A stretch of DNA of 64,000 nucleotides from the NCBI GenBank assembly GCA_030390025.1, contig CM059433.1, positions 108,376,001-108,440,000 on the forward strand, read 5' to 3'. The translations under genes were made by a program, and so were the position numbers. The DNA is from Squalus acanthias. Lineage: Eukaryota. The notes beneath the pieces were generated by a model. The model searched no databases, was not told the origin of the DNA, and saw only the letters and a program-made list of their open reading frames with translations. Positions 1 through 64,000 of the stretch are shown piece after piece. Every line of letters starts with the position of its first letter. The first letter of the stretch is position 1.

Positions 1-24
1 AGCAGAAGAATGAAAAGGAAAAAA

Positions 25-330
25 GAACGGTCACTTATTTGGCACCTTATCATGCTCTTAGGACATCCTCGAGCGCTTTACATCTAATGAATTACTTTCT
101 GAAGTGCAGTCACTGTTGTTGTCTAGGCAAACACAGCAGCCAGTTTGTGCACAGTGATGAACGGTAATTCCGTAAACAGTAAATGAGATGAATGACCATT
201 GACACTCTTTTTGATGGTGTTGGTTGAGGAAGGAATGTTGGTTAGGACACCAGCAGAGCTTCCTGCTCTTCAAATAGTACCATTGGGATTTTTTGTGATC
301 ATCTGAATAGATGTAACAGAAATTAAGCAT
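25..330 (-). mobile_element. SacSINE1-like DeuSINE, degenerate 3' part
   Basis: Reverse complement resembles the body and tail of the better-preserved copy at 50635-51080. Confidence 0.6.
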
Positions 331-1074
331 TTGCCTAAGATTTAGCTTGGTATTGCTTCTTTAATTCTAATATAGCACATAATGGGTTAAAAAAAGCTTC
401 ACTCATGGAAATGATATCCCAGCCTAACTTGTTGCAACAGTCATTTGGCTTGTCTGTTGTTGGGACAATGTTATTCAATTCAAATAAAAACACATTTTGG
501 GATTTGTTCAAATATGTTTGTCAGCTTTAAAAACAGACTTCTTTGAATTTGTTCAGTCCCAGTCAAGTTTTAGAAGGGATGTATTAGCCTGTCTATTTCA
601 AATCAATGTCTGTTTGACCTTCAAAGAGGGATAGTCAAATGAAGTAACTTCTGTAGATTGTAAGAAAAGGCAAAGAGCTGCTATGTAAAAAAAAAAAATT
701 ACTTGTATGATAGTTTACCACAGTAGCGTGAACCGTTTACTACTTTCTACTATACGAGAAGTTAACGAAGCTTAATAATTATTGTAAAATTACATGTGTG
801 ACTGCTACTGTTCACTTGTTCTTTTACTGTTAAGAATTTGACTGTTAAAGCCTAAATAAATATCTAGTGTAGTGTTGTTATTCTCCCTTCTGAAGATAAG
901 AATAACATGATAAAGCCAGCCCTGTAATAAACTGAAGAGTGTACTTTGTTTGTTCCTGGCCACACTATGTATTTATCTAGCTATCTGGGCAAGTGAAAAC
1001 CGTCTTCTAGGACATAGGAAACTAGGAAAACAAAGAAGCCAAAAATAGCTAGAGTAAAGAAGTCCCAAAGTCAG

Positions 1075-1235
1075 ATTGGGCCTCAGTTTAATTCCTCATC
1101 CAAAATACAGCATCACCAACAACACAGCACTCCCTCCGTACTGCACTAAACTGTCTGCTTAGATTTTGTCCTCAAGTCCTGGAGTGGGGCTTCAACCTAC
1201 ACCTTCTGAATTAGAGGCGAGTGCTAGCAATTGAG
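1075..1235 (-). mobile_element. SacSINE1-like DeuSINE 5' part
   Basis: Shares ctcaagtcctggagtggg...accttctga with the copy at 18375-18820. Confidence 0.65.
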
Positions 1236-2072
1236 CTGGAAATATCAATCAGTGAGATAAAAATACTGCAGTCTTGTGACCCATGACATAAGTGAGATGG
1301 AATCCACCTATAAGAGAGTGACACTGATGGCAGACTCAAAATCAAGCTGGCGAATCCAGTGGCATAAACTATATATAACCTTAAAATATGAAAACAAGTC
1401 AGGTTTAGCTACTGTGTTGCCATGATAATGGAATAGGAGATAGAAATTCAATGGTCAATAGTGCTGGAGTAGAGGTAGCAGAGGTATTAATGTAGCTTCA
1501 CCAGCCAGAGTTCATCTGTCAAATATAGATTGCAGATATAGTTTGGATCCCTGTGGTTTGAATTTTGAGTACGGCACTTTTCCAAATTGGTCATGGATTC
1601 AGATAGCAGAACTTTTTAATCCGCAAGCGCTGCTGGTTTTTTATTGAGTCTCCACGGTTTTCATTTGAGTGCTTTGGAGAGGTAACTTGGATCTGTGAAG
1701 CATCTTTCAATATGAAGATATGGTGGAAAGGAAAAGTGAAAATTCTTAAACATAGCATGTATACCTGAAATAAAAAACACAAGGAATGTTTTGAATTGTA
1801 AAGATTTGTTGTGATGTTGAATTTTGAAATGAGTTATTCCACCCCACCATTCGCTCTCCTCCTCTTCTCCCCCTACCCACACATCATTACATCTCCCTTG
1901 ATCATGCATTACTTCATATCTTCCATGCTCCTCTAAGCTAACTACCAGAAAGTGTATCAGGAGTCTATTGAAAGCTAGGCCTAGAATTAAAGTTTTCAAA
2001 ATTAATATTGTATTTTAAAAGACTAAATGCTGTTTGGAATAATCAAGTTAATCTGCTATACTTTTATTTTAG

Positions 2073-2100
2073 GAAGCAGAGCCTGGCATGCTAGCAAAAG
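2073..2100 (+). CDS. CEP162: CEP162 internal coding exon (28-nt micro-exon, EAEPGMLAK/V)
   Basis: Acceptor ttttattttag and donor AAG|gtaagt. Joins the next exon in phase to give PGMLAKVVLLDSLDS, matching recalled human CEP162 TGMLANVVLLDSLDS. Confidence 0.85.
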
Positions 2101-2929
2101 GTAAGTGCTATCTCTTCATATGTTCGAAGAATCATTTAGGTCTGAGATTTGTTTCAATTCTTACTATAGTCTTTAAAAAATATATTTACTGATCTAAGAA
2201 GCCATTTTCAAACACTGGCCAAAGTGTTATAAATGTACAAAATAAGTTTGCCTAACTTGTAGGACATTTCTAATACTTTGAATGATAGCAATTTTCACAG
2301 ACTGTAAGAACATGTCCAATCTTAATTGGTTCTGGGAAATTGCATGTTATTTTTGTCCTGGTGTCATTGGGACTGGCCCCTGGTTCTCCGCCCTGTGTAA
2401 AGGCCCAGGTTCTGCACAATATTTCAATTCTTTATGATCTGCATCTCCTGAAGACAACTTCTTTTAAAACCCTTACCATAAAACGCCAATGACTCCAGAA
2501 GGGTATGTGTGGGAGGAATTGAGGTGTGTGATGGTTGCCATCATTCAAAGAATGATGGGGCAACCACAGGTAGGTAATCTTACTTTCTTTGTCATTTGAG
2601 CATCCCTCATATCAAAGGAGAATCCTAGCTGGGATACAGGAACATTTAGCCCATTGAGCTTGCTTTTTCATTTTTGTCTGTATGGCAACTTTTTAAATCC
2701 CAATTCCCTGCCTTTTCTCCTTCTCCCTTTAACACCTTTACTTCCCAAGTAAGAATTTATCTCCTTTCAAATACCTAAGTTGACTTCTATGGCTTACTAG
2801 GCAGTGTGTTCCACACTGTCAGAACCGTTTATGTGGAGAAAGTTTATTCTTTGATTTGCTTTTAACTGCTGTAGCTCAGATTCTAAGATTGTCACCTTAT
2901 TGTGATGTTACAATTTCCTCCAACAGAAC

Positions 2930-3610
2930 ATGAGAAAGACCAAAGTTATCATTTCCAGGCCCCGCTATTGCCTCCATTCACTCGCCACTAATTCCACCTC
3001 CTCCAGCCACTTGCTCGAACTGAACCAGATTACAAAACAGTGGTGTGCTATTCAACCCCACAGCCTATTCATCAGAGGACCACCTATTTCCACATGCGTA
3101 ACATTGATCACCTCCACCCACTACTTCAGTCTTTCCGCTGCCGAAACCTTTCTCCATGCTTTGTCACTTTCAGACTCGATTACTCCAACTTCTTGGTGGC
3201 CTCCTATCCTCCACAAACTCAAACTTTTCCGAAACACAGCTGCCTGTACCCTGCCCGCTTACCCATCACTCCTGTCTTTGCTGACCTACACTGTGTCCCT
3301 GAATTTTAAACTTCTTGTCCTTGTCTTTACATCCCTTCATGCCCTTGCCCCACCCTTTCTTTACACCTTCCTCCACTCATCAATCCATTCCCCCACTACC
3401 AACTCTGAATGGCTTTTTGTGCACCCCCCTCGCCCCACAATTGATCGTACTTTCAGCCATCTCAGCCCTACACTCTGGAATTTCCTCTTGAAACCCCTCC
3501 ACCTCTCCCCTTTTCTCTCAACCTTTAGAGACCTTCTAAAAACTCATCTTTTTGACCAAGTTTTCAGCCACTCTTCCTAATCTTTCCTTCTATGGATTGG
3601 CATCCATTTC
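2930..3610 (+). mobile_element. L2-type LINE 3' remnant
   Basis: Degenerate C-terminal motifs (SRLDYSN; PTLWNFL...FRDLLKTHLF) in ORFs 2930..3580 and 3040..3309. Confidence 0.7.
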
Positions 3611-3619
3611 TCTATCAGT

Positions 3620-6600
3620 GTGGAGGACGAATTCATGGAATGTATGCAAGATAGTTTTCTAGATCAGTAAGTTGAGGAACCAACTAGGGAACAGGCTATT
3701 TTAGATCTAGTATTGTGCAATGAGAAAGTGTTAATTAATAACCTTGTAGTAAAGGGGCCTTTAGGGAAGAGTGACCATAATATGATAGAATTTTATATTG
3801 AGTTTGAAAGTAATTTAGTTAAATCCGAAACTAGGGTCTTAAATCTAAACAAAGCAAACTACGTAGGTATGAGGGGCGAGTTGGCTAAGGTAGATTGGGA
3901 AACTACATTGAAAGGTATGATGGTAGACAAGCAATGGCTAGCATTTAAAGAATTAATACATAATTTACAACAAATATACATTCCTTTTAAGGCACAAAAA
4001 CCCCACAGGAAAAGTGGTCCAACCGTGGCTAACGAGAAGTTAAAGATAGTATTAGATCAAAGGAAGAGGTTTATAATGTTGCCAAAAAGAGTAGTAAGCC
4101 TGAGGATTGGGAGGATTTTAGAACTCAACAAAGGAGGATAAAGAAAGGGAAAATAGAATGAGAGTAAACTAGCGAGAGACATAAAAACAGACTGTAAAAG
4201 CTTTTATAGGTAGCAAAAATAAATGTGGGTCCCTTACAGGCTGAGACAGGAGAAATTATAATGGGGAATAAGGAAATGGCAGAGAAATTAAACAAATACT
4301 TTGGCCACGATTTTGCCGGTGCTCAGAAGCCGAGTTCGGAGGCGGGTCAGCTGTTAAGTTCGCAATGATTGACAGCGGGTTGTAAACCCACCACGATCCT
4401 GCCTCCGTGTGAGTTTCCAAAGTGTCGGGTCTGGGATCCCAGAACAGACCCGACACCAAGCAGTGGATTTAAGACACTTAACTCCTTGTTAAGTGCTTGG
4501 TAATTGCTATTTTGACAGCCTTTTCCTATTGTCCCACATTTTAAACGGGTTTCAAGACATTCGGAGATCACGTCAGGTAAGTATGTTGGGAGTAGCAGCG
4601 AGCTGCATAGTTCACAGCTGCAACTGCAGTATAAAAGCTGAACTCTCACATCTGTTCACTTTCAAATGTCAGAGGTTGCTGATTTCAGGATTTGGAAGAC
4701 ACATTTGATCTGTCTGGATGCTGTAAGTGTGTGGTATTAAATCTATATGCACTGTCACTTCCTTGGAGCAAGCTCTCTCACCATTGACAGATCGCTTCTG
4801 CCATCTCAAATTCAGCTGCCATCTATTCCACAACATCGGTGCCCTTGAAAATATCTCACCTTGGTCCTCTGAATCCCTCCACGATCAGCCCCAACACCAA
4901 CATCACCAGGCATACCAACATCACCAACAACAACAACCTTCTACGCAATCACCTGATGCTGCACAGGACATAGGGCATCAGCACCCGACCACATTGCTGC
5001 CCGGGAGGCCAGCGATGGCATTACCGTGGCCAGATTTACTTCACTTGACACTGTACACCCTGGCTGTCACATGATGTGCCAGGTTAACACCACCCCACAC
5101 CAGCACCATAAGACATTCCTACAATGACCAAGCCATTCCTTTCACACTCATCACCATTGCAGGGGATACCGTTATGTCTCACCATTCACTGCAACTCACA
5201 AAGACACTTCCAAAGGTGAACGCAGATCTGTACAATAAGGCAAAGTGTTGAAAATAAAGATTTCAATGTTTGACAACAGAATAACAGAAAATTTACATGA
5301 ACATTGTATAACACACCGAAGTGCCTACCCTTGTGTATTGTTAGTTGGTATGATTGGACTAGGATGAGGGCGAGTGAGATGGGGAAGTGATAATTTAGAT
5401 AGAGAGTGATGGGTGGAGGTGCAAGATAAGTTGGTGTGAGTAAGGATGTGCAGGAGTAGGGTAGGGAAGGCAGAGTGATGGGAATGTGATGAGTGGCACA
5501 GCAGGATGAGGTTGAGTGTGGCTTTGCAGTAACATTTTGTGATCTACTGAGATCATTGAAAGGTTTGCACCACTGCAGCCTGGTCCTCCTGTTGACATCC
5601 CTGCTTGTGCCCTCCTGTGCAATTTGCAACCAGGCCGCATTGGTGTCCTAGGGAGGTCTCTTATGCCCATTGGAAGGGAAGAGAACCTCATGCGAGAGCT
5701 TGGGTGCAGCCGTGCAAATTTGTGCAGTGCTTGTCCGTGTTTGCTGCACCTCAATGCTGCAGAACACTGACAGCACCACTGTCAAAATCAATGTGCCCGC
5801 GGTCCCTTTAAGGAAACCGGCTGATGACTCATCATGAAATGAAGTCACTAGACCCGCTTCCTATTAATTGGCCGGGAACCCCGCAGGGCGGGCTTAACAA
5901 GGCCAATCTACAGAAAATCCTTTTCACAGAGCGGGACCGGAACCCGCCAACCAGCTCTCCCACTGCCATCCCGCCTCCGCTGGGAAAATCCTGCCCTTTG
6001 TGTCTGTCTTCACGGAAGAAGATGCAAAATACTTCCCGGAAATAGTGAAGAACCAAGAGTCTAGTGAGAATGAGGAACTGAAAGAAATTAGTAAAAAAAA
6101 ATAGTACTGGAGAAATTAATGGGACTGAAAGCCGATAAATCCCCTGGACCTGATGGCCTACATCCTAGGGTTTTTGAAAGAGGTGGCTATAGAGATAGTG
6201 GATGCATTGGTTGTCATTTTCCAAAATCCCATAGATTCTAGAATGGTTCCCACGGATTGGAAGGTAGCAAATGTAACCCCACTATTTAAGAAAGGAGGGA
6301 GAGAGAAAACGGGGAATTACAGACCAGTTAGCCTAGTGGATGCAGGGAGGATGTTTCCCCTGGCTGGGGAGTCTAGAACCAGAGGTCACAGTCTCAGAAT
6401 AAGGGGTTGGCCATTTAGGATTGAGATGAGGAGAAATTTCTTCACTCAGAGGGTGGTGAATCTTTGGAATTCTCTACCCCAGAGGGCTGTGGAGGCTCAG
6501 TCGTTGAGTATATTCAAGACAGAGATCGATAGACTTTTGAATATTAAGGGAATCAAGGGATATAGGGATAGTGCAGGGAAGTGGAGATGAGGTAGAAGAT

Positions 6601-6685
6601 CAGCCATGATCTTATTGAATGGCGGAGCAGGCTCGAAGGGCCAAATGGCCTACTCCTGCTCCTATTTCTTATGTTCTTATGTTCC
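3620..6685 (+). mobile_element. CR1 LINE, 5'-truncated, internally deleted, split by a Harbinger insertion at 4303-5996
   Basis: EN C-terminus [29 protein letters not shown] fused directly to the C-terminal RTRGHSL...WNSLPQ, and a CR1 3' tail (tatgttct repeats). Confidence 0.9.
4303..5996. mobile_element. PIF/Harbinger DNA transposon, internally deleted, with decayed Myb/SANT ORF on the minus strand
   Basis: Imperfect TIRs ggccacgattttgcc / ggaaaatcctgccc. TTT TSD (4300-4302, 5997-5999); removing the element restores the CR1 sequence. Minus-strand fragments EVLFPSNGHKRP and RRTRLQWCKPFNDL resemble the Harbinger Myb protein. Confidence 0.8.
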
Positions 6686-8366
6686 ATCTGAAGTGCATTG
6701 GGATATTTTTTTACATTAATGACGCCGTATATTGTTCCCCCTCAAGAGGCGATATTAATTGCATATTTACCTTGATAACCAATGCTTTCTTTGCAACATT
6801 TTTATTTAGATGTTTTCCATGCCCAATGGGGGAAATTGCCTAACAGGGGATTGCTTCCACAGCTGGGCTAGAGATAATTTTGGAGCCTTCTGTATAAATT
6901 GACCTTTTCATTTGCTTCCAGCAGAGGGGGAGAGAGAGAGAAGGGAGGCAGATTGAACAGATGGATAAAAAGTAAAATACCAGAAATCTGAAATGAGAAC
7001 AGAGAGGCTGGAAACACATCACATGTCAATCAGCATCTGTGGAGAGAATAGACAGTCAACATTTTGTTTTCTTACCATTCTTCAGAACTGAAGAATAAGA
7101 GACAGATGAGTGTATTAGGATCAGAAAAAGGGGGAGAGGAGAGAAACAAATAAAATGAGCATGCAAACAAGTATCAGTGGAATTATTGGTAGATGATGTT
7201 ACAGATCATATCAGTCAAGCATTAGAGATATTAAAGAACTAAGACATTAAACAAACAAAGGACATATGAATAACTAAGGTGGTCTTAGAAAAATGCAAAA
7301 ACGAGAGGGATGGGAACATAGAAAACCTAGGGAAGAGATTTGAAATATAAACAAAAGATGCTGGCAACGTTCTTAGCATCCACCAGCTCCACAAAGAGAG
7401 AGAACAGATCAGCAGGGAGGCTTGCCAACAGATAAAATAAAGCCTAGGCAATTTGGAGGTTGATCAATCAGTAGTGCTGGTAAGCAACAGGTCCTGAGCC
7501 GATAGTACCGTCCACTCTTCCTGAGATTAATCAGATGGAAGCAATCTTGATATTCTAGATTGACATTGAGATCCCAACTCCTCAAAGGGAAAATAGACTC
7601 CTTCTAACTAGAATAACCCAGTATCATGGAGCTTGACTAAAAATTTGATAAAACTTTCACTTTGTCTCAAGGCCACAATTACATACTGCCAGGTAGGCAA
7701 ATTGATACAATTGAGAACAAATTTGAACAATCCTCATGTCCATCTGCAACAACTAGAATGTGTGATCACACTTCTTGCCTGTTTAACAGTCTTCATTCTG
7801 TGGCTAATTACCTCAAAGTATGAGTACCCCTTGTAATCTGTTTGAATAGAAATCCACCACTGTCTTCTAATTATTGTTTGATATTGGCAATTCCTCCTCC
7901 TCAGTTTCTGTGCAATGCATTCTTTTTTAGTTTGATTAGCTACCGATCAACCAGAGCATGATTAGGGGAAAGATCTTGCAGAACCCCACTGCAACCCGAG
8001 ATTGTTAGGGTATAAGGAAGCTTCTCTCTTTAGCAGGCTATAGAATACATTACTTACTGAGTCTGAGCGATTTAAAAGCTTTACCCAGCTATTAATATCT
8101 TAAAGACAACAGCAGCAGAGACCACAAGAGTGCATCCAAGGTCTGTTGTTCTAATTGCATTACATTTTCATACTGGAGTCTGGGTTCCTGCTTGAAGCCA
8201 GATTTTACATGTGTATGTTATTGGCAAGAAAAGATTTTGTTTGAAAACATTTCACTGACTGTGAGAAAGTACTTCAGAATTAAAATGATTTGAAATTGCT
8301 TAGATTTAAAAAAAAACAAGTTTCTCTTTAGTCAGAGCTGTTAATATCTGTTCTTGTAATTTGTAG

Positions 8367-8504
8367 TCGTACTGCTAGATTCACTTGATTCAACACTGGA
8401 TACACAAAAGTTATTACAATCTGAGGATGACAAATCTATGAAAAAAAATACAACGGATGAAAAACATGGACAGCAAGGCACAGGATCTCAAATGTATGCC
8501 ACTA
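8367..8504 (+). CDS. CEP162: CEP162 coding exon (VLLDSLDSTLDTQKLLQSEDD...QMYAT)
   Basis: Acceptor ttgtag, donor gtaagt, 138 nt, phase 1/1, conserved VVLLDSLDS motif. Confidence 0.9.
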
Positions 8505-8853
8505 GTAAGTAATAAATGATAATGATCTGGTCTACCATTGTGTCTGTCTGCACAATAAAGAAAATTATTGTACTAACCTATTAACTTCCACAAAAGTAAG
8601 AGAATTTTTGCTTAACTTTACACGTATATACCCATTGATGTCCATTTATATATACTTTCTCGAAGGGATTATCAGATTGTATGCACGAGAAAGGACTCCG
8701 GCTGATATATAAAGTATCTTAAAAATAATAGCATAGAATGAGGCCAGTCAGTCCATTATGGCTGTATTGTGTTGCAAGCCGGCCTAACCCAATGAAATTG
8801 AAACCAACTCCATTGCTGCCCTCATTGTAGTCAGCTAACTCAACATTGACAAA

Positions 8854-9620
8854 GGGCAGGAGTTTCCATTCGGTTGTGCTGTTTTTATTTTCAGTGCAAT
8901 TCACCCAAAATTGTCCAAACCGGTGCAAAAGATTGAGGAATTTTAAGTGCAAATTATGTTCAGCACAAATCGAGTTTCCACGATCTTTTGCGCTAATTTA
9001 AAAAACATTGCACAAGTTTAAAAACATTGTGCTAATAGCCAGCCCCACCCACAAAACTGGCCACGCACCCAGATCGAATTAATCACCAATGCGAGTTTCC
9101 GCTAATTGCACCTGTTTGCGGGCCTTCAAGGAGGCTCTTAAAATTAAGCTGTTATTTTTAGGTTCAAGGACACTAATAGGCAGGTTTTAAATGCTTTTAA
9201 CTTTTTTTTGAAATTTACTAAGAAACTGACTACTGTACACCAATGTAACTAGTAAATGGTCTGCATAGTTTTTAAAGTCATTTTCAGTTATTTAAAATCG
9301 TATTACAGTACTCACAGGTGGTGGACTAGACACTGATTAAAAATGCTGATTTTTTTTTGTGATAAACTCATTTTCAGCTGTATTAATAAAGTTGTACCAG
9401 GGTACCACTCTTAAATATATCAAGGAATATTTTTAAATGCAAAATAAAAAAATTACGTTCTGAAATGCTGCCTGATTGCGCTGGTTCATGGCAGATTTTC
9501 TGTTCAATGCAAATGAGTTTGAGTGAAAACTTGCAGAAAAAAATGTATCAAAACTAGCACAATTTTGAGCGCAATTTGTGCCCGGATCGTCGATTGCTCC
9601 CAAAGTGGAAACTCTTGGCC
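8854..9620. mobile_element. Harbinger-like MITE
   Basis: TIR gggcaggagtttccatt versus agtggaaactcttggcc, AAA TSD on both sides, AT-rich core. Confidence 0.75.
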
Positions 9621-10659
9621 AAAGAGTCAAATCTGGGGCCTCCTGACCAGTTTAGGCCAGTACCATGTTCTGCTTATACCTACTAAAGTATTGGGTAGTT
9701 CAGGCAAATTTCTTTACTAAAGGATTGCAAAAAAAAAGACACACATTGATTATTTTTGCTGAGTGCTGTAAGGCAGTTGTTAAGCATGGATAAACTGGAC
9801 AACCCTATAACACTGGAGTTTGAGCATTACAATATTGTAAAGGATCTGGGTTTGTAATCCAGACACAATCAATGTTTCAAAGCATCTTTTTCTGCATTTT
9901 CATAAAAGAATAAAAATCAAGCTCTATTATTAAAATCTACCTACTGAAACACAACAACAGAACTAATAACAAGTAAAGAATGATGCAATTTAAAGCATTT
10001 ACATATTAATGGTTCTCTATACCTGCGAGAGTAATTTCCTTCTGCTTTGTGGGAAATTGAGTATTAAACAAATTAAATTATTTTCTTTAAATCATCCTGG
10101 TTTTAACCCCAAAGGTACCATAATGAGTGTACTATTCTATGATTCTATGACCAACCAACAAAAAATAATACGCCATGGATGAAACACATCATATTCATGT
10201 TCACATGATGAGTTCGCAATTTGTTATATCGACTGTAAGGAAGTATTGAACAAAACCCAAGAGTTTGCTTATAGGGACGGTTGAGAAACACTGATTCCTG
10301 TTGAATTTTCTAAATGGTAAAAGAAATCACAAAGAAGATGTTGCAACTGTTGCATGTTTTGTAAAATGGCACATCAGCTTCTTTTGTTATATAGCCTGTC
10401 AATGGTTGATTAATGGGACAGGTAGGAAAACAGAAGGTCATAGTACAGCTGGAAACAAAAAATTACTTAGAAGTGGAAAAGCTTATATATTAAAAAGAAT
10501 TTAGTTGCATAGACTTTGAAAGAAATATATGCTTAGATAAAATTGCTGTTATCAAATAATCTATTAAGTAGAGTAGCCAATATGCCATTATCTTTTGACG
10601 TCAACATAACGATTACTGCATCAAATTTGGAAAGCAATTTTTATGCTCTCTCTTTTCAG

Positions 10660-10845
10660 GTATTTCCTATGGGCAAACTAATAGCGATATTGAGGCCTTG
10701 CATCAGGCATATTGTAATATTGATCAATCTTTGGAAGGCACAGATGTAGGGCAAGGTACATTAAATGGAAAAAGCACCAACTTCGTTCTAGATCTTCAGA
10801 GCCATGTTAAGGACTCAGCAAAGAATGTTTCTACTGCAGAATCTG
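10660..10845 (+). CDS. CEP162: CEP162 coding exon (ISYGQTNSDIEALHQAYCNI...KNVSTAES)
   Basis: Acceptor tcttttcag, donor gtaagc, 186 nt, phase 1/1. Matches recalled human VSYGQSSSDVEALHQAYCHI...KNISTMES. Confidence 0.93.
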
Positions 10846-10964
10846 GTAAGCACCAAATTGAGTTGGATTTGAGCTGTGAAATCACAAATGCTAATTGAGT
10901 TGATTCATAAGCAGTAAATATAATCACATGGATAAAATGCTATTGGGTTCTTTTGATGATTACT

Positions 10965-12610
10965 CATACGAACATACAAACAATGACGGACAGGTAAAGA
11001 CACTCTGGTCCATCGAGCCTGTCCCACACAATTGTCATACCTTGTGTATCACAATATATACACTCTCCACCCCACCCAAAACCATGTGATCTCCTGGGAG
11101 AGACAAAAAAACAGGCCAATTTGGGGGGGGAAATTTGGGAAATTCCTCTCCTACCCATCTAGGCGATGGAAACTAGTCCAGGAGATCACTTTGGCCCTGA
11201 ATTCCCTGCAGTACATACCTTCTGTAAGAGGTTATCTCCGCCCCAGCCAGAAACCGGTCCAGCTCTCGCTTGAAGGACTTCAGTGAATCTGCATCCACCG
11301 CACGAGACGGCAGCCTGTTCCAGAGGTCCACTATTTTCTGGGAAAAGAACTACCTCCTGACATCTAACCTAGATCTGGCCTTATACAACTTAAATTTGTG
11401 ACCCCTGGTCCTCCCTAACCTATTTAATTTGAACTTCTGCCTAAGTAGAAGATTTAATTTGAACAAACTGTCAACTGGAACACGATCTATTCCCTTCATT
11501 ATCTTATAAACCTCAATCAGATCACCTCTAAGTCTACGCTTCTCTAAAGTGCAGAGTCCCAACTCTTTCAGCCTATTTTGATAACTAAGATGCTTTAAAC
11601 TGGGAATTAGTCTAGTGGCCCTCCTCTGTACCCTTTCTAAAGCCTCAATATCACCCACCATGTGTGGAGACCAAAACTGGACACAGTATTCCAAGTGCGG
11701 CCTGACCAAGTTCTTGTATGCCTTGTCTTGTACTCAATTGTCCTGTGGATACACCCCAACACCCTATTTGCTCTAGCTATCGCTTCATGGCATTGCTCAT
11801 GTACCTTTAGAGATGTATGCACTAGAATGCTCAAATCCCTTTCTGTCTCCACCTTCTTCAATGCTTTTTCCTGAAGGGCGTATGAATGTTGAGCATTTGC
11901 CCTGCCCACATGCATAACACTGCACTTATCCAAGCTATACATCATTTGCCAGTTACGAGCCCAATCTTCCAACACATTGATCCACCTGAAGCAGACGAGC
12001 ATCGTCTACAGTCCTAACACTCGCACAGATCTCAGTATCATCTGCAAATTTGCAGATCGTGCCCCCAACACCTACATCCAGATGATTAGTAAAGAGCAAC
12101 AGTCACAACACCAAACCCTACAGGGCACCACTGGTGACCGTTCCCCAAACACATCCAAATCCATCTATAACTACTTTTTGGCTATATCCTGCCGACCAGT
12201 TCTCAATTCAGCTCAATATATTACCACTAATACCAGAGGCTTCAATCTTATAGAGAAGCCTCTTGTGTGGTACCTTATCAAAAGCTTTCTGGAAATATAA
12301 CTAGACAATGCGCCGTAATTTGCGGCCCCTACGGATGTGTACGAGGTATCTACACGCCCATAGGGGCTCACAAGTTCTGGGTTTAGGCATGCGCTGTGCA
12401 TACGCTAAAACCCGGAACTTGCGATCTGTCAGGAATTTTCTTGACAGATGATCCGCATCCCCGGGAAAAGGGCATCTGCGGGTGGAGAGTTCTGCCCAGA
12501 GATCATTGTCTACTGGACTTCCCTTATCCACCAACTTTGTAACTTGTTCAAAAAAAACTCCCGTGAGTGTAGTAAGGATTTTTTTCCAGCATTTAACAGA
12601 GCCTAAAGGT
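10965..12610 (-). mobile_element. CR1 LINE 3' half (distinct subfamily), interrupted at ~12310-12507
   Basis: VRPHLEYCVQFWSP...RRLRGDLIEVYK...RTRGHKFKL in ORF 11350..11709. Confidence 0.9.
12310..12507. mobile_element. Truncated Harbinger-like MITE fragment
   Basis: Interrupts the CR1 RT region and shares the caagttctgg...ccggaacttg hairpin with the 33515-34253 element. Confidence 0.6.
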
Positions 12611-12758
12611 TTGTGACTAGGAAGGTAAAAGAATATTTGAAACTGGCAACCATATAGTTTGCAACTTGATCCTTTTATTGTGTTCGACCAAGTCTTTGAT
12701 GTACGCAATGTCTCTCGCAGTAGACATGCAACAACAACAACTTGTATTTGCAGAGAAA

Positions 12759-14360
12759 TAAGAACATAAGACGTAGGAGCAGGAGTAGGCCATTCGGCCC
12801 CTCGAGCCTGCTCTGCCATTCAATAAGATCATGGCTGATCTGATCTTGGCCTCAACTCCACTTCCCTGCCCGCTCCCTATAACCCTTGATTCCCTTATCT
12901 TTCAAAAATCTGTCCATCTCCGCCTTGAATATATTCAATGACGCAGCCTCCACAGCTCCCTGGGGAAGAGAATTCCAAAGATTCATGACCCTCAGAGGAG
13001 AAATTCCTCCTCATTTCTGATTTAAAAGGGTGCCCCCTTATTCTGAAATTATGTCACCTAGTTCTAGATTCCCCCAAGAGGGGAAACATCTTCTCAGCAT
13101 CTACCCTGTCAAGCCCCCTCAGAATCTTATGTTTCAATAAGATCACCTCTCATTCTTCTGAACTCCAATGATTATAGGCCCAACCTGCTCAACCTTTCTT
13201 CATAAGACAACCCCTTCATCTCTGGAATCAACCTCGTGAACCTTCTCTGAACTGCCTCCAATGCAAGTATATCCTTCCTTAAATAAGGAGACCAAAACTG
13301 TACACAGTACTCCAGGTGTGGTCTCACCAACGCCCTGTACAGTTGTAACAGGACTTCCCTACTTTTATACTCCATTCCCTTTGCAATAAAGGCCAACACT
13401 CCATTTGCCTTCCTAATTACTTGCTGTACCTGCATGCTAACTTTTTGTGATTCATGTACAAGGACCCCCAGATCCCTCTGTACCTCAGCATTTTGTAATC
13501 TCTCTCCATTTAAATAATAATTTGCTTTTTTATTTTTCCTACCAAAGTGGATAACCTCGCATTTTCCCACATTAAACTCCATCTGCCAGATTTTTGTCCA
13601 CTCACTTAGCCTATCTATATCCCTTTGGAGATTCTTTGCGTCCTCCACACAATTTTCTTTCCCACCTATCTTTGTATCATCAGCAAATTTGGCTACATTA
13701 CACTCGGTCCCTTCATCCAAGTCATTAATATAGATTGTAAATAGTTGAGGCCCCAGCACTGATCCCTGCAGCACCCCACTAGTTACAGTTTGCCAACCTG
13801 AAAATGACCCATTTATCCCGACTCTCTGTTTTCTGTTAGTTAGCGAATCCTCTATCCATGCTAATATATTGCCCCCAACCCCGTGAGCTCTTATCTTGTG
13901 TAGTAACCTTTGTATAGCACCTTATTGAATGCCTTCTGGAAATCCAGATACACGACTGGTTCCCCTTTATACACCTTGCTCGTTACATCCTCAAAGAACT
14001 CCAGCAAAAGTTTCAAATATGATTTCCCTTTCATAAAACCATGCTGACTCTACTTGACGATATTATGATTTTCTAAATGTCCTGCTATCACTTCCTTAAT
14101 GATGGACTCCAGCATTTTCCCAATGACAGATGTTAGGCTAACTGGTCGATGCTTTCTGTCTCCCTCCTTTCTTAAATAGGGGTATTACATTTGCGGTTTT
14201 CCAGTCCATTGGGACCTCTCCAGAATCCAGGGAATTTTGGTAGATTACAACCAATGCATCCACTCTCTCTGCAGCCACCTCTTTTAAGACTCTAGGATGT
14301 AGGCCATCGGGTCCAGGGGACCTGTCCATCTTTAGTCCCATTAGTTTGCCTAGTACTTTT
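12759..14360 (-). mobile_element. CR1 LINE, 5'-truncated (RT domain)
   Basis: QGSVLGPQLFTIYINDL...FADDTK in ORF 13172..13774, plus 3' tail. Confidence 0.93.
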
Positions 14361-15258
14361 ATTATAGAAATAAACGCAATTACCCCGCTTTTCCTCTGGA
14401 TAGAGACGTAACTTTCATCGATCCTTTCAATCCCAACTCTCTACAATTGTGAAGGAAAGCTCGATCTGTATAGGCCTGTAGTCACGCATACTGTCCTAGA
14501 TGATTCATTATATCCTGATAAGTTATTGTGAACAAGACCCCAGAAATTAGATATTTCCTACAAAACACCAGATGCCAACTTGTTTATCATCTAGGATATA
14601 ACTAACCATCCTGAGCTTATTGTCCCATCTCCTTAGCTCTAAACTGCCTCGGCTATCTCGTTTCACAATGTGGTGACAAAAATAAGTCAACAGGCACAAA
14701 TCACACATCCTGCACTTACAGCAGAAGCTAAACAGCACAGTTAGCTAAATTGTACCCTGACACATTAAACCTTAAAGCATCCTGAAAATGAACAACTTTA
14801 ACCATTTCATTATTTATAGCTACAGTACAAATCCACAAGCCATTTCTAAGTAAAAAGAAAACAAAAGCCCCAAAAATATGGGATTAAACCAAATCTTAAC
14901 CCTACGTATATATGCATACATGACTAGTGTATCTTACAAAGGTAAATATTGACTTCATGTAGGTTAGAACTTGTGAACAGTAGTTGTAAAGAAAAAGGTA
15001 ATTCCTTCCTTTTTCAGCAGTATAGAAATCAGAGAGAAAGAATTAAGTTTCTTGTGTGGCAGCTATTGTAAACCATTAGTCGTGAGGTTAAAGAAAATCC
15101 TAAACTAGAAATCACTAAGTTCTTTCAAAGTGAATGAGCTGTTATACAAAATTACCTGTAAATATAACTGGTTATTCTTTAAATAATGGATACATCCAAT
15201 CTACAGTGCCCATTCCCCACCTGCTGCTGTTACTTGCTGGACTTGAGGACTGTACTTT

Positions 15259-15535
15259 GAATCATAGAATGGTTACAGCACAGAAGAAGGCCATTCGGCC
15301 CATCGAGCCAGTGCTGGCTCTCTGCAAGAGTACTTCAGCTAGTCCCACTCTCCTGCCCTATCCCTTTAGCCCTGCAATTTTTTTTCCTTCAGGTACTTAT
15401 CCAACTCCCTTTTGAAAGCCGTGATTGAGTCTGCCTCCACCACCCTTTCAGGCAGTGCATTCCAGATTGTAACCACTCGCTGAGTAAAAAAGTTTTTCCT
15501 CATGTCGCCTTTGGTTATTCTGCCAATCACCTTAC
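15259..15535 (-). mobile_element. CR1 3' fragment
   Basis: RKNFFTQRVVTIWNALPERVVEA and a ttctatgatt tail. Confidence 0.85.
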
Positions 15536-16156
15536 TTCCGTGCACTTCTGACTTCCCAGCTTTATTCTGTTGTGTTGGATCCTGGAAAGAAATCCGCTTT
15601 CTCGGATAGCTTCTGGGCTTTAATATGACCTTCACCTTTACCGCCACTTTCTATTCGGAATGTATTCTCTGTAGAACTGCCTCTATTCCACTACCTAACC
15701 TGCTTCTGCAGGCTCATTTTCTGCTCCTATGCTGGGACTTTTCATTCTCTCTCTCTCAAGCTAGCACTGATTTATTCCTCTTGTTTTCCATCTTGCTCTG
15801 GATTCTGCTCCCATGCTTCTGAATGATCCCTACTTTGCTGCTATCCATGCTTCCCATGGCCATTGACTCTGCTCTGCTCCACTCATCATTCAGAGCTCAT
15901 CCATCACCCTTCACTGGACTGGGTTGGACTGGCTCCTTAAGTTCTTGCTGCTGCTCTGATCTTGTGTGCTCCTCACCTTCCTATAGCTGTTTCCTTGGAC
16001 CAGCCCCTTAATTTGCACTAATATTTTATCATTCACCCTTCTTTGGCTCCCTGAACATCTCTGTTCTTGGACTTCTTCAAGTTTCACTCCAAATTGACTC
16101 CAAGTCGATTTCATCCCACCCCAGATCTCAGACTTTAACTTTGGACTCTTTCATAT

Positions 16157-16597
16157 GCAACACGGTGGCATAGTGGTTAGCACTGGTGCCTCACAGCGCC
16201 AGAGACCCGGGTTCGAATCTGACCTCGGGTGACTGTCTGTGTGGAGTTTGCACATTCTCCCCGTGTCTGCGTGGGTTTCCTCCGGGTGCTCCGGTTTCCT
16301 CCCACAGTCCAAAAATGTGTGGGTTAGGTTGATTTGGCTATGATAAATTGACCCTTAGTGTTAGGGGGGATTAAATATGTGGGGTTATGGGGATAGGATG
16401 GGATATGTTAGGGGGAATTAAATACGTGGGGTTACGGGGGTAGGGTGGGATATGTGTACTGTGGGGATTAAAGCAGGGACAGGGTACTGGATTTGGATGA
16501 TCAGCCATGATCGTATTGAATGGCGGAGCAGGCTCGACGGGCCGAATGGCCTACTCCTGCTCCTAGATTCTATGTTTCTATGTTTCTATGTTTCTAT
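16157..16597 (+). mobile_element. HE1-type V-SINE (tRNA head, V-domain, CR1-derived tail)
   Basis: A-box tggcatagtgg, B-box gggttcgaatc, V-domain tggagtttgcacattctccccgtgtctgcgtgggtttcctccgggtgctccggtttcctcccac, CR1 tail ending in (tatgtttc)n. Confidence 0.9.
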
Positions 16598-16619
16598 ATT
16601 GTCTCCACCCTGTCTGCTG

Positions 16620-17822
16620 TTTATGAACAGCATGGCTCTTCTAATCTCTGCCATGTCTCTATAATCTGAATTCCCTCTGTGTCTTTTCGCATGTGCATTT
16701 TAACTGCCACTCTGGACCCGAGCCGATTGCATCTACCTTTTTTTCCTCTTGGCCCCTCTCGGGCCCTTCTCAACTGTTTCCTTCCCTTCCTGGCACCCAC
16801 TCATGCCACCTTTCATTTCTCCCTGCATCAGGTACTTTGCCCCCTCCAATCCCTACCCCAACCCATCAATACTCCACTGCTTTCCAACTCTCCTACCATC
16901 AGTCCAGGTTTGCCTCCTTCTTGACTAAGCTCATGGCTACCTTTCTCCAAAGGTCCGATTAAGGCACCTATCAATGCCTGCTTAAGAGCAATAGCAACCA
17001 ACTTCCCCATCCTCCTCCCTCACCAATCTTGCCCAAAACACCCTCTGGGTGCTAACCTCACCAACCTGCTTCCCATCCCACTCACCCCACCCATCACTGT
17101 CTCCTTGGACTGCAAGCATACAAACAATCACTGTCACTTCTCCACATTTCCCTCCAGAATGTCAGTTCACTCATGATCAAGGCCCTTGACCTTTTGACAC
17201 AGACCCAGAAGAATTGAGAAGGTAAACTGTCTGTGGACAAGAGGGACCAGCAGAATTGAGAAAGTCAGAGGCGTGTGGTACATGCACATATACTGGCTCC
17301 AAGCCAATCAGAATATCAATCCATTCCTTGAACGTGTTGTGACCTCCCAAATCCGTGTGCATTTTTCCCCACAACTCTCTTTGTTTGTATTTCTCATCGG
17401 GTTTTTGCTCCCGCCACAGCACCAATTAAAGTCTCAAATCCTCTGTGACTGCAGCCCTTGTGCATTATGCCTTTTGATAAGCTTTTGACATCTTCAGCTT
17501 TTGACACAATTGACTACACCACCCTCCTCCATCCCTCCAACACGCCCCCACCCCAATTTTCCATTGTTGTGACCCTGACCTCTTGTTCATTCCCCTCATG
17601 TTGCCCACCATTGACGCCTATCCCTTAGGCCATCTCTCCAATTCCCTCCCTAAACCCCTCCTCCAAATGACCTTCATTAAAACCTACCTCTTTGACCAAG
17701 CATTTGTCCACCTATCCTAATATGTCCTTTGGTGCGACATCCAAATTTTTTAATTCCATTTCTGTGCAGTGCCTGGGATATTTTTCTATGTTAAAGGTGC
17801 TATATAAATGCATGTTGCTGTT
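16620..17822 (+). mobile_element. L2-type LINE, fragmented
   Basis: Decayed EN start (ctccagaatgtcagttcactc), RT motif (cagcttttgacacaattgac), and 3' end aaaacctacctctttgaccaag...aaaggtgctatataaatgca. Confidence 0.65.
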
Positions 17823-18294
17823 TTTTAATTATTATTATGTTATCTTAATTTCAATTGTTTGCTTTGTCCGCTTGCTGTCTTTGGGAGATTGGAGTGGTCA
17901 GGGCTGCCGTTGTCTCCTGGCCTTGGACCAGTAAACTGCATATTAGCATAAACTTATTCAGTTGGAGATTTTATTGCCAATAACCAAATCTGCATTGTGG
18001 CTATTTGCTACCATATTTCTTCCATCAACTGGAAGAAATGGAGAATACCATACAGAGCTAGTTAAATTTAATTTATTACTCCTCGTGCCTGGCATATTAA
18101 CTCGACCATGACTGCAATGTTAGGTTTACCATGCTAATTTTATGTCTGGCTTTTAGTTTGAACATTTTTTTAAATTAAATATAAATTTTCAGTACAGCTT
18201 GTGTAATTGGGACAGAACACTTAGAATAGAATTGTAGTTAAAACTATTTAGCTTTTGTAGAGATCCTTAATATTTTAAAATACATTGAGTGCCA

Positions 18295-19155
18295 GTTTGG
18301 CTCACTTGGTAGCACTCTCACCACTGAGTCAGAAGATCAAGGGTTCAAGCTCCATTTCAAGACATGAACACATAAGAAAGAAAGACTTTCATTTATAGAG
18401 TGCCTTTCATGACCTCAAGATGTCCCAAAGTACCACTGAAGTACTTTTTGAAGTGTTGTAATGTACGAAATGCGTGAGCCAATTTGCGCACAGCAAGCTC
18501 CCACAAACCAATATGATAATGACCAGATAATTTGTTTTTTGTGATGTTGATTGAAGGATAAATATTGGCTAGGACACTGGGGATAACTCCCCTGCTCTTC
18601 TTTGAAATAGTGCCATGGGATCTTTTACGTCCACATGAGAGAGCAGACAGGGCCTCGGTTTAACGTCTCATCCGAAAGACGGCACCTCCAACAGTGCAGC
18701 ATTCCCTCAGCACTGCACTGGAGTGTCAGCCTAGATTTTTGTGCTCAAGTCTCTGGAGTGGGACTTAAACCTACAACCTTCTGACTCAGAGGCGAGAGTG
18801 CTACCCACTGAGCCATGGCTCAAACATAATGTAGGCAGACACTTCATTGTAGTACTGAGACAGTACTGCATTGTCTTTTGGATGAGCCATTGAAGTTGCC
18901 TGCTCAGGTGGATGTAAAAGATTCCACGGCACTGTTTAAAGAAGAGCATGGAGTCCTCTCAGTATCCTGGCAACATTTATCCATCAAACAACATCTCAAA
19001 ACAGATTAATTGGTTGGTCACTTTTCTTGTTTGCTGCTGGGGAGCCTTGCAATTTAGCTGTCAGTGAGCATACTTCAAAAATAATTCATTGGCTAGAAGT
19101 TGTTTTGGGATGTCCTGAGCAGGTTAAAGATGCTATAGAAATGCAGGTTCTTTCT
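18295..19155 (+). mobile_element. SacSINE1-like DeuSINE split by an antisense copy of the same family
   Basis: Head at 18295-18374 and remainder at ~18830-19155. Confidence 0.75.
18375..18820 (-). mobile_element. SacSINE1-like DeuSINE, full length
   Basis: Deu-domain (ggtgccgtctttcggatgagacgttaaaccgagg...aaagatcccatggcact on the minus strand), tRNA head and (tttc)n tail. Confidence 0.85.
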
Positions 19156-19328
19156 TAAAAATATATTAATACCTGAAATGGGTTAGAAATTAAAAAACAG
19201 GAAAAGGAGCAAAAGGGACATGATGCCAGAATGTCTAAGCAAGTGCTATACCTACAAACAAACATGATGTTTTTCTCCTATTTCCTAATGATCAAAGATT
19301 ACCAATTAATCTGCATATTATTTTTTAG

Positions 19329-19410
19329 ATTTGCTCACTGTGGAAGAACTAATGAAACCTATTAAAGGGGAAGCTCTAATTCCAAGAGGATTTGACTTGC
19401 ATCCAGTAAG
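19329..19410 (+). CDS. CEP162: CEP162 coding exon (DLLTVEELMKPIKGEALIPRGFDLHPV)
   Basis: Acceptor ttttttag, donor AG|gtattg, 82 nt. Matches recalled human DLPTVEELMKPI...GFDLQPV. Confidence 0.93.
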
Positions 19411-20267
19411 GTATTGTAACTTTATTTTGAATTAAAGGTCATTTGGACAATGTTAAGTGCAAATAGTGATAATTTATTATCTTAAATACATCACACTGTG
19501 TCTTGTTCTGTTGAAATGTTTCACCAGAATGTAAAATATTTTACTGGTAGTCAGCATTATCCTTCTACAGAGACTCTGACCACAGGTTCTGAAAAATTTG
19601 TGTGCTTGTAGATAATAAACTAGCTTCACTATTGCCTTGAATGGTCCAACTCAATTTAGGAAAACGGGAAAGGATAGCACTAGAAGCGACAACTATGTTT
19701 CAGTTGACCAATCCCAAAGGTCCATGCAGGACTCCTATTTATCATACCCCTCAATTGCTTTATCTGTCAAACATCTATCTGGTTCCCTTTTGAATTTACT
19801 GATACTATCTCCTTGTAATCTTTTCCATGTATTCTCCACTCTCTTGTTAAATCTACACTGTTCATTTTCTCAGTTGTGTGCTTGAGTACAATGCTTCAAT
19901 CGTGGAGTACCATTAGCATCGGGACAGATCTATCTTGCCTCTTTGTACCACTGCATGTGCTACAGAGGTGCAGTACTGGCAAAGATCTCCACCTGAAATG
20001 ATAACATGCTTTTTTTCAGATGCTAATGGTTCTGCTATGTATTTGCAGCATTTTCTACTCAGATTTTCAGTATTTGTTTTTTTTTTAATCTCAGTTAAGT
20101 TTGATAAAATCTAGAAATTTCCACACGAAAAGAGGCTATTTAGCCAGTAATACTTTTGGTTTGTTTTGCTTTAAGAGAGCAGTGGCAAGTATTGTTACTT
20201 ATTAAGCATTTGTTTGCAAATGACATAAATGAAACATTAGTATTTTCATCATCTTCCCCTTTTGCAG

Positions 20268-20559
20268 TACAAATGCACAGCAGGACAGTGAAACAGCAGA
20301 AATATTCAGAAAACTGATGTCGAAGGACTCCAACAATGCTGTTCCTTCTGAATCACAGCTGGACTCCAATCATTTCTCTGAAAGACCAAACACATACAAA
20401 GAATTATCTGAAAGATCATTCAAGGAAAACACAAACCACATGAGTAGAATTTGTGATGATCATGTGGAAGCCTTAATTAATGAAGTTAAATACGATTCTG
20501 CAACCAAACACAGTCTCACAGCTTCTGCTTCACAAGCTGTTCCTCACAGAGATGATCAG
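20268..20559 (+). CDS. CEP162: CEP162 coding exon (TNAQQDSETAEIFRKLMSKDS...HRDDQ)
   Basis: Acceptor cccttttgcag, donor CAG|gtacat, 292 nt open and phase-compatible with both neighbours (ORF 20317..20598). Region of low conservation. Confidence 0.82.
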
Positions 20560-20932
20560 GTACATGTGATTCCATTTATGTGCTATACAGACATTTAATT
20601 TGAACCCATTTTAGTAATTGGATGTTTTTAGGTACTGTCAGTAGTGTGTTATGAGGTAATTTGTATTCATCTATTTTATTTTTATTAGTACTACGTGTCC
20701 CTTTTTGGATAAATTTTGTGTTCATGCAGTGATAGTGCTGCAGACTGAGACTAATTTAGTTTTTCCATCCTATACTCTTCGTATGCCAAGTTCTCCACAG
20801 ACAGATAATAATTGAGTTTGATGGAATTCAGTGCTCTAACAATTTACCTTAATGCCAGTATCGGAGAAAGGTACCACACAATGAACGACAATATTTACCA
20901 GCTAGGATCCCTGTGAGCTGTAATTTGTAATA

Positions 20933-22610
20933 TAAGAACATAGAAATAAGAGCAGGAGTAGGCCATACGGCCCCTCGAGCCTGCTCCGCCATTCAGAAAG
21001 ATCACGGCTAATCATCGACCTCAACTCCACTTTCCTGCCCGATCCCCATATCCCTCGATTTCCTCTGAGTCCAAAAATCTATCTATCTCAGCCTTGAATA
21101 TACTCAAAGACTCAGCATTCACAGCCCTCTGGGGCAGAGAATTCCAAAGATTCACAACCCTCTGAGTGAAGAAATTCCTCCTCATCTCGGTCTTAAATGG
21201 CCTACCCCTTATCCTGAGACTATGCCCCCTAGTTCTAGACACTCCAGCCAGGGGAAACAACCTCTCGGCATCTACCCTGTTGATCCCCTTCAGAATCTTG
21301 TATGTTTCAATGAGATCACCTCTCATTCTTCTAAACTCCAGAGAGTATAGGCCCATTCTACACACTCTCTCATCATAGGACAGCCCTCTCATCCCAGGAA
21401 TCAATCTAGTGAACCTTTGTTGCACCGCCTCCAAGGCAAGTATATCCTTCCTTAGATAAGGATACCAAAACTGTGCACAGTATTCCAGGTGTGGTCTCAC
21501 CAAGGCCCTGTACAATTGTAACAAGGCTTCCTTACTCTTATACTTCAACCCCCTTGCAAAAAAGGCCAACATGCCATTTGCCTTCCTTATTGCTTGCTGT
21601 ACCTGCATGCTAGCTTTCTGTGTTTCTTGCACGAGGACACCCAAATCTCTCTCAACACCAACATTTGAAAGTTTCTCACCATTTAAAAAATATTCTGTTT
21701 TTCTATTCTTCCTACCAAAGTGAATAACCTCACATTTCCCTACATTATACTCCATCTGCCACCTTATTGCCCACTCATTAAGTCTATCTATATCCCTTTG
21801 CAGACTCTTTGTGTTCTCCTCACAGCTTACTGTCCCACCTAGCTTTGTATCGTCAGCAAACTTGGATACATTATACTCGGTCCCTTCATCTAGGTCATTA
21901 ATATACTGTAGATTGTAAATAGCTGAGGCCCCAACACTGATCCTTGCGGCACCACACTAGGTACAGCCTGCCAACCTGAAAAAGATCCGTTTATCCCTAC
22001 TCTCTCTTTTCTGTCCGTTAATCAATCTTCTACCCGTGCTACTATATTACCCCCGACCCCATGAGCCCTAATCTTGTGTAATAACCTGTTATGTGGCACC
22101 TTATCTAATGCCTTTTGGAAATCCAAATATACTACATCCAGTGGTTCCCCTTTATCTACCCTGCTAGTTACATCCTCAAAAAACGCTAATAAATTTGTCA
22201 AGCACAATTTCCCTTTCATAAAACCATGTTGACTCTGCCTAATCATGTTAAGTGCCCTGATACCACTTCCTTAATGGATTCCAGCATTTTCCCAACGACT
22301 GATGTCTGGCTAACTGGCCTGTAGTTCCCTGTTTTCTCTCTCCCTCCTTTCTTGAATAGCAGTGTTACATTTGCGACCTTCCAATCTGCTGGGACCGTTC
22401 TAGAATCTAGGGAATTTTGGAAGATCAAAACCAATGCATCCACTATCTCTTCAGCCACCTCTTTTAGAACCCTAGGATGTGGGCCATCAGGTCCGTGGAT
22501 TTGTCGGCTTTTAGTCCCATTAGTTTCTCTAGTACTTTTTCTCTACTTATATTAATTACGTTAAGTTCCTCACCCTCATTAAACCCTTGGTTCCCCACCA
22601 TTTTTGGTAA
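20933..22610 (-). mobile_element. CR1 LINE, 5'-truncated
   Basis: RT and C-terminal ORFs 21021..21755, 22022..22246 and 22243..22458. Confidence 0.93.
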
Positions 22611-22939
22611 CCCCTTATCTGCTATCTCTCAATGGTCTCCTGAATCTGAGAATTACAATAATTGGAAATTAATTATAAGACCACAGAAGAACTTTCTATA
22701 TTTATTATAGTTATACTTTGAATATTTTTGAATGCTAAAGTTTGCAAAACCTCTGAGACAATAGCTGTCTTTCGAGATTATTTTGATTGTAGACATGCTT
22801 TGTTCCCTGAGATATGGTGAGAAAGACAAATGCTTCACAACAATTGGTTCAAAGCAAGCAGCTACACTGATTAAAATGCCACCTTAAGACTGATGTGTAT
22901 CATATTTGAAATGTCAGGTTTAGTGAACAATGGACTCAA

Positions 22940-23385
22940 ATTCTTTGGAATTCTCTACCCCAAAGGGCTGTGGACGCTGAGTAATTGAGTGTATTCAAGG
23001 CTGAGATAGATAGATTTTTGGACTCTAGGGGAAATTAAGAGAGATATGTGGAGCGGGCGGGAATGTGGAGTTGAGGTCGAAGATCAGCCATGATCTTATT
23101 GAATGGCGAAGTAGGCTCGAAGGGCCGTATGGCCTACTCCTGCTCCTAATTCTTATGTAATATTCTAACAAAGGATGGTAGAAATTTGGAACTCTTTCTC
23201 TCAAAAGGCTGTGGATGTTAGGAGATTTTGAGCTTTCAAGATTGAGATAGATAGATTTTTGTTAGGTAAGGGCATCAAAAGGAATATGGAGCAAAGATGG
23301 GAAAATGGAGTTGAGGTGCAGCTCAGCATTATCTAATTGAATGACTGAGCAGGCCCTAAGGGCTGCATAGCCTACTCCTGTTACT
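22940..23385 (+). mobile_element. Two tandem CR1 3'-end fragments
   Basis: tggaattctctacccc...gatcagccatgatcttattgaatggc...cctactcctgctcc occurs twice; the second copy is more degenerate. Confidence 0.8.
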
Positions 23386-24222
23386 ATTCAACTAACGCTC
23401 AACAGAAATTGTTACTGAGTATACAGATTTTACTTTTAATAGCCTTTGATAACATTTTACAAACTAGTAAGTTACTCATGAACTATTCACTTGAATGAGG
23501 AGATGGGTGATGCAGTGGGGTTAAATATTGTCCATTTACTTCTGGAGCTGAGTTTGAATCGAGCACAGATAGGTGCAGTGCAAGTTTAAAGTGTCTTGGG
23601 ATGTTTTTCTAAATTAAAGTTTTCGTGTAAATGCAAATTGCTGTTGTAAGTTACTTTTCTCCCTGCTAGCTGTAAAGTGCTGAAGAAAAATTAATTGGTT
23701 CCAAATGGGTCTGGGCGCACAGCACCAAACTACTCAAAATTCAGTACTAATTGACACCAAGTTTTACTCAGAAGCCATAAGGATGATCAGCATGAAGAAA
23801 TAAAAATGAACACTAGTGCAGTAAAGTCAGTGTTATTGATTTGATGCCAACATTAAGTACCAAGAGTAAAAAAAATCCCATTTGTAAGTACTACCATCTC
23901 TCACAATATTGAAAGCCAAAAAGATCCGACCATCTTCCCCTCCCCCGCCCCGCACCCATCAAAGTAACCAGTATAATACAGTACAACTATTTATTTTTTT
24001 ACACAGCTGAGCCATTGTGTTTTTTAATATACAAGGAAAGTGGTCAGATCTGCTTAGCCCACTCAGGCATACAGTAATTTTTTTTTTAAATATTGTTTTA
24101 TAATTGAACAGTTTGATCTGAAGATTTATTTAGTGTTCGTTCTTGCCAGATTTGCTGGTCAATAGTTTAGCTTGTAGGTATAAAATTCAGTTGACTGGAT
24201 GAATATATTCTAATAGCACTCC

Positions 24223-27200
24223 GGGCTGGATTTTGCCGGCGCTCAGAGGGCGGGTTTGGAGGCGGGTCAAAGGTTAAAATCGATTTGATTGACGGCGGAT
24301 TGCGATCCCGCCGTCAACCTGCCTCCAAACAATTTTCCAAAGTGTCGGGTCCCGATTTGCGCATGGACTCAACACCTAGCGGCGGGCAGAGGATTAAAGG
24401 CAATTACCTGCCTATTAATAGAATCATAGAAAGTTACAGCACGGAAGGAGGCCATTTTGGCCCATCGTCTCCGCGCCGGCCAACAAAGAGCTATCCAGCC
24501 TAATCCCACTTCCCAGCTCTTGGTCCGTAGCCCTGGAGGTTAGAGCATCCCAAGTGCACAACCAAGTACTTTTTAAATGTGGTTAGGGTTCCTGCCTCTA
24601 CCACCCTTTCAGGCAGTGAGTTCCAGACCCCCACAACCCTCTGGGTGAAGAAATTTCCCCTCAAATCCCCCCTAAACCTTCCCCCAGTTACTTTAAATCT
24701 GTGCCCCCTGGTTTTTGACCCCTCTGCTAAGGGAAATAGGTCCTTTCTATCCACATTATCTATGCCCCTCATAATTTTATACACCTCAATAAGGTCTCCC
24801 CTCAGCCTCCTCTGTTCCAAGGAAAACAGACCCAGCCTATCCAGTCGTTCCTCATAGCTAAAATTCTCCACTCCCGGCAACATCCTTGTAAATCTCCTCT
24901 GTACCCTCTCTAGTGCAATCACATCTTTCCTGTAATGTGGTGACCAGAACTGCACGCAGTACTCTAGCTGAGGCCTAACTAGTGTTTTATACAGTTGAAG
25001 CATAACCCCCCTGCTCTTGTATTCTATGCCACGGCTAATAAAGGCAAGCATTCCGTATGCCTTCTTAACCACCTTATCTACTTGGCCTGCTACCTTCAGG
25101 GATCTGTGGACATGCACTCCAAGGTCCCTTTGTTCCTCTACACTATTCAGTGTCCTACCATTTAATGTGTATTCCCTTTCCTTGTTAGCCCTCCCCAAAT
25201 GCATTACCTCACACTTCTCCGGATTGAATTCCATTTGCCACTGTTCTGCCCACCTGACCAATTTATTGATATCTTCCTGCAGTCTACAGCTTCCTTCTTC
25301 AGTATCAACCACACAGCCGATTTTAGTATCATCTGCAAACTTCTTAATCATACCCCTATATTCAAGTCAAGATCGTTGAGATATACCACAAAAAGCAAGG
25401 GACCTAGTACTGAGCCCTGCGGAACCCCACTGGAAACAGCCTTCCAGTCTCAAAAACACCCATCAACCATTACCCTCTGCTTCATGTCTCCGAGCCAGTT
25501 TTGAATCCAACTTGACACTTTGCCCTGGATCCCATGGGCTTTTAACTTCGTGACCAGTCTGCCATGTGGAACCTTATCAAAAGCCTTGCTAAAGTCCATA
25601 TACACTACATCAAATGCACGACCCTCATCTACCCTCCTTGTTACCTCCTCAAAAAATTCAATCAAGTTTGTCAGACATGACCTTCCCTTAACAAATCCGT
25701 GCTGACTATCCTTGATTAATCCGTGTCTTTCTAAATGAAGATTTATCCTGTCCTTCAGAATTCTTTCCAATAATTTTCCCACCACCGAGGTTAGGCTGAC
25801 TGGCCTGTAATTACTCGGTCTATCCTTTTCTCCCTTTTTAAACAAGGGTACCACATTAACAGTCCTCCAGCACCACACCTGAAGCCAGAGAGGATCGAAA
25901 AATGATGGCCAGGGCCTCTGCTATTTCCTCTTTTGCTTCGCTTAACAGCCTGGGATACATTTCATCCGGGTCTGGGGATCTATCCATTTTTAAAGCTGCT
26001 AAACCCCTTAATACTTCCTCTCTCACTATGTTTATTTCATCTAATATTCCACACTCCTCCCCCCCCCGATAGCAATGTCTGCTTCGCCCCTCTCCTTTGT
26101 GAAAACAGACGCAAAGTATTTATTAAGAACCCTACCGACGTCTCCCGCCTCCACACACAGATTACCCTCATGATCTCTAATAGGCCCTACCCTTTCTTTA
26201 GTTATCCTCTTACTCTTAATATATTTATAAAACATCTTTGGGTTTTCCTTGATTTTACTTGCCAAGAATTTTTCATGCTCTATTTTTGCTTTCCTAATAT
26301 TTTTAATTGCACCCCTGCACTTTCTGTACTCCTCTAAAGATTCTGGAGTATTTAGCCCTCGGTATCTGTCATACGCCTCCCTTTTTTTCTTTATCCTACC
26401 CAGGGGGCTCTAGATTTGTTAGTCCCACCTTTTTTCTTTAAGGGCACATGTTTGGTCTGAACCCTCCGGATCTCCTCCTTGAATGCATCCCACTGCTCTG
26501 ACTCTGATTTACCTTCAAGTAGCTGTTTCCAGTCCACTATGGCTAAATTCCCTCTGAGCTTAGCAAAGTTTGCTTTTCCCCAATTTAGAATTTTTATTCC
26601 TGGTCCATCCTTGTCCTTTTCCATAACTACCTTAAATCTAACAGAATTATGGTCACTAGCACCAAAATGCTCCCCCACGGATACGCCTTCTACCTGCCCA
26701 GCTTCATTCCCTAAAACTAAGTCCAGAACCGCCCCCTCCCTTGTTGGGCTTGCTACATACTGGCTAAAAAAGTTCTGCTGGATGCATTTTAGGAATTCTG
26801 CACCTTCTATACCCTTCACACTAATTTTATCCCAGTTAATATTGCGGTAGTTGAAATCCCCTACTATTACTGCCCTATAGTTTTTGCACTTCTCAGAAAT
26901 TTGTTGACTTATTTGTTCTTCTATCTCCCTCTCACTGTTTGGGGGTCTGAAGTACACTCCCAGCAGTGTGATTGCCCCTTTTTTGTTTTCCAATTCAACC
27001 CATATGGCCTCGTTTGATGATCCCTCCAACATATCATCCCTCCTCACAGCTGTAATAGTATCTTTAATCAATTCCACGACCCCCCCTCCCTTTTTACCTC
27101 CCTCTCTATCCCGTCTGAAAATCCTGTAACCAGGAATGTTGAGCTGCCATACCTGCCCCTCTTTCAGCCACGTCTCTGTAATAGCTATAATATCATAGTC

Positions 27201-29370
27201 CCAAGTATCTACCTGTGCCCTCAGCTCATCTGCCTTGTTCGCTATACTCCTTGCATTGAAGTATATACCATTTAGTACAGGCAAACCTCCTTGTTGACTA
27301 CTATCTAGCCCTTGATTCCTCTGTCCTTCCAATTTACTTTCTACGTTTTTGTTTTCCAATTCCAGTTTTTCTTCCCTCCCTATTGACTCTATACTTAGGT
27401 TCCCATCCCCCTGCCAAGCTAGTTTAAACCCTCTCCAACAGCACTAGCAAACCCTCCTGTGAGGTAATTGGTCCCGTTCCCGTTGAGGTGCAACCCGTCT
27501 GGCTTGTAGAGGTCCCACCTCCCCCAGAAATGGTTCCAATTCCTCAGGAATCTAAAGCCCTCCCTCCTACACCATCTCTCCAGCCACGCATTCATCTGCT
27601 CTATCTTCCTATTTCTGAACTCACTAGCATGTGGCACTGGTAGTAATCCGAAGATTACTACCTTTTGAGGTCCTGCTTTTTAACCTCTTTCCTAGCTCCC
27701 TAAACTCTACCTGCAGGACCTCATTCCTCTTCCTACCTATGTCGTTGGTACTGATATGGACCACGACCTCTGGCTGTTCACCCTCCCCCCTCAGTATGCC
27801 CTGCAGCCATTCAGTGACATCCTTGACACTGGAACCAGGGAGGCAACATACCAACCTGGAGTCACGTCTACGGCTGCAGAAACGCCTGTCTGCTCCCCTA
27901 ACTATTGAATCCCCTATCACTACTGCTCTCCCTCTCCTCTTCCCCCCCTGCCTGTGCAGCTGAGCCTTCCATGGTGCTGTGGACTTGGCTCTGGCTGCAA
28001 TCCCCAGAGGAACCATCGCCCTCACCAGTACTCAGCACCGAATACTGGTTGGTGAGCAAGATGGGCTCAGGGGACTCCTGCACTACCTGCCTGATCCTCC
28101 TCTTCTGTCTGACGGTCACCCATTCCCTCTCTGCCTGCACACTCTTAAGCTACGGGGTGACCACCTCCCGAAACGTGCTATCCACGTAGCTCTCAGCCTC
28201 GTGGATGCACAGCAGTGACTGCAGCCACCGCTCAAGCTCCGTAACCCGGTGCTTGAGCTGCTGTAGCTGGCGACACTTCCCGCACATGTGGTCGTCCAGA
28301 CCACGGGAGTTGTCCAGGACTTCCCACATGGCACAGGATGTGCATTCCACGGGTGTGAGCTGCCCTGCCATACCTCTAATTAACCTCTAATTTACTAACC
28401 TAGCTGGAATAAACTTAAAAACTTTAAGAAAACCAAGTAAAAACACTTAACAGATACTCACCTATCAGCTCCCTCCCCTTGGGCCAACGTCACTTTTGAC
28501 TTCTGACGTCACTCTTTGAAAATTCTGCCTGTGCTGAGTTGGTACCGCCACCGCCTCGCTGCTCCTCCCAGGTCCGCACTTCCGCCGCTGCTGCTGCGGC
28601 TGTGGGGCCTACCTGCGCCTCAGGCTCTCTTTATACTGCCGCCTCGCCACTCCTCCCAGGTCTGCACTGCCGCCGCTGCTGCTGGTGCTGTGGAACAGCT
28701 AGTTGCTAGTAGTTGACAGGTTATTTTTCAATTTTGCCGCTTCTCGCTCGGGTTTCCTGACATCCAGACACCACGCCAGGTAAGTGTGACGTGTTGTGAG
28801 TCTGCTGTAAAGTATGTGGATTGATGACAGCTGCAGAGTGGTGTGAAGGATCCAATTGCTCTGGTGAGTCTGAGGTAAGAAAATGTTGGGAAATGCATTT
28901 TTAATACTTTTATACATTTCTTTAGGTTACAAGTTTTGAAATCCATGTCCAGTGCCACCTCATTGGGAGAACCTCTCTCACCAGTGACAAATCGCTTCTG
29001 TCAGCTCACCTGCAGCTGCCATCTATTCCAGCCTATGGAGGGAGTCATTAGAGAGCCTGGGTGCAAGAGGTCACCTTTGTACAGTGATTGTCAGTGTTTG
29101 CAGCACCTCAATGCTGTCAAACACTGAGAAATGTGCTGTCAAAAAAAAAATTGTGCATGGTCCCTTTAAGAAAACCGGCAGATGACACGTCATCAAATGA
29201 CGTCATCTGACCGGCTTCCTCTTAATTGGCCAGCAAGCCCGCAGGGTGGGCTTAACAAGGTCAATCAACGTAAAATCACGTCTGTGGGCCGGATTCAGTT
29301 GGAGGCGGGACTGGAAGCCAGAAACCACCTGACCCGCACCCAACCCGCCTCCATTGAAAAAAACGCGGCC
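24223..29370. mobile_element. Non-autonomous Harbinger-like element (related to 4303-5996) split by a near full-length CR1
   Basis: Left end gggctggattttgccggcgctcagagggcggg. The right part (28700-29370) shares ggtccctttaag..aaccggc.gatgac and gcttaacaagg.caatc with 5800-5910 and ends at aaaacgcggcc. Confidence 0.7.
24419..28695 (-). mobile_element. Near full-length CR1 LINE (5'UTR, ORF1 zinc finger plus SGNH esterase, ORF2 APE-EN plus RT), frameshifted
   Basis: ORF1 has CTSC...CGKC, VVIGDSIVR and YKPDGLHLN. ORF2 has YFNARSI...AITETWL...GDFN...SDHN, then [11 protein letters not shown] and FADDTK. A 3' tail is present. Confidence 0.95.
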
Positions 29371-29450
29371 TTCATTTCCACTTGCGGGCATTTATGCATT
29401 TTCCTTATTCTTGGGATAATTTCATCCTACTTATTGTTATTGATGTACAG

Positions 29451-29673
29451 ATTTCTACTAAGACCAAAAGCCCTAAACTTAAAGACAAGAAGCCCTTTGG
29501 TGGGAGCTATGCATCTGTCAAAAGTTCAGGCTATGGCAAAGTCAGTCCATCAAAGAAAGAATCCCTTGGTGCTGGTGAAAGACAAACTCATTTGACTCCA
29601 CCAAAGCAAACTACGACAATTAAGGGTACTAAAGCCAGATCCCCATCTAATCATACAAAAGGCAAATCAAAAG
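29451..29673 (+). CDS. CEP162: CEP162 coding exon (ISTKTKSPKLKDKKPFGGSYASVKSSGYGK...)
   Basis: Acceptor tacag, donor G|gtaagg, 223 nt. YASVKSSGYGK matches recalled human YASVRSSGYGK. Confidence 0.9.
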
Positions 29674-29779
29674 GTAAGGTTTTTTTTTCCAGTCTGTAAA
29701 ATGTTGACAATATAGAGAGATTGTAGCGTTTATTTTGAAATGTTTTTAACCTGAGAGAAGTGGTGATTTTAAAAAATTA

Positions 29780-29960
29780 ATTCTTGGGATATGCGCATTG
29801 CTAACAAGCCCAGCATTTATTGTTCATCCCTAGATGTCCTTGTGAAGAAGGTGGTGAGCCGCCTTCTTGAACCGCTGCAGTCCATGTGATAAAGGTACTC
29901 CCACATAGGGAGTTCCAGGATTTTGATTCAGCGATGATGAAGGAATAACAATATATGACC
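29780..29960 (-). mobile_element. LINE/SINE 3' end (shark CR1/L2-like tail family)
   Basis: ccagcatttattg...gaaggtggtgagccgccttcttgaaccgctgcag is shared with copies at 39375, 53000 and 61320. Confidence 0.6.
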
Positions 29961-30292
29961 AAGTTGAGATTTATTTTAAAATATTTTAAAATATTTAAGT
30001 CAAAATATTTCAAGGAGCAGTATTTTTAGATGCAAGAATTACCAGCATTAATCTTCCTGTATGTACACCAATCAATGTGGCTGGAACTGGTGTTCTTGAA
30101 AGCCCAAATAAATATTTACTGTTGAGAACAAATGAATGTCTTTAATCAGGTTATTTAAACTCTATAATGGCACATTATTTTGCAACATTAACTGGTAGTT
30201 TGCCTCTGCTGAAGTGCTTGTTGCATGTAATCTTAGGATGTGCTGCACAGGATGTTTTTTTAAAAAGTAGCACCATTTGATTCAGTCTTCTT

Positions 30293-30377
30293 CATAAGAA
30301 CATAAGAACTAGAAGCAGGAGTAGGCCATTTGGCCCCTCGAGCCTGCTCCGCCATTCAATAAGATCATGGCTGATCA
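30293..30377 (-). mobile_element. CR1 extreme 3' end
   Basis: cataagaacataagaa...gccattcaataagatcatggctgatc. Confidence 0.85.
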
Positions 30378-30583
30378 TTTACTTCATCTTTATTTTTTAG
30401 TCTGACTATGGTCATTTCTTTGTAATAATTTGTATAACATTACTGACTTTTTTGCCAACTACAGTTGTTTGTCCTCCTTTAGCAACACTAACTCAAACCG
30501 TCAACCATGTTCTTTTATGCTAAAATGGATAACTTGATCAGAGTGCATAATTTGTACTTTACCTTTCACCCTTGCTCAAACAG

Positions 30584-30753
30584 GGCAGTTATTTGCAACC
30601 CGGATGATCAGATCATCAAAGCACAAATCTGCTGAAAATGACTTTGAAAGTCAGTTATTTACCTCGGTGCCGTTATTTACTTCATACCTTCAGCAGCAGA
30701 TCAACAGTAGGCCAAGCCATGCAGAGTTACTCGGTGGCCACACGCCAGAACAG
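30584..30753 (+). CDS. CEP162: CEP162 coding exon (QLFATRMIRSSKHKS...HTPEQ)
   Basis: Pyrimidine tract plus aaacag acceptor, donor CAG|gtaaaa, 170 nt. It supplies the phase 1 to phase 0 link needed between the flanking exons. Confidence 0.8.
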
Positions 30754-30789
30754 GTAAAATTTAAAGCAGTTGTACGTAGTCAGTGTTCT

Positions 30790-32050
30790 ATCTACTTTGA
30801 CAACAGTAACTATTTATATAGCATTCTTGGGTAAAATAAATGCCTGAGTGCTTACCAATGTGGAAAGGGGGATACCAAATAGGAAAAAGGAAGAAATTGA
30901 GGTGGGGGAGACTGAACACATGGTCAAAGAGAAGAAATTTTAAGAGGCTTCTGCGATCAAGGAGGAAGTTAGTGAGGTGAAGTGGTTTGTGAAGAAAATT
31001 TGGTATCATACTGAATGAGTGATCAGCTTCCAGTGGTGGAGTGGAGAGCACAGGGAACATACAGGAGTTGGGAGCAGTAGACAGGGGCTGAGGGTCATTC
31101 AGAGAGGGTGGAGCAAGGCATGATTTGAACTTGATCTTGGTATCTATTTTCCTGGGATGAGAGGCTGTCCTATGATGAGAGATTGTGTAGAATGGGCCTA
31201 TACTCTCTGGAGTTTAGAAGAATGAGAGGTGATCTCATTGAAACATACAAGATTCTGAAGGGAATTGATAGGGTAGATGCTGAGAGGTTGTTTCCCCTGG
31301 CTGGAGTGTCTAGAACTAGGGGGCATAATCTCAGGATAAGGGGTAGGCCATTTAAGACTGAGATGAGGAGGAATTTCTTCATTCAGACGGTTGTGAATCT
31401 TTGGAATTCTCTGCCCAGAGGGCTGTGAATGCTGAGTCTTTGAGTATATTCAAGGCTGAGATAGATAGATTTTTGGACTCCAGGGGAATCGAGGGATATG
31501 GGGGTCGGGCAGGAAAGTGGAGTTGAGGTCGATGATCAGCCGTGAGCTTATTGAATGGCGGAGCAGGCTCGAGGGGCCATATGGCCTACTCCTGCTCTTA
31601 TTTCTTCTTTGCAAGATCACAAGAAACTTAGCAAGAACAGGGATAATGGGTGTGCAAGAGGGGACATGGACCCACAGAATTCTGGATTAGTTGATTGTGA
31701 CAGATGAATGTGGAAAGGTGATGAAATAATGTACAGGTTTTATCAGCGGTGGGTATTGTTCTGGAGATGAAATGTAATACTGTGACAGACCAGTTGTGGA
31801 ATAGGAAGCTTGGCTCAGATTTGAACAGGACATTAAGATGCAGCACCACCGGATTCAGGGCCAGAGACACGTCGGAATTAGCAGGAGCTGAAAAGGATGA
31901 CTTTGATTTTACCAACTTTGAACTGAAGGTAATTTTGACTCATTTCATGATTTAATAATTGAAACGGATTAAGAAACTATAGCAATAGCCTTGGTGTTAA
32001 TGGTGGTTGTGGAACATAGAGTCGGATGTTGCTGAGGACTTGGATTTTGG
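30790..32050 (-). mobile_element. Old L2-type LINE remnant containing a + strand CR1 3' fragment (31150-31607)
   Basis: L2 3' tail at 30790-30930. CR1 ORF 31183..31428 contains RRMRGDLIETYKIL. Confidence 0.65.
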
Positions 32051-32913
32051 AACAAGGGGAGCATATCCAAGTTTTCACATAACACTAAGCTAGGAATAAT
32101 CATGAATGGAGAAGAGGAGAATGAAAAATAATAAAAAGGACCACCCAAGTGAAGCCAGTTATAGCAACCTCATCAACATCCTAACAGATCAGCTAATTCA
32201 GCGCAGACTGGGGTTCAAAACCTGGAATCTTCCTCTTCCCTGGCCTCTGCTGATAGTGCTCCAAAGCTAGGCATGAGTGTGAGCCAACCAGGGTGATTTG
32301 GCCCTGAGATTGCCCCCTACATCACAGCCCAGCACCACCTATCCCACCACTGTCGACCCCAACATGGAGCCCCTACACCTTTATCATTGCTCTCAGCCAG
32401 TGAATGCTCCGCACCTCCATGCTCCCAGATTGCAACACCTCTCCATTCCTTCCATTTCTGTACCCAATCCCAGTGCTCCCAGATCCTAGGATCACCCCCT
32501 CAAAACAAACTGACCACGCTCCCCAGTACTGCTCCATGTAGTACTTACCACCTACCTCTTATCTGCTGCATCCTGGAATATATTTTTTCCATCTTCTGTG
32601 TTTTGGACATTTGTTTTGTTTAAAGTTGAAATAAAATTAACCATGTACTTAAAGGAATATATAGTAATAATCAAGGCCACTGAGTTACAATTTCCATTTT
32701 ACAAATATACACCTAATCATGGCAATCAACCCAAAATACTGCTGAGACTCCCACAATACTGAGTTTAAAATAAAACACAATTCAGCTTATACAATCACTG
32801 CAAGTCAGTCACCCTGTTACTATATTGTATGTTACCTGAGATAAAATGGTGTATTCTCTGACTCCACAGGCGATCTCTGTATATTTCCTAAAGTGTGATC
32901 CTTATTTTGATAG

Positions 32914-33165
32914 TTAATTACAAGAGATGATGAAGAGATGTCAAAAGAATATGGACAGAGTTTACCAGAGCTCAGTAATGTAACTAGAGAGCTTTCCCTG
33001 CTACAAAAACTGGAAGAAGCACATGAGAAATGGAGCACAGAGCACAGCCTGGTTGAGAAGTTGAAAGAAAAATTGGTATTGAAAGAAAGGGAACTTGTTG
33101 ACAAAGACCAAGAGCTGAAGAAACTTCCTCAACTAAACGAGGAGATTTATATACTTCAAACAAAG
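32914..33165 (+). CDS. CEP162: CEP162 coding exon, start of coiled coil (...LLQKLEEAHEKWSTEHSLVEKLKEK...IYILQTK)
   Basis: Acceptor ttttgatag, donor AAG|gtaaat, 252 nt, phase 0/0. Similar to recalled human KRVQEAEDKW...NYILQAK. Confidence 0.9.
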
Positions 33166-33514
33166 GTAAATGTGGTTTTCACAGAGTTCTCAGAAACTAC
33201 AATATGACCAGAAGAAACTGTGTTAAATGTACCAGAAACATGATGGATTGTATAAATTTGTATCATTGCACATCTACAGTTTCAGTCAGAGCCGATTAAA
33301 CAGGGTTATTTGTGATGTAGGAGAAATGGATGGATTTAGAGTTTAGGGATAATTATACTGTTAACCTGCATATTTAGACTCTAAATTGCCCTACATAAAA
33401 CCAACTCAAATAAAAAGACAGTCACAGCCAGCAAGCAACATGAGCATAATGCAACACTGACAAAGTTGCTCTTTGCTCACTTGGAAGACATCAAAGACTT
33501 CACACCAATGCATT

Positions 33515-34253
33515 GGCCCAGATTTTGCGGTCGGTATGGCGGTATACTCTAAGAGTACGCCACCATACCTCCTTTGAAATCCACTGCAAGTTCTGGATTT
33601 CTGCATGTGCTTGCGCATGCACAAAATCCGGAACTTGCGGTCTGCCACGTACGCATTGACAGGCCATCCATGCAGGCCATGAAAAAGCAATTGCTGGCAC
33701 AGCGTTGGGCTATTTTCCCACTGATTGGCCAGCAATTGCGCATGAAAATGTTATGGTTGATGCAAACAGGACAGGGCCTTTTTGCATCAGTGTAAGGGGA
33801 TACCTCAAGCATGATTGAAACATTTTCATATCAGAAATTATACACATACACTGTATCAAATGAGTTTCTGCAAATATTGGCCCAGATTAGAGTTTAATGA
33901 TGTTGAAAATTACCAAAAAATTAAATTTTTAGTGAGGTTGGTGGAATTAAGCTAATTACAAATTAAATTCCAATTCTGTATATTATAATTAGATCAGATT
34001 TCGGGATTCCATTACATCTCATTATGGGATTCCCTTCGGAAATGACTAAAATCAAATTCTACTATGTGATTGGAGGACCAGGCCCACGTGATCCCAGGTA
34101 CGCTTCCGCACCGCCTGGGATCCATGGGCCATTACACCTCGCATCCTGAGACCGCAAATTTTGGCAGCCTCGCCGCCATCAGGTAGGTGCGTAATTCTTT
34201 TGCAGGTCGGAAGCGTACTCCGGAGGTACACCTCCGACTGCAATTTTAGGCCC
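33515..34253. mobile_element. Harbinger-like MITE with subterminal hairpins
   Basis: TIR ggcccagattttgcggtcgg versus ccgactgcaattttaggccc, flanked by att/atg. Confidence 0.7.
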
Positions 34254-34377
34254 ATGGTGTACTAGTAAACAATTCATCATTCAGCCATTTGTAAAATAGC
34301 TTGACACTGCAACTGTGCACATGATAATCATAAATAGCAATAAAACCAGACCTTTAAAATTAAAATAATGTAGTTTA

Positions 34378-35520
34378 AGAACATAGGAAGAATCAAACAT
34401 GAGAAAAGAGAATTTTGCCCATCAATGTTCATCCCTCTAGTAGCCTAACTCTCCTTTTGTAGCATTCAGTTGCATGTTTTTGTCTCCACTTCCCTGCCTG
34501 GCAGATTATTCCAAACACTTATCACGGAGTCCTAGAATCTGCTTTTCACCAATTTGAATTTAAGTATTCTGGGTCTACTTTCCTACTTTAACTTGTAGTA
34601 TTCTGGGTTATGTTATCTATACCATTTAATATTTTATATATCTTGATAAGGTTCTCTTAGCTGTTTTCTTTCTCGACTATGAAACTTGTGCTTCTCTGAT
34701 CTTTTGTTATACCTCATCCCTAACTCTAATTACACTTTGAATCAGCTTTATTGTTCTTTCCTGCATGCTCCCTTGTGCTGTATTTACCAGAAATCAACAT
34801 GCCCAATTTGTTTTTAAGTTTCCCTCCGCCAATTAAATCCCATTCATTGTATATTTTTGATGTACATTTTTTTTTAATAGGCAGTATGTAATAGTTTAAT
34901 TAGTCATAAATTGAATTTGTATGTATCGATCCTACAGCTGATCTAAATCCTCTTTCAAATGTATTGATGAGTCTGTTTCTACTGCTTTGCCTATTTCTGT
35001 GTGATTGGCAAATTTGACCAGCTTATGATTGGTTTCAGTAACCAGGTCATTTATTACATGTAGTTTGAAAACAATAGGGCTCTAATCACTAATATAAAAT
35101 AAAAACAAAATGCTGGAAATACTCAGCAGGACAGGCAGCATCTGTGGAGAGAGAAACAGAGTTAACGTTTCAGGTCGATGACCTTTCGTCAGACCTAATC
35201 ACTACTGTCTTCATGACTCCACTTTGCACATTTCCCAGTCTGATATTACACCTCTCACAAATCCTATAGGTTTCCTATATCTACTTTAAAAAAAATCAAA
35301 TACCATGATCTACATTGAATTCTTGTAACTTTTCATTCTGTGGAAACAACTTCTAATTTTAGTTTAATTAGCTGTCTTTCACTTGGAACATTGTCCAAAA
35401 CTATCTAAAAGTCTACACACTATCTACTTTTATCTGTATCATCTTCAAAAAAAGTTAAGGAGGTTTGTTAGGCACAATCTTTTCCTTCAAATCAATGTTG
35501 GCTATGACCTATTTCTATAT
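34378..35520 (-). mobile_element. Old degenerate CR1 remnant
   Basis: aagaacatagg tail and decayed RT-like segments. Confidence 0.55.
35092..35194 (-). mobile_element. Penelope pseudo-LTR fragment with hammerhead core, 10-bp TSD
   Basis: TSD ctaatcacta at 35082-35091 and 35195-35204. Minus strand reads CTGACGA-A-AGGTC-atc-GACCT-GAAA-CGTT-AACT. Confidence 0.85.
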
Positions 35521-35945
35521 AGGTCTCCTACAGCCTATCTCTTTGAATAAATTGAATTATTTTACCAAAGCAAAATACTGCAGATGCTGGAAATGTGAAA
35601 TAAAAACAGAAAATACGGGAAATACTCAACAGGTCAGGCAGCATCTGTGGAGAGAGAAACAGAGATAACATTTCAGGTTGATGACCTTTCATCAGAACTA
35701 GAAAATGTTACAGAATTAACAGGTTTTAAGCAAGTACAGAGGAAGAGGAATGGGAGGAAAGAACAAAATGGTAGGTCTGTGATGGGGTGGAAGGCAGGAG
35801 AGATTAAATGACAAAAGGGACGATGATGCAAGGCAAAAGGGCGTGGTAATGGGGCAAGGAAAGAAACAAAAGATGGGTCTAGAAGAGGTGTAAATGGGAA
35901 TAGCAGAATCATCAACAGCTGCCGTCCAAAAAAAATGGGGGCAGA

Positions 35946-36497
35946 GAACATAAGAATTAGGAGCAGGAGTAGGCCATACGGCCCCTCGAGCCTGCTCCGC
36001 CATTCAGTAAGATCGTGGCTGATCTTCGACTTTCACTCCACTTTCCTGCCCTATTCCCATATCCCTTGATTCCAAAAATCTCTCTATCTCAGCCTTGAAT
36101 ATACTCAACGACTGAGCATCCACAGCTCTTTGGGACAGAGAATTCTAAAGACTCTCAACCCTCTGAGTGAAGAAATTCCACCTCATCTCAGTCTTAAAAG
36201 GCCGACCCCTTATTCTGAAACTATGACCCCTGGTTCTAGACTCTCCAGCCAATCTCTCAGCATCTATCCACCTCAGAATCTTATGTTTCAATGAGATCAC
36301 CTCTCATTCTTTTAAACTCCAGAGAGTATAGGCTCAATCTCTCCTCATAGGACAACCCTCTCATCCCAGAAATCAATCTAGTGAATCTTCGTTGCATCAC
36401 CTCTAAGGCAAGTATATCCTTCCTCAGATAAGGAGAGCAAAACTCTGCACAGTATCCAGGTGTGGTCTCACCAAGACCCTGTACAATTATGATTACA
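35946..36497 (-). mobile_element. CR1 3' fragment inserted in the Penelope 3' region
   Basis: CR1 tail aacataagaattaggagcagg. The flanks gggcagag|ggttat rejoin as in the uninterrupted copy at 37861-37875. Confidence 0.88.
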
Positions 36498-37610
36498 GGT
36501 TATGATCTGAAATTGTTGAACTCAATGTTGAGTCCGGAAGGTTGCAAAGTGACTAATCGAAAGATGAGGTGCTGTTCCTCGAGCTTACGTTGAGCTTCAT
36601 TGGAACAGTGTAGGAGGCCGAGGTCAGAGTGGGAGTGGAGAATTAAAGAGACAGGCGACTGGAAGCTTGGCCATGCTTGTGGACTGAATGGAGGTGTTCC
36701 GCAAAGCAGTCACCCAATCTGTGTTTGGTCTCCCCAATGTAGAGGAGGCCGCATCATGAGCAACGAATGCAGTATACTAAACTGCAAGAAGTACAAGTTT
36801 CACCTGAAAGGGGTGTTTGGGACCCTGAACAGTGGGAAGGGAGGAGGTAAAAGGGCAGGTGTATCTCCTGCGCTTGTACGGGAAGGTGCCGTGGGAAGGG
36901 GATGGGGTGTTGGGGGTGATTTGAGGAGTGGACCAGGGTGTCGCGGAGGGAGTGGTCTCTTCGGAATGCTGAAAGGGAGGGGAAGATGTGTGGTGGTGGG
37001 ATCACGCTGGAGGTGGCGGAAATGGCAGAGGATGATCTGTTGAATGTGGAGGCTGGTGGGGTGGAAGGTGAGGAGAAGGGGAACCCTATCATGGTTCTGG
37101 GAGAGAGGGGAAGGGGTGAGAGCAGAAGTGCGGGAAATGGAACAGACACAGTCGAGGGCCTTGTCAACCACGGTGGAGGGGAATCCTCGGTTGAGGATAA
37201 AGGAAGACACATCTGAAGCACTGGTATGGAAGGTGGCATCATCAGAACAGGTGCGACGGAGACGGAGAAACTGGCAGAATGGAATAGAGTCTTTATAGGA
37301 AGCGGGGTGGGAGGAAGTGTAGTCAAAGTAGCTGTGGACTCAGTGGGCTTATAGTGGATTTTGGTCGATAGCCTATCCCCAGAAATGGAGACAGAGAAGT
37401 CAAGGAAGGGGAGGGACCATGTGAAGGTGAGGGCAGGGTGGAAATTGGAAGCAAAGTTGATGAAATCTTACACTTCAGGACGAGAACAGCAAACGTCACC
37501 GATACAGTCATCGTTGTACCGGAAAAAGAGGCGAGGGAGGGGACCTGAGCCAGACTGGAAGAAAGAATGTTCCACATATCCCATGAAAAGGCAGGCATAG
37601 CTAGGACCCA

Positions 37611-38190
37611 AATAACAACAGAAAACGCTGGAAACACTCAGCAGGCCAGGCAGCATCCGTGGAGAGAGAAACAGAGTTAACGTTTCGGGTCTGGGACCCT
37701 TCATCAGAACTGGAAAAAGCTGGAGATGTAACAGATATTAAGCAGGTGCAGAGACAGGGAGGGGAGGAAGGAATTGAAGGAACATACTGTGCTTAGGTAA
37801 GAGGCAGGAAAGATAACATGTTGCAAATGGGAATGGCAAAATCATACAGCATGAAAAATGGGGGCAGAGGTTATAGTTTGAAATTGTTGAACTCAATGTT
37901 GAGTCCAGAAGGTTGTAAAGTGCCTAATCGAAAGATGAGGTGCTGTTCCTTGAGCTTACGTTGAGCTTCATTGGAACAACGTAAGAGGCCGAGGACAGAG
38001 AGATCAGAGTGGGAGTGAAGCGGAGAATTAAAGTGACAGGCGACCGGAAGCTCAGGGTCACCCTTACGAACTGAACGGAGGTGTTTCGCCCAATCTGCGT
38101 TTGGTCTCCCCAATGTAGAGGAGACCGCATCGTGAGCATTGAATACAGTATACTAAACGGGATTTCCTTTTGTCTCTTCAACTTCTAGGA
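37611..38190 (-). mobile_element. Nested Penelope 3' fragment (GIY-YIG C-terminus plus pLTR) with 14-bp TSD
   Basis: TSD atagctaggaccca at 37597-37610 and 38191-38204. ORF 37871..38113 contains PVACHFNS...EQHLIFRLGTLQPSGLN. Confidence 0.9.
37675..37711 (-). ncRNA. Minimal type I hammerhead ribozyme motif in Penelope pLTR
   Basis: Minus strand reads AGTT-CTGATGA-A-GGGTC-cca-GACCC-GAAA-CGTT-AACT: stem I AGTT/AACT, perfect stem II, palindromic AACGTT stem III, GUU cleavage triplet. Confidence 0.8.
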
Positions 38191-39374
38191 ATAGCTAGGA
38201 CCCATGCAGGTTCCCATAGCAACACCTTATATTTGGAGGAAGTGAGTGGAGTCAAAGGAGAAGTTGTTCAAAGTGAGAACAAGTTCAGCCAGGCGGAGGA
38301 GGGTGATGATGGATGGGGACTGGTTGGGCCTCTGTTCAAGGAAGAAGCGGAGCGCCCTTCGGCCTTCCTGGTAGGGGATAGAGGTGTAGAGGGATTGGAC
38401 GTCCATGGTGAAAAAGAGACGGTTAGGGCCAGGAAACTGGAAACTGTTGAAGTGGCAGAGGGCATTGGAAGAGTCACAGATGTAGGTGGGAAGAGACTGG
38501 ACAAGGGGAGAAAAAATAAAGTCGAGATAGGAAGAAATCAGTTCCATGGGGCAATAACAGGCAGAAATGATGGGTCTACCAGGGCAGTCCTGTTTATGGA
38601 TCTTGGGAAGGAGATAGAAGCCAGCTGTGTGGGTTGGGGTCTATAGGTTGGAGGCCATGGAGGGAAGATCTCCAGAGGAGATGAGGTCAGTGACAGCTTT
38701 GTAAATGATGGCTTGATGTTCGGTAGTGGGGACATGGTCCAGGGGGAGGTAGGAGGAGGTGTCAGAGAGTTGGCGTTCAACTTCCTCAAGGTAGAGTTCG
38801 GTTCGCCAAACAACAACAGCGCCACCCTTGTCAGCAGGTTTAATGACAATGTTGGGGCTGGATCTGAGAGATTTTACCAGTTGGTTTTAATGGACTTCCA
38901 GTTGCCTCCATCAAATTTGTTCCCTTTATAAATTTTCTGCTGAACCTCACTTGTGCTCAGTCATGATACACATATATTTCCTCTGTAGTCTCGTTCAGTA
39001 CCCAAGCCTATGTACCATCTAGCCCAGAGGTATTGTTGGTCTTAACTCACCCAAAATTTATCAAGTTTGCCATTCCTATACTCCGCCCAACGTTCTATCA
39101 TTCCTTTTGTCCTATATGCATTGTATTTCTTTTTAATTTCCCTTTTCATCTATTTTTGGGAATACTTACTTTTCTTGGATATATATTTATCTTGATTCAG
39201 TATTGTTATCCTATTTTCCTCAACTGATACAGTTCATTTCTTTTAATTCTTCCTCATTCCTTTGAAATTTTCCTTTTTAAAGTCATATATCCTGGTGCTG
39301 ATTGCCCAATAATCTTAATCTGATCATATTGTAGTCCCCAGTTATGATGGATGCTAGCCCTATCATTTTTTTTT

Positions 39375-39760
39375 TAATGTTCATTCTTGGATTGTGGACT
39401 TCACCAGCATTTATTGCCCATCCCCAGTTGTCCTGAGAAAGTAGTGGTGGGCTGCCTTCTTGAACCGCTGCGAGCTACTTCAGAGGGCAGTTAAGAGTGA
39501 ACCGTGTTGGTGTGGGACTGAAGTAAGGACACCAGGTTTCCTTCCCTAAAGGTCATTAGTGAACCACTTGGGTTTTTATGACAGTCCGCCTGCTTTATGG
39601 TCAATTTTACTGATACCAGCTTATTATTTCCAGATATTTTTTTAATTGATTTTAAATTCTCAAACTGCCTTGGTCAGATTTGAGCTCATGTTCTTTGGAT
39701 TATTAATCCAGGGCTCTGGAATACTAGTCCAGTAACATAACCCCTGCGCTACCGTATCCA
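39375..39760 (-). mobile_element. tRNA-derived SINE with LINE-like 3' tail
   Basis: Minus-strand head ggtagcgcaggggttatgttactggactagt. Related copies at 53000-53525, 54255-54450 and 61320-61610. Confidence 0.6.
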
Positions 39761-40606
39761 CATTTAAAGGAACCATATGTCTACTGGGGTCCTTGACACG
39801 TGAAGACCAAATTTATGAAATCGTGCTTCTGGTGGGGTGTCTCACTCACTGGAAGCACATGTTCGGAAATCACAGGCATGGTTTCCATGATTTTCTTTTC
39901 ATTAAAGAAAGAACTTGCATTTATATAGCACTTTTCACATCCTCAGGATGTTTGAAAGCACTTGACAACCATTTGAGTATTTTTGAAGTGGACTTACTGT
40001 TGTAATGTATTACAATGTGTTAAAATATTCATTTTTAACAGACGGAGAATCGTGGGAGTGTGCCTGTGATTTTCCCAATGTGTGTGCCTGGCAGATGAGG
40101 CTCCCACATGCGAGCATGCATTCATAATATCAGCCCTATTGAATTTAAAAAACAACATAGTTGTACCATATTTATTGATTCTGTTGCATCACTTCCATTA
40201 AGTAATTCCCAGTTTATGTTGGGTTGATTTGAAATTGCCAGTTCTGTTATGATGTATATTTTCCCAATCTCATCATATTTTAATATTCATATCCTGCTCT
40301 GTAGCAGGCCCTATTGTTAATTCATGCTCTACAAATCTGTTAATTGAAGTCCCATTATGTAACGTGTTTCTTCTCCTGGGATAACAATTGAGTTTCCTTA
40401 ATTTCCAAATTTTCATTGCCATCTAAAACTGCTGCCTCTGCTTTTCTATCCTTTGTGAACATCCTACCCACCTGCATTTAGAATGTTTTCTCATCATCTA
40501 GGGTGAATCATGTTTCAGCGATTTATATAACCATTTTCTGCTGCTTTTAATTCATCATATTAATGCTTACTAGTAATCTGTACTTTTTTTTTAGATTATT
40601 CATTTT

Positions 40607-41367
40607 GGGCTGGATTTTGAATGACCCGTGGAGTCGGGTTTGGAGGCGTGTGGGGGTTAAATTTGCGGGGTCGGGGTTTCCGACCCCATCCCGACTCCAT
40701 CCCGCCTCCACGCAATTTTGACAGAATCAGTCACGGGGTTCCCGACTCCGTCCCGCCTTCAAGAGGCGGGAGAGGCCATTAAAGCCCTTAACAAGCTCTA
40801 AATTGGCTCTGTAATGCCATTTTGAAACGCTGTAGCTAGTTTAACCCTTTTCCGACGTGAAGCACGCCTGGTGTGAAACACTCCAGTGAAACCTGGCGGG
40901 AGCACAAGTGGATAGCTGACTATCGGCTGCAGGTCCACTATTACAACGGAGATGTGATGAAGGTAGTAGTAGTAATATTAGGTCTGAACGTCGCCTCTGA
41001 TGCTGCTGCATTGAATGTCTTTAGAGACTGCCGGGGAGGACTTGCTTGGCAAAAACATTCATTCTCGCTCTCGCTCTCGCTCTCGCTCTCTCTCCCCCCC
41101 CCCCCCCCCCATTTTGCATCCAGGTCCACTCACATCAAAAGCCAGGCAGGTCCTCTCTCTCAGACTAGGCAGTCAGCAATGATGACATCATCAGAGGCGA
41201 CTTTCAGACTGAAAACACTAATTAGTTCATGGGTTCCCACATGCTCCAACTCAATTGCCCAATTAAGTGAAAATTGCATCATTCATCCACATTAATCTGG
41301 AGTCGGGGGGGAAACACGAAATGCGGATTACACGACCCCAACCCGACCCCAAGACAAAATCCAGCCC
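40607..41367. mobile_element. Harbinger-like MITE (gggctggattttg family)
   Basis: Perfect 13-bp TIR gggctggattttg/caaaatccagccc, TTT TSD, internal (tctcgc)n plus poly-C tract. Confidence 0.88.
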
Positions 41368-41444
41368 TTTGTGTTTTCTTTCTAGCCTACGTTTACTTTT
41401 TTTATTCTCCTCACTCCACCTCTTCCAATTCTGTCTGTAAGCTT

Positions 41445-41800
41445 GGCTCAGTTGATGGCACTCTCACCTCTCACTCAGAACACTGAATTCAATTCCCATA
41501 CAGGACCTAAATGCATACATTAGGCTGATACTCCAGTTCAGTATTGAGGGAGTGCTGCACTGTGGCAGATGAGATGTTGGACCAAAGTCCTAGCTGCCTG
41601 TTCCAGTGGATATGAAAGATTACATGGCATTATTCAATGAAGAGCAGGAAGTTCTCCCAGTGTTTGGGAAACATTCTTCCCTCAATCAACACCTTCAAAA
41701 ATAGATTAACTGGTTATTTAACTTATTTGAGAAGTCGCACAACACCATTTAACTTATTGATTGTGCAGTTCAGTCTGCTGATTTATAAGTAGTTAAAAAT
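41445..41800 (+). mobile_element. SacSINE1-like DeuSINE, degenerate
   Basis: ggctcagttgatggcactctc head and gaagagcagg.agttctcccagtg Deu segment. Confidence 0.7.
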
Positions 41801-43705
41801 TGATCATAACTTAAATTTCCTCCATACGTTAGCACCCTTTTTGGGAAGGAAAAACAATTCAGGAATGGATTGTTGAGGTTGTAATGAAAAAAAGCCTTTT
41901 AAGGAATTTACTTTCTATTTGGAATGGCTCGCTACTCCCAATTATGCAAATTACCATTTTTATTTAGCTAGAATGTTTGATGTTTTTCAGCATGAGATGC
42001 ACTGCTGATCTATAAACTGTCTGGATGTTTTATCAGCTTAGCCATCCTCCTGTTAGTACAGTTCAAGCACATTCTCGTATTGTGGCACAAACATTAATTG
42101 AAAGGAAACAAAAGCAAAATGCTGGAAACATACAGCAGGTCAGTCAGTGTTTGTGGAGAGAACAGACCAGAGAACATTCAGAACTGAAAAATGAAACATT
42201 GCCAAGTTTTATAGTAGAATCAGAACCAATAGAAGGGGAGGGGGGGTGGGGGGAAGTCAGGAAGCCTTCCTGGAATGACTGGCTTAAAAGGAAAATAGGA
42301 CATTGTTGCATGAGATGACCTATTGTCAGGTAGTGGAAAGGAGCATTAAAGATATTAGAGAAACAAAGAATGTGAGTGTACCTAAGGCAGCGAGAGGGAG
42401 ACCCAAGGAAAAGGTGAGAGGTGGGTGACTTTGAAAATACAGGAAGCCTGCAGATCAGATCTCAAATTAAAACAGCAAATGATGGTCAAATAGTGGGGAT
42501 CTGCCACTCCTGGAAAAAAGAAAAAAGCAGGTCGGCACTGGTTTTCTGTCAGATTTCTAGCATTTTAAAATGTTATTGTACTAATTGAAGGAAATTAACC
42601 CTATAATTAAATTATCCCCTACTGTGAATAACATGATGTTCAGAACTTGTCTCGGGTTAGATCACAGCCAGTAGCAGATTAGTAGTTTGGTTCCTATTGC
42701 GGCATTAATCAGATCTATTTTTGGATTTGACTAAAGTTGATGCAGTATAAAACTCCTGTGTCTCATGAATAATGTAATTCCTTCTTTGTATGAATATGCA
42801 AATCATCCAACTGCGCAGAAGAAAACTGTCTCACCAACTGCAAATATAGTAGCATTGCTGCCGTATAATTTAAAATCTGGTCTTGCTTAAAGGATATCCC
42901 AATGGGCAGATTGTAGCAAAGCTTAGTTGCTGAAGAATGCACAAAAACATCTACTTTTAGTTTTGCAACATTTTAGCCCACCTTGCCAAACTTTCATCTG
43001 AGAACTTGTGCACACATTTCATGCCGCTTCAGATTTGATGGATTCTGTTCCTGAATTCTAATGGAAGATTGCAGAGCTGTCAGGAGAGTCTATTTTTCTG
43101 AGCCCTATTTTATCAAGTCATGAAAACTCACCATTACATTGGTTTAAAATATAAAATATTTTCCTTTTTTTAATATATATATTATAATTATAATTTTAAA
43201 CAAAATTACACTTTGTTCATTGGCTAATTTGTATTCAAAATCAATTACATCTTGCCTTTTATCATAATAAAGAAGGAGAGTTTTTTTTAAAAGGCCACGA
43301 TAAACATTTTTATATCTGTTATTCAGAGTTAAAATATGCTATAGGTAGCCATAGTTACAGTTAGATCAGTTGTGGTTGTCGTTTAGCTAATTTTCAAAAA
43401 CTACTGGCAAGTTGTAAAACACTGAAATGTTACATTGGATAAATGTGACCATATCCACTAAATGAATTCAACTATTTCATTGTGTAAAGGGGAAGGTGTT
43501 TATTGTTTAAAAATGTGATTTAATAAAACCTTTTTATGCTGATTTTTTTTTTTGCTGCAAAGCCTTATAGATGGAAGAAACGCACAAAATATGCTGAGCT
43601 TTATATAGCAACCAAAATGGTTTGAAATGTCTTGAAAAACAAAAGATGTGTGCTTTTAGAATAAAACAGTCCAGGGTGTCAATGAGTTTGCCTCCATGTA
43701 GCGCA

Positions 43706-44320
43706 GAATCATAACAGCACAGAAGGAAGTCATTTAGCACATCATGCCTATGTCGGTTCTCTGAAAGAGCTATCCAATTAGCCCACTCCCCTGCTCTTTC
43801 CCCATAGCCCTGCAAGTTTTTCCTTTTCAAGTATATATCCAATTCCTTTTATGAAATTTACTTCCACCACCCTTTCAGGCAGTGCATTCTAGATCATAAC
43901 AGCTCGCTGCATTAAAAAAAAAATCATCCTCCTTTCCCCTCTGGTTCTTTTGCCAATTATTTTAAATCTGGGTCCGACTCTCCTGCCAGTGGAAACAGTT
44001 TCTCTCTATTTGCTCTGTCAAAATAACTCATCGTTTTCTGCATCTCTATTCAATTTCCCCTTAACCTTCTCTGCTCTAATCCCAGCTCCTATAGTCCTCC
44101 ACATAACTGAAGTCCCTCATCCCTGGTATCATTCTTGTAAATCTCCTCTGCACCCTCTCTAAGAACGTAACATCCTTCCTGAAGTGTGGTGCCCAGAATT
44201 GGGCATAATGCTCCAGCTCAGTCCTAACCAGCGATTTATAAAGGTTTAGCAGAACTTCCTTGCTTTTGTACTCAATGCGTCTATTTATAAAACCAAAGCG
44301 CTCATATACTTTTTTAAAGC
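43706..44320 (-). mobile_element. CR1 3' fragment
   Basis: Same subfamily as 15259-15535 (ccaccaccctttcaggcagtgcattc). Confidence 0.8.
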
Positions 44321-45070
44321 TGCTGTGTGTTTAACATTTTGTAGTACATTTATGCATTGCAATGTGATCCTACTGAAGCATTTTTTTATTCAAAGATCAC
44401 TTTCAGTTATATGTAAAATTCAAAAGCATTACTTCTGTGATTTCTTCAGTTTCAAATGGGAAACTTGAATACATAAAGTCTGCATCAGCCTAGCAGAATC
44501 AGTGCGCCATGTTGCATTGGAGTAATCCGAATGAGACTGAAACAAAACCATTATGCCATACTAAAGCTAACTTATTTTGCATTTGTATGTTTTTCCTTCT
44601 GATTTTTTGCCTTTACCCCTCCTCTTCTGAAAGTAGTGACTCAAGGAGATGCATTTCATTGTTAGTTTCAGTCTTTTTGAGGCTTTCCCCAAATGGCTAT
44701 TAATATTTTGATCTGGACTCTGGTTGTTGGTGGGCTATTGAATTCTGGGCCTATCACAGACAAGCCCAACTTTATCCTGATTTCGAATACAGACCTGAAC
44801 CTCCAGCAGGTGTCACTGGATTATGATCACGATTGGGAATCCTGGCGTGTGTGTGATACCAGCTTCCTCAGCTGAAGTGGCCTAATTTAGCATTGCTGCC
44901 AACCCAATCCCACTCATTAGCCTCCACAATTGTTCCCAACCTACTCTAAAGCCATGACATGCATACTTTGACCCAATTCTGTAGCCAGGTCTATCACCAC
45001 CTGTGATTAATGCCACAGGAGAGCTACTTTTTTTTTAAAAGAATTAATGGTACAAATACTTTTCTCAAAG

Positions 45071-45202
45071 CTGTGTAGCCTGGAGACAAGCAGGAAGAAG
45101 TTGATATTTGGAGGAACATTGGACCCTGTGACTGAAGAAAAGCTCAAGTTAATTGAGAAGGAAGTTCAGGAGCAAGAAACCCTTATTCAAGGCTACCATC
45201 AG
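45071..45202 (+). CDS. CEP162: CEP162 coding exon ([44 protein letters not shown])
   Basis: Acceptor tttctcaaag, donor CAG|gtattg, 132 nt. Matches recalled human DPVTGEKLKQIQKEIQEQETLLQGYQQ. Confidence 0.94.
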
Positions 45203-46778
45203 GTATTGGAACAAAGTTGTTGGTTTGTCTACTATGTGAATGCTGCATCAATGTTTCAATTTGGTTATTAAGTGGAAACATTAGATGGGTAGAAATTTTT
45301 ATAAAAACATTTCTTGTATCTGCCTTGTATCTGTGTTGTTTATGTTTTGACCATCAAGCTTGCCTGCCAGTTTTCTTCTTTCTCACTGCTTGTGTTATTT
45401 TTCTTCTTCCTAATTAGTTGCATCTCTGTTTTATCCTTTCTAATTGCTTATTTTCATTATTCATAAATCATACTGCACAAAACTTTAGTCCCCAGTTTTA
45501 ATTTTCTCCCCAGTCTTTTCATCAAAGAATATAACCCAGTCACTGTCGAGTTTAAAAAAAAAAAATAAACCTCCAAGGTTACTCACCCACCCCATGTTCC
45601 TGTAAAAAATAAAATTTCTCATATAATAAACAAATAAAAATAAAATCAACTGGAATCTTATCCATCCCTTTTCCCTGGATGCCCCAACACAACTTGCTGC
45701 ACCTCATGAATACTACTGATCCCCGGTATACACTCCACCTTATAGTTCGTGGCTTGGCCTTTTCTCTGTGCATGAAGAAATAAGATGCCATATTCTTCTC
45801 TCCACCCTAAGGCTTCTAGTGTCCACTTCAGGCGTCTCAGACGGTTGGCGTTACTGTCCTCTTTCTTGTTACTTCTCGCATGCTCCTCGGGCTGTCCTTA
45901 ACCTCCCCATGTCAGCTTTCACATTCTCATCCTGCCTCAGCAGCAGACTTTCCCCTTCTCTTGGACTCACCTGCTCTGTGTTATGTCCAGGTTCAGGTCT
46001 AGGACCGGACCCAGTCTTTGCTCTGCTCCTTATACTCTCCCAGACAGATTGCATTTATAATATCGGACTCATTCATCCATTGGATATTTATATAATTTAT
46101 GTTTATGTAATCATCTTTTGGAGATTTCTGTATAGTACATGCAAAATTGTATTTATTTAGCTATTGGGTGTTTTTATCATTTGTAATTTTGGAATAATTA
46201 ATTTATACAGTATATATAAACAAAAAGGTTGTGTCCGCAGTGCACCATCATATCTCTGAGAGCTGATTGATTGATTCATGATTAGCACAAGACTGTTGAA
46301 GCATTATAACAGATGTGATTACCAGGAACAAATCTCCATGCTCCCAACCTAACTATCATTGCAACCAAGCCCCTGCTTCCTTGTGATCTTTAAACCCAGC
46401 CTCCAGGACCTGATGCCCACTCTTTCCTAGCCAGAACCCCAAGTTACAGGAAAAAACAGTGAGATGTATAGAGAGAATAGAGTGGCAAACATAGAGGCCG
46501 TGCAAATTTAGTCTTGTATTTTTTAAAAATTGAATATTGAAAGGCCATTGAGATTGTTGATGTTTTGCAAATACCTGATGTCATTGTTCTCAGTTTGATT
46601 TAGTAAAAAATATTTAATAATGTGTGGGGAGCAAAAATCATACTTCCATTAATATAGCGTGTAAAGGAATAGTGAAAAGTAGTTTTACTTGATTGTGGTG
46701 GGCAACAAAACAAAGATTAGAGAGAAAAAGAAAAGCTGCTTCCACTATCTAGATGCTAGCAAAGACCTGTGTTCTATT

Positions 46779-47490
46779 GGGCCAATTTTCATGGCGTTAC
46801 CACACCGTTTACGCCTAAAGATGGGGCAGAAACGGGACCAAAATTGCAGGAAATTGAACAACCAACCGATAGCTGGAGGTCCGCACATTCCGATTTTCGG
46901 GTAGACCTCAATTTAGATAACCCCAGTTCCCATTGGAAACTGGTTTCATTAATGTATTTGCATTGGGTCAAATGATGCAATTAAGACCCTGATGCTATTT
47001 ATATCTCTGCCCACATTGCTTCTGCCAGTTCCTCTACCCACCCACAAACCCTGGATGGTACAAGTTGGAATGTGGCCATTTCTATGGTATTAAAGGGATC
47101 CTCACATGCTCTCATCTAAAATGCTGCAGAGGTTATCCTCCCAATAGAGTGTAGAGGCGCAGGACAACATACCTGTAGTTCTCTGAGGAGCAATGCATAA
47201 GGAACCTTAAGTTTCTCCAAGGAGGCTGATGCAGAGTTGTCACCTCCTGCAACAAGACCTGACACCTACTACCACAGCTGGCACTGCGTTGCCTGTTGCA
47301 GTCAAGGTATCTGCAACCTTCAACTTCTTTGCCTGCGGCTCCTTTCAGGCTGCCATAGGGTAATCAGTAACATAAGTCAGTCTGCAGTTCATGCTTGCAT
47401 TAGGTAACTGAAGCCATGTTTGCTAAATGAAATACTTTCATCACTTTCTCCATGGACAACCAGAAGTATCAGGAAACGGTTTTAAGGTTC
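46779..47490 (+). mobile_element. Harbinger element 5' part with decayed HARBI1-like transposase
   Basis: TIR-like start gggccaattttc. Manual translation gives YPPNRV*RRRTTYL*FSEEQCIR and [22 protein letters not shown]...ISQSAVHACI, typical of a Harbinger transposase N-terminus. Confidence 0.75.
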
Positions 47491-47799
47491 ACTCAATGTT
47501 AAGGCCGGAAGGCTATAAAGTGCCGAGTAGAAAGAGTTGATCAACTTTAGATATTAATCACTGCTCCCATTTTCTCTTGGACAGCAGGTGCTGATAATGG
47601 AATATGGCTGCACTAGAGCCACTGGGTGTGGGCTGGTCCTTGGGGTGGGGATCCCTATCCGTACACAGCCGGTGGGACGTTCTGCACCCCTGGGGTCTAT
47701 CTGCCTTTCTTCCACCACATTCCCGGGCCATGGCAGCCTTCTCTTCTTTGCCAGATTTTTCATGCTTGTTTCCTTCCCGCTCTGCTATTCTGCTGTAAC

Positions 47800-50232
47800 C
47801 ATGTACATCTCCTCTGGAACCATCTGTTTTTATATTTGTCTCATTATCCTCTCCTTTTGCCTTGCATCATCATCTCTTTTGTCATGTAATCATTCCTGCC
47901 CTCCAGCCTATCACAGGCCTCTCCCTTTTGTTCCTTTCCTGCCCCCACTTTCCTGGTTCTGTACTTGCTTAAGGGCTGTTCATTTCTAACATCTTCCAGT
48001 TCTGATAAAAGGCCATTGACCTGAAACATTAACTCTGTTTCTCTCTCCACAGATGCTGCCTGACCTGCTGAGTGTTTCATAGAAACATAGAAAAATAGGA
48101 GCAGGAGTAGGCCATTCGGCCCTTCGAGCCTGCTCCGCCATTCAATATGATCATAGCTGATCCTCTATCTCAATACCATATTCCCACTCTCTCCCCATAC
48201 CCCTTGATGCCTTTTGTTTCTAGAACTCTATCTATCTCCTTCTTAAATATATTCAGTGACTTGGCCTCCACAGCTGTCTGTGGTAGAGAATTCCACAGGT
48301 TCACCACCCTCTGAGTGAAGAAATTTCTCCTCATCTCAGTCCTAAATGTCCTACCCCGTATCCTGAGACTGTGACCCCCCTCGTTCGAGAACCCCCAGCT
48401 AGGGGAAACATCCTCCCTGCATCCAGTCTGTCTAGCCCTGTCAGAATTTTATACGTTTCCACGAGATCCCCTCTCATTCTTCTAAACTCTAGTGAATACA
48501 GGCCTAGTCGACCCAATCTCTCCTCATACGACAGTCCTGCCATCCCAGTAATCAGCCTAGTGAACCTTCTCTGCACTCCCTCTATGGCAAGTATATCCTT
48601 TCTTAGGTAAGGAGACCAAAACTACACACAGTACTCCAGGTGTGGTCTCACCAAGGCCCCGTATAACTGTAGTAAGACATCCTTGCTCCTGTACTCAAAT
48701 CCTCTTGCAATGAAGGCCAACATACCATTTGCCTTACTAACTGCTTGCTGCACCTGCATGTTTGCTTTTAGTGACTGGTGTACAAGGACACCCAGGTCCC
48801 TTTGTACATCAACATTTCCCAATCTATCACCATTTAAATAATACTCTGCCTTTCTGTTTTTCCTACCGAAGTGGATAACTTCACATTTATCCACGTTATA
48901 CTGCATCTGCCATGTATTTGCCCACTCACTCAACTTGTCTAAATTGCCTTGAAGCCTCTTTGCATCCTCCTCACAATTCACAATCCCACCTAGTTTCGTG
49001 TCGTCAGCAAACTTGGAAATGTTACATTTGGTTCCCTCATCCAAATCATTGATATATATTGTGAATAGCTGGGGCCCAAGCACTGATCCCTGCGGCACCC
49101 CACTAGTCATCGCCTGCCACCCTAAAAAAGACCCATTTATTCCTACTCTCTGTTTCCTGTCTGTTAACCAATTTTCAGTCCATGCCAGTATATTACCCCC
49201 AATCCCATGTGCTTTAATTTTGCACACTAACGTCTTATGTGGGACTTTATCAAAGGCCTTCTGAAAATTCAAATACACCACACCCACTGGTTCTCCCTTG
49301 TCTATTCTACCAGTTACATCCTCAAAAAACTCCAGTAGGTCTAATCCCGTTGATATTTCCTAAGTGTCCTGTTTTCACATCCTTTATAATAGACTCTAGC
49401 ATTTTCCCCACTACTGATAGGCTAACCAGTCTGTAGTTCCCTGTTTTCTCTCTCCCTCCTTTTTAAATAGTGGGGTTACATTTGCCACCCTCCAATCTGC
49501 AGGAACTGTTTCATAATCTATAGAATTTTGGAAGATGACAACCAATGCATCCACTATTTCCATGGCTACCTCTTTTAGTACTCTGGGATGCAGATTATCA
49601 GGCCCTGGGGATTTATCGGCTTTCAACCCAATTAATTTCTCCAGCACTTTTTTTTACTAATACTAATTTCCTTTAATTCCTTCTTCTCGCTAGACCCTTG
49701 GTTCCCTAGCATTTCTGGGAAGTTATTTGTGTCCTCTTCCATGAAGACAGAACCAAAGTATTTGTTTAATTGCTCTGCCATTTCCTTGTTCCCCATTATA
49801 AATTCTCCCGTTTCTGACTGTAAGGGACCTACATTTGTCTTCACTAATCTTTTTCTTTTTACATACTTGTAGAAGCTTTTACAATCCGCTTTTATGTTCC
49901 TTGCAAGTTTACTCTCATACTCTATTTTTCCCCTCTTAATCAATCGCTTGGTCCTTTTTTTGCTGAACTCTAAACTGCTCCCAATCCTCAGGCTTGTTAC
50001 TTTTTCTGGCAACTTTATATGACTCCTCTATGGATCTAATACCAACTATCTAATACTATCCTGAATTTCTTTTGTTAGCCATAGTTGGGCTGCTTTTCTT
50101 TTTGTGTTTTTGCGCCAGAAAGGAATGTATAGCTATTGCAATTCATGCATTCGTTCCTTAAATGTTAGCCATGTTTCCAGCATTTTCTGTCTTTATTTCT
50201 GATTTTCAGCATCTGCAGTATTTTGCTTTTGA
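47800..50232 (+). mobile_element. Penelope 3' region/pLTR split by a CR1 insertion (48079-50171)
   Basis: pLTR ...agatgctgcctgacctgctgagtgtttc resumes at 50172 as tgtttccagcattttctg. The hammerhead core is degenerate (ctgataa). Confidence 0.8.
48079..50171 (-). mobile_element. CR1 LINE, 5'-truncated
   Basis: RT ORF 48622..49287 (FQKAFDKVPH, QGSVLGP, FADDTK), flanked by duplicated tgtttc. Confidence 0.93.
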
Positions 50233-50414
50233 CTTAAATGTGTGCTCCTCTTTCTCATGATGGGTAATAATTCAAGTGTTAACTGGAAAGCAGTGTTTTG
50301 TTTTTAGGACCAGTGCTCTACTTTCAAAAGTATTCTTGGGTTTATAAATTACAGATTATTTGATGTAACAAGAATATCTTCTATTAGTGCATTTAAGAGC
50401 ATTTATTATTTCAG

Positions 50415-50527
50415 GAAAATGAAAGACTTTACACACAGGTGAAAGAGCTTCAGGTCCTTAATAAAAGAAATGAAGAGAAAATGTTGACAGAAACTCAGCA
50501 CTTAATGGCTGAACTGCGTCGAGTAAA
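50415..50527 (+). CDS. CEP162: CEP162 coding exon (ENERLYTQVKELQVLNKRNEEKMLTE...)
   Basis: Acceptor atttcag, donor gtaagg, 113 nt. Matches recalled human ENERLYNQVKDLQEQNKKNEERM. Confidence 0.94.
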
Positions 50528-50634
50528 GTAAGGCTTTAAATATTCTCTGTTTAGAAGTTCATGTGTGCATTGATGGTCTTAATTCCTAAATGACTTGTTT
50601 GTTTGTTTAAAGTAATAATACCAAATTTCAGCTG

Positions 50635-51080
50635 TTGCTCAGTTGGCAGCACGCTCGTCTCCGAGTCAGAAGGTTGTGGGTTCAAGTCCCACTCCAGGGA
50701 CTTGAGCACATAAAGCTCGGCTGACACTACAGTGCAGTGCTGAGGAGGTGCTGAACTGTTGGAGGTGACGTTAAACCGAGGCCCCGTCTGTGCTCTCAGG
50801 TGGACATAAAAGATCCCATGGCACTATTTCGAAGAAGTGCAGGGGAGTTATCCCCGGTGTCCTGGCCAATATTTATCCCTCAACCAACATAACAAAAACA
50901 GATTATCTGGTCATTATCTCATTGCTGTTTGTGGGACCTTGCTGTGCGCAGATTGGCTGCCGCGTTTCCCACATTACAACAGTGACTACACTTCAGAAGT
51001 ACTTCATTGACTGTAAAGCGCTTTGAGACCTTCGGTGGCCGTGAAAGGCGCTATATAAATGCAAGTCTGTCTGTCTGTCT
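50635..51080 (+). mobile_element. SacSINE1-like DeuSINE, full length
   Basis: tRNA head with B-box gggttcaagtcc, Deu-domain, and tail aaaggcgctatataaatgcaagtct. Confidence 0.88.
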
Positions 51081-51261
51081 TTCAAATACCTTTAAGTGCC
51101 ATACAGTCTTATTCAACAGTATCAGCAAAAGTACTTTTATCACTGCAGTGGAGCCCTTGAAAGTGGCATAATTCCTGCTGAAAGCTATTGCAAGCTATCC
51201 CATGCCTCACTGTTTTGGAGATGTGCATTATATTTGTGCTGCTTCACGTGTTTCTATTATC

Positions 51262-51566
51262 CGTTTTTCGGATGAGACGTTAAACCGAGGCCCCGTCTGC
51301 TCTCTCAGGTGGACGTAAAAGATCCCATGGCAGTATTTCGAAGAAGAGCAAGGGAGTTATCCCCGGTGTCCTGGCTAATACTTCTCCCTTAACCAAAACA
51401 GATTATCTGGTCATTATCACGTTACTGTTTGTGGGAGCTTGCTGTGCGCAAATTGGCTGCCGCGTTTCCCACATTACAACAGTGCCTCCACACTTCATTG
51501 GCTGTAAAGTGCTTTGAGATGTCCGGTGGTCGTGAAAGGCGCTATATAAATGCAAGTCTTTCTTTC
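51262..51566 (+). mobile_element. SacSINE1-like DeuSINE, 5'-truncated
   Basis: Closely similar to 50765-51070. Confidence 0.85.
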
Positions 51567-51775
51567 TATGATACATTAGATGATTATTCTGTGCCCTTTC
51601 ACTTCCCATAATGACTGTTGTTTAGGGGGTGAAGACTGCAGTTATAAAATATGTGCAGTTTTCTTAAAGCACAAAAGACTGTTGTAAAATGCAGGCTACC
51701 GTATTGTCTGTGTGGCATTTTGCAAGTTTCTGGGAGGGGAAAACTGGCACAAAAGCATATCTTGCCATTTTAACA

Positions 51776-52914
51776 TGAAGGGATATTTACTAATCCTAGC
51801 CCCTTTAGGGCTACCCCGGATCAGGCGTAATTCTCAGACGTTCACTTTCAACTAAAGTTTGAGGTAGCTGAATCCTAAAGACGCTTAATTGGATCTAAAG
51901 GTCCGGGATATCTCTCTCTAAAGGAAAGGAGCAACCCGAGAATGTTATCATCCTCCAGATAGCGCTTTTAATAAGTTTAGCTAGAGTGTAACGTCCCGGA
52001 TATTATGATGGTCGGAAAACTCCCTCAGAATTCTGTAACTCTTCACCTAAGAGTGTACAGAAATTGAGTTTGCGAGTTATTGATACAGAAGACTTATGTG
52101 AGACAATTCTAAAAATATATAGAGATTTATTAAAAGAACCGACATGCAATTTACAGTTGGTGAATCAGTCAATCGCAACATTAACAGTTCTAAAAAGAGT
52201 AAAAATGCTATCTTTTTAACAGAGAATCTTACTTTTAAATCTTAACTTCGCTACAGTATTACAGTTCTTAAAGGTTTCTATACAGGATATCCATCAATAT
52301 CAAATACCTTTGAACCCCGAAGTACAAAGAGTTGGAGACTACAGAGCCGCCTCTGTAGCCGAGAATCGCTTTGCCCGATTAAAGTGAGTCTGATATCCCA
52401 TTTGAAACTTCAATATTTATACCCTTTTCCAGTGGTATTTCCTTTAAAGTTTCTGCTGATGCAAGTTAATTATCCCTATTCATCTTTCTGCCGACCTCTG
52501 CAATTCTTACTGCTACATCAACCAGAATTTAGTCTTATCTCCAGGTGTTCTAGGGTCACCATATACAACGATGTGAAAGGCAGGTGTTCCTTATTTTATG
52601 TCATCTTTACGAGAGCAGATGTTCCTTATCTTATGTGCCATCTTTACGAAGTTTAAATTCAAACACCTTATCCAGGGTGAACCATTGTTTTTGTTTCCAA
52701 AGGTCAGCCTGTCGGAGCCATGCACCTTCTGTTTCAATAAGGTTATTTATTCAGGGTCAACAACTGCCTTATCTCAATAGCCAGAATTCTTTCATAGCTA
52801 TTTCATAGTTAGGTTTCTAAATTTCCAAACCCAGTTTGTCATGTTTTAATAAGGCCAGAATTCTTTCATAAGATAGTGTATTTTTCTGAATAGGTTATAT
52901 GGCTTATTCCTTCA
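51776..52914 (-). mobile_element. Probable ERV solo LTR (~1.14 kb)
   Basis: TG...CA ends with a 9/10 inverted repeat (tgaagggata/tattccttca). Minus-strand TATAAA at 52416-52421, AATAAA at 52126-52131, U3-type direct repeats. No clean TSD. Confidence 0.65.
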
Positions 52915-53243
52915 CAAATGAGCTTTAAAAGATGATAAAATACCAATGTGATTTGCTGAGAATTGACACTGCCTTGTATGTATATGTCATTATCATTTTT
53001 TTAATTCATTCTCGTGATGCAACCCTGCTACGGCTAGCATTTATTGCTCATCCCAAGTTGCACTGGTTTCATGCAACTGAGTGACATGCTTGACTACTTC
53101 AGAGGGCACTTAAATCAACCACATTAATGTGGGACTGGAGTCACATATAATCCAGACCAGCAAGAAAAGCAGGTTTCATTCCCTAAAGGGCATTAGTGAG
53201 CCAATTGGATTTTTATAACAAAAAAAATCCAACTGGTTCTGAC

Positions 53244-53383
53244 CAATATTCTCTGTAATTTTGTTTGGCGCCAGGCTGCGCGGGCCATTCAAAATACCGC
53301 GCCTGTGTGGTTTTTACATTGAAAAGCCAGTTGCGCGGAGTCCCTGGAGCGCTGCGTGGCCATGCAGCTTACAGAGAACATTG
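53244..53383. mobile_element. 140-bp hAT-type MITE
   Basis: TIR caatattctctgtaa/ttacagagaacattg and 8-bp TSD gttctgac/gttctgat. Inserted within a SINE (53000-53525). Confidence 0.8.
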
Positions 53384-53774
53384 GTTCTGATGGCTTCTTG
53401 GTCTCATTTTAATTTCCAGATTTTTTTTTAAAAACTGAATTCAAATTTTCAAAATGCCATGATGGGAGTTGAACTCGCGTTGTCTGGATTATTAGCCCAG
53501 TAACACAATCACTACTACTGTACTCTTCTATGGTAATATTTAACATAATCCTTGCAAAGACTGAATGCAACACCTTTGTGCATAGGTACAACTCCTGAGC
53601 AGCCTTTTTTTCAGTAGACTCACTGTTGATTGCTTTTACAGACTGTCACTGCCTAATATATTGGCTTTCCTTAAATTGTCAGATGACTGAATCACCATTT
53701 TTTGGTAATTTTTCTTAAACTTAATTTAAATTCTTTGAGATATTCAGAAATGATCAGTTTTAATAGAGTCTGCT

Positions 53775-54240
53775 AACTTTCTGGACTCAACATCGAGTTC
53801 AACAATTTCAGACCATAACCTCTGCCCCTATCATTTATTTATTTATATATATTTTTTCTTTCTCTCTCACATGGCAGCTGTCGATCATTCTGCCATTGCC
53901 ATTTACACTTCATCTAGTCATCTTTTGTTTCTTAACTTGTCCCATTACCATCTCCTTATGCCTTGCACCATCATCCCTTTTGTCTCTTAATCTCTCCTGC
54001 CTTCCATCTCCTGCCTTCCATCCTATCACTGTTCTTTCCTCCCCTCCCCCCTTTCCCTGCCCCATCACTTGCTTAAAAACCTGTTACATCTCCAACTTTT
54101 TCCAGTTCTGACGAAGGGTCATCGTCCTGAAACGTTAACTCTGTTTCTCTCTCTACAGATGCTGCCTGACCTGCTGAGTATTTCCAGCATTTTCTGTTTT
54201 TATTTCAGATTTCCAGCATCCGCAGTATTTTGCTTTTGTG
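53775..54240 (+). mobile_element. Penelope 3' end plus pLTR
   Basis: End of the GIY-YIG ORF (tctggactcaacatcgagttcaacaatttcaga = SGLNIEFNNFR) followed by the pLTR. Confidence 0.88.
54104..54140 (+). ncRNA. Minimal hammerhead ribozyme motif, sense to the CEP162 pre-mRNA
   Basis: AGTT-CTGACGA-AGGGTC-atc-GTCCT-GAAA-CGTT-AACT, with an imperfect stem II. Confidence 0.7.
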
Positions 54241-54449
54241 TCAATTACATATTGTTGGACTGGAGTCGTGCAGACTGGATCAAGTAGAGATGGCAGGTTC
54301 CCTTCCCTAAACAACATTATGACAATCTGGCAGCTTTCAGGGACTTTTTCTGGTTCTAGCCCACAATTTACCACATTTATTGAATTCAATTTTACAAATT
54401 GCCATGGTTGGATTTGCTAGTCCAGTACATAATCACCAGGCTACAGTAT

Positions 54450-54870
54450 GAAAGAAAGAAAGAACCTGCATTTATATCGCACTTTTCATGACCTCAGAAT
54501 ATCCCAAAGGGGTTCACAGCCGATTAAGTACTTTTGAAGTACAATCACTTTTGTAACGTAGGGAAACATGGCAGCCAATTTGTGCGCAGCAAAGTCTCAC
54601 AAACAGAAATGAGATATGTAACCAGATAATCTGTTTTAGTTATGTTGGTTGAGGGATAAATGTTGGTCAACTCCTCTGCTCTTCTTCGAATAGTGCCTTG
54701 AGATCTTTTGTATTCACCTGAGAGAGCAGACTTGATTTAACCTCTTATCCAAAAGACAGTACTGCACTGAAGTGTCGGCCTAAATTATGTGGGCCAGTGC
54801 TGTACTGGGGTTTGAACCCATGATATTCTGACTGAGAGGCGAGAGTGTTACAACTGAGCCATGGCTGACA
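54450..54870 (-). mobile_element. SacSINE1-like DeuSINE
   Basis: (aaag)n tail, body antisense to 50635-51080, head at ~54800-54865. Confidence 0.8.
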
Positions 54871-55102
54871 TCCTAAAGGAAGAGACTCCACTATTGGTGG
54901 ATTCCATCCTTTTCTGCATCACCTGGAATGTACCACTAAATTCTAAATAGCCACTAGATATGTGAACAAATTGGTAGATTGTTCAATCAAGAATGACTAG
55001 ATTTAACTGTGTTTAAAACAAATCCTAAAGAACAAGTTTCTATTTAATTTTTGACAGTGCATTTGGAAAGAAAAGGTAATTTTGTGGCATTTTCCTCATT
55101 AG

Positions 55103-55217
55103 GGAGCAGTCGAACAAGAATAATGTGACGCAAGCATCAGTCCATGACGTACAGTTATCTGAGCAAATTAAAAATCAGAATATTACTGACCTGCTTTCAC
55201 AGCTGAGAGTAACACAG
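55103..55217 (+). CDS. CEP162: CEP162 coding exon (EQSNKNN...NQNITDLLSQLRVTQ), GC donor
   Basis: Acceptor ttcctcattag, donor CAG|gcaagt, 115 nt. Matches recalled human NQNFTDLLAELRMAQ and is phase-compatible with the next exon. Confidence 0.9.
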
Positions 55218-56862
55218 GCAAGTACCTGTCTCAAAACATGATGTACATTTCCACAGAAAAGCATGAGGTAATGTGTTATTAGCTTTGTCATTTCTATATC
55301 ACAATGTTTGAAAAGGCCATTGTTATAATAGCACCAAATATCCATGGGGACAGGTGCATACTGGCAAATGTAGATGTGCCACCAAAGCTCGCGGGGCTCA
55401 GGGTAGATCCCTTTGTTATAATTCCAGTGGAGGGAGCCCGAGCCAGTAGGAACACATTCGTGATGCAAACCATGGTAGAAAGGCCAGAAAATTTGTTACG
55501 GCTGCTGGTTTCTTCCAGTAGGGTGGGGGACAGGGGGAAATAAGTTGTAGGTGCCTGTGGGAGGCAATTAAAAAAAATATATATATATTTTCTTTGGGCG
55601 TCTAATTCACAATTCTGAACTGGATCCCACAGTTGGGCTCCACTTCCACTGTTTAGCAGGTAGATGTGTCTGGTTTCGGCAGGTGTACCTCTGCCAGGAC
55701 CTTCTGAGGGCTGGGAAAGTGGTAACTGCTGAAATAAGGAGTTCCCACCCTTGGCTTTGCCACCTTTTGCACCAGTGGCCTTGTTTGGGTTAGGCAGAGG
55801 TTCCACTTCCATCAGGCCATCCCAGCAACCCCAGTGCAAGGTCAGAACCTGGGCTCATTTCTGGTCCTTCTGGTGGACTCATGCCAAGGTTACAGGGGAA
55901 TGAACCAAAGAGGCCACAAATTTTTGGGGTCACTGACTACACTGCTCTGAATGATTAGGAGGTAGAAGCAGTGTGAAACTAATCTTTGTATGTTCTGATT
56001 GTGCAAGAAAAGGCTGTCTTTGTTCTTTCTGGACAATTTTTTCTTCTTTTGGTAACTTGTGATTTCTCTCCTTTTTTCTTTGTTATTTAGGTTTATCCTT
56101 TTGTGTTGGGAAATGCTGTTAAGGTAGAAATATAAATGATAATAGTAGGCATTCAATGAAAAGAATCTTGTGAAGAACAAGAGCAAAATGATTTTGCGTG
56201 AATATATAAAACTGCCTAGTTTCAAATATATAAAAGTGAATGCAGAAAAGGAAACCCAAGCATGAATCACACTTACTGTAGTTTTACTGCCACTTTAGCA
56301 TTGATAAGAGGGAGTTTCTGCTTCATAGCAACTCAAAAGTAGTAGTATAACATAATTTAACCTTTGAATACATTTACACAGGAGGAGGAATAACCCCTGG
56401 GAGGGGAGTCGTCAGACTCATTTTTCAGTGTGCAGCTGGCAGTATAACACTAAAGGTGTTACGGTGGTACATGGAGAGTATTAAGAGCCAGTTACCACCA
56501 AACTCAACACATGATTTACTACTTTTGAACATGAATGATAGTTTACTACAGACATTAATATGCAAACCATCCAACTGTATACTACATATAATCATGCAAA
56601 TTATTAGTTTAAAAACAAGAAACAAACTACATCATATTTATCTGACTTTATAAGATAAATTTTGCAAGGTGTCGCAAGGGGCAGTGAATGAGGGAAAATT
56701 GTGTGAAAAGCACCATTAAGAAACAATCCAAGTTCCGGACAGCATTAGTTTGCAGTAAAACAGTTTGTAAATGTGATGGAGACAATTATGGATGAAAAGA
56801 TTATGTGATTATATTGAGATGTGTACATAAGTGCCAAAAATAAATGGGATCTTGCACACAAA

Positions 56863-57356
56863 GGGCTGGATTTTCATTGACCCGTGGAGGTGGATTTGGA
56901 GGCGTGTGGGGGGTTAAAATTGTGAAAACTGGCGGGCGGGCACAAGCCCGCCTCCATCCCGCCTCCACGCAATTTTCATTAAATCGTGTCTGCTGGTCCC
57001 GACTCCGTCCCACCTCTTAAAGGCGGGATAGGCTGTTAAGGCCCTTAACAAGCACTAAATTGCCTCTATAATGGCATTTTGAAAGGCTTTTGTGATTTTA
57101 ACCCTTTTTCTACGTGAAGCACGCCTGTTCTGAACCACGAATGTGAAACCTGGCGGGAGCACATTTGGATAGGCCTGGCTGGCTGGCTATGTGGATGGAT
57201 GCATATATGGATGGATGGGGAGGAGACATATCTGGGAGTGGTGGTGTAAAAATATCTGGGAGCAGACTTAGGGCTGCTGCTGCTCATTTTGCATCCAGGT
57301 CCTCTCACAGCAAAGGCCAGGCAGTCTTTGAAGACCTTCAATGCAAAATCCAGCCC
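56863..57356. mobile_element. Harbinger-like MITE, internally deleted copy
   Basis: TIRs gggctggatttt/aaaatccagccc. Lacks ~190 bp present in the 57496-58147 copy. No matching TSD (aaa/ttg). Confidence 0.85.
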
Positions 57357-57495
57357 TTGAAGTTATAAGTGTCAATATTTTTCAGATATTGAATACATGA
57401 AACGCTCAGACACTCTCATGAGAGCTGACAAGACTTATCCACTAATACAAAAGCAAAATACTGCAGATGCTGGAAATCTGAAACTTGGAAGTATA

Positions 57496-58147
57496 GGGCT
57501 GGATTTTGATACTGGGGCGGGCTGGGGTCATGTCATCCACTTTTCGTGTTATCCACCCGACTCCAATTGGATGTGGGAGATTGATGCAATTTTCACCTAA
57601 TTGGGCAATTGAGTTCCAGCATGTGGGAACCCATGAACCAATTAGTGTTTTCAGTCTGAAAGTCGCCTCTGATGATGTCATCATTACTGCTGCATTGAAG
57701 GTCTTCAAAGACTGCCTGGCCTTTGCTGTGAGAGGACCTGGATGCAAAATGAGCAGCAGCAGCCCTAAGTCTGCTCCCGGATATTATTACACCACCACTC
57801 CCAGATATGTCTCCTCCCCATCCATCCATATATGCATCCATCCACATAGCCAGCCAGCCCTATCCAAATGTGCTCCCGCCAGGTTTCACATTCGTGGTTC
57901 AGAACAGGCGTGCTTCACGTAGAAAAAGGGTTAAAATCACAAAAGCCTTTCAAAATGGCATAATAGAGGCAATTTAGTGTTTGTTAAGGCCCTTAACAGC
58001 CTATCCCGCCTCTAAGAGTTGGGACCAGCAGACACGATTTAATGAAAATTGCATGGAGGCGGGCTTGTGCCCACCCGCCAGTTTTCACAATTTTAACCCT
58101 CCACACGCCTCCAAACCCACCTCCACGGGTCAATGAAAATCCAGCCC
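57496..58147. mobile_element. Harbinger-like MITE, complete copy inverted relative to 56863-57356
   Basis: TIRs gggctggatttt/aaaatccagccc with ATA TSD. Confidence 0.88.
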
Positions 58148-58761
58148 ATAGTTTACTGTCCATGGATGGCTTCAGTATACCATAAAAATACTCTGAGTTG
58201 TTTACTAGGTGCTAACCTCTTTAGTAGTTTCTGCATTAAATTATATCTCTTATTTTAATTATAGTTTAAAAGAAGCAAACTAGGGGGTATATGTTAACCT
58301 CAAACCCTAGTGAAAGTAATCTTGTTACCTGACAAATAAGAATTGACATCAACTCCCCAAATTGGTCACTTTTTTTTTAAGTTTCTGAAAGTTCATTTTG
58401 AATTGTTGATAAACTGTTGTAGGTTTTTTTGAGTTTGTGTTACATTCCCTTGGTTAGAATCAAATTTCTACCTCAGTGTTGTGCTCGTTCTCTTAAACGG
58501 TGTACAGGGTAGACTGTACCATAGAGATCTTATTGGCTTTTAGTGCTGTTCTGTAATATGTCATTGGGCAGTTCATTTGTTTTGCAGGACAGTGAAAGTT
58601 CTGTGACCTTTTCCTACCCTCCAGAATGAAGCAGCTTGCTTCCACAAATTGTATCCATAATCGGTCCTGGCTAAAGGCTGAGTTTCAAGCAGATCTTCTG
58701 AGCAGGAGCTTAATGCTCTACCTCTATGTTTTATTTGTTTTATTTGATTCTCACCTTTCAG

Positions 58762-58888
58762 AAAGAAGAGGTTAAACGTACAGAAGAGATTAAAAAACTT
58801 AAACAAGAGAAGCAAGCATTAGAGGTGGACCTAGAAAAGATGAAGAAAGAGTGCAATATGGCTAAAGTACAACTTACTTATACTTCAG
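58762..58888 (+). CDS. CEP162: CEP162 coding exon (KEEVKRTEEIKKLKQEKQALEVDLEKMKKE...YTS), GC donor
   Basis: Acceptor cctttcag, donor CAG|gcaagt, 127 nt. Matches recalled human IKRLKQDKQALEVDFEKMKKE. Confidence 0.92.
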
Positions 58889-59814
58889 GCAAGTTATCAG
58901 TTGTACAGTTTAACCCCTTTAGATCATGTAGAAGCTCTCCCATGGTTCTTGGGTTAATGCATTTTCAAAGCTAAATAACTGGTCAACAGATTATAGGAAG
59001 ACAGTAAGCCATCAGTAGACTTGAATTTTAATTAATTTTAGCACATTGTATTTTGTGTCACAATTTTGCAATAATGTAAAGACACTCTTATCTACATTTT
59101 GAGACTACCCTAAAAAGCAGTGTTTTGGGCAGGAGAAGAGCATTGGTCCATCTAGCATATGCTTCCAAAACAGTTTCCTTACTCTTATTCTGGAATTAAT
59201 CTCCCTTTACATCCTTTCCGAATGGGCATTCATCTAATCCATTTTTAAAAACTTGATATGGTTTTCTGTTCTCCCATCTGTTCCACAATTCCAGCATCCT
59301 CTGATATGTTGCTTAAATTTCCTATTTCCTTTCGACCACCTTTACTTTAAACTGTGTTTCCTTGGTTCTCAAATTTGGTGGCAGATGGAACTTTCCCCGA
59401 TCTAAATTCTCCATACCTCCTGCAGATTGAATTGAAGATTGCTGTTAAAGCCACCCCCCGTCCCTCTCACTCTCTGCTTCTCCAGTCCTAGTGTAGACAA
59501 TTTGGAGTAGATTTTCAACTTACCCCTCAGACGTAAAACTGACGTTGCGGATTGGCTGCCAATTAAAGAAACCGCCTGGTTTTAATTTCCACTGTTATCA
59601 AGGCTTTCAGAATTTCTTTCATCCTTCTGCTACTTCCCTTTAAAAGGCGAAATCCCTTTAAGGTTCGCTTGTATGTATTTATCTGCTCTCGCCACTAGTG
59701 TGCTCTCTGCGGCCTTTAAATCTCCAACTGGAGCTATGCTTATGAGCTAACTTCAGAAAATTGAGTGCAAACTGGACAATTCCATGTCCGTCTGTCTAAA
59801 ACTTGCATCTAACC

Positions 59815-60000
59815 ATTCAGCAACAACTATTTGCACTTATATAGTGCCTTTAACATAGAAAAACATCCCTAGGCACTTCACAAAGACATAATCAAAAAAA
59901 ATAATAGCTGAGCCAAAGATGGGGATATTGGGAGGGGTGACCTAAAGCATGGTCAGAGAAGTGGGTTGTAAGGAGGGGAGGATGGTGTCGAGGCAAAGAT
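59815..60000 (-). mobile_element. L2-type LINE 3' end
   Basis: caacaac...ttatatagtgcctttaacatagaaaaacatccc tail. Confidence 0.6.
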
Positions 60001-60210
60001 CGGAATGTGGAATAGACCCAAATAAAATAGTGACAGCGAAAATCCTGAATTCATTGGGGAAACAAGTGGATACTACAGTGAGGATACTTGAAGATGTGGC
60101 TGGATGAATGAATTAAGATGGGTAGAATGGCTTTCCTCATCTGTAGTTATCTTGTGCATTTATTTTTATCACAAGTCATATTCCTAATTTTTTTTAAATA
60201 TTTTATCCAG

Positions 60211-60374
60211 GTGATAAAGAATTTGAGATGAAAATAATGGAAGAACAGTACAAGCAAGAAATCCATCGTCTCAACAAGAGGTTACAGTGGTATGCTGAAA
60301 ACCAGGAGATGCTGGATAAGGATGCAGCACGGCTTAAAGCAGCAACTGTAGAGATCGAGAAGCTGAAGGAACAG
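60211..60374 (+). CDS. CEP162: CEP162 coding exon ([42 protein letters not shown]...EQ)
   Basis: Acceptor ttttatccag, donor CAG|gtacag, 164 nt. [15 protein letters not shown] is characteristic of CEP162. Confidence 0.95.
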
Positions 60375-63211
60375 GTACAGAAATTACTCTACAGAATAAC
60401 GTGCAACTTTATATATTTGAGATAAATGTTGATGGACTGGAAGTCTAGGCCTATTTGTGCCTTTTCTCCAAACAGTTTGACTTCAGTGTTGAATGGTTAT
60501 TGGTGAATCACTCAGGCATAGAGTCTGTGTTGGTATAGCTCGTACCTTCACAAGTTGCACAGCCACAAGTATGCATGTGAGCACTGAATTATAGTCCCGC
60601 CCCTCGCCATTTTTTTGTAAACTATTATATGTGCTAGTTATTTATGAACAAAAAACAATTTGTTTTAGCTAATTAACAAATGTGCACAATTTGAGCTGAC
60701 TGCAAAGGGTTATTGCTGCTAAAGAATTGTGGATCCACAATTCCTTTAATGCACTCTTATAATGGACATGACAAAGAAGCACCAAAAGAATATAGAAACA
60801 ATTGTATCCCCTTGTGACCTGAACTAATTATCCGTGGCTTTTGCACATGTAGTGCTCTGTTGGGAAATCATTTAAACAATAATCCAATAGCCTGAGCCGT
60901 TAATTGGAAGAAGGCTGAGGTTGGAAAATAGAGCCTAACAAACACAGACACAGTGCAGCTAAGGGACCAGACTGTCTGGAGAGAGGAGACTTGCTGCATA
61001 CACTCTGAGCAAAATGAAGGCTATGAGTCACCCACTGAGTGTCACTCAGTATATGACTGTCCTGGAAATTCCTGGGAGGGTGAGCTGTGCAGGACTGGCC
61101 GAGACCCTAGTTCAGTATACTGACCTTGCTTACGGGATGATCTAGAGATGAGCAAAAAGCATAGACTGCATTTCTCTGCATTCTGAGAAATTGTAGGAAA
61201 TGAATGCATCTGCTCATGTCTTTAACAATGTTTTCCATCTGAGGCTTAAACCTATACAAGAAACCTGGGGTTTGAGTTCACCCAGATTCTTGGAATCAAA
61301 TGTTAGCTGAGGAGATTGTTTTTATTCATTCTCGGGATGTGGGCATCGCTGGCAAGGCCGACATTTATTGCCCGTCCCTAGTTGCCATGAGAAGGTGGTG
61401 GTGGGGCGGGGGCACATTCTTGAAACGCATAATGGTTTGGTACAACTGTGAGTAGCTTGCTAGGCCACTTCAGAGGGCAATTGAGTCAATCATATTGGTG
61501 TAGGACTGGAGTCACATAGACCAGACCGAGTTAGGACAACAGGGTGCCTTCCCTAAAGGGTATTAGTGAACCAGTTGATTTTTACGACAAACCAATAGCT
61601 TCATGGTTACAAACAGGACGGTTTGCACCTGAACCAGAGGGGCACCAATATCCTGGGAGGGAAATTTCCTACGGCTCTTCGTGGGGGTTTAAACTAATTT
61701 GTCAGGGGGATGGGAAAAAGGGCTGTAGTCCAGGAGCCAGTGGTGAGTGTAGGGAGGTACTGAGGAGGGTATCAAGGTCGCAGGAATGTACCGGCAGACA
61801 GGAAGATGGCTTGAAGTGTGTCTACTTCAATGCAAGGAGCATCCGGAATAAGGTGGGAGAACTTGGAGCGTGGATTGGTACTTGGGACTACGATGTGGTG
61901 GCCATTACGGAGACATGGTTAGAACAGGGACAGGAATGGTTGTTGGAAGTTCCGGGGTATAGATGTTTCAGTAAGAAAGGTGGAGGAGTAGCATTGTTAA
62001 TCAAGGATAGTTTAACAGCGGCAGAAAGGCAGTTCGAGGGGGATCTGCCGTCTGAGGTAATATGGGCTGAAGTTAGAAATAGGAAAGGAGCGGTCACGTT
62101 GTTAGGAGTTTTCTACAGGCCCCCAAATAGTAATAGAGATGTGGAGGAAGAAATTGCAAAGCAGATTATGAATAGGTGTGGAGGTCACAGAGTAGTTGTC
62201 ATGGGTGACTTCAACTTTCCAAATATTGATTGGAACCTTTATAGGTCAAACAGTTCGGATGGGATAGTTTTTGCACAGTGTGTGCAGGAGGGTTTCCTGA
62301 CACAATATGTGGATAGGCCGACAAGAGGTGGGGCCACGTTGGATTTGGTACTGGGTAATGAACCGGGCCAAGTGTTTGATTTGTATGTGGGAGAGCACTT
62401 TGGAGATAGTGACCACAATTCGGTAACTTTCACTATTGCAATGGAGAGGGATAGGGCCATACGGCAGGGCAGGGTTTATAATTGGGGGAGGGGTAATTAT
62501 GATGCGATTAGGCAAGAATTAGGGAGTATAAGATGGGAACAGAAACTATCAGGGAAAGGCACAAACGAAAAGTGGAGCTTTTTCATGGAGCAATTACTGC
62601 GTGTCCTTGATAGGTATGTCCCTGTCAGGCAGGGAGGAAATGGCCGAGTGAGAGAACCATGGTTCACAAAAGAGGTTGAATGTCTAGTCAAGAGGAAAAA
62701 GGAAGCGTATGTAAGGATGAGAAAACAAGGTTCAGTTGGGTCGATTGAGGGGTACAAGGTAGCAAGGAATGAGCTAAAAAAAAGAGCTTAGGAGAGCTAG
62801 GAGGGGGCATGAGAAGTCCTTGGCGGGTCGGATCAAGAAAAACCCCAAGGCCTTTTACTCTTATGTGAGAAATAAAAGAATGACCAGGGTGAGGGTAGGG
62901 CTGGTCAAGGACAGTAGTGGGAACTTGTGCATGGAGTCAGAAGAGATAGGAGAGATGATGAATGAATACTTTTCGTCAGTGTTCACCGAGGAGAGGGGCC
63001 ATGTTCTTGAGGATGAGAGTGTGATAAAGGTGGATAGGCTGGAGGTGGTAGATGTTCTGAGGGAAGATGTTTTAGCAATTTTGAAGAACCTAAGGGTCGA
63101 TAAGTCCCCTGGGCCAGATGGGATATATCCTAGGATTCTTTGGGAGGCAAGGGAGGAGATTGCAGAGCCTCTGGCTTTGATCTTTGGGTCCTCACTGTCC
63201 ATGGGAATGGT

Positions 63212-63448
63212 CAAAATTGAGAGGTCGCACAACACCAGGTTATAGTCCAACAGTTTTATTTGAAATCACAAGCTTTCGGAGCTATCGATTGCCCCTTCCT
63301 CAGGTGAAGTAACTTTTACTTCACCTGAGGAAGGGGCAATCGATAGCTCCGAAAGCTTGTGATTTCAAATAAAACTGTTGGACTATAACCTGGTGTTGTG
63401 CGACCTCTCAATTTTGTCCACCCCAGTCCAACACCGGCATCTCCGCAT
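63212..63448. mobile_element. Penelope pLTR-derived palindromic insertion with 12-bp TSD
   Basis: Perfect 101-bp inverted arms 63212-63312 and 63316-63416, 3-nt loop, 32-nt tail, TSD catgggaatggt (63200-63211, 63449-63460). Confidence 0.88.
63321..63362 (+). ncRNA. Minimal hammerhead ribozyme motif (mirrored on the minus strand at 63266-63307)
   Basis: TCAC-CTGAGGA-A-GGGGC-aatcgata-GCTCC-GAAA-GCTT-GTGA: stem I TCAC/GTGA, stem II, palindromic AAGCTT, CUU triplet. Confidence 0.72.
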
Positions 63449-64000
63449 CATGGGAATGGTGCCAGAGGACTGGAGAGTGGCGAATGTTGTTCCTCTCTTC
63501 AAGAAAGGAAATAGGAATGACCCTGGTAATTATAGGCCGGTTAGTCTTACTTCGGTGGTTGGTAAGATAATGGAAAAGGTCCTGAGGGATAGGATTTATG
63601 ACCATTTGGAAAGGGGCAACTTAATCAGGAATAGTCAACACGGATTCGTGAAGGGTAAGTCTTGCCTAACAAATTTGATTGAATTCTTTGAGGAGGTAAC
63701 TAAGTGTGTAGATGAAGGTAGAGCAGTTGATGTCGTATACATGGATTTTAGTAAGGCGTTTGATAAGATTCCCCATGGTCGGCTCATGAAGAAAGTAAGG
63801 AGTTGTGGGATAGAGGGAAATTTGGCCGATTGGATAAGTAACTGGCTATCTCATAGAAGGCAGAGGGTGGTGGTGGATGGAAAATTTTCGGACTGGAGAC
63901 CAGTTACCAGCGGTGTGCCACAGGGGTCGGTGCTGGGTCCTCTGCTGTTTGTGATTTTTATCAATGACTTGGAGGAGGGGACTGAAGGGTGGATCAGTAA

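Follow-up and report, generated by a model that had tools for sequence, protein, structure and literature searches.

A perfect hammerhead-bearing palindrome in a CEP162 intron of Squalus acanthias, probably the stub of a Penelope-like element

The 64,000-nt stretch of Squalus acanthias DNA analysed here (the window) contains a 237-nt insert (63212-63448) with two perfectly complementary 101-nt arms, and this palindrome is a genuine DNA feature. It is very probably the stub of a highly abundant shark Penelope-like element (PLE). The reading that we prefer, with a probability of roughly 0.55, is a single, recent, dead-end insertion of a PLE end, in which the inverted arm was made at integration by priming on both target strands. 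The arrangement of inverted copy, tail and target-site duplication (TSD) is already described for PLEs, and pairs of hammerheads on opposite strands have been known since 2014; a single locus, a truncated retroelement copy in an intron, is of little weight and of modest value as mechanistic evidence. The shark family supplies a very large natural collection of minimal products, among them tail-less copies and seams that vary at a single site, and these copies could separate two-primer integration from fold-back priming; how PLEs form inverted ends and tails is still termed undefined (PMC8557442).

Anatomy and setting of the insert

The original prediction of a perfect palindrome with 101-bp arms and a 12-bp TSD at 63200..63460 proved exact in every feature and position (Table 1). 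The outer end of the left arm corresponds to the tail boundary. The tail is best given as 32-37 nt, overlapping the TSD by microhomology, since family copies as a rule continue to match over the first 3-5 nt of the second TSD copy. The palindrome (63212-63416) is the sole hairpin in the window with arms of at least 12 nt and a loop of at most 10 nt; in a control of ten base-shuffled 20-kb pieces the longest arms were 8-10 nt. A MITE or foldback DNA transposon was rejected, as the right arm stops 32 nt short of the TSD and the tail is single-copy.

Table 1. Positions of the insert, its parts and its surroundings in the window.
Feature	Position	Strand	Remarks
Left TSD copy	63200..63211		12 bp, same letters as 63449-63460; LINE frame restored without insert and one copy
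Left arm	63212..63312	-	Inverted, tail-less copy of element end; 101 nt; 101/101 complementary to 63316-63416
Loop (junction) CTT	63313..63315		3 nt, between head-to-head arms
Right arm	63316..63416	+	Direct copy of element end, pLTR-like fragment; high-copy repeat in contigs of 4/4 runs
PLE-type tail	63417..63448	+	Single-copy; 32 nt, up to 37 nt with TSD overlap; without poly(A)
Right TSD copy	63449..63460		First 3-5 nt also fit family continuation (microhomology)
AATAAA hexamer	63368..63373	+	Putative signal, sense to CEP162, within paired arm
Minimal type I hammerhead motif	63321..63362	+	Compared with features in PMC4209133; cleavage predicted only
Stem I	63321-63324/63359-63362	+	Motif reading
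Core	63325-63331	+	Motif reading; then extra A 63332
Stem II	63333-63337/63346-63350	+	Motif reading
GAAA	63351-63354	+	Motif reading
Palindromic AGCU	63354-63357	+	Motif reading
Predicted cut, CUU triplet	after 63358	+	Motif reading
Minimal hammerhead, mirror of 63321-63362	63266..63307	-	Core starts 63303
Second insertion, same family	41716..41758	-	19-21 nt, tail-less; TSD 12 bp, 41716-41727 and 41747-41758
Host LINE ORF2, AP endonuclease and RT	61600..64000	+	Pfam PF03372, PF00078; start approximate; interrupted by insert
Last CEP162 exon within window	60211..60375	+	94% identity to shark CEP162; aa 869-931 of 1446; upstream of insert

Perfect palindromes are a known class of artefact, and among the contig pieces listed none spans the junctions of the palindrome locus itself; contigs show presence only, and depth over 63280-63303 was zero in runs X5 and X6. 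An assembly or library fold-back artefact is nevertheless very improbable, because the inversion does not reach beyond the element and lies inside the 12-bp TSD, the LINE frame is restored on removal, and loop-crossing contigs are present in two runs from different studies, X1 and X7. Alternatively, DNA repair or template switching during replication could have turned an earlier one-arm insertion into a palindrome, with the left junction, where 3 of 4 letters match the tail start, as repair microhomology. Such a history is barely credible: the whole structure is enclosed by two intact TSD copies, other copies of the family fold back at the same site, and the layout is typical of fresh PLE insertions.

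The insert lies in a LINE that had originally been labelled CR1. When the insert and one TSD copy are removed, a stop-free LINE ORF2 frame of 324 codons runs from 62778 to 63998. Uninterrupted paralogous LINE contigs occur in X5 and X6, and over 169 letters the host LINE has a single difference from an uninterrupted contig of high depth. Twelve shark CEP162 exons (aa 267-931 of 1446) map to the + strand, up to 60386; comparison with shark CEP162 identified the host exon, for which the Atlas gave no identity. Since these exons end upstream of the insert, having reached aa 931 of 1446, and the gene extends past its last exon in the window, the insert is intronic, in line with the proposed CEP162 location. 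Its proposed recent age is likewise upheld by the identity of the arms (101/101) and TSD copies (12/12) and by the near-identity of the host LINE to its uninterrupted relative.

The repeat family and its hammerhead motif

In the run contigs, one arm plus the tail is repeated at very high copy number and is followed by hundreds of unlike 3' flanks. The family contig pieces matched across the four runs number 13410, 8801, 187 and 1723, and at least 215 contigs in X1 and at least 184 in X7 exit at 63451-63453 into unlike flanks. These contigs, with the second copy in the window, indicate a dispersed multi-copy family with variable 5' truncation. The second copy, at 41.7 kb, starts at unit position ~63410-63411; direct repeats such as those flanking it were found around 2 of 20000 random 19-nt intervals. 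Its target is AT-rich, unlike that at 63200-63460. As had been proposed, the family is distinct from the PLE at 35-38 kb, with which only the hammerhead core aligns. A fixed 5' end of the family at 63315 is weakened by a multi-copy X5 contig (depth 177) that runs 28 letters further upstream, and an initiator-like word at 63316-63322 (judged against a consensus), which fits a transcript start at the seam, was discounted because such words occur 13 times per kb.

The search for relatives gave little that could be joined to the family. Pattern scans found the family in 0 viral contigs and 0 prokaryote genomes, and a 25-mer of the arm had 0 matches in metagenomes. The hammerhead pattern had two metagenome matches. 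In one (L002), the near-identical hammerhead follows, on the 3' side, an ORF called GIY-YIG-like from an Atlas score of 0.97 with the family on 23-34% of cluster members; Pfam returned nothing for this ORF, nor for two frames of the 36-37-kb element. In the other (L001), a near-identical hammerhead lies beside an inverted RT piece that scored 25.3 bits with Pfam RT, below the 29.6-bit cut-off. Such neighbours of a near-identical hammerhead speak for the PLE reading, but the two matches are at most distant relatives: both were rejected as members of the family, as they share the hammerhead alone and their downstream similarity was matched by 718 of 2000 shuffles. Searched as a protein, the frame that crosses arm and tail had one candidate match and none at E<=0.01, and no RT or GIY-YIG ORF was linked to the family. 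In the literature, covered largely outside subscription papers, no account was found of this shark family or of a propagating PLE palindrome.

The prediction of a minimal hammerhead on each strand was confirmed at the level of the motif, with cores at 63325 (+) and 63303 (-). The sequence at 63321-63362 has the core CUGANGA...GAAA, an extra base after A9, G10.1-C11.1, the palindromic 15.2-16.2 and an NUH triplet, and variants in the run contigs alter N7, the stem II loop and one stem II pair (G-U to A-U). Rfam gave 0 matches at the gathering score over the window and no hammerhead at E<=10 over 63200-63460, so the ribozyme call rests on the motif. The 19 Rfam matches at E<=10 in the latter interval were rejected, all being below gathering and mostly miRNA models that score any long hairpin. 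A single arm folds no better than shuffled sequence (z 0.10 for 133 nt, -1.14 for the 46-nt motif); folding energy is thus no evidence of a ribozyme.

The suggestion that the hairpin hides the ribozyme agrees with the modelled folds, in which the predicted probability of stem I pairing is ~1e-55 in the full insert vs 0.67 in one arm. The tail is predicted to stay outside the hairpin, with the hammerhead and most of the pLTR buried. A hammerhead of the 63321-63362 type is reported to be inactive as a monomer (PMC4209133), and it is this dimer-only type that the hairpin is expected to hide. As each intronic palindrome is predicted to give 100 bp of perfect dsRNA, the family may contribute heavily to the dsRNA of its shark hosts. 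Dicer or ADAR processing and cruciform formation at the palindrome are plausible.

Origin of the inverted arm

In the preferred two-primer insertion, a PLE protein acting in trans would have made nicks 12 bp apart on the two strands of the LINE. The bottom-strand 3' end would then, by analogy with published in vitro data, have primed reverse transcription at the end of the tail (63448-63453), an outer start site where 3-5 nt match the target; the top-strand 3' end would have primed at an inner start site, the tail boundary at ~63416. The resulting order is TSD, inverted tail-less copy, seam, direct copy, tail, TSD. In the CEP162 pre-mRNA, pairing of the arms is predicted to give a 101-bp hairpin in which the AATAAA and the one dimer-type hammerhead are enclosed; such an insert would lack catalytic activity and could not act as its own template.

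Both outer ends of the insert coincide with the two ends of the tail, and the tail-less 41.7-kb copy, which is flanked by a separate 12-bp TSD, begins at the inner site; both observations support the two-primer route. Other family copies fold back at the same site with loops of 0, 1, 2 and 2 nt, giving at least five seam forms there, and the joints listed include unequal arms (63311>63361, 63309>63370, 63311>63416, 63307>63425 and 63309>63435). These differing loops and arms suggest that the mirror half was likely made anew at insertion. Against the two-primer route, the anole study saw no homology between start site and target (PMC11167929), compared with 3-5 nt here, and the account of a PLE stub as a whole is weakened by the want of an RT or GIY-YIG ORF linked to the family.

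The perfect identity of the arms fits a single copied molecule at least as well as two templates: minority letters at 63405 and 63411, each at ~30% of family depth, are shared by both arms. The first cDNA could have folded onto itself through 1-2 bases close to its 3' end and served as its own template, the hairpin being resolved at the tail boundary. Palindromes at inverted PLE junctions have been explained in print by self-priming of this sort (PMC3846280), and the 0-3-nt seams at one site could represent different snap-back registers in a T/A run. We regard fold-back as a possible but less likely route. By itself it leaves the ending of the inverted arm at the inner start site unexplained. 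In the 41.7-kb copy, which has no tail, priming at that site is directly on target DNA; joints of unequal arms, with few letters or none separating the two sides, are also simpler as two joined cDNAs.

The depth of one junction form stands against the two-primer route and raises the idea that the palindrome itself propagates. A form with a 2-nt loop, 1 nt shorter than that in the window, reaches a depth of 1354.5 in X1, compared with 5-82 for the other listed junction contigs, and two further loop forms reach 196 and 111; contig depth is not copy number. Hairpin RNA would then be transcribed and re-inserted whole by the PLE enzyme in trans, as a protein-free mini-element: part of the family would be 237-nt RNAs with the hammerhead switched off by pairing and the tail free, and the deep X1 form would be an amplified master lineage. 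The position of the tail outside the predicted hairpin suits such a cycle, as does the ability of pLTRs to mobilise sequence in trans (PMC3846280), and the cycle, if true, would amount to a new kind of non-autonomous PLE. Both the mini-element and the proposed master lineage are, however, improbable. The five or more seam forms indicate that independent fold-back events recur at the site; the deep form is not that of the window and is absent among the junctions listed for X7 (~55% read); the predicted hairpin buries the hammerhead and most of the pLTR; and one minimal hammerhead per strand cannot form the dimer (PMC4209133). The original prediction of a self-contained, ribozyme-bearing mobile foldback RNA is consequently not sustained, given a single hammerhead of monomer-inactive type per strand in a published PLE layout, and the loop junctions, with four other loop forms and several unequal-arm joints, speak largely against a fixed palindromic family.

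Comparison with known systems

Non-LTR retrozymes, reported from one chondrichthyan genome (bioRxiv 10.64898/2026.07.22.740005), are tandem arrays in head-to-tail order that carry two or more hammerheads on the same strand. The shark insert is similarly short and non-coding, with a type I hammerhead and a PLE pLTR origin, but it is arranged head-to-head with one hammerhead per strand, and was rejected as a retrozyme for want of head-to-tail units with same-strand hammerheads.

The minimal hammerheads of metazoan PLEs include pairs on opposite strands that are separated by 100-700 bp (Cervera and De la Pena 2014, PMC4209133). The shark motif shares with these hammerheads the 4-bp helix I, the extra nucleotide after A9, G10.1-C11.1, the absence of helix III and the palindromic 15.2-16.2. 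In contrast to the pairs described there, the shark motifs are ~20 nt apart (63307 to 63321 plus stems), with a 5-bp stem II and a CUU triplet; sharks are not named in the accessible part of the paper.

The PAc protein of Anolis carolinensis cuts and extends both strands, and two internal start sites bound the tail (Frangieh et al. 2024, PMC11167929). As in this Poseidon-type PLE, the shark hammerhead lies ~60-95 nt upstream of two tail-bounding ends, poly(A) is absent, and both strands were apparently extended. The shark family differs from the PAc system, as described there, in the absence of a linked protein, the 3-5-nt target homology and a target at 63200-63460 that is not AT-rich; the accessible part of the PAc study reports no inverted products.

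The anatomy of the insert follows the published EN+ PLE layout, which has an adjacent inverted pLTR, an optional 31-bp tail and an 8-10-bp TSD (PMC3846280); PLE insertions also carry an inverted 5'-truncated copy plus a 30-40-bp tail (PMC8557442). In comparison with Pen2a_Av of Adineta vaga (PMC3846280; PMC8557442 Fig. 2), the shark direct part is only ~135 nt, without an ORF or a second direct pLTR, so that the arms abut as a perfect 101-bp hairpin, and the TSD is 12 rather than 8-10 bp. The two share a head-to-head inverted tail-less copy with a palindromic junction, a 30-40-bp tail on one end only, and a single short TSD round the whole. The shark insert thus combines an inverted copy, a 32-37-nt tail without poly(A), a TSD, a pLTR hammerhead motif and a dispersed family, all of them EN+ PLE features; the PLE origin that had been proposed is supported by this published anatomy, by the hallmarks of the minimal hammerhead and by the high copy number of the family.

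Anatomy of the insert and its surroundings

The insert, a palindromic stub of a Penelope-like element (PLE) flanked by a target-site duplication (TSD), is 237 nt long, with two 101-nt arms joined by a 3-nt loop and followed by a single-copy tail of 32 nt; all the features listed for it in the original prediction were found by computation on the window sequence. The insert's outer ends coincide with the two ends of the tail. A search of the whole window for hairpins with arms of at least 12 nt and loops of at most 10 nt returned none besides the insert's own, and in a shuffled control (10 pieces of 20 kb) hairpin arms reached 8-10 nt.

Features of the insert and of a second family copy
Feature	Coordinates	Description
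TSD copies	63200-63211 and 63449-63460	identical 12-mers (sequence match)
Left arm	63212-63312	101 nt; perfectly complementary to 63316-63416
Right arm	63316-63416	101 nt; perfectly complementary to 63212-63312
Second family copy	41716-41758	19-21 nt, tail-less; starts at unit position ~63410; own 12-bp AT-rich TSD

The insert interrupts a LINE ORF2 (labelled CR1 in the original prediction) with AP endonuclease and reverse transcriptase (RT) domains; when it is skipped together with one TSD copy, the LINE frame runs for 324 codons with zero stops. The LINE is uninterrupted across the insertion site in high-depth contigs of two sequencing runs, X5 and X6, with 1 of 169 letters differing; these are paralogous copies and no proof of an empty allele. 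CEP162, proposed earlier as the host gene, was confirmed on the + strand, with 12 exons matched to shark CEP162, one of them at 94% identity. The exons span aa 267-931 of 1446 and the last ends near 60380, which places the insert in an intron.

Elsewhere in the window, a ~1.3-kb element at 56864-58147 resembles a foldback transposon or a MITE-like DNA transposon, its 345-nt centre being enclosed by long inverted arms (169 nt at 99% and 208 nt at 91%); a relative lies at about 40609-41366.

The hammerhead motif

A single hammerhead core is present on each strand of the insert (63325 on +, 63303 on -), and its predicted fold has a 4-bp stem I and a 5-bp stem II. In the motif, A9 is followed by an additional A, helix III is absent, and there are a G10.1-C11.1 pair and a palindromic AGCU. 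In Cervera and De la Pena (PMC4209133), the same features are hallmarks of PLE minimal hammerheads, of which the lone form is inactive and dimers are weakly active; opposite-strand dual hammerheads 100-700 bp apart are also noted there. Among the family contigs, the hammerhead varies at position 7, in the loop length of stem II and in one G-U pair replaced by A-U. The Rfam check of the predicted hammerhead gave zero hammerhead matches for the insert and the folding energy of the motif was no better than that of shuffled sequences, so that the hammerhead is called from its sequence motif. In predicted folds the whole insert forms the long hairpin with a probability near 1 and hammerhead stem I with ~1e-55, while in a single arm alone stem I reaches 0.67.

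The motifs at 37.7 kb and 54.1 kb have only the core in common with the insert, in agreement with the earlier assignment to a separate family. This second, minus-strand Penelope-like family (35564-38890 and 54076-54239) carries another hammerhead variant, with its core at 37707; it is degraded, nested with a LINE fragment, and has two frames without a Pfam match.

A pattern scan of metagenomes found two marine loci, L001 and L002, with a near-identical hammerhead. The L002 hammerhead is located 3' of a GIY-YIG-like ORF (Atlas score 0.97; Pfam without a match); that of L001 is on the strand opposite an RT piece, whose match (E 1.4e-05) is below the Pfam cut-off. Outside the hammerhead, the similarity of both loci to the shark unit (one arm plus the tail) is at chance level; they were rejected as family members on this ground and provide context for the motif. 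L001 1-1050 and L002 1-1470 belong to one PLE-like family, each with an unequal-arm head-to-head junction and with flanks unrelated to those of the shark.

Abundance, seams and formation of the palindrome

For the family survey, contigs from 4 of the 24 available runs were aligned to 63280-63620. Aligned pieces numbered 13410 of 19.5 million records in run X1, 8801 of 51.4 million in X7 (of which about 55% was read), 187 of 3.5 million in X5 and 1723 of 1.5 million in X6. The summed depth in X1, which is not a copy number, was ~6 million on the unit compared with ~0.3 million on the LINE. Among the contigs listed, those diverging into unlike flanks at 63451-63453 numbered 70, 84 and 61 in X1 and 63, 79 and 42 in X7, with an agreement of 0.37-0.39; arm plus tail therefore forms the 3' terminus of a dispersed and very abundant element. 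This end is without poly(A), and the first 3-5 nt of the second TSD copy still match the sequence of the element. Positions 63202 and 63451, in the two TSD copies, are T, and are C in the uninterrupted LINE contigs of X5 and X6; the 3-5-nt match between target and element end may have arisen through CpG decay that preceded the insertion. A multi-copy X5 contig extends upstream of 63315, and the parent element is thus longer in at least one subfamily. A recurrent junction at 63420 (X7, X5; 17 X7 contigs) joins the tail boundary to one other repeated sequence, possibly as a composite repeat or through another element targeting the spot.

Among the contigs listed, those crossing the palindrome centre showed four seam forms besides that of the insert, with loops of 1, 0, 2 and 2 nt (X1 depths of 111, 39, 1354 and 196, respectively). 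The loop-less form is also found in X7 (depth 66), and none of the four forms was among the contigs listed for X5 or X6. In unequal joints, an inverted arm ending at 63307-63311 passes into a direct copy from 63361, 63370, 63416, 63425 or 63435. Joints 63353/63392 (opposite strands) and 63398/63380, 63402/63359 and 63410/63318 (of a kind not printed), also among those listed, point to other inversion points. The varied loops and joints mark the palindrome centre as a hot spot of independent events; however, one form, at depth 1354, greatly exceeds the other X1 junction contigs listed (5-82). It could represent a lineage that has been amplified, or its mean depth could take in arm words.

The differing seams and unequal arms speak against the original prediction of a self-contained palindromic mobile RNA and the deep form in X1 speaks for it; propagation of the palindrome as a whole unit is improbable. 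No piece among those listed spans the junctions of this particular insert; that its palindrome is an artefact is nevertheless very improbable. Minority letters at 63405 and 63411, each at ~30% of the family depth, are common to both arms. Insertion of one arm, followed by later duplication into a palindrome, is the least credible account.

We favour, with a probability of roughly 0.55, a two-primer integration route with an end-joined seam. Priming of the bottom target strand would take place at the tail end and that of the top strand at the inner site; each cDNA would stop near 63315, and end joining of the two would create the seam. What is observed is the anatomy and the diversity of the junctions; every one of these steps is inferred. 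For an anole PLE, Frangieh et al. (PMC11167929) describe a protein that cuts and extends both target strands, reverse transcription that starts at two sites within the RNA, one at each boundary of the tail, and a hammerhead whose cleavage needed the protein and which was dispensable for insertion. The second copy in the window is about the shortest possible product and marks the position of the inner start site, close to 63410 in the unit; flanking like its own occurred in 2 of 20000 random intervals, and its tail-less form suggests that priming on target DNA can occur at the inner site. Self-priming by fold-back, the interpretation given by Arkhipova et al. (PMC3846280), would make the mirror arm and give the same product; it accounts better for arm identity than the two-primer route, and is possible though overall doubtful.

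Joints 63311>63458, 63310>63459, 63418>63458 and 63448>63528 apparently represent further family members in paralogous LINEs, inserted at this site or close to it; they are single low-depth contigs and possibly chimeras. The LINE insertion site and the tail boundary of the element have a short word in common, hinting at a homology-guided insertion hot spot.

Comparison with known systems

The insert is genuine and recent, and its kind is an ordinary one: a PLE insertion of minimal size that has the known inverted end. Five of six features of PLE insertions are seen in it; for the sixth, the link to an ORF, protein search returned no PLE protein for the shark family. Searches confined to the literature found no publication describing this family. 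Its many minimal junctions could allow a test of how the inverted ends of PLEs originate. A MITE identity was rejected on the terminal repeats, and the insert differs from non-LTR retrozymes in the tandem arrangement by which these are recognized (bioRxiv 10.64898/2026.07.22.740005). Pen2a_Av has an inverted pLTR, a 31-bp tail and a TSD (PMC3846280), and this combination of inverted pLTR, tail and TSD is typical of PLEs (Craig et al., PMC8557442); the insert is like them in all three.
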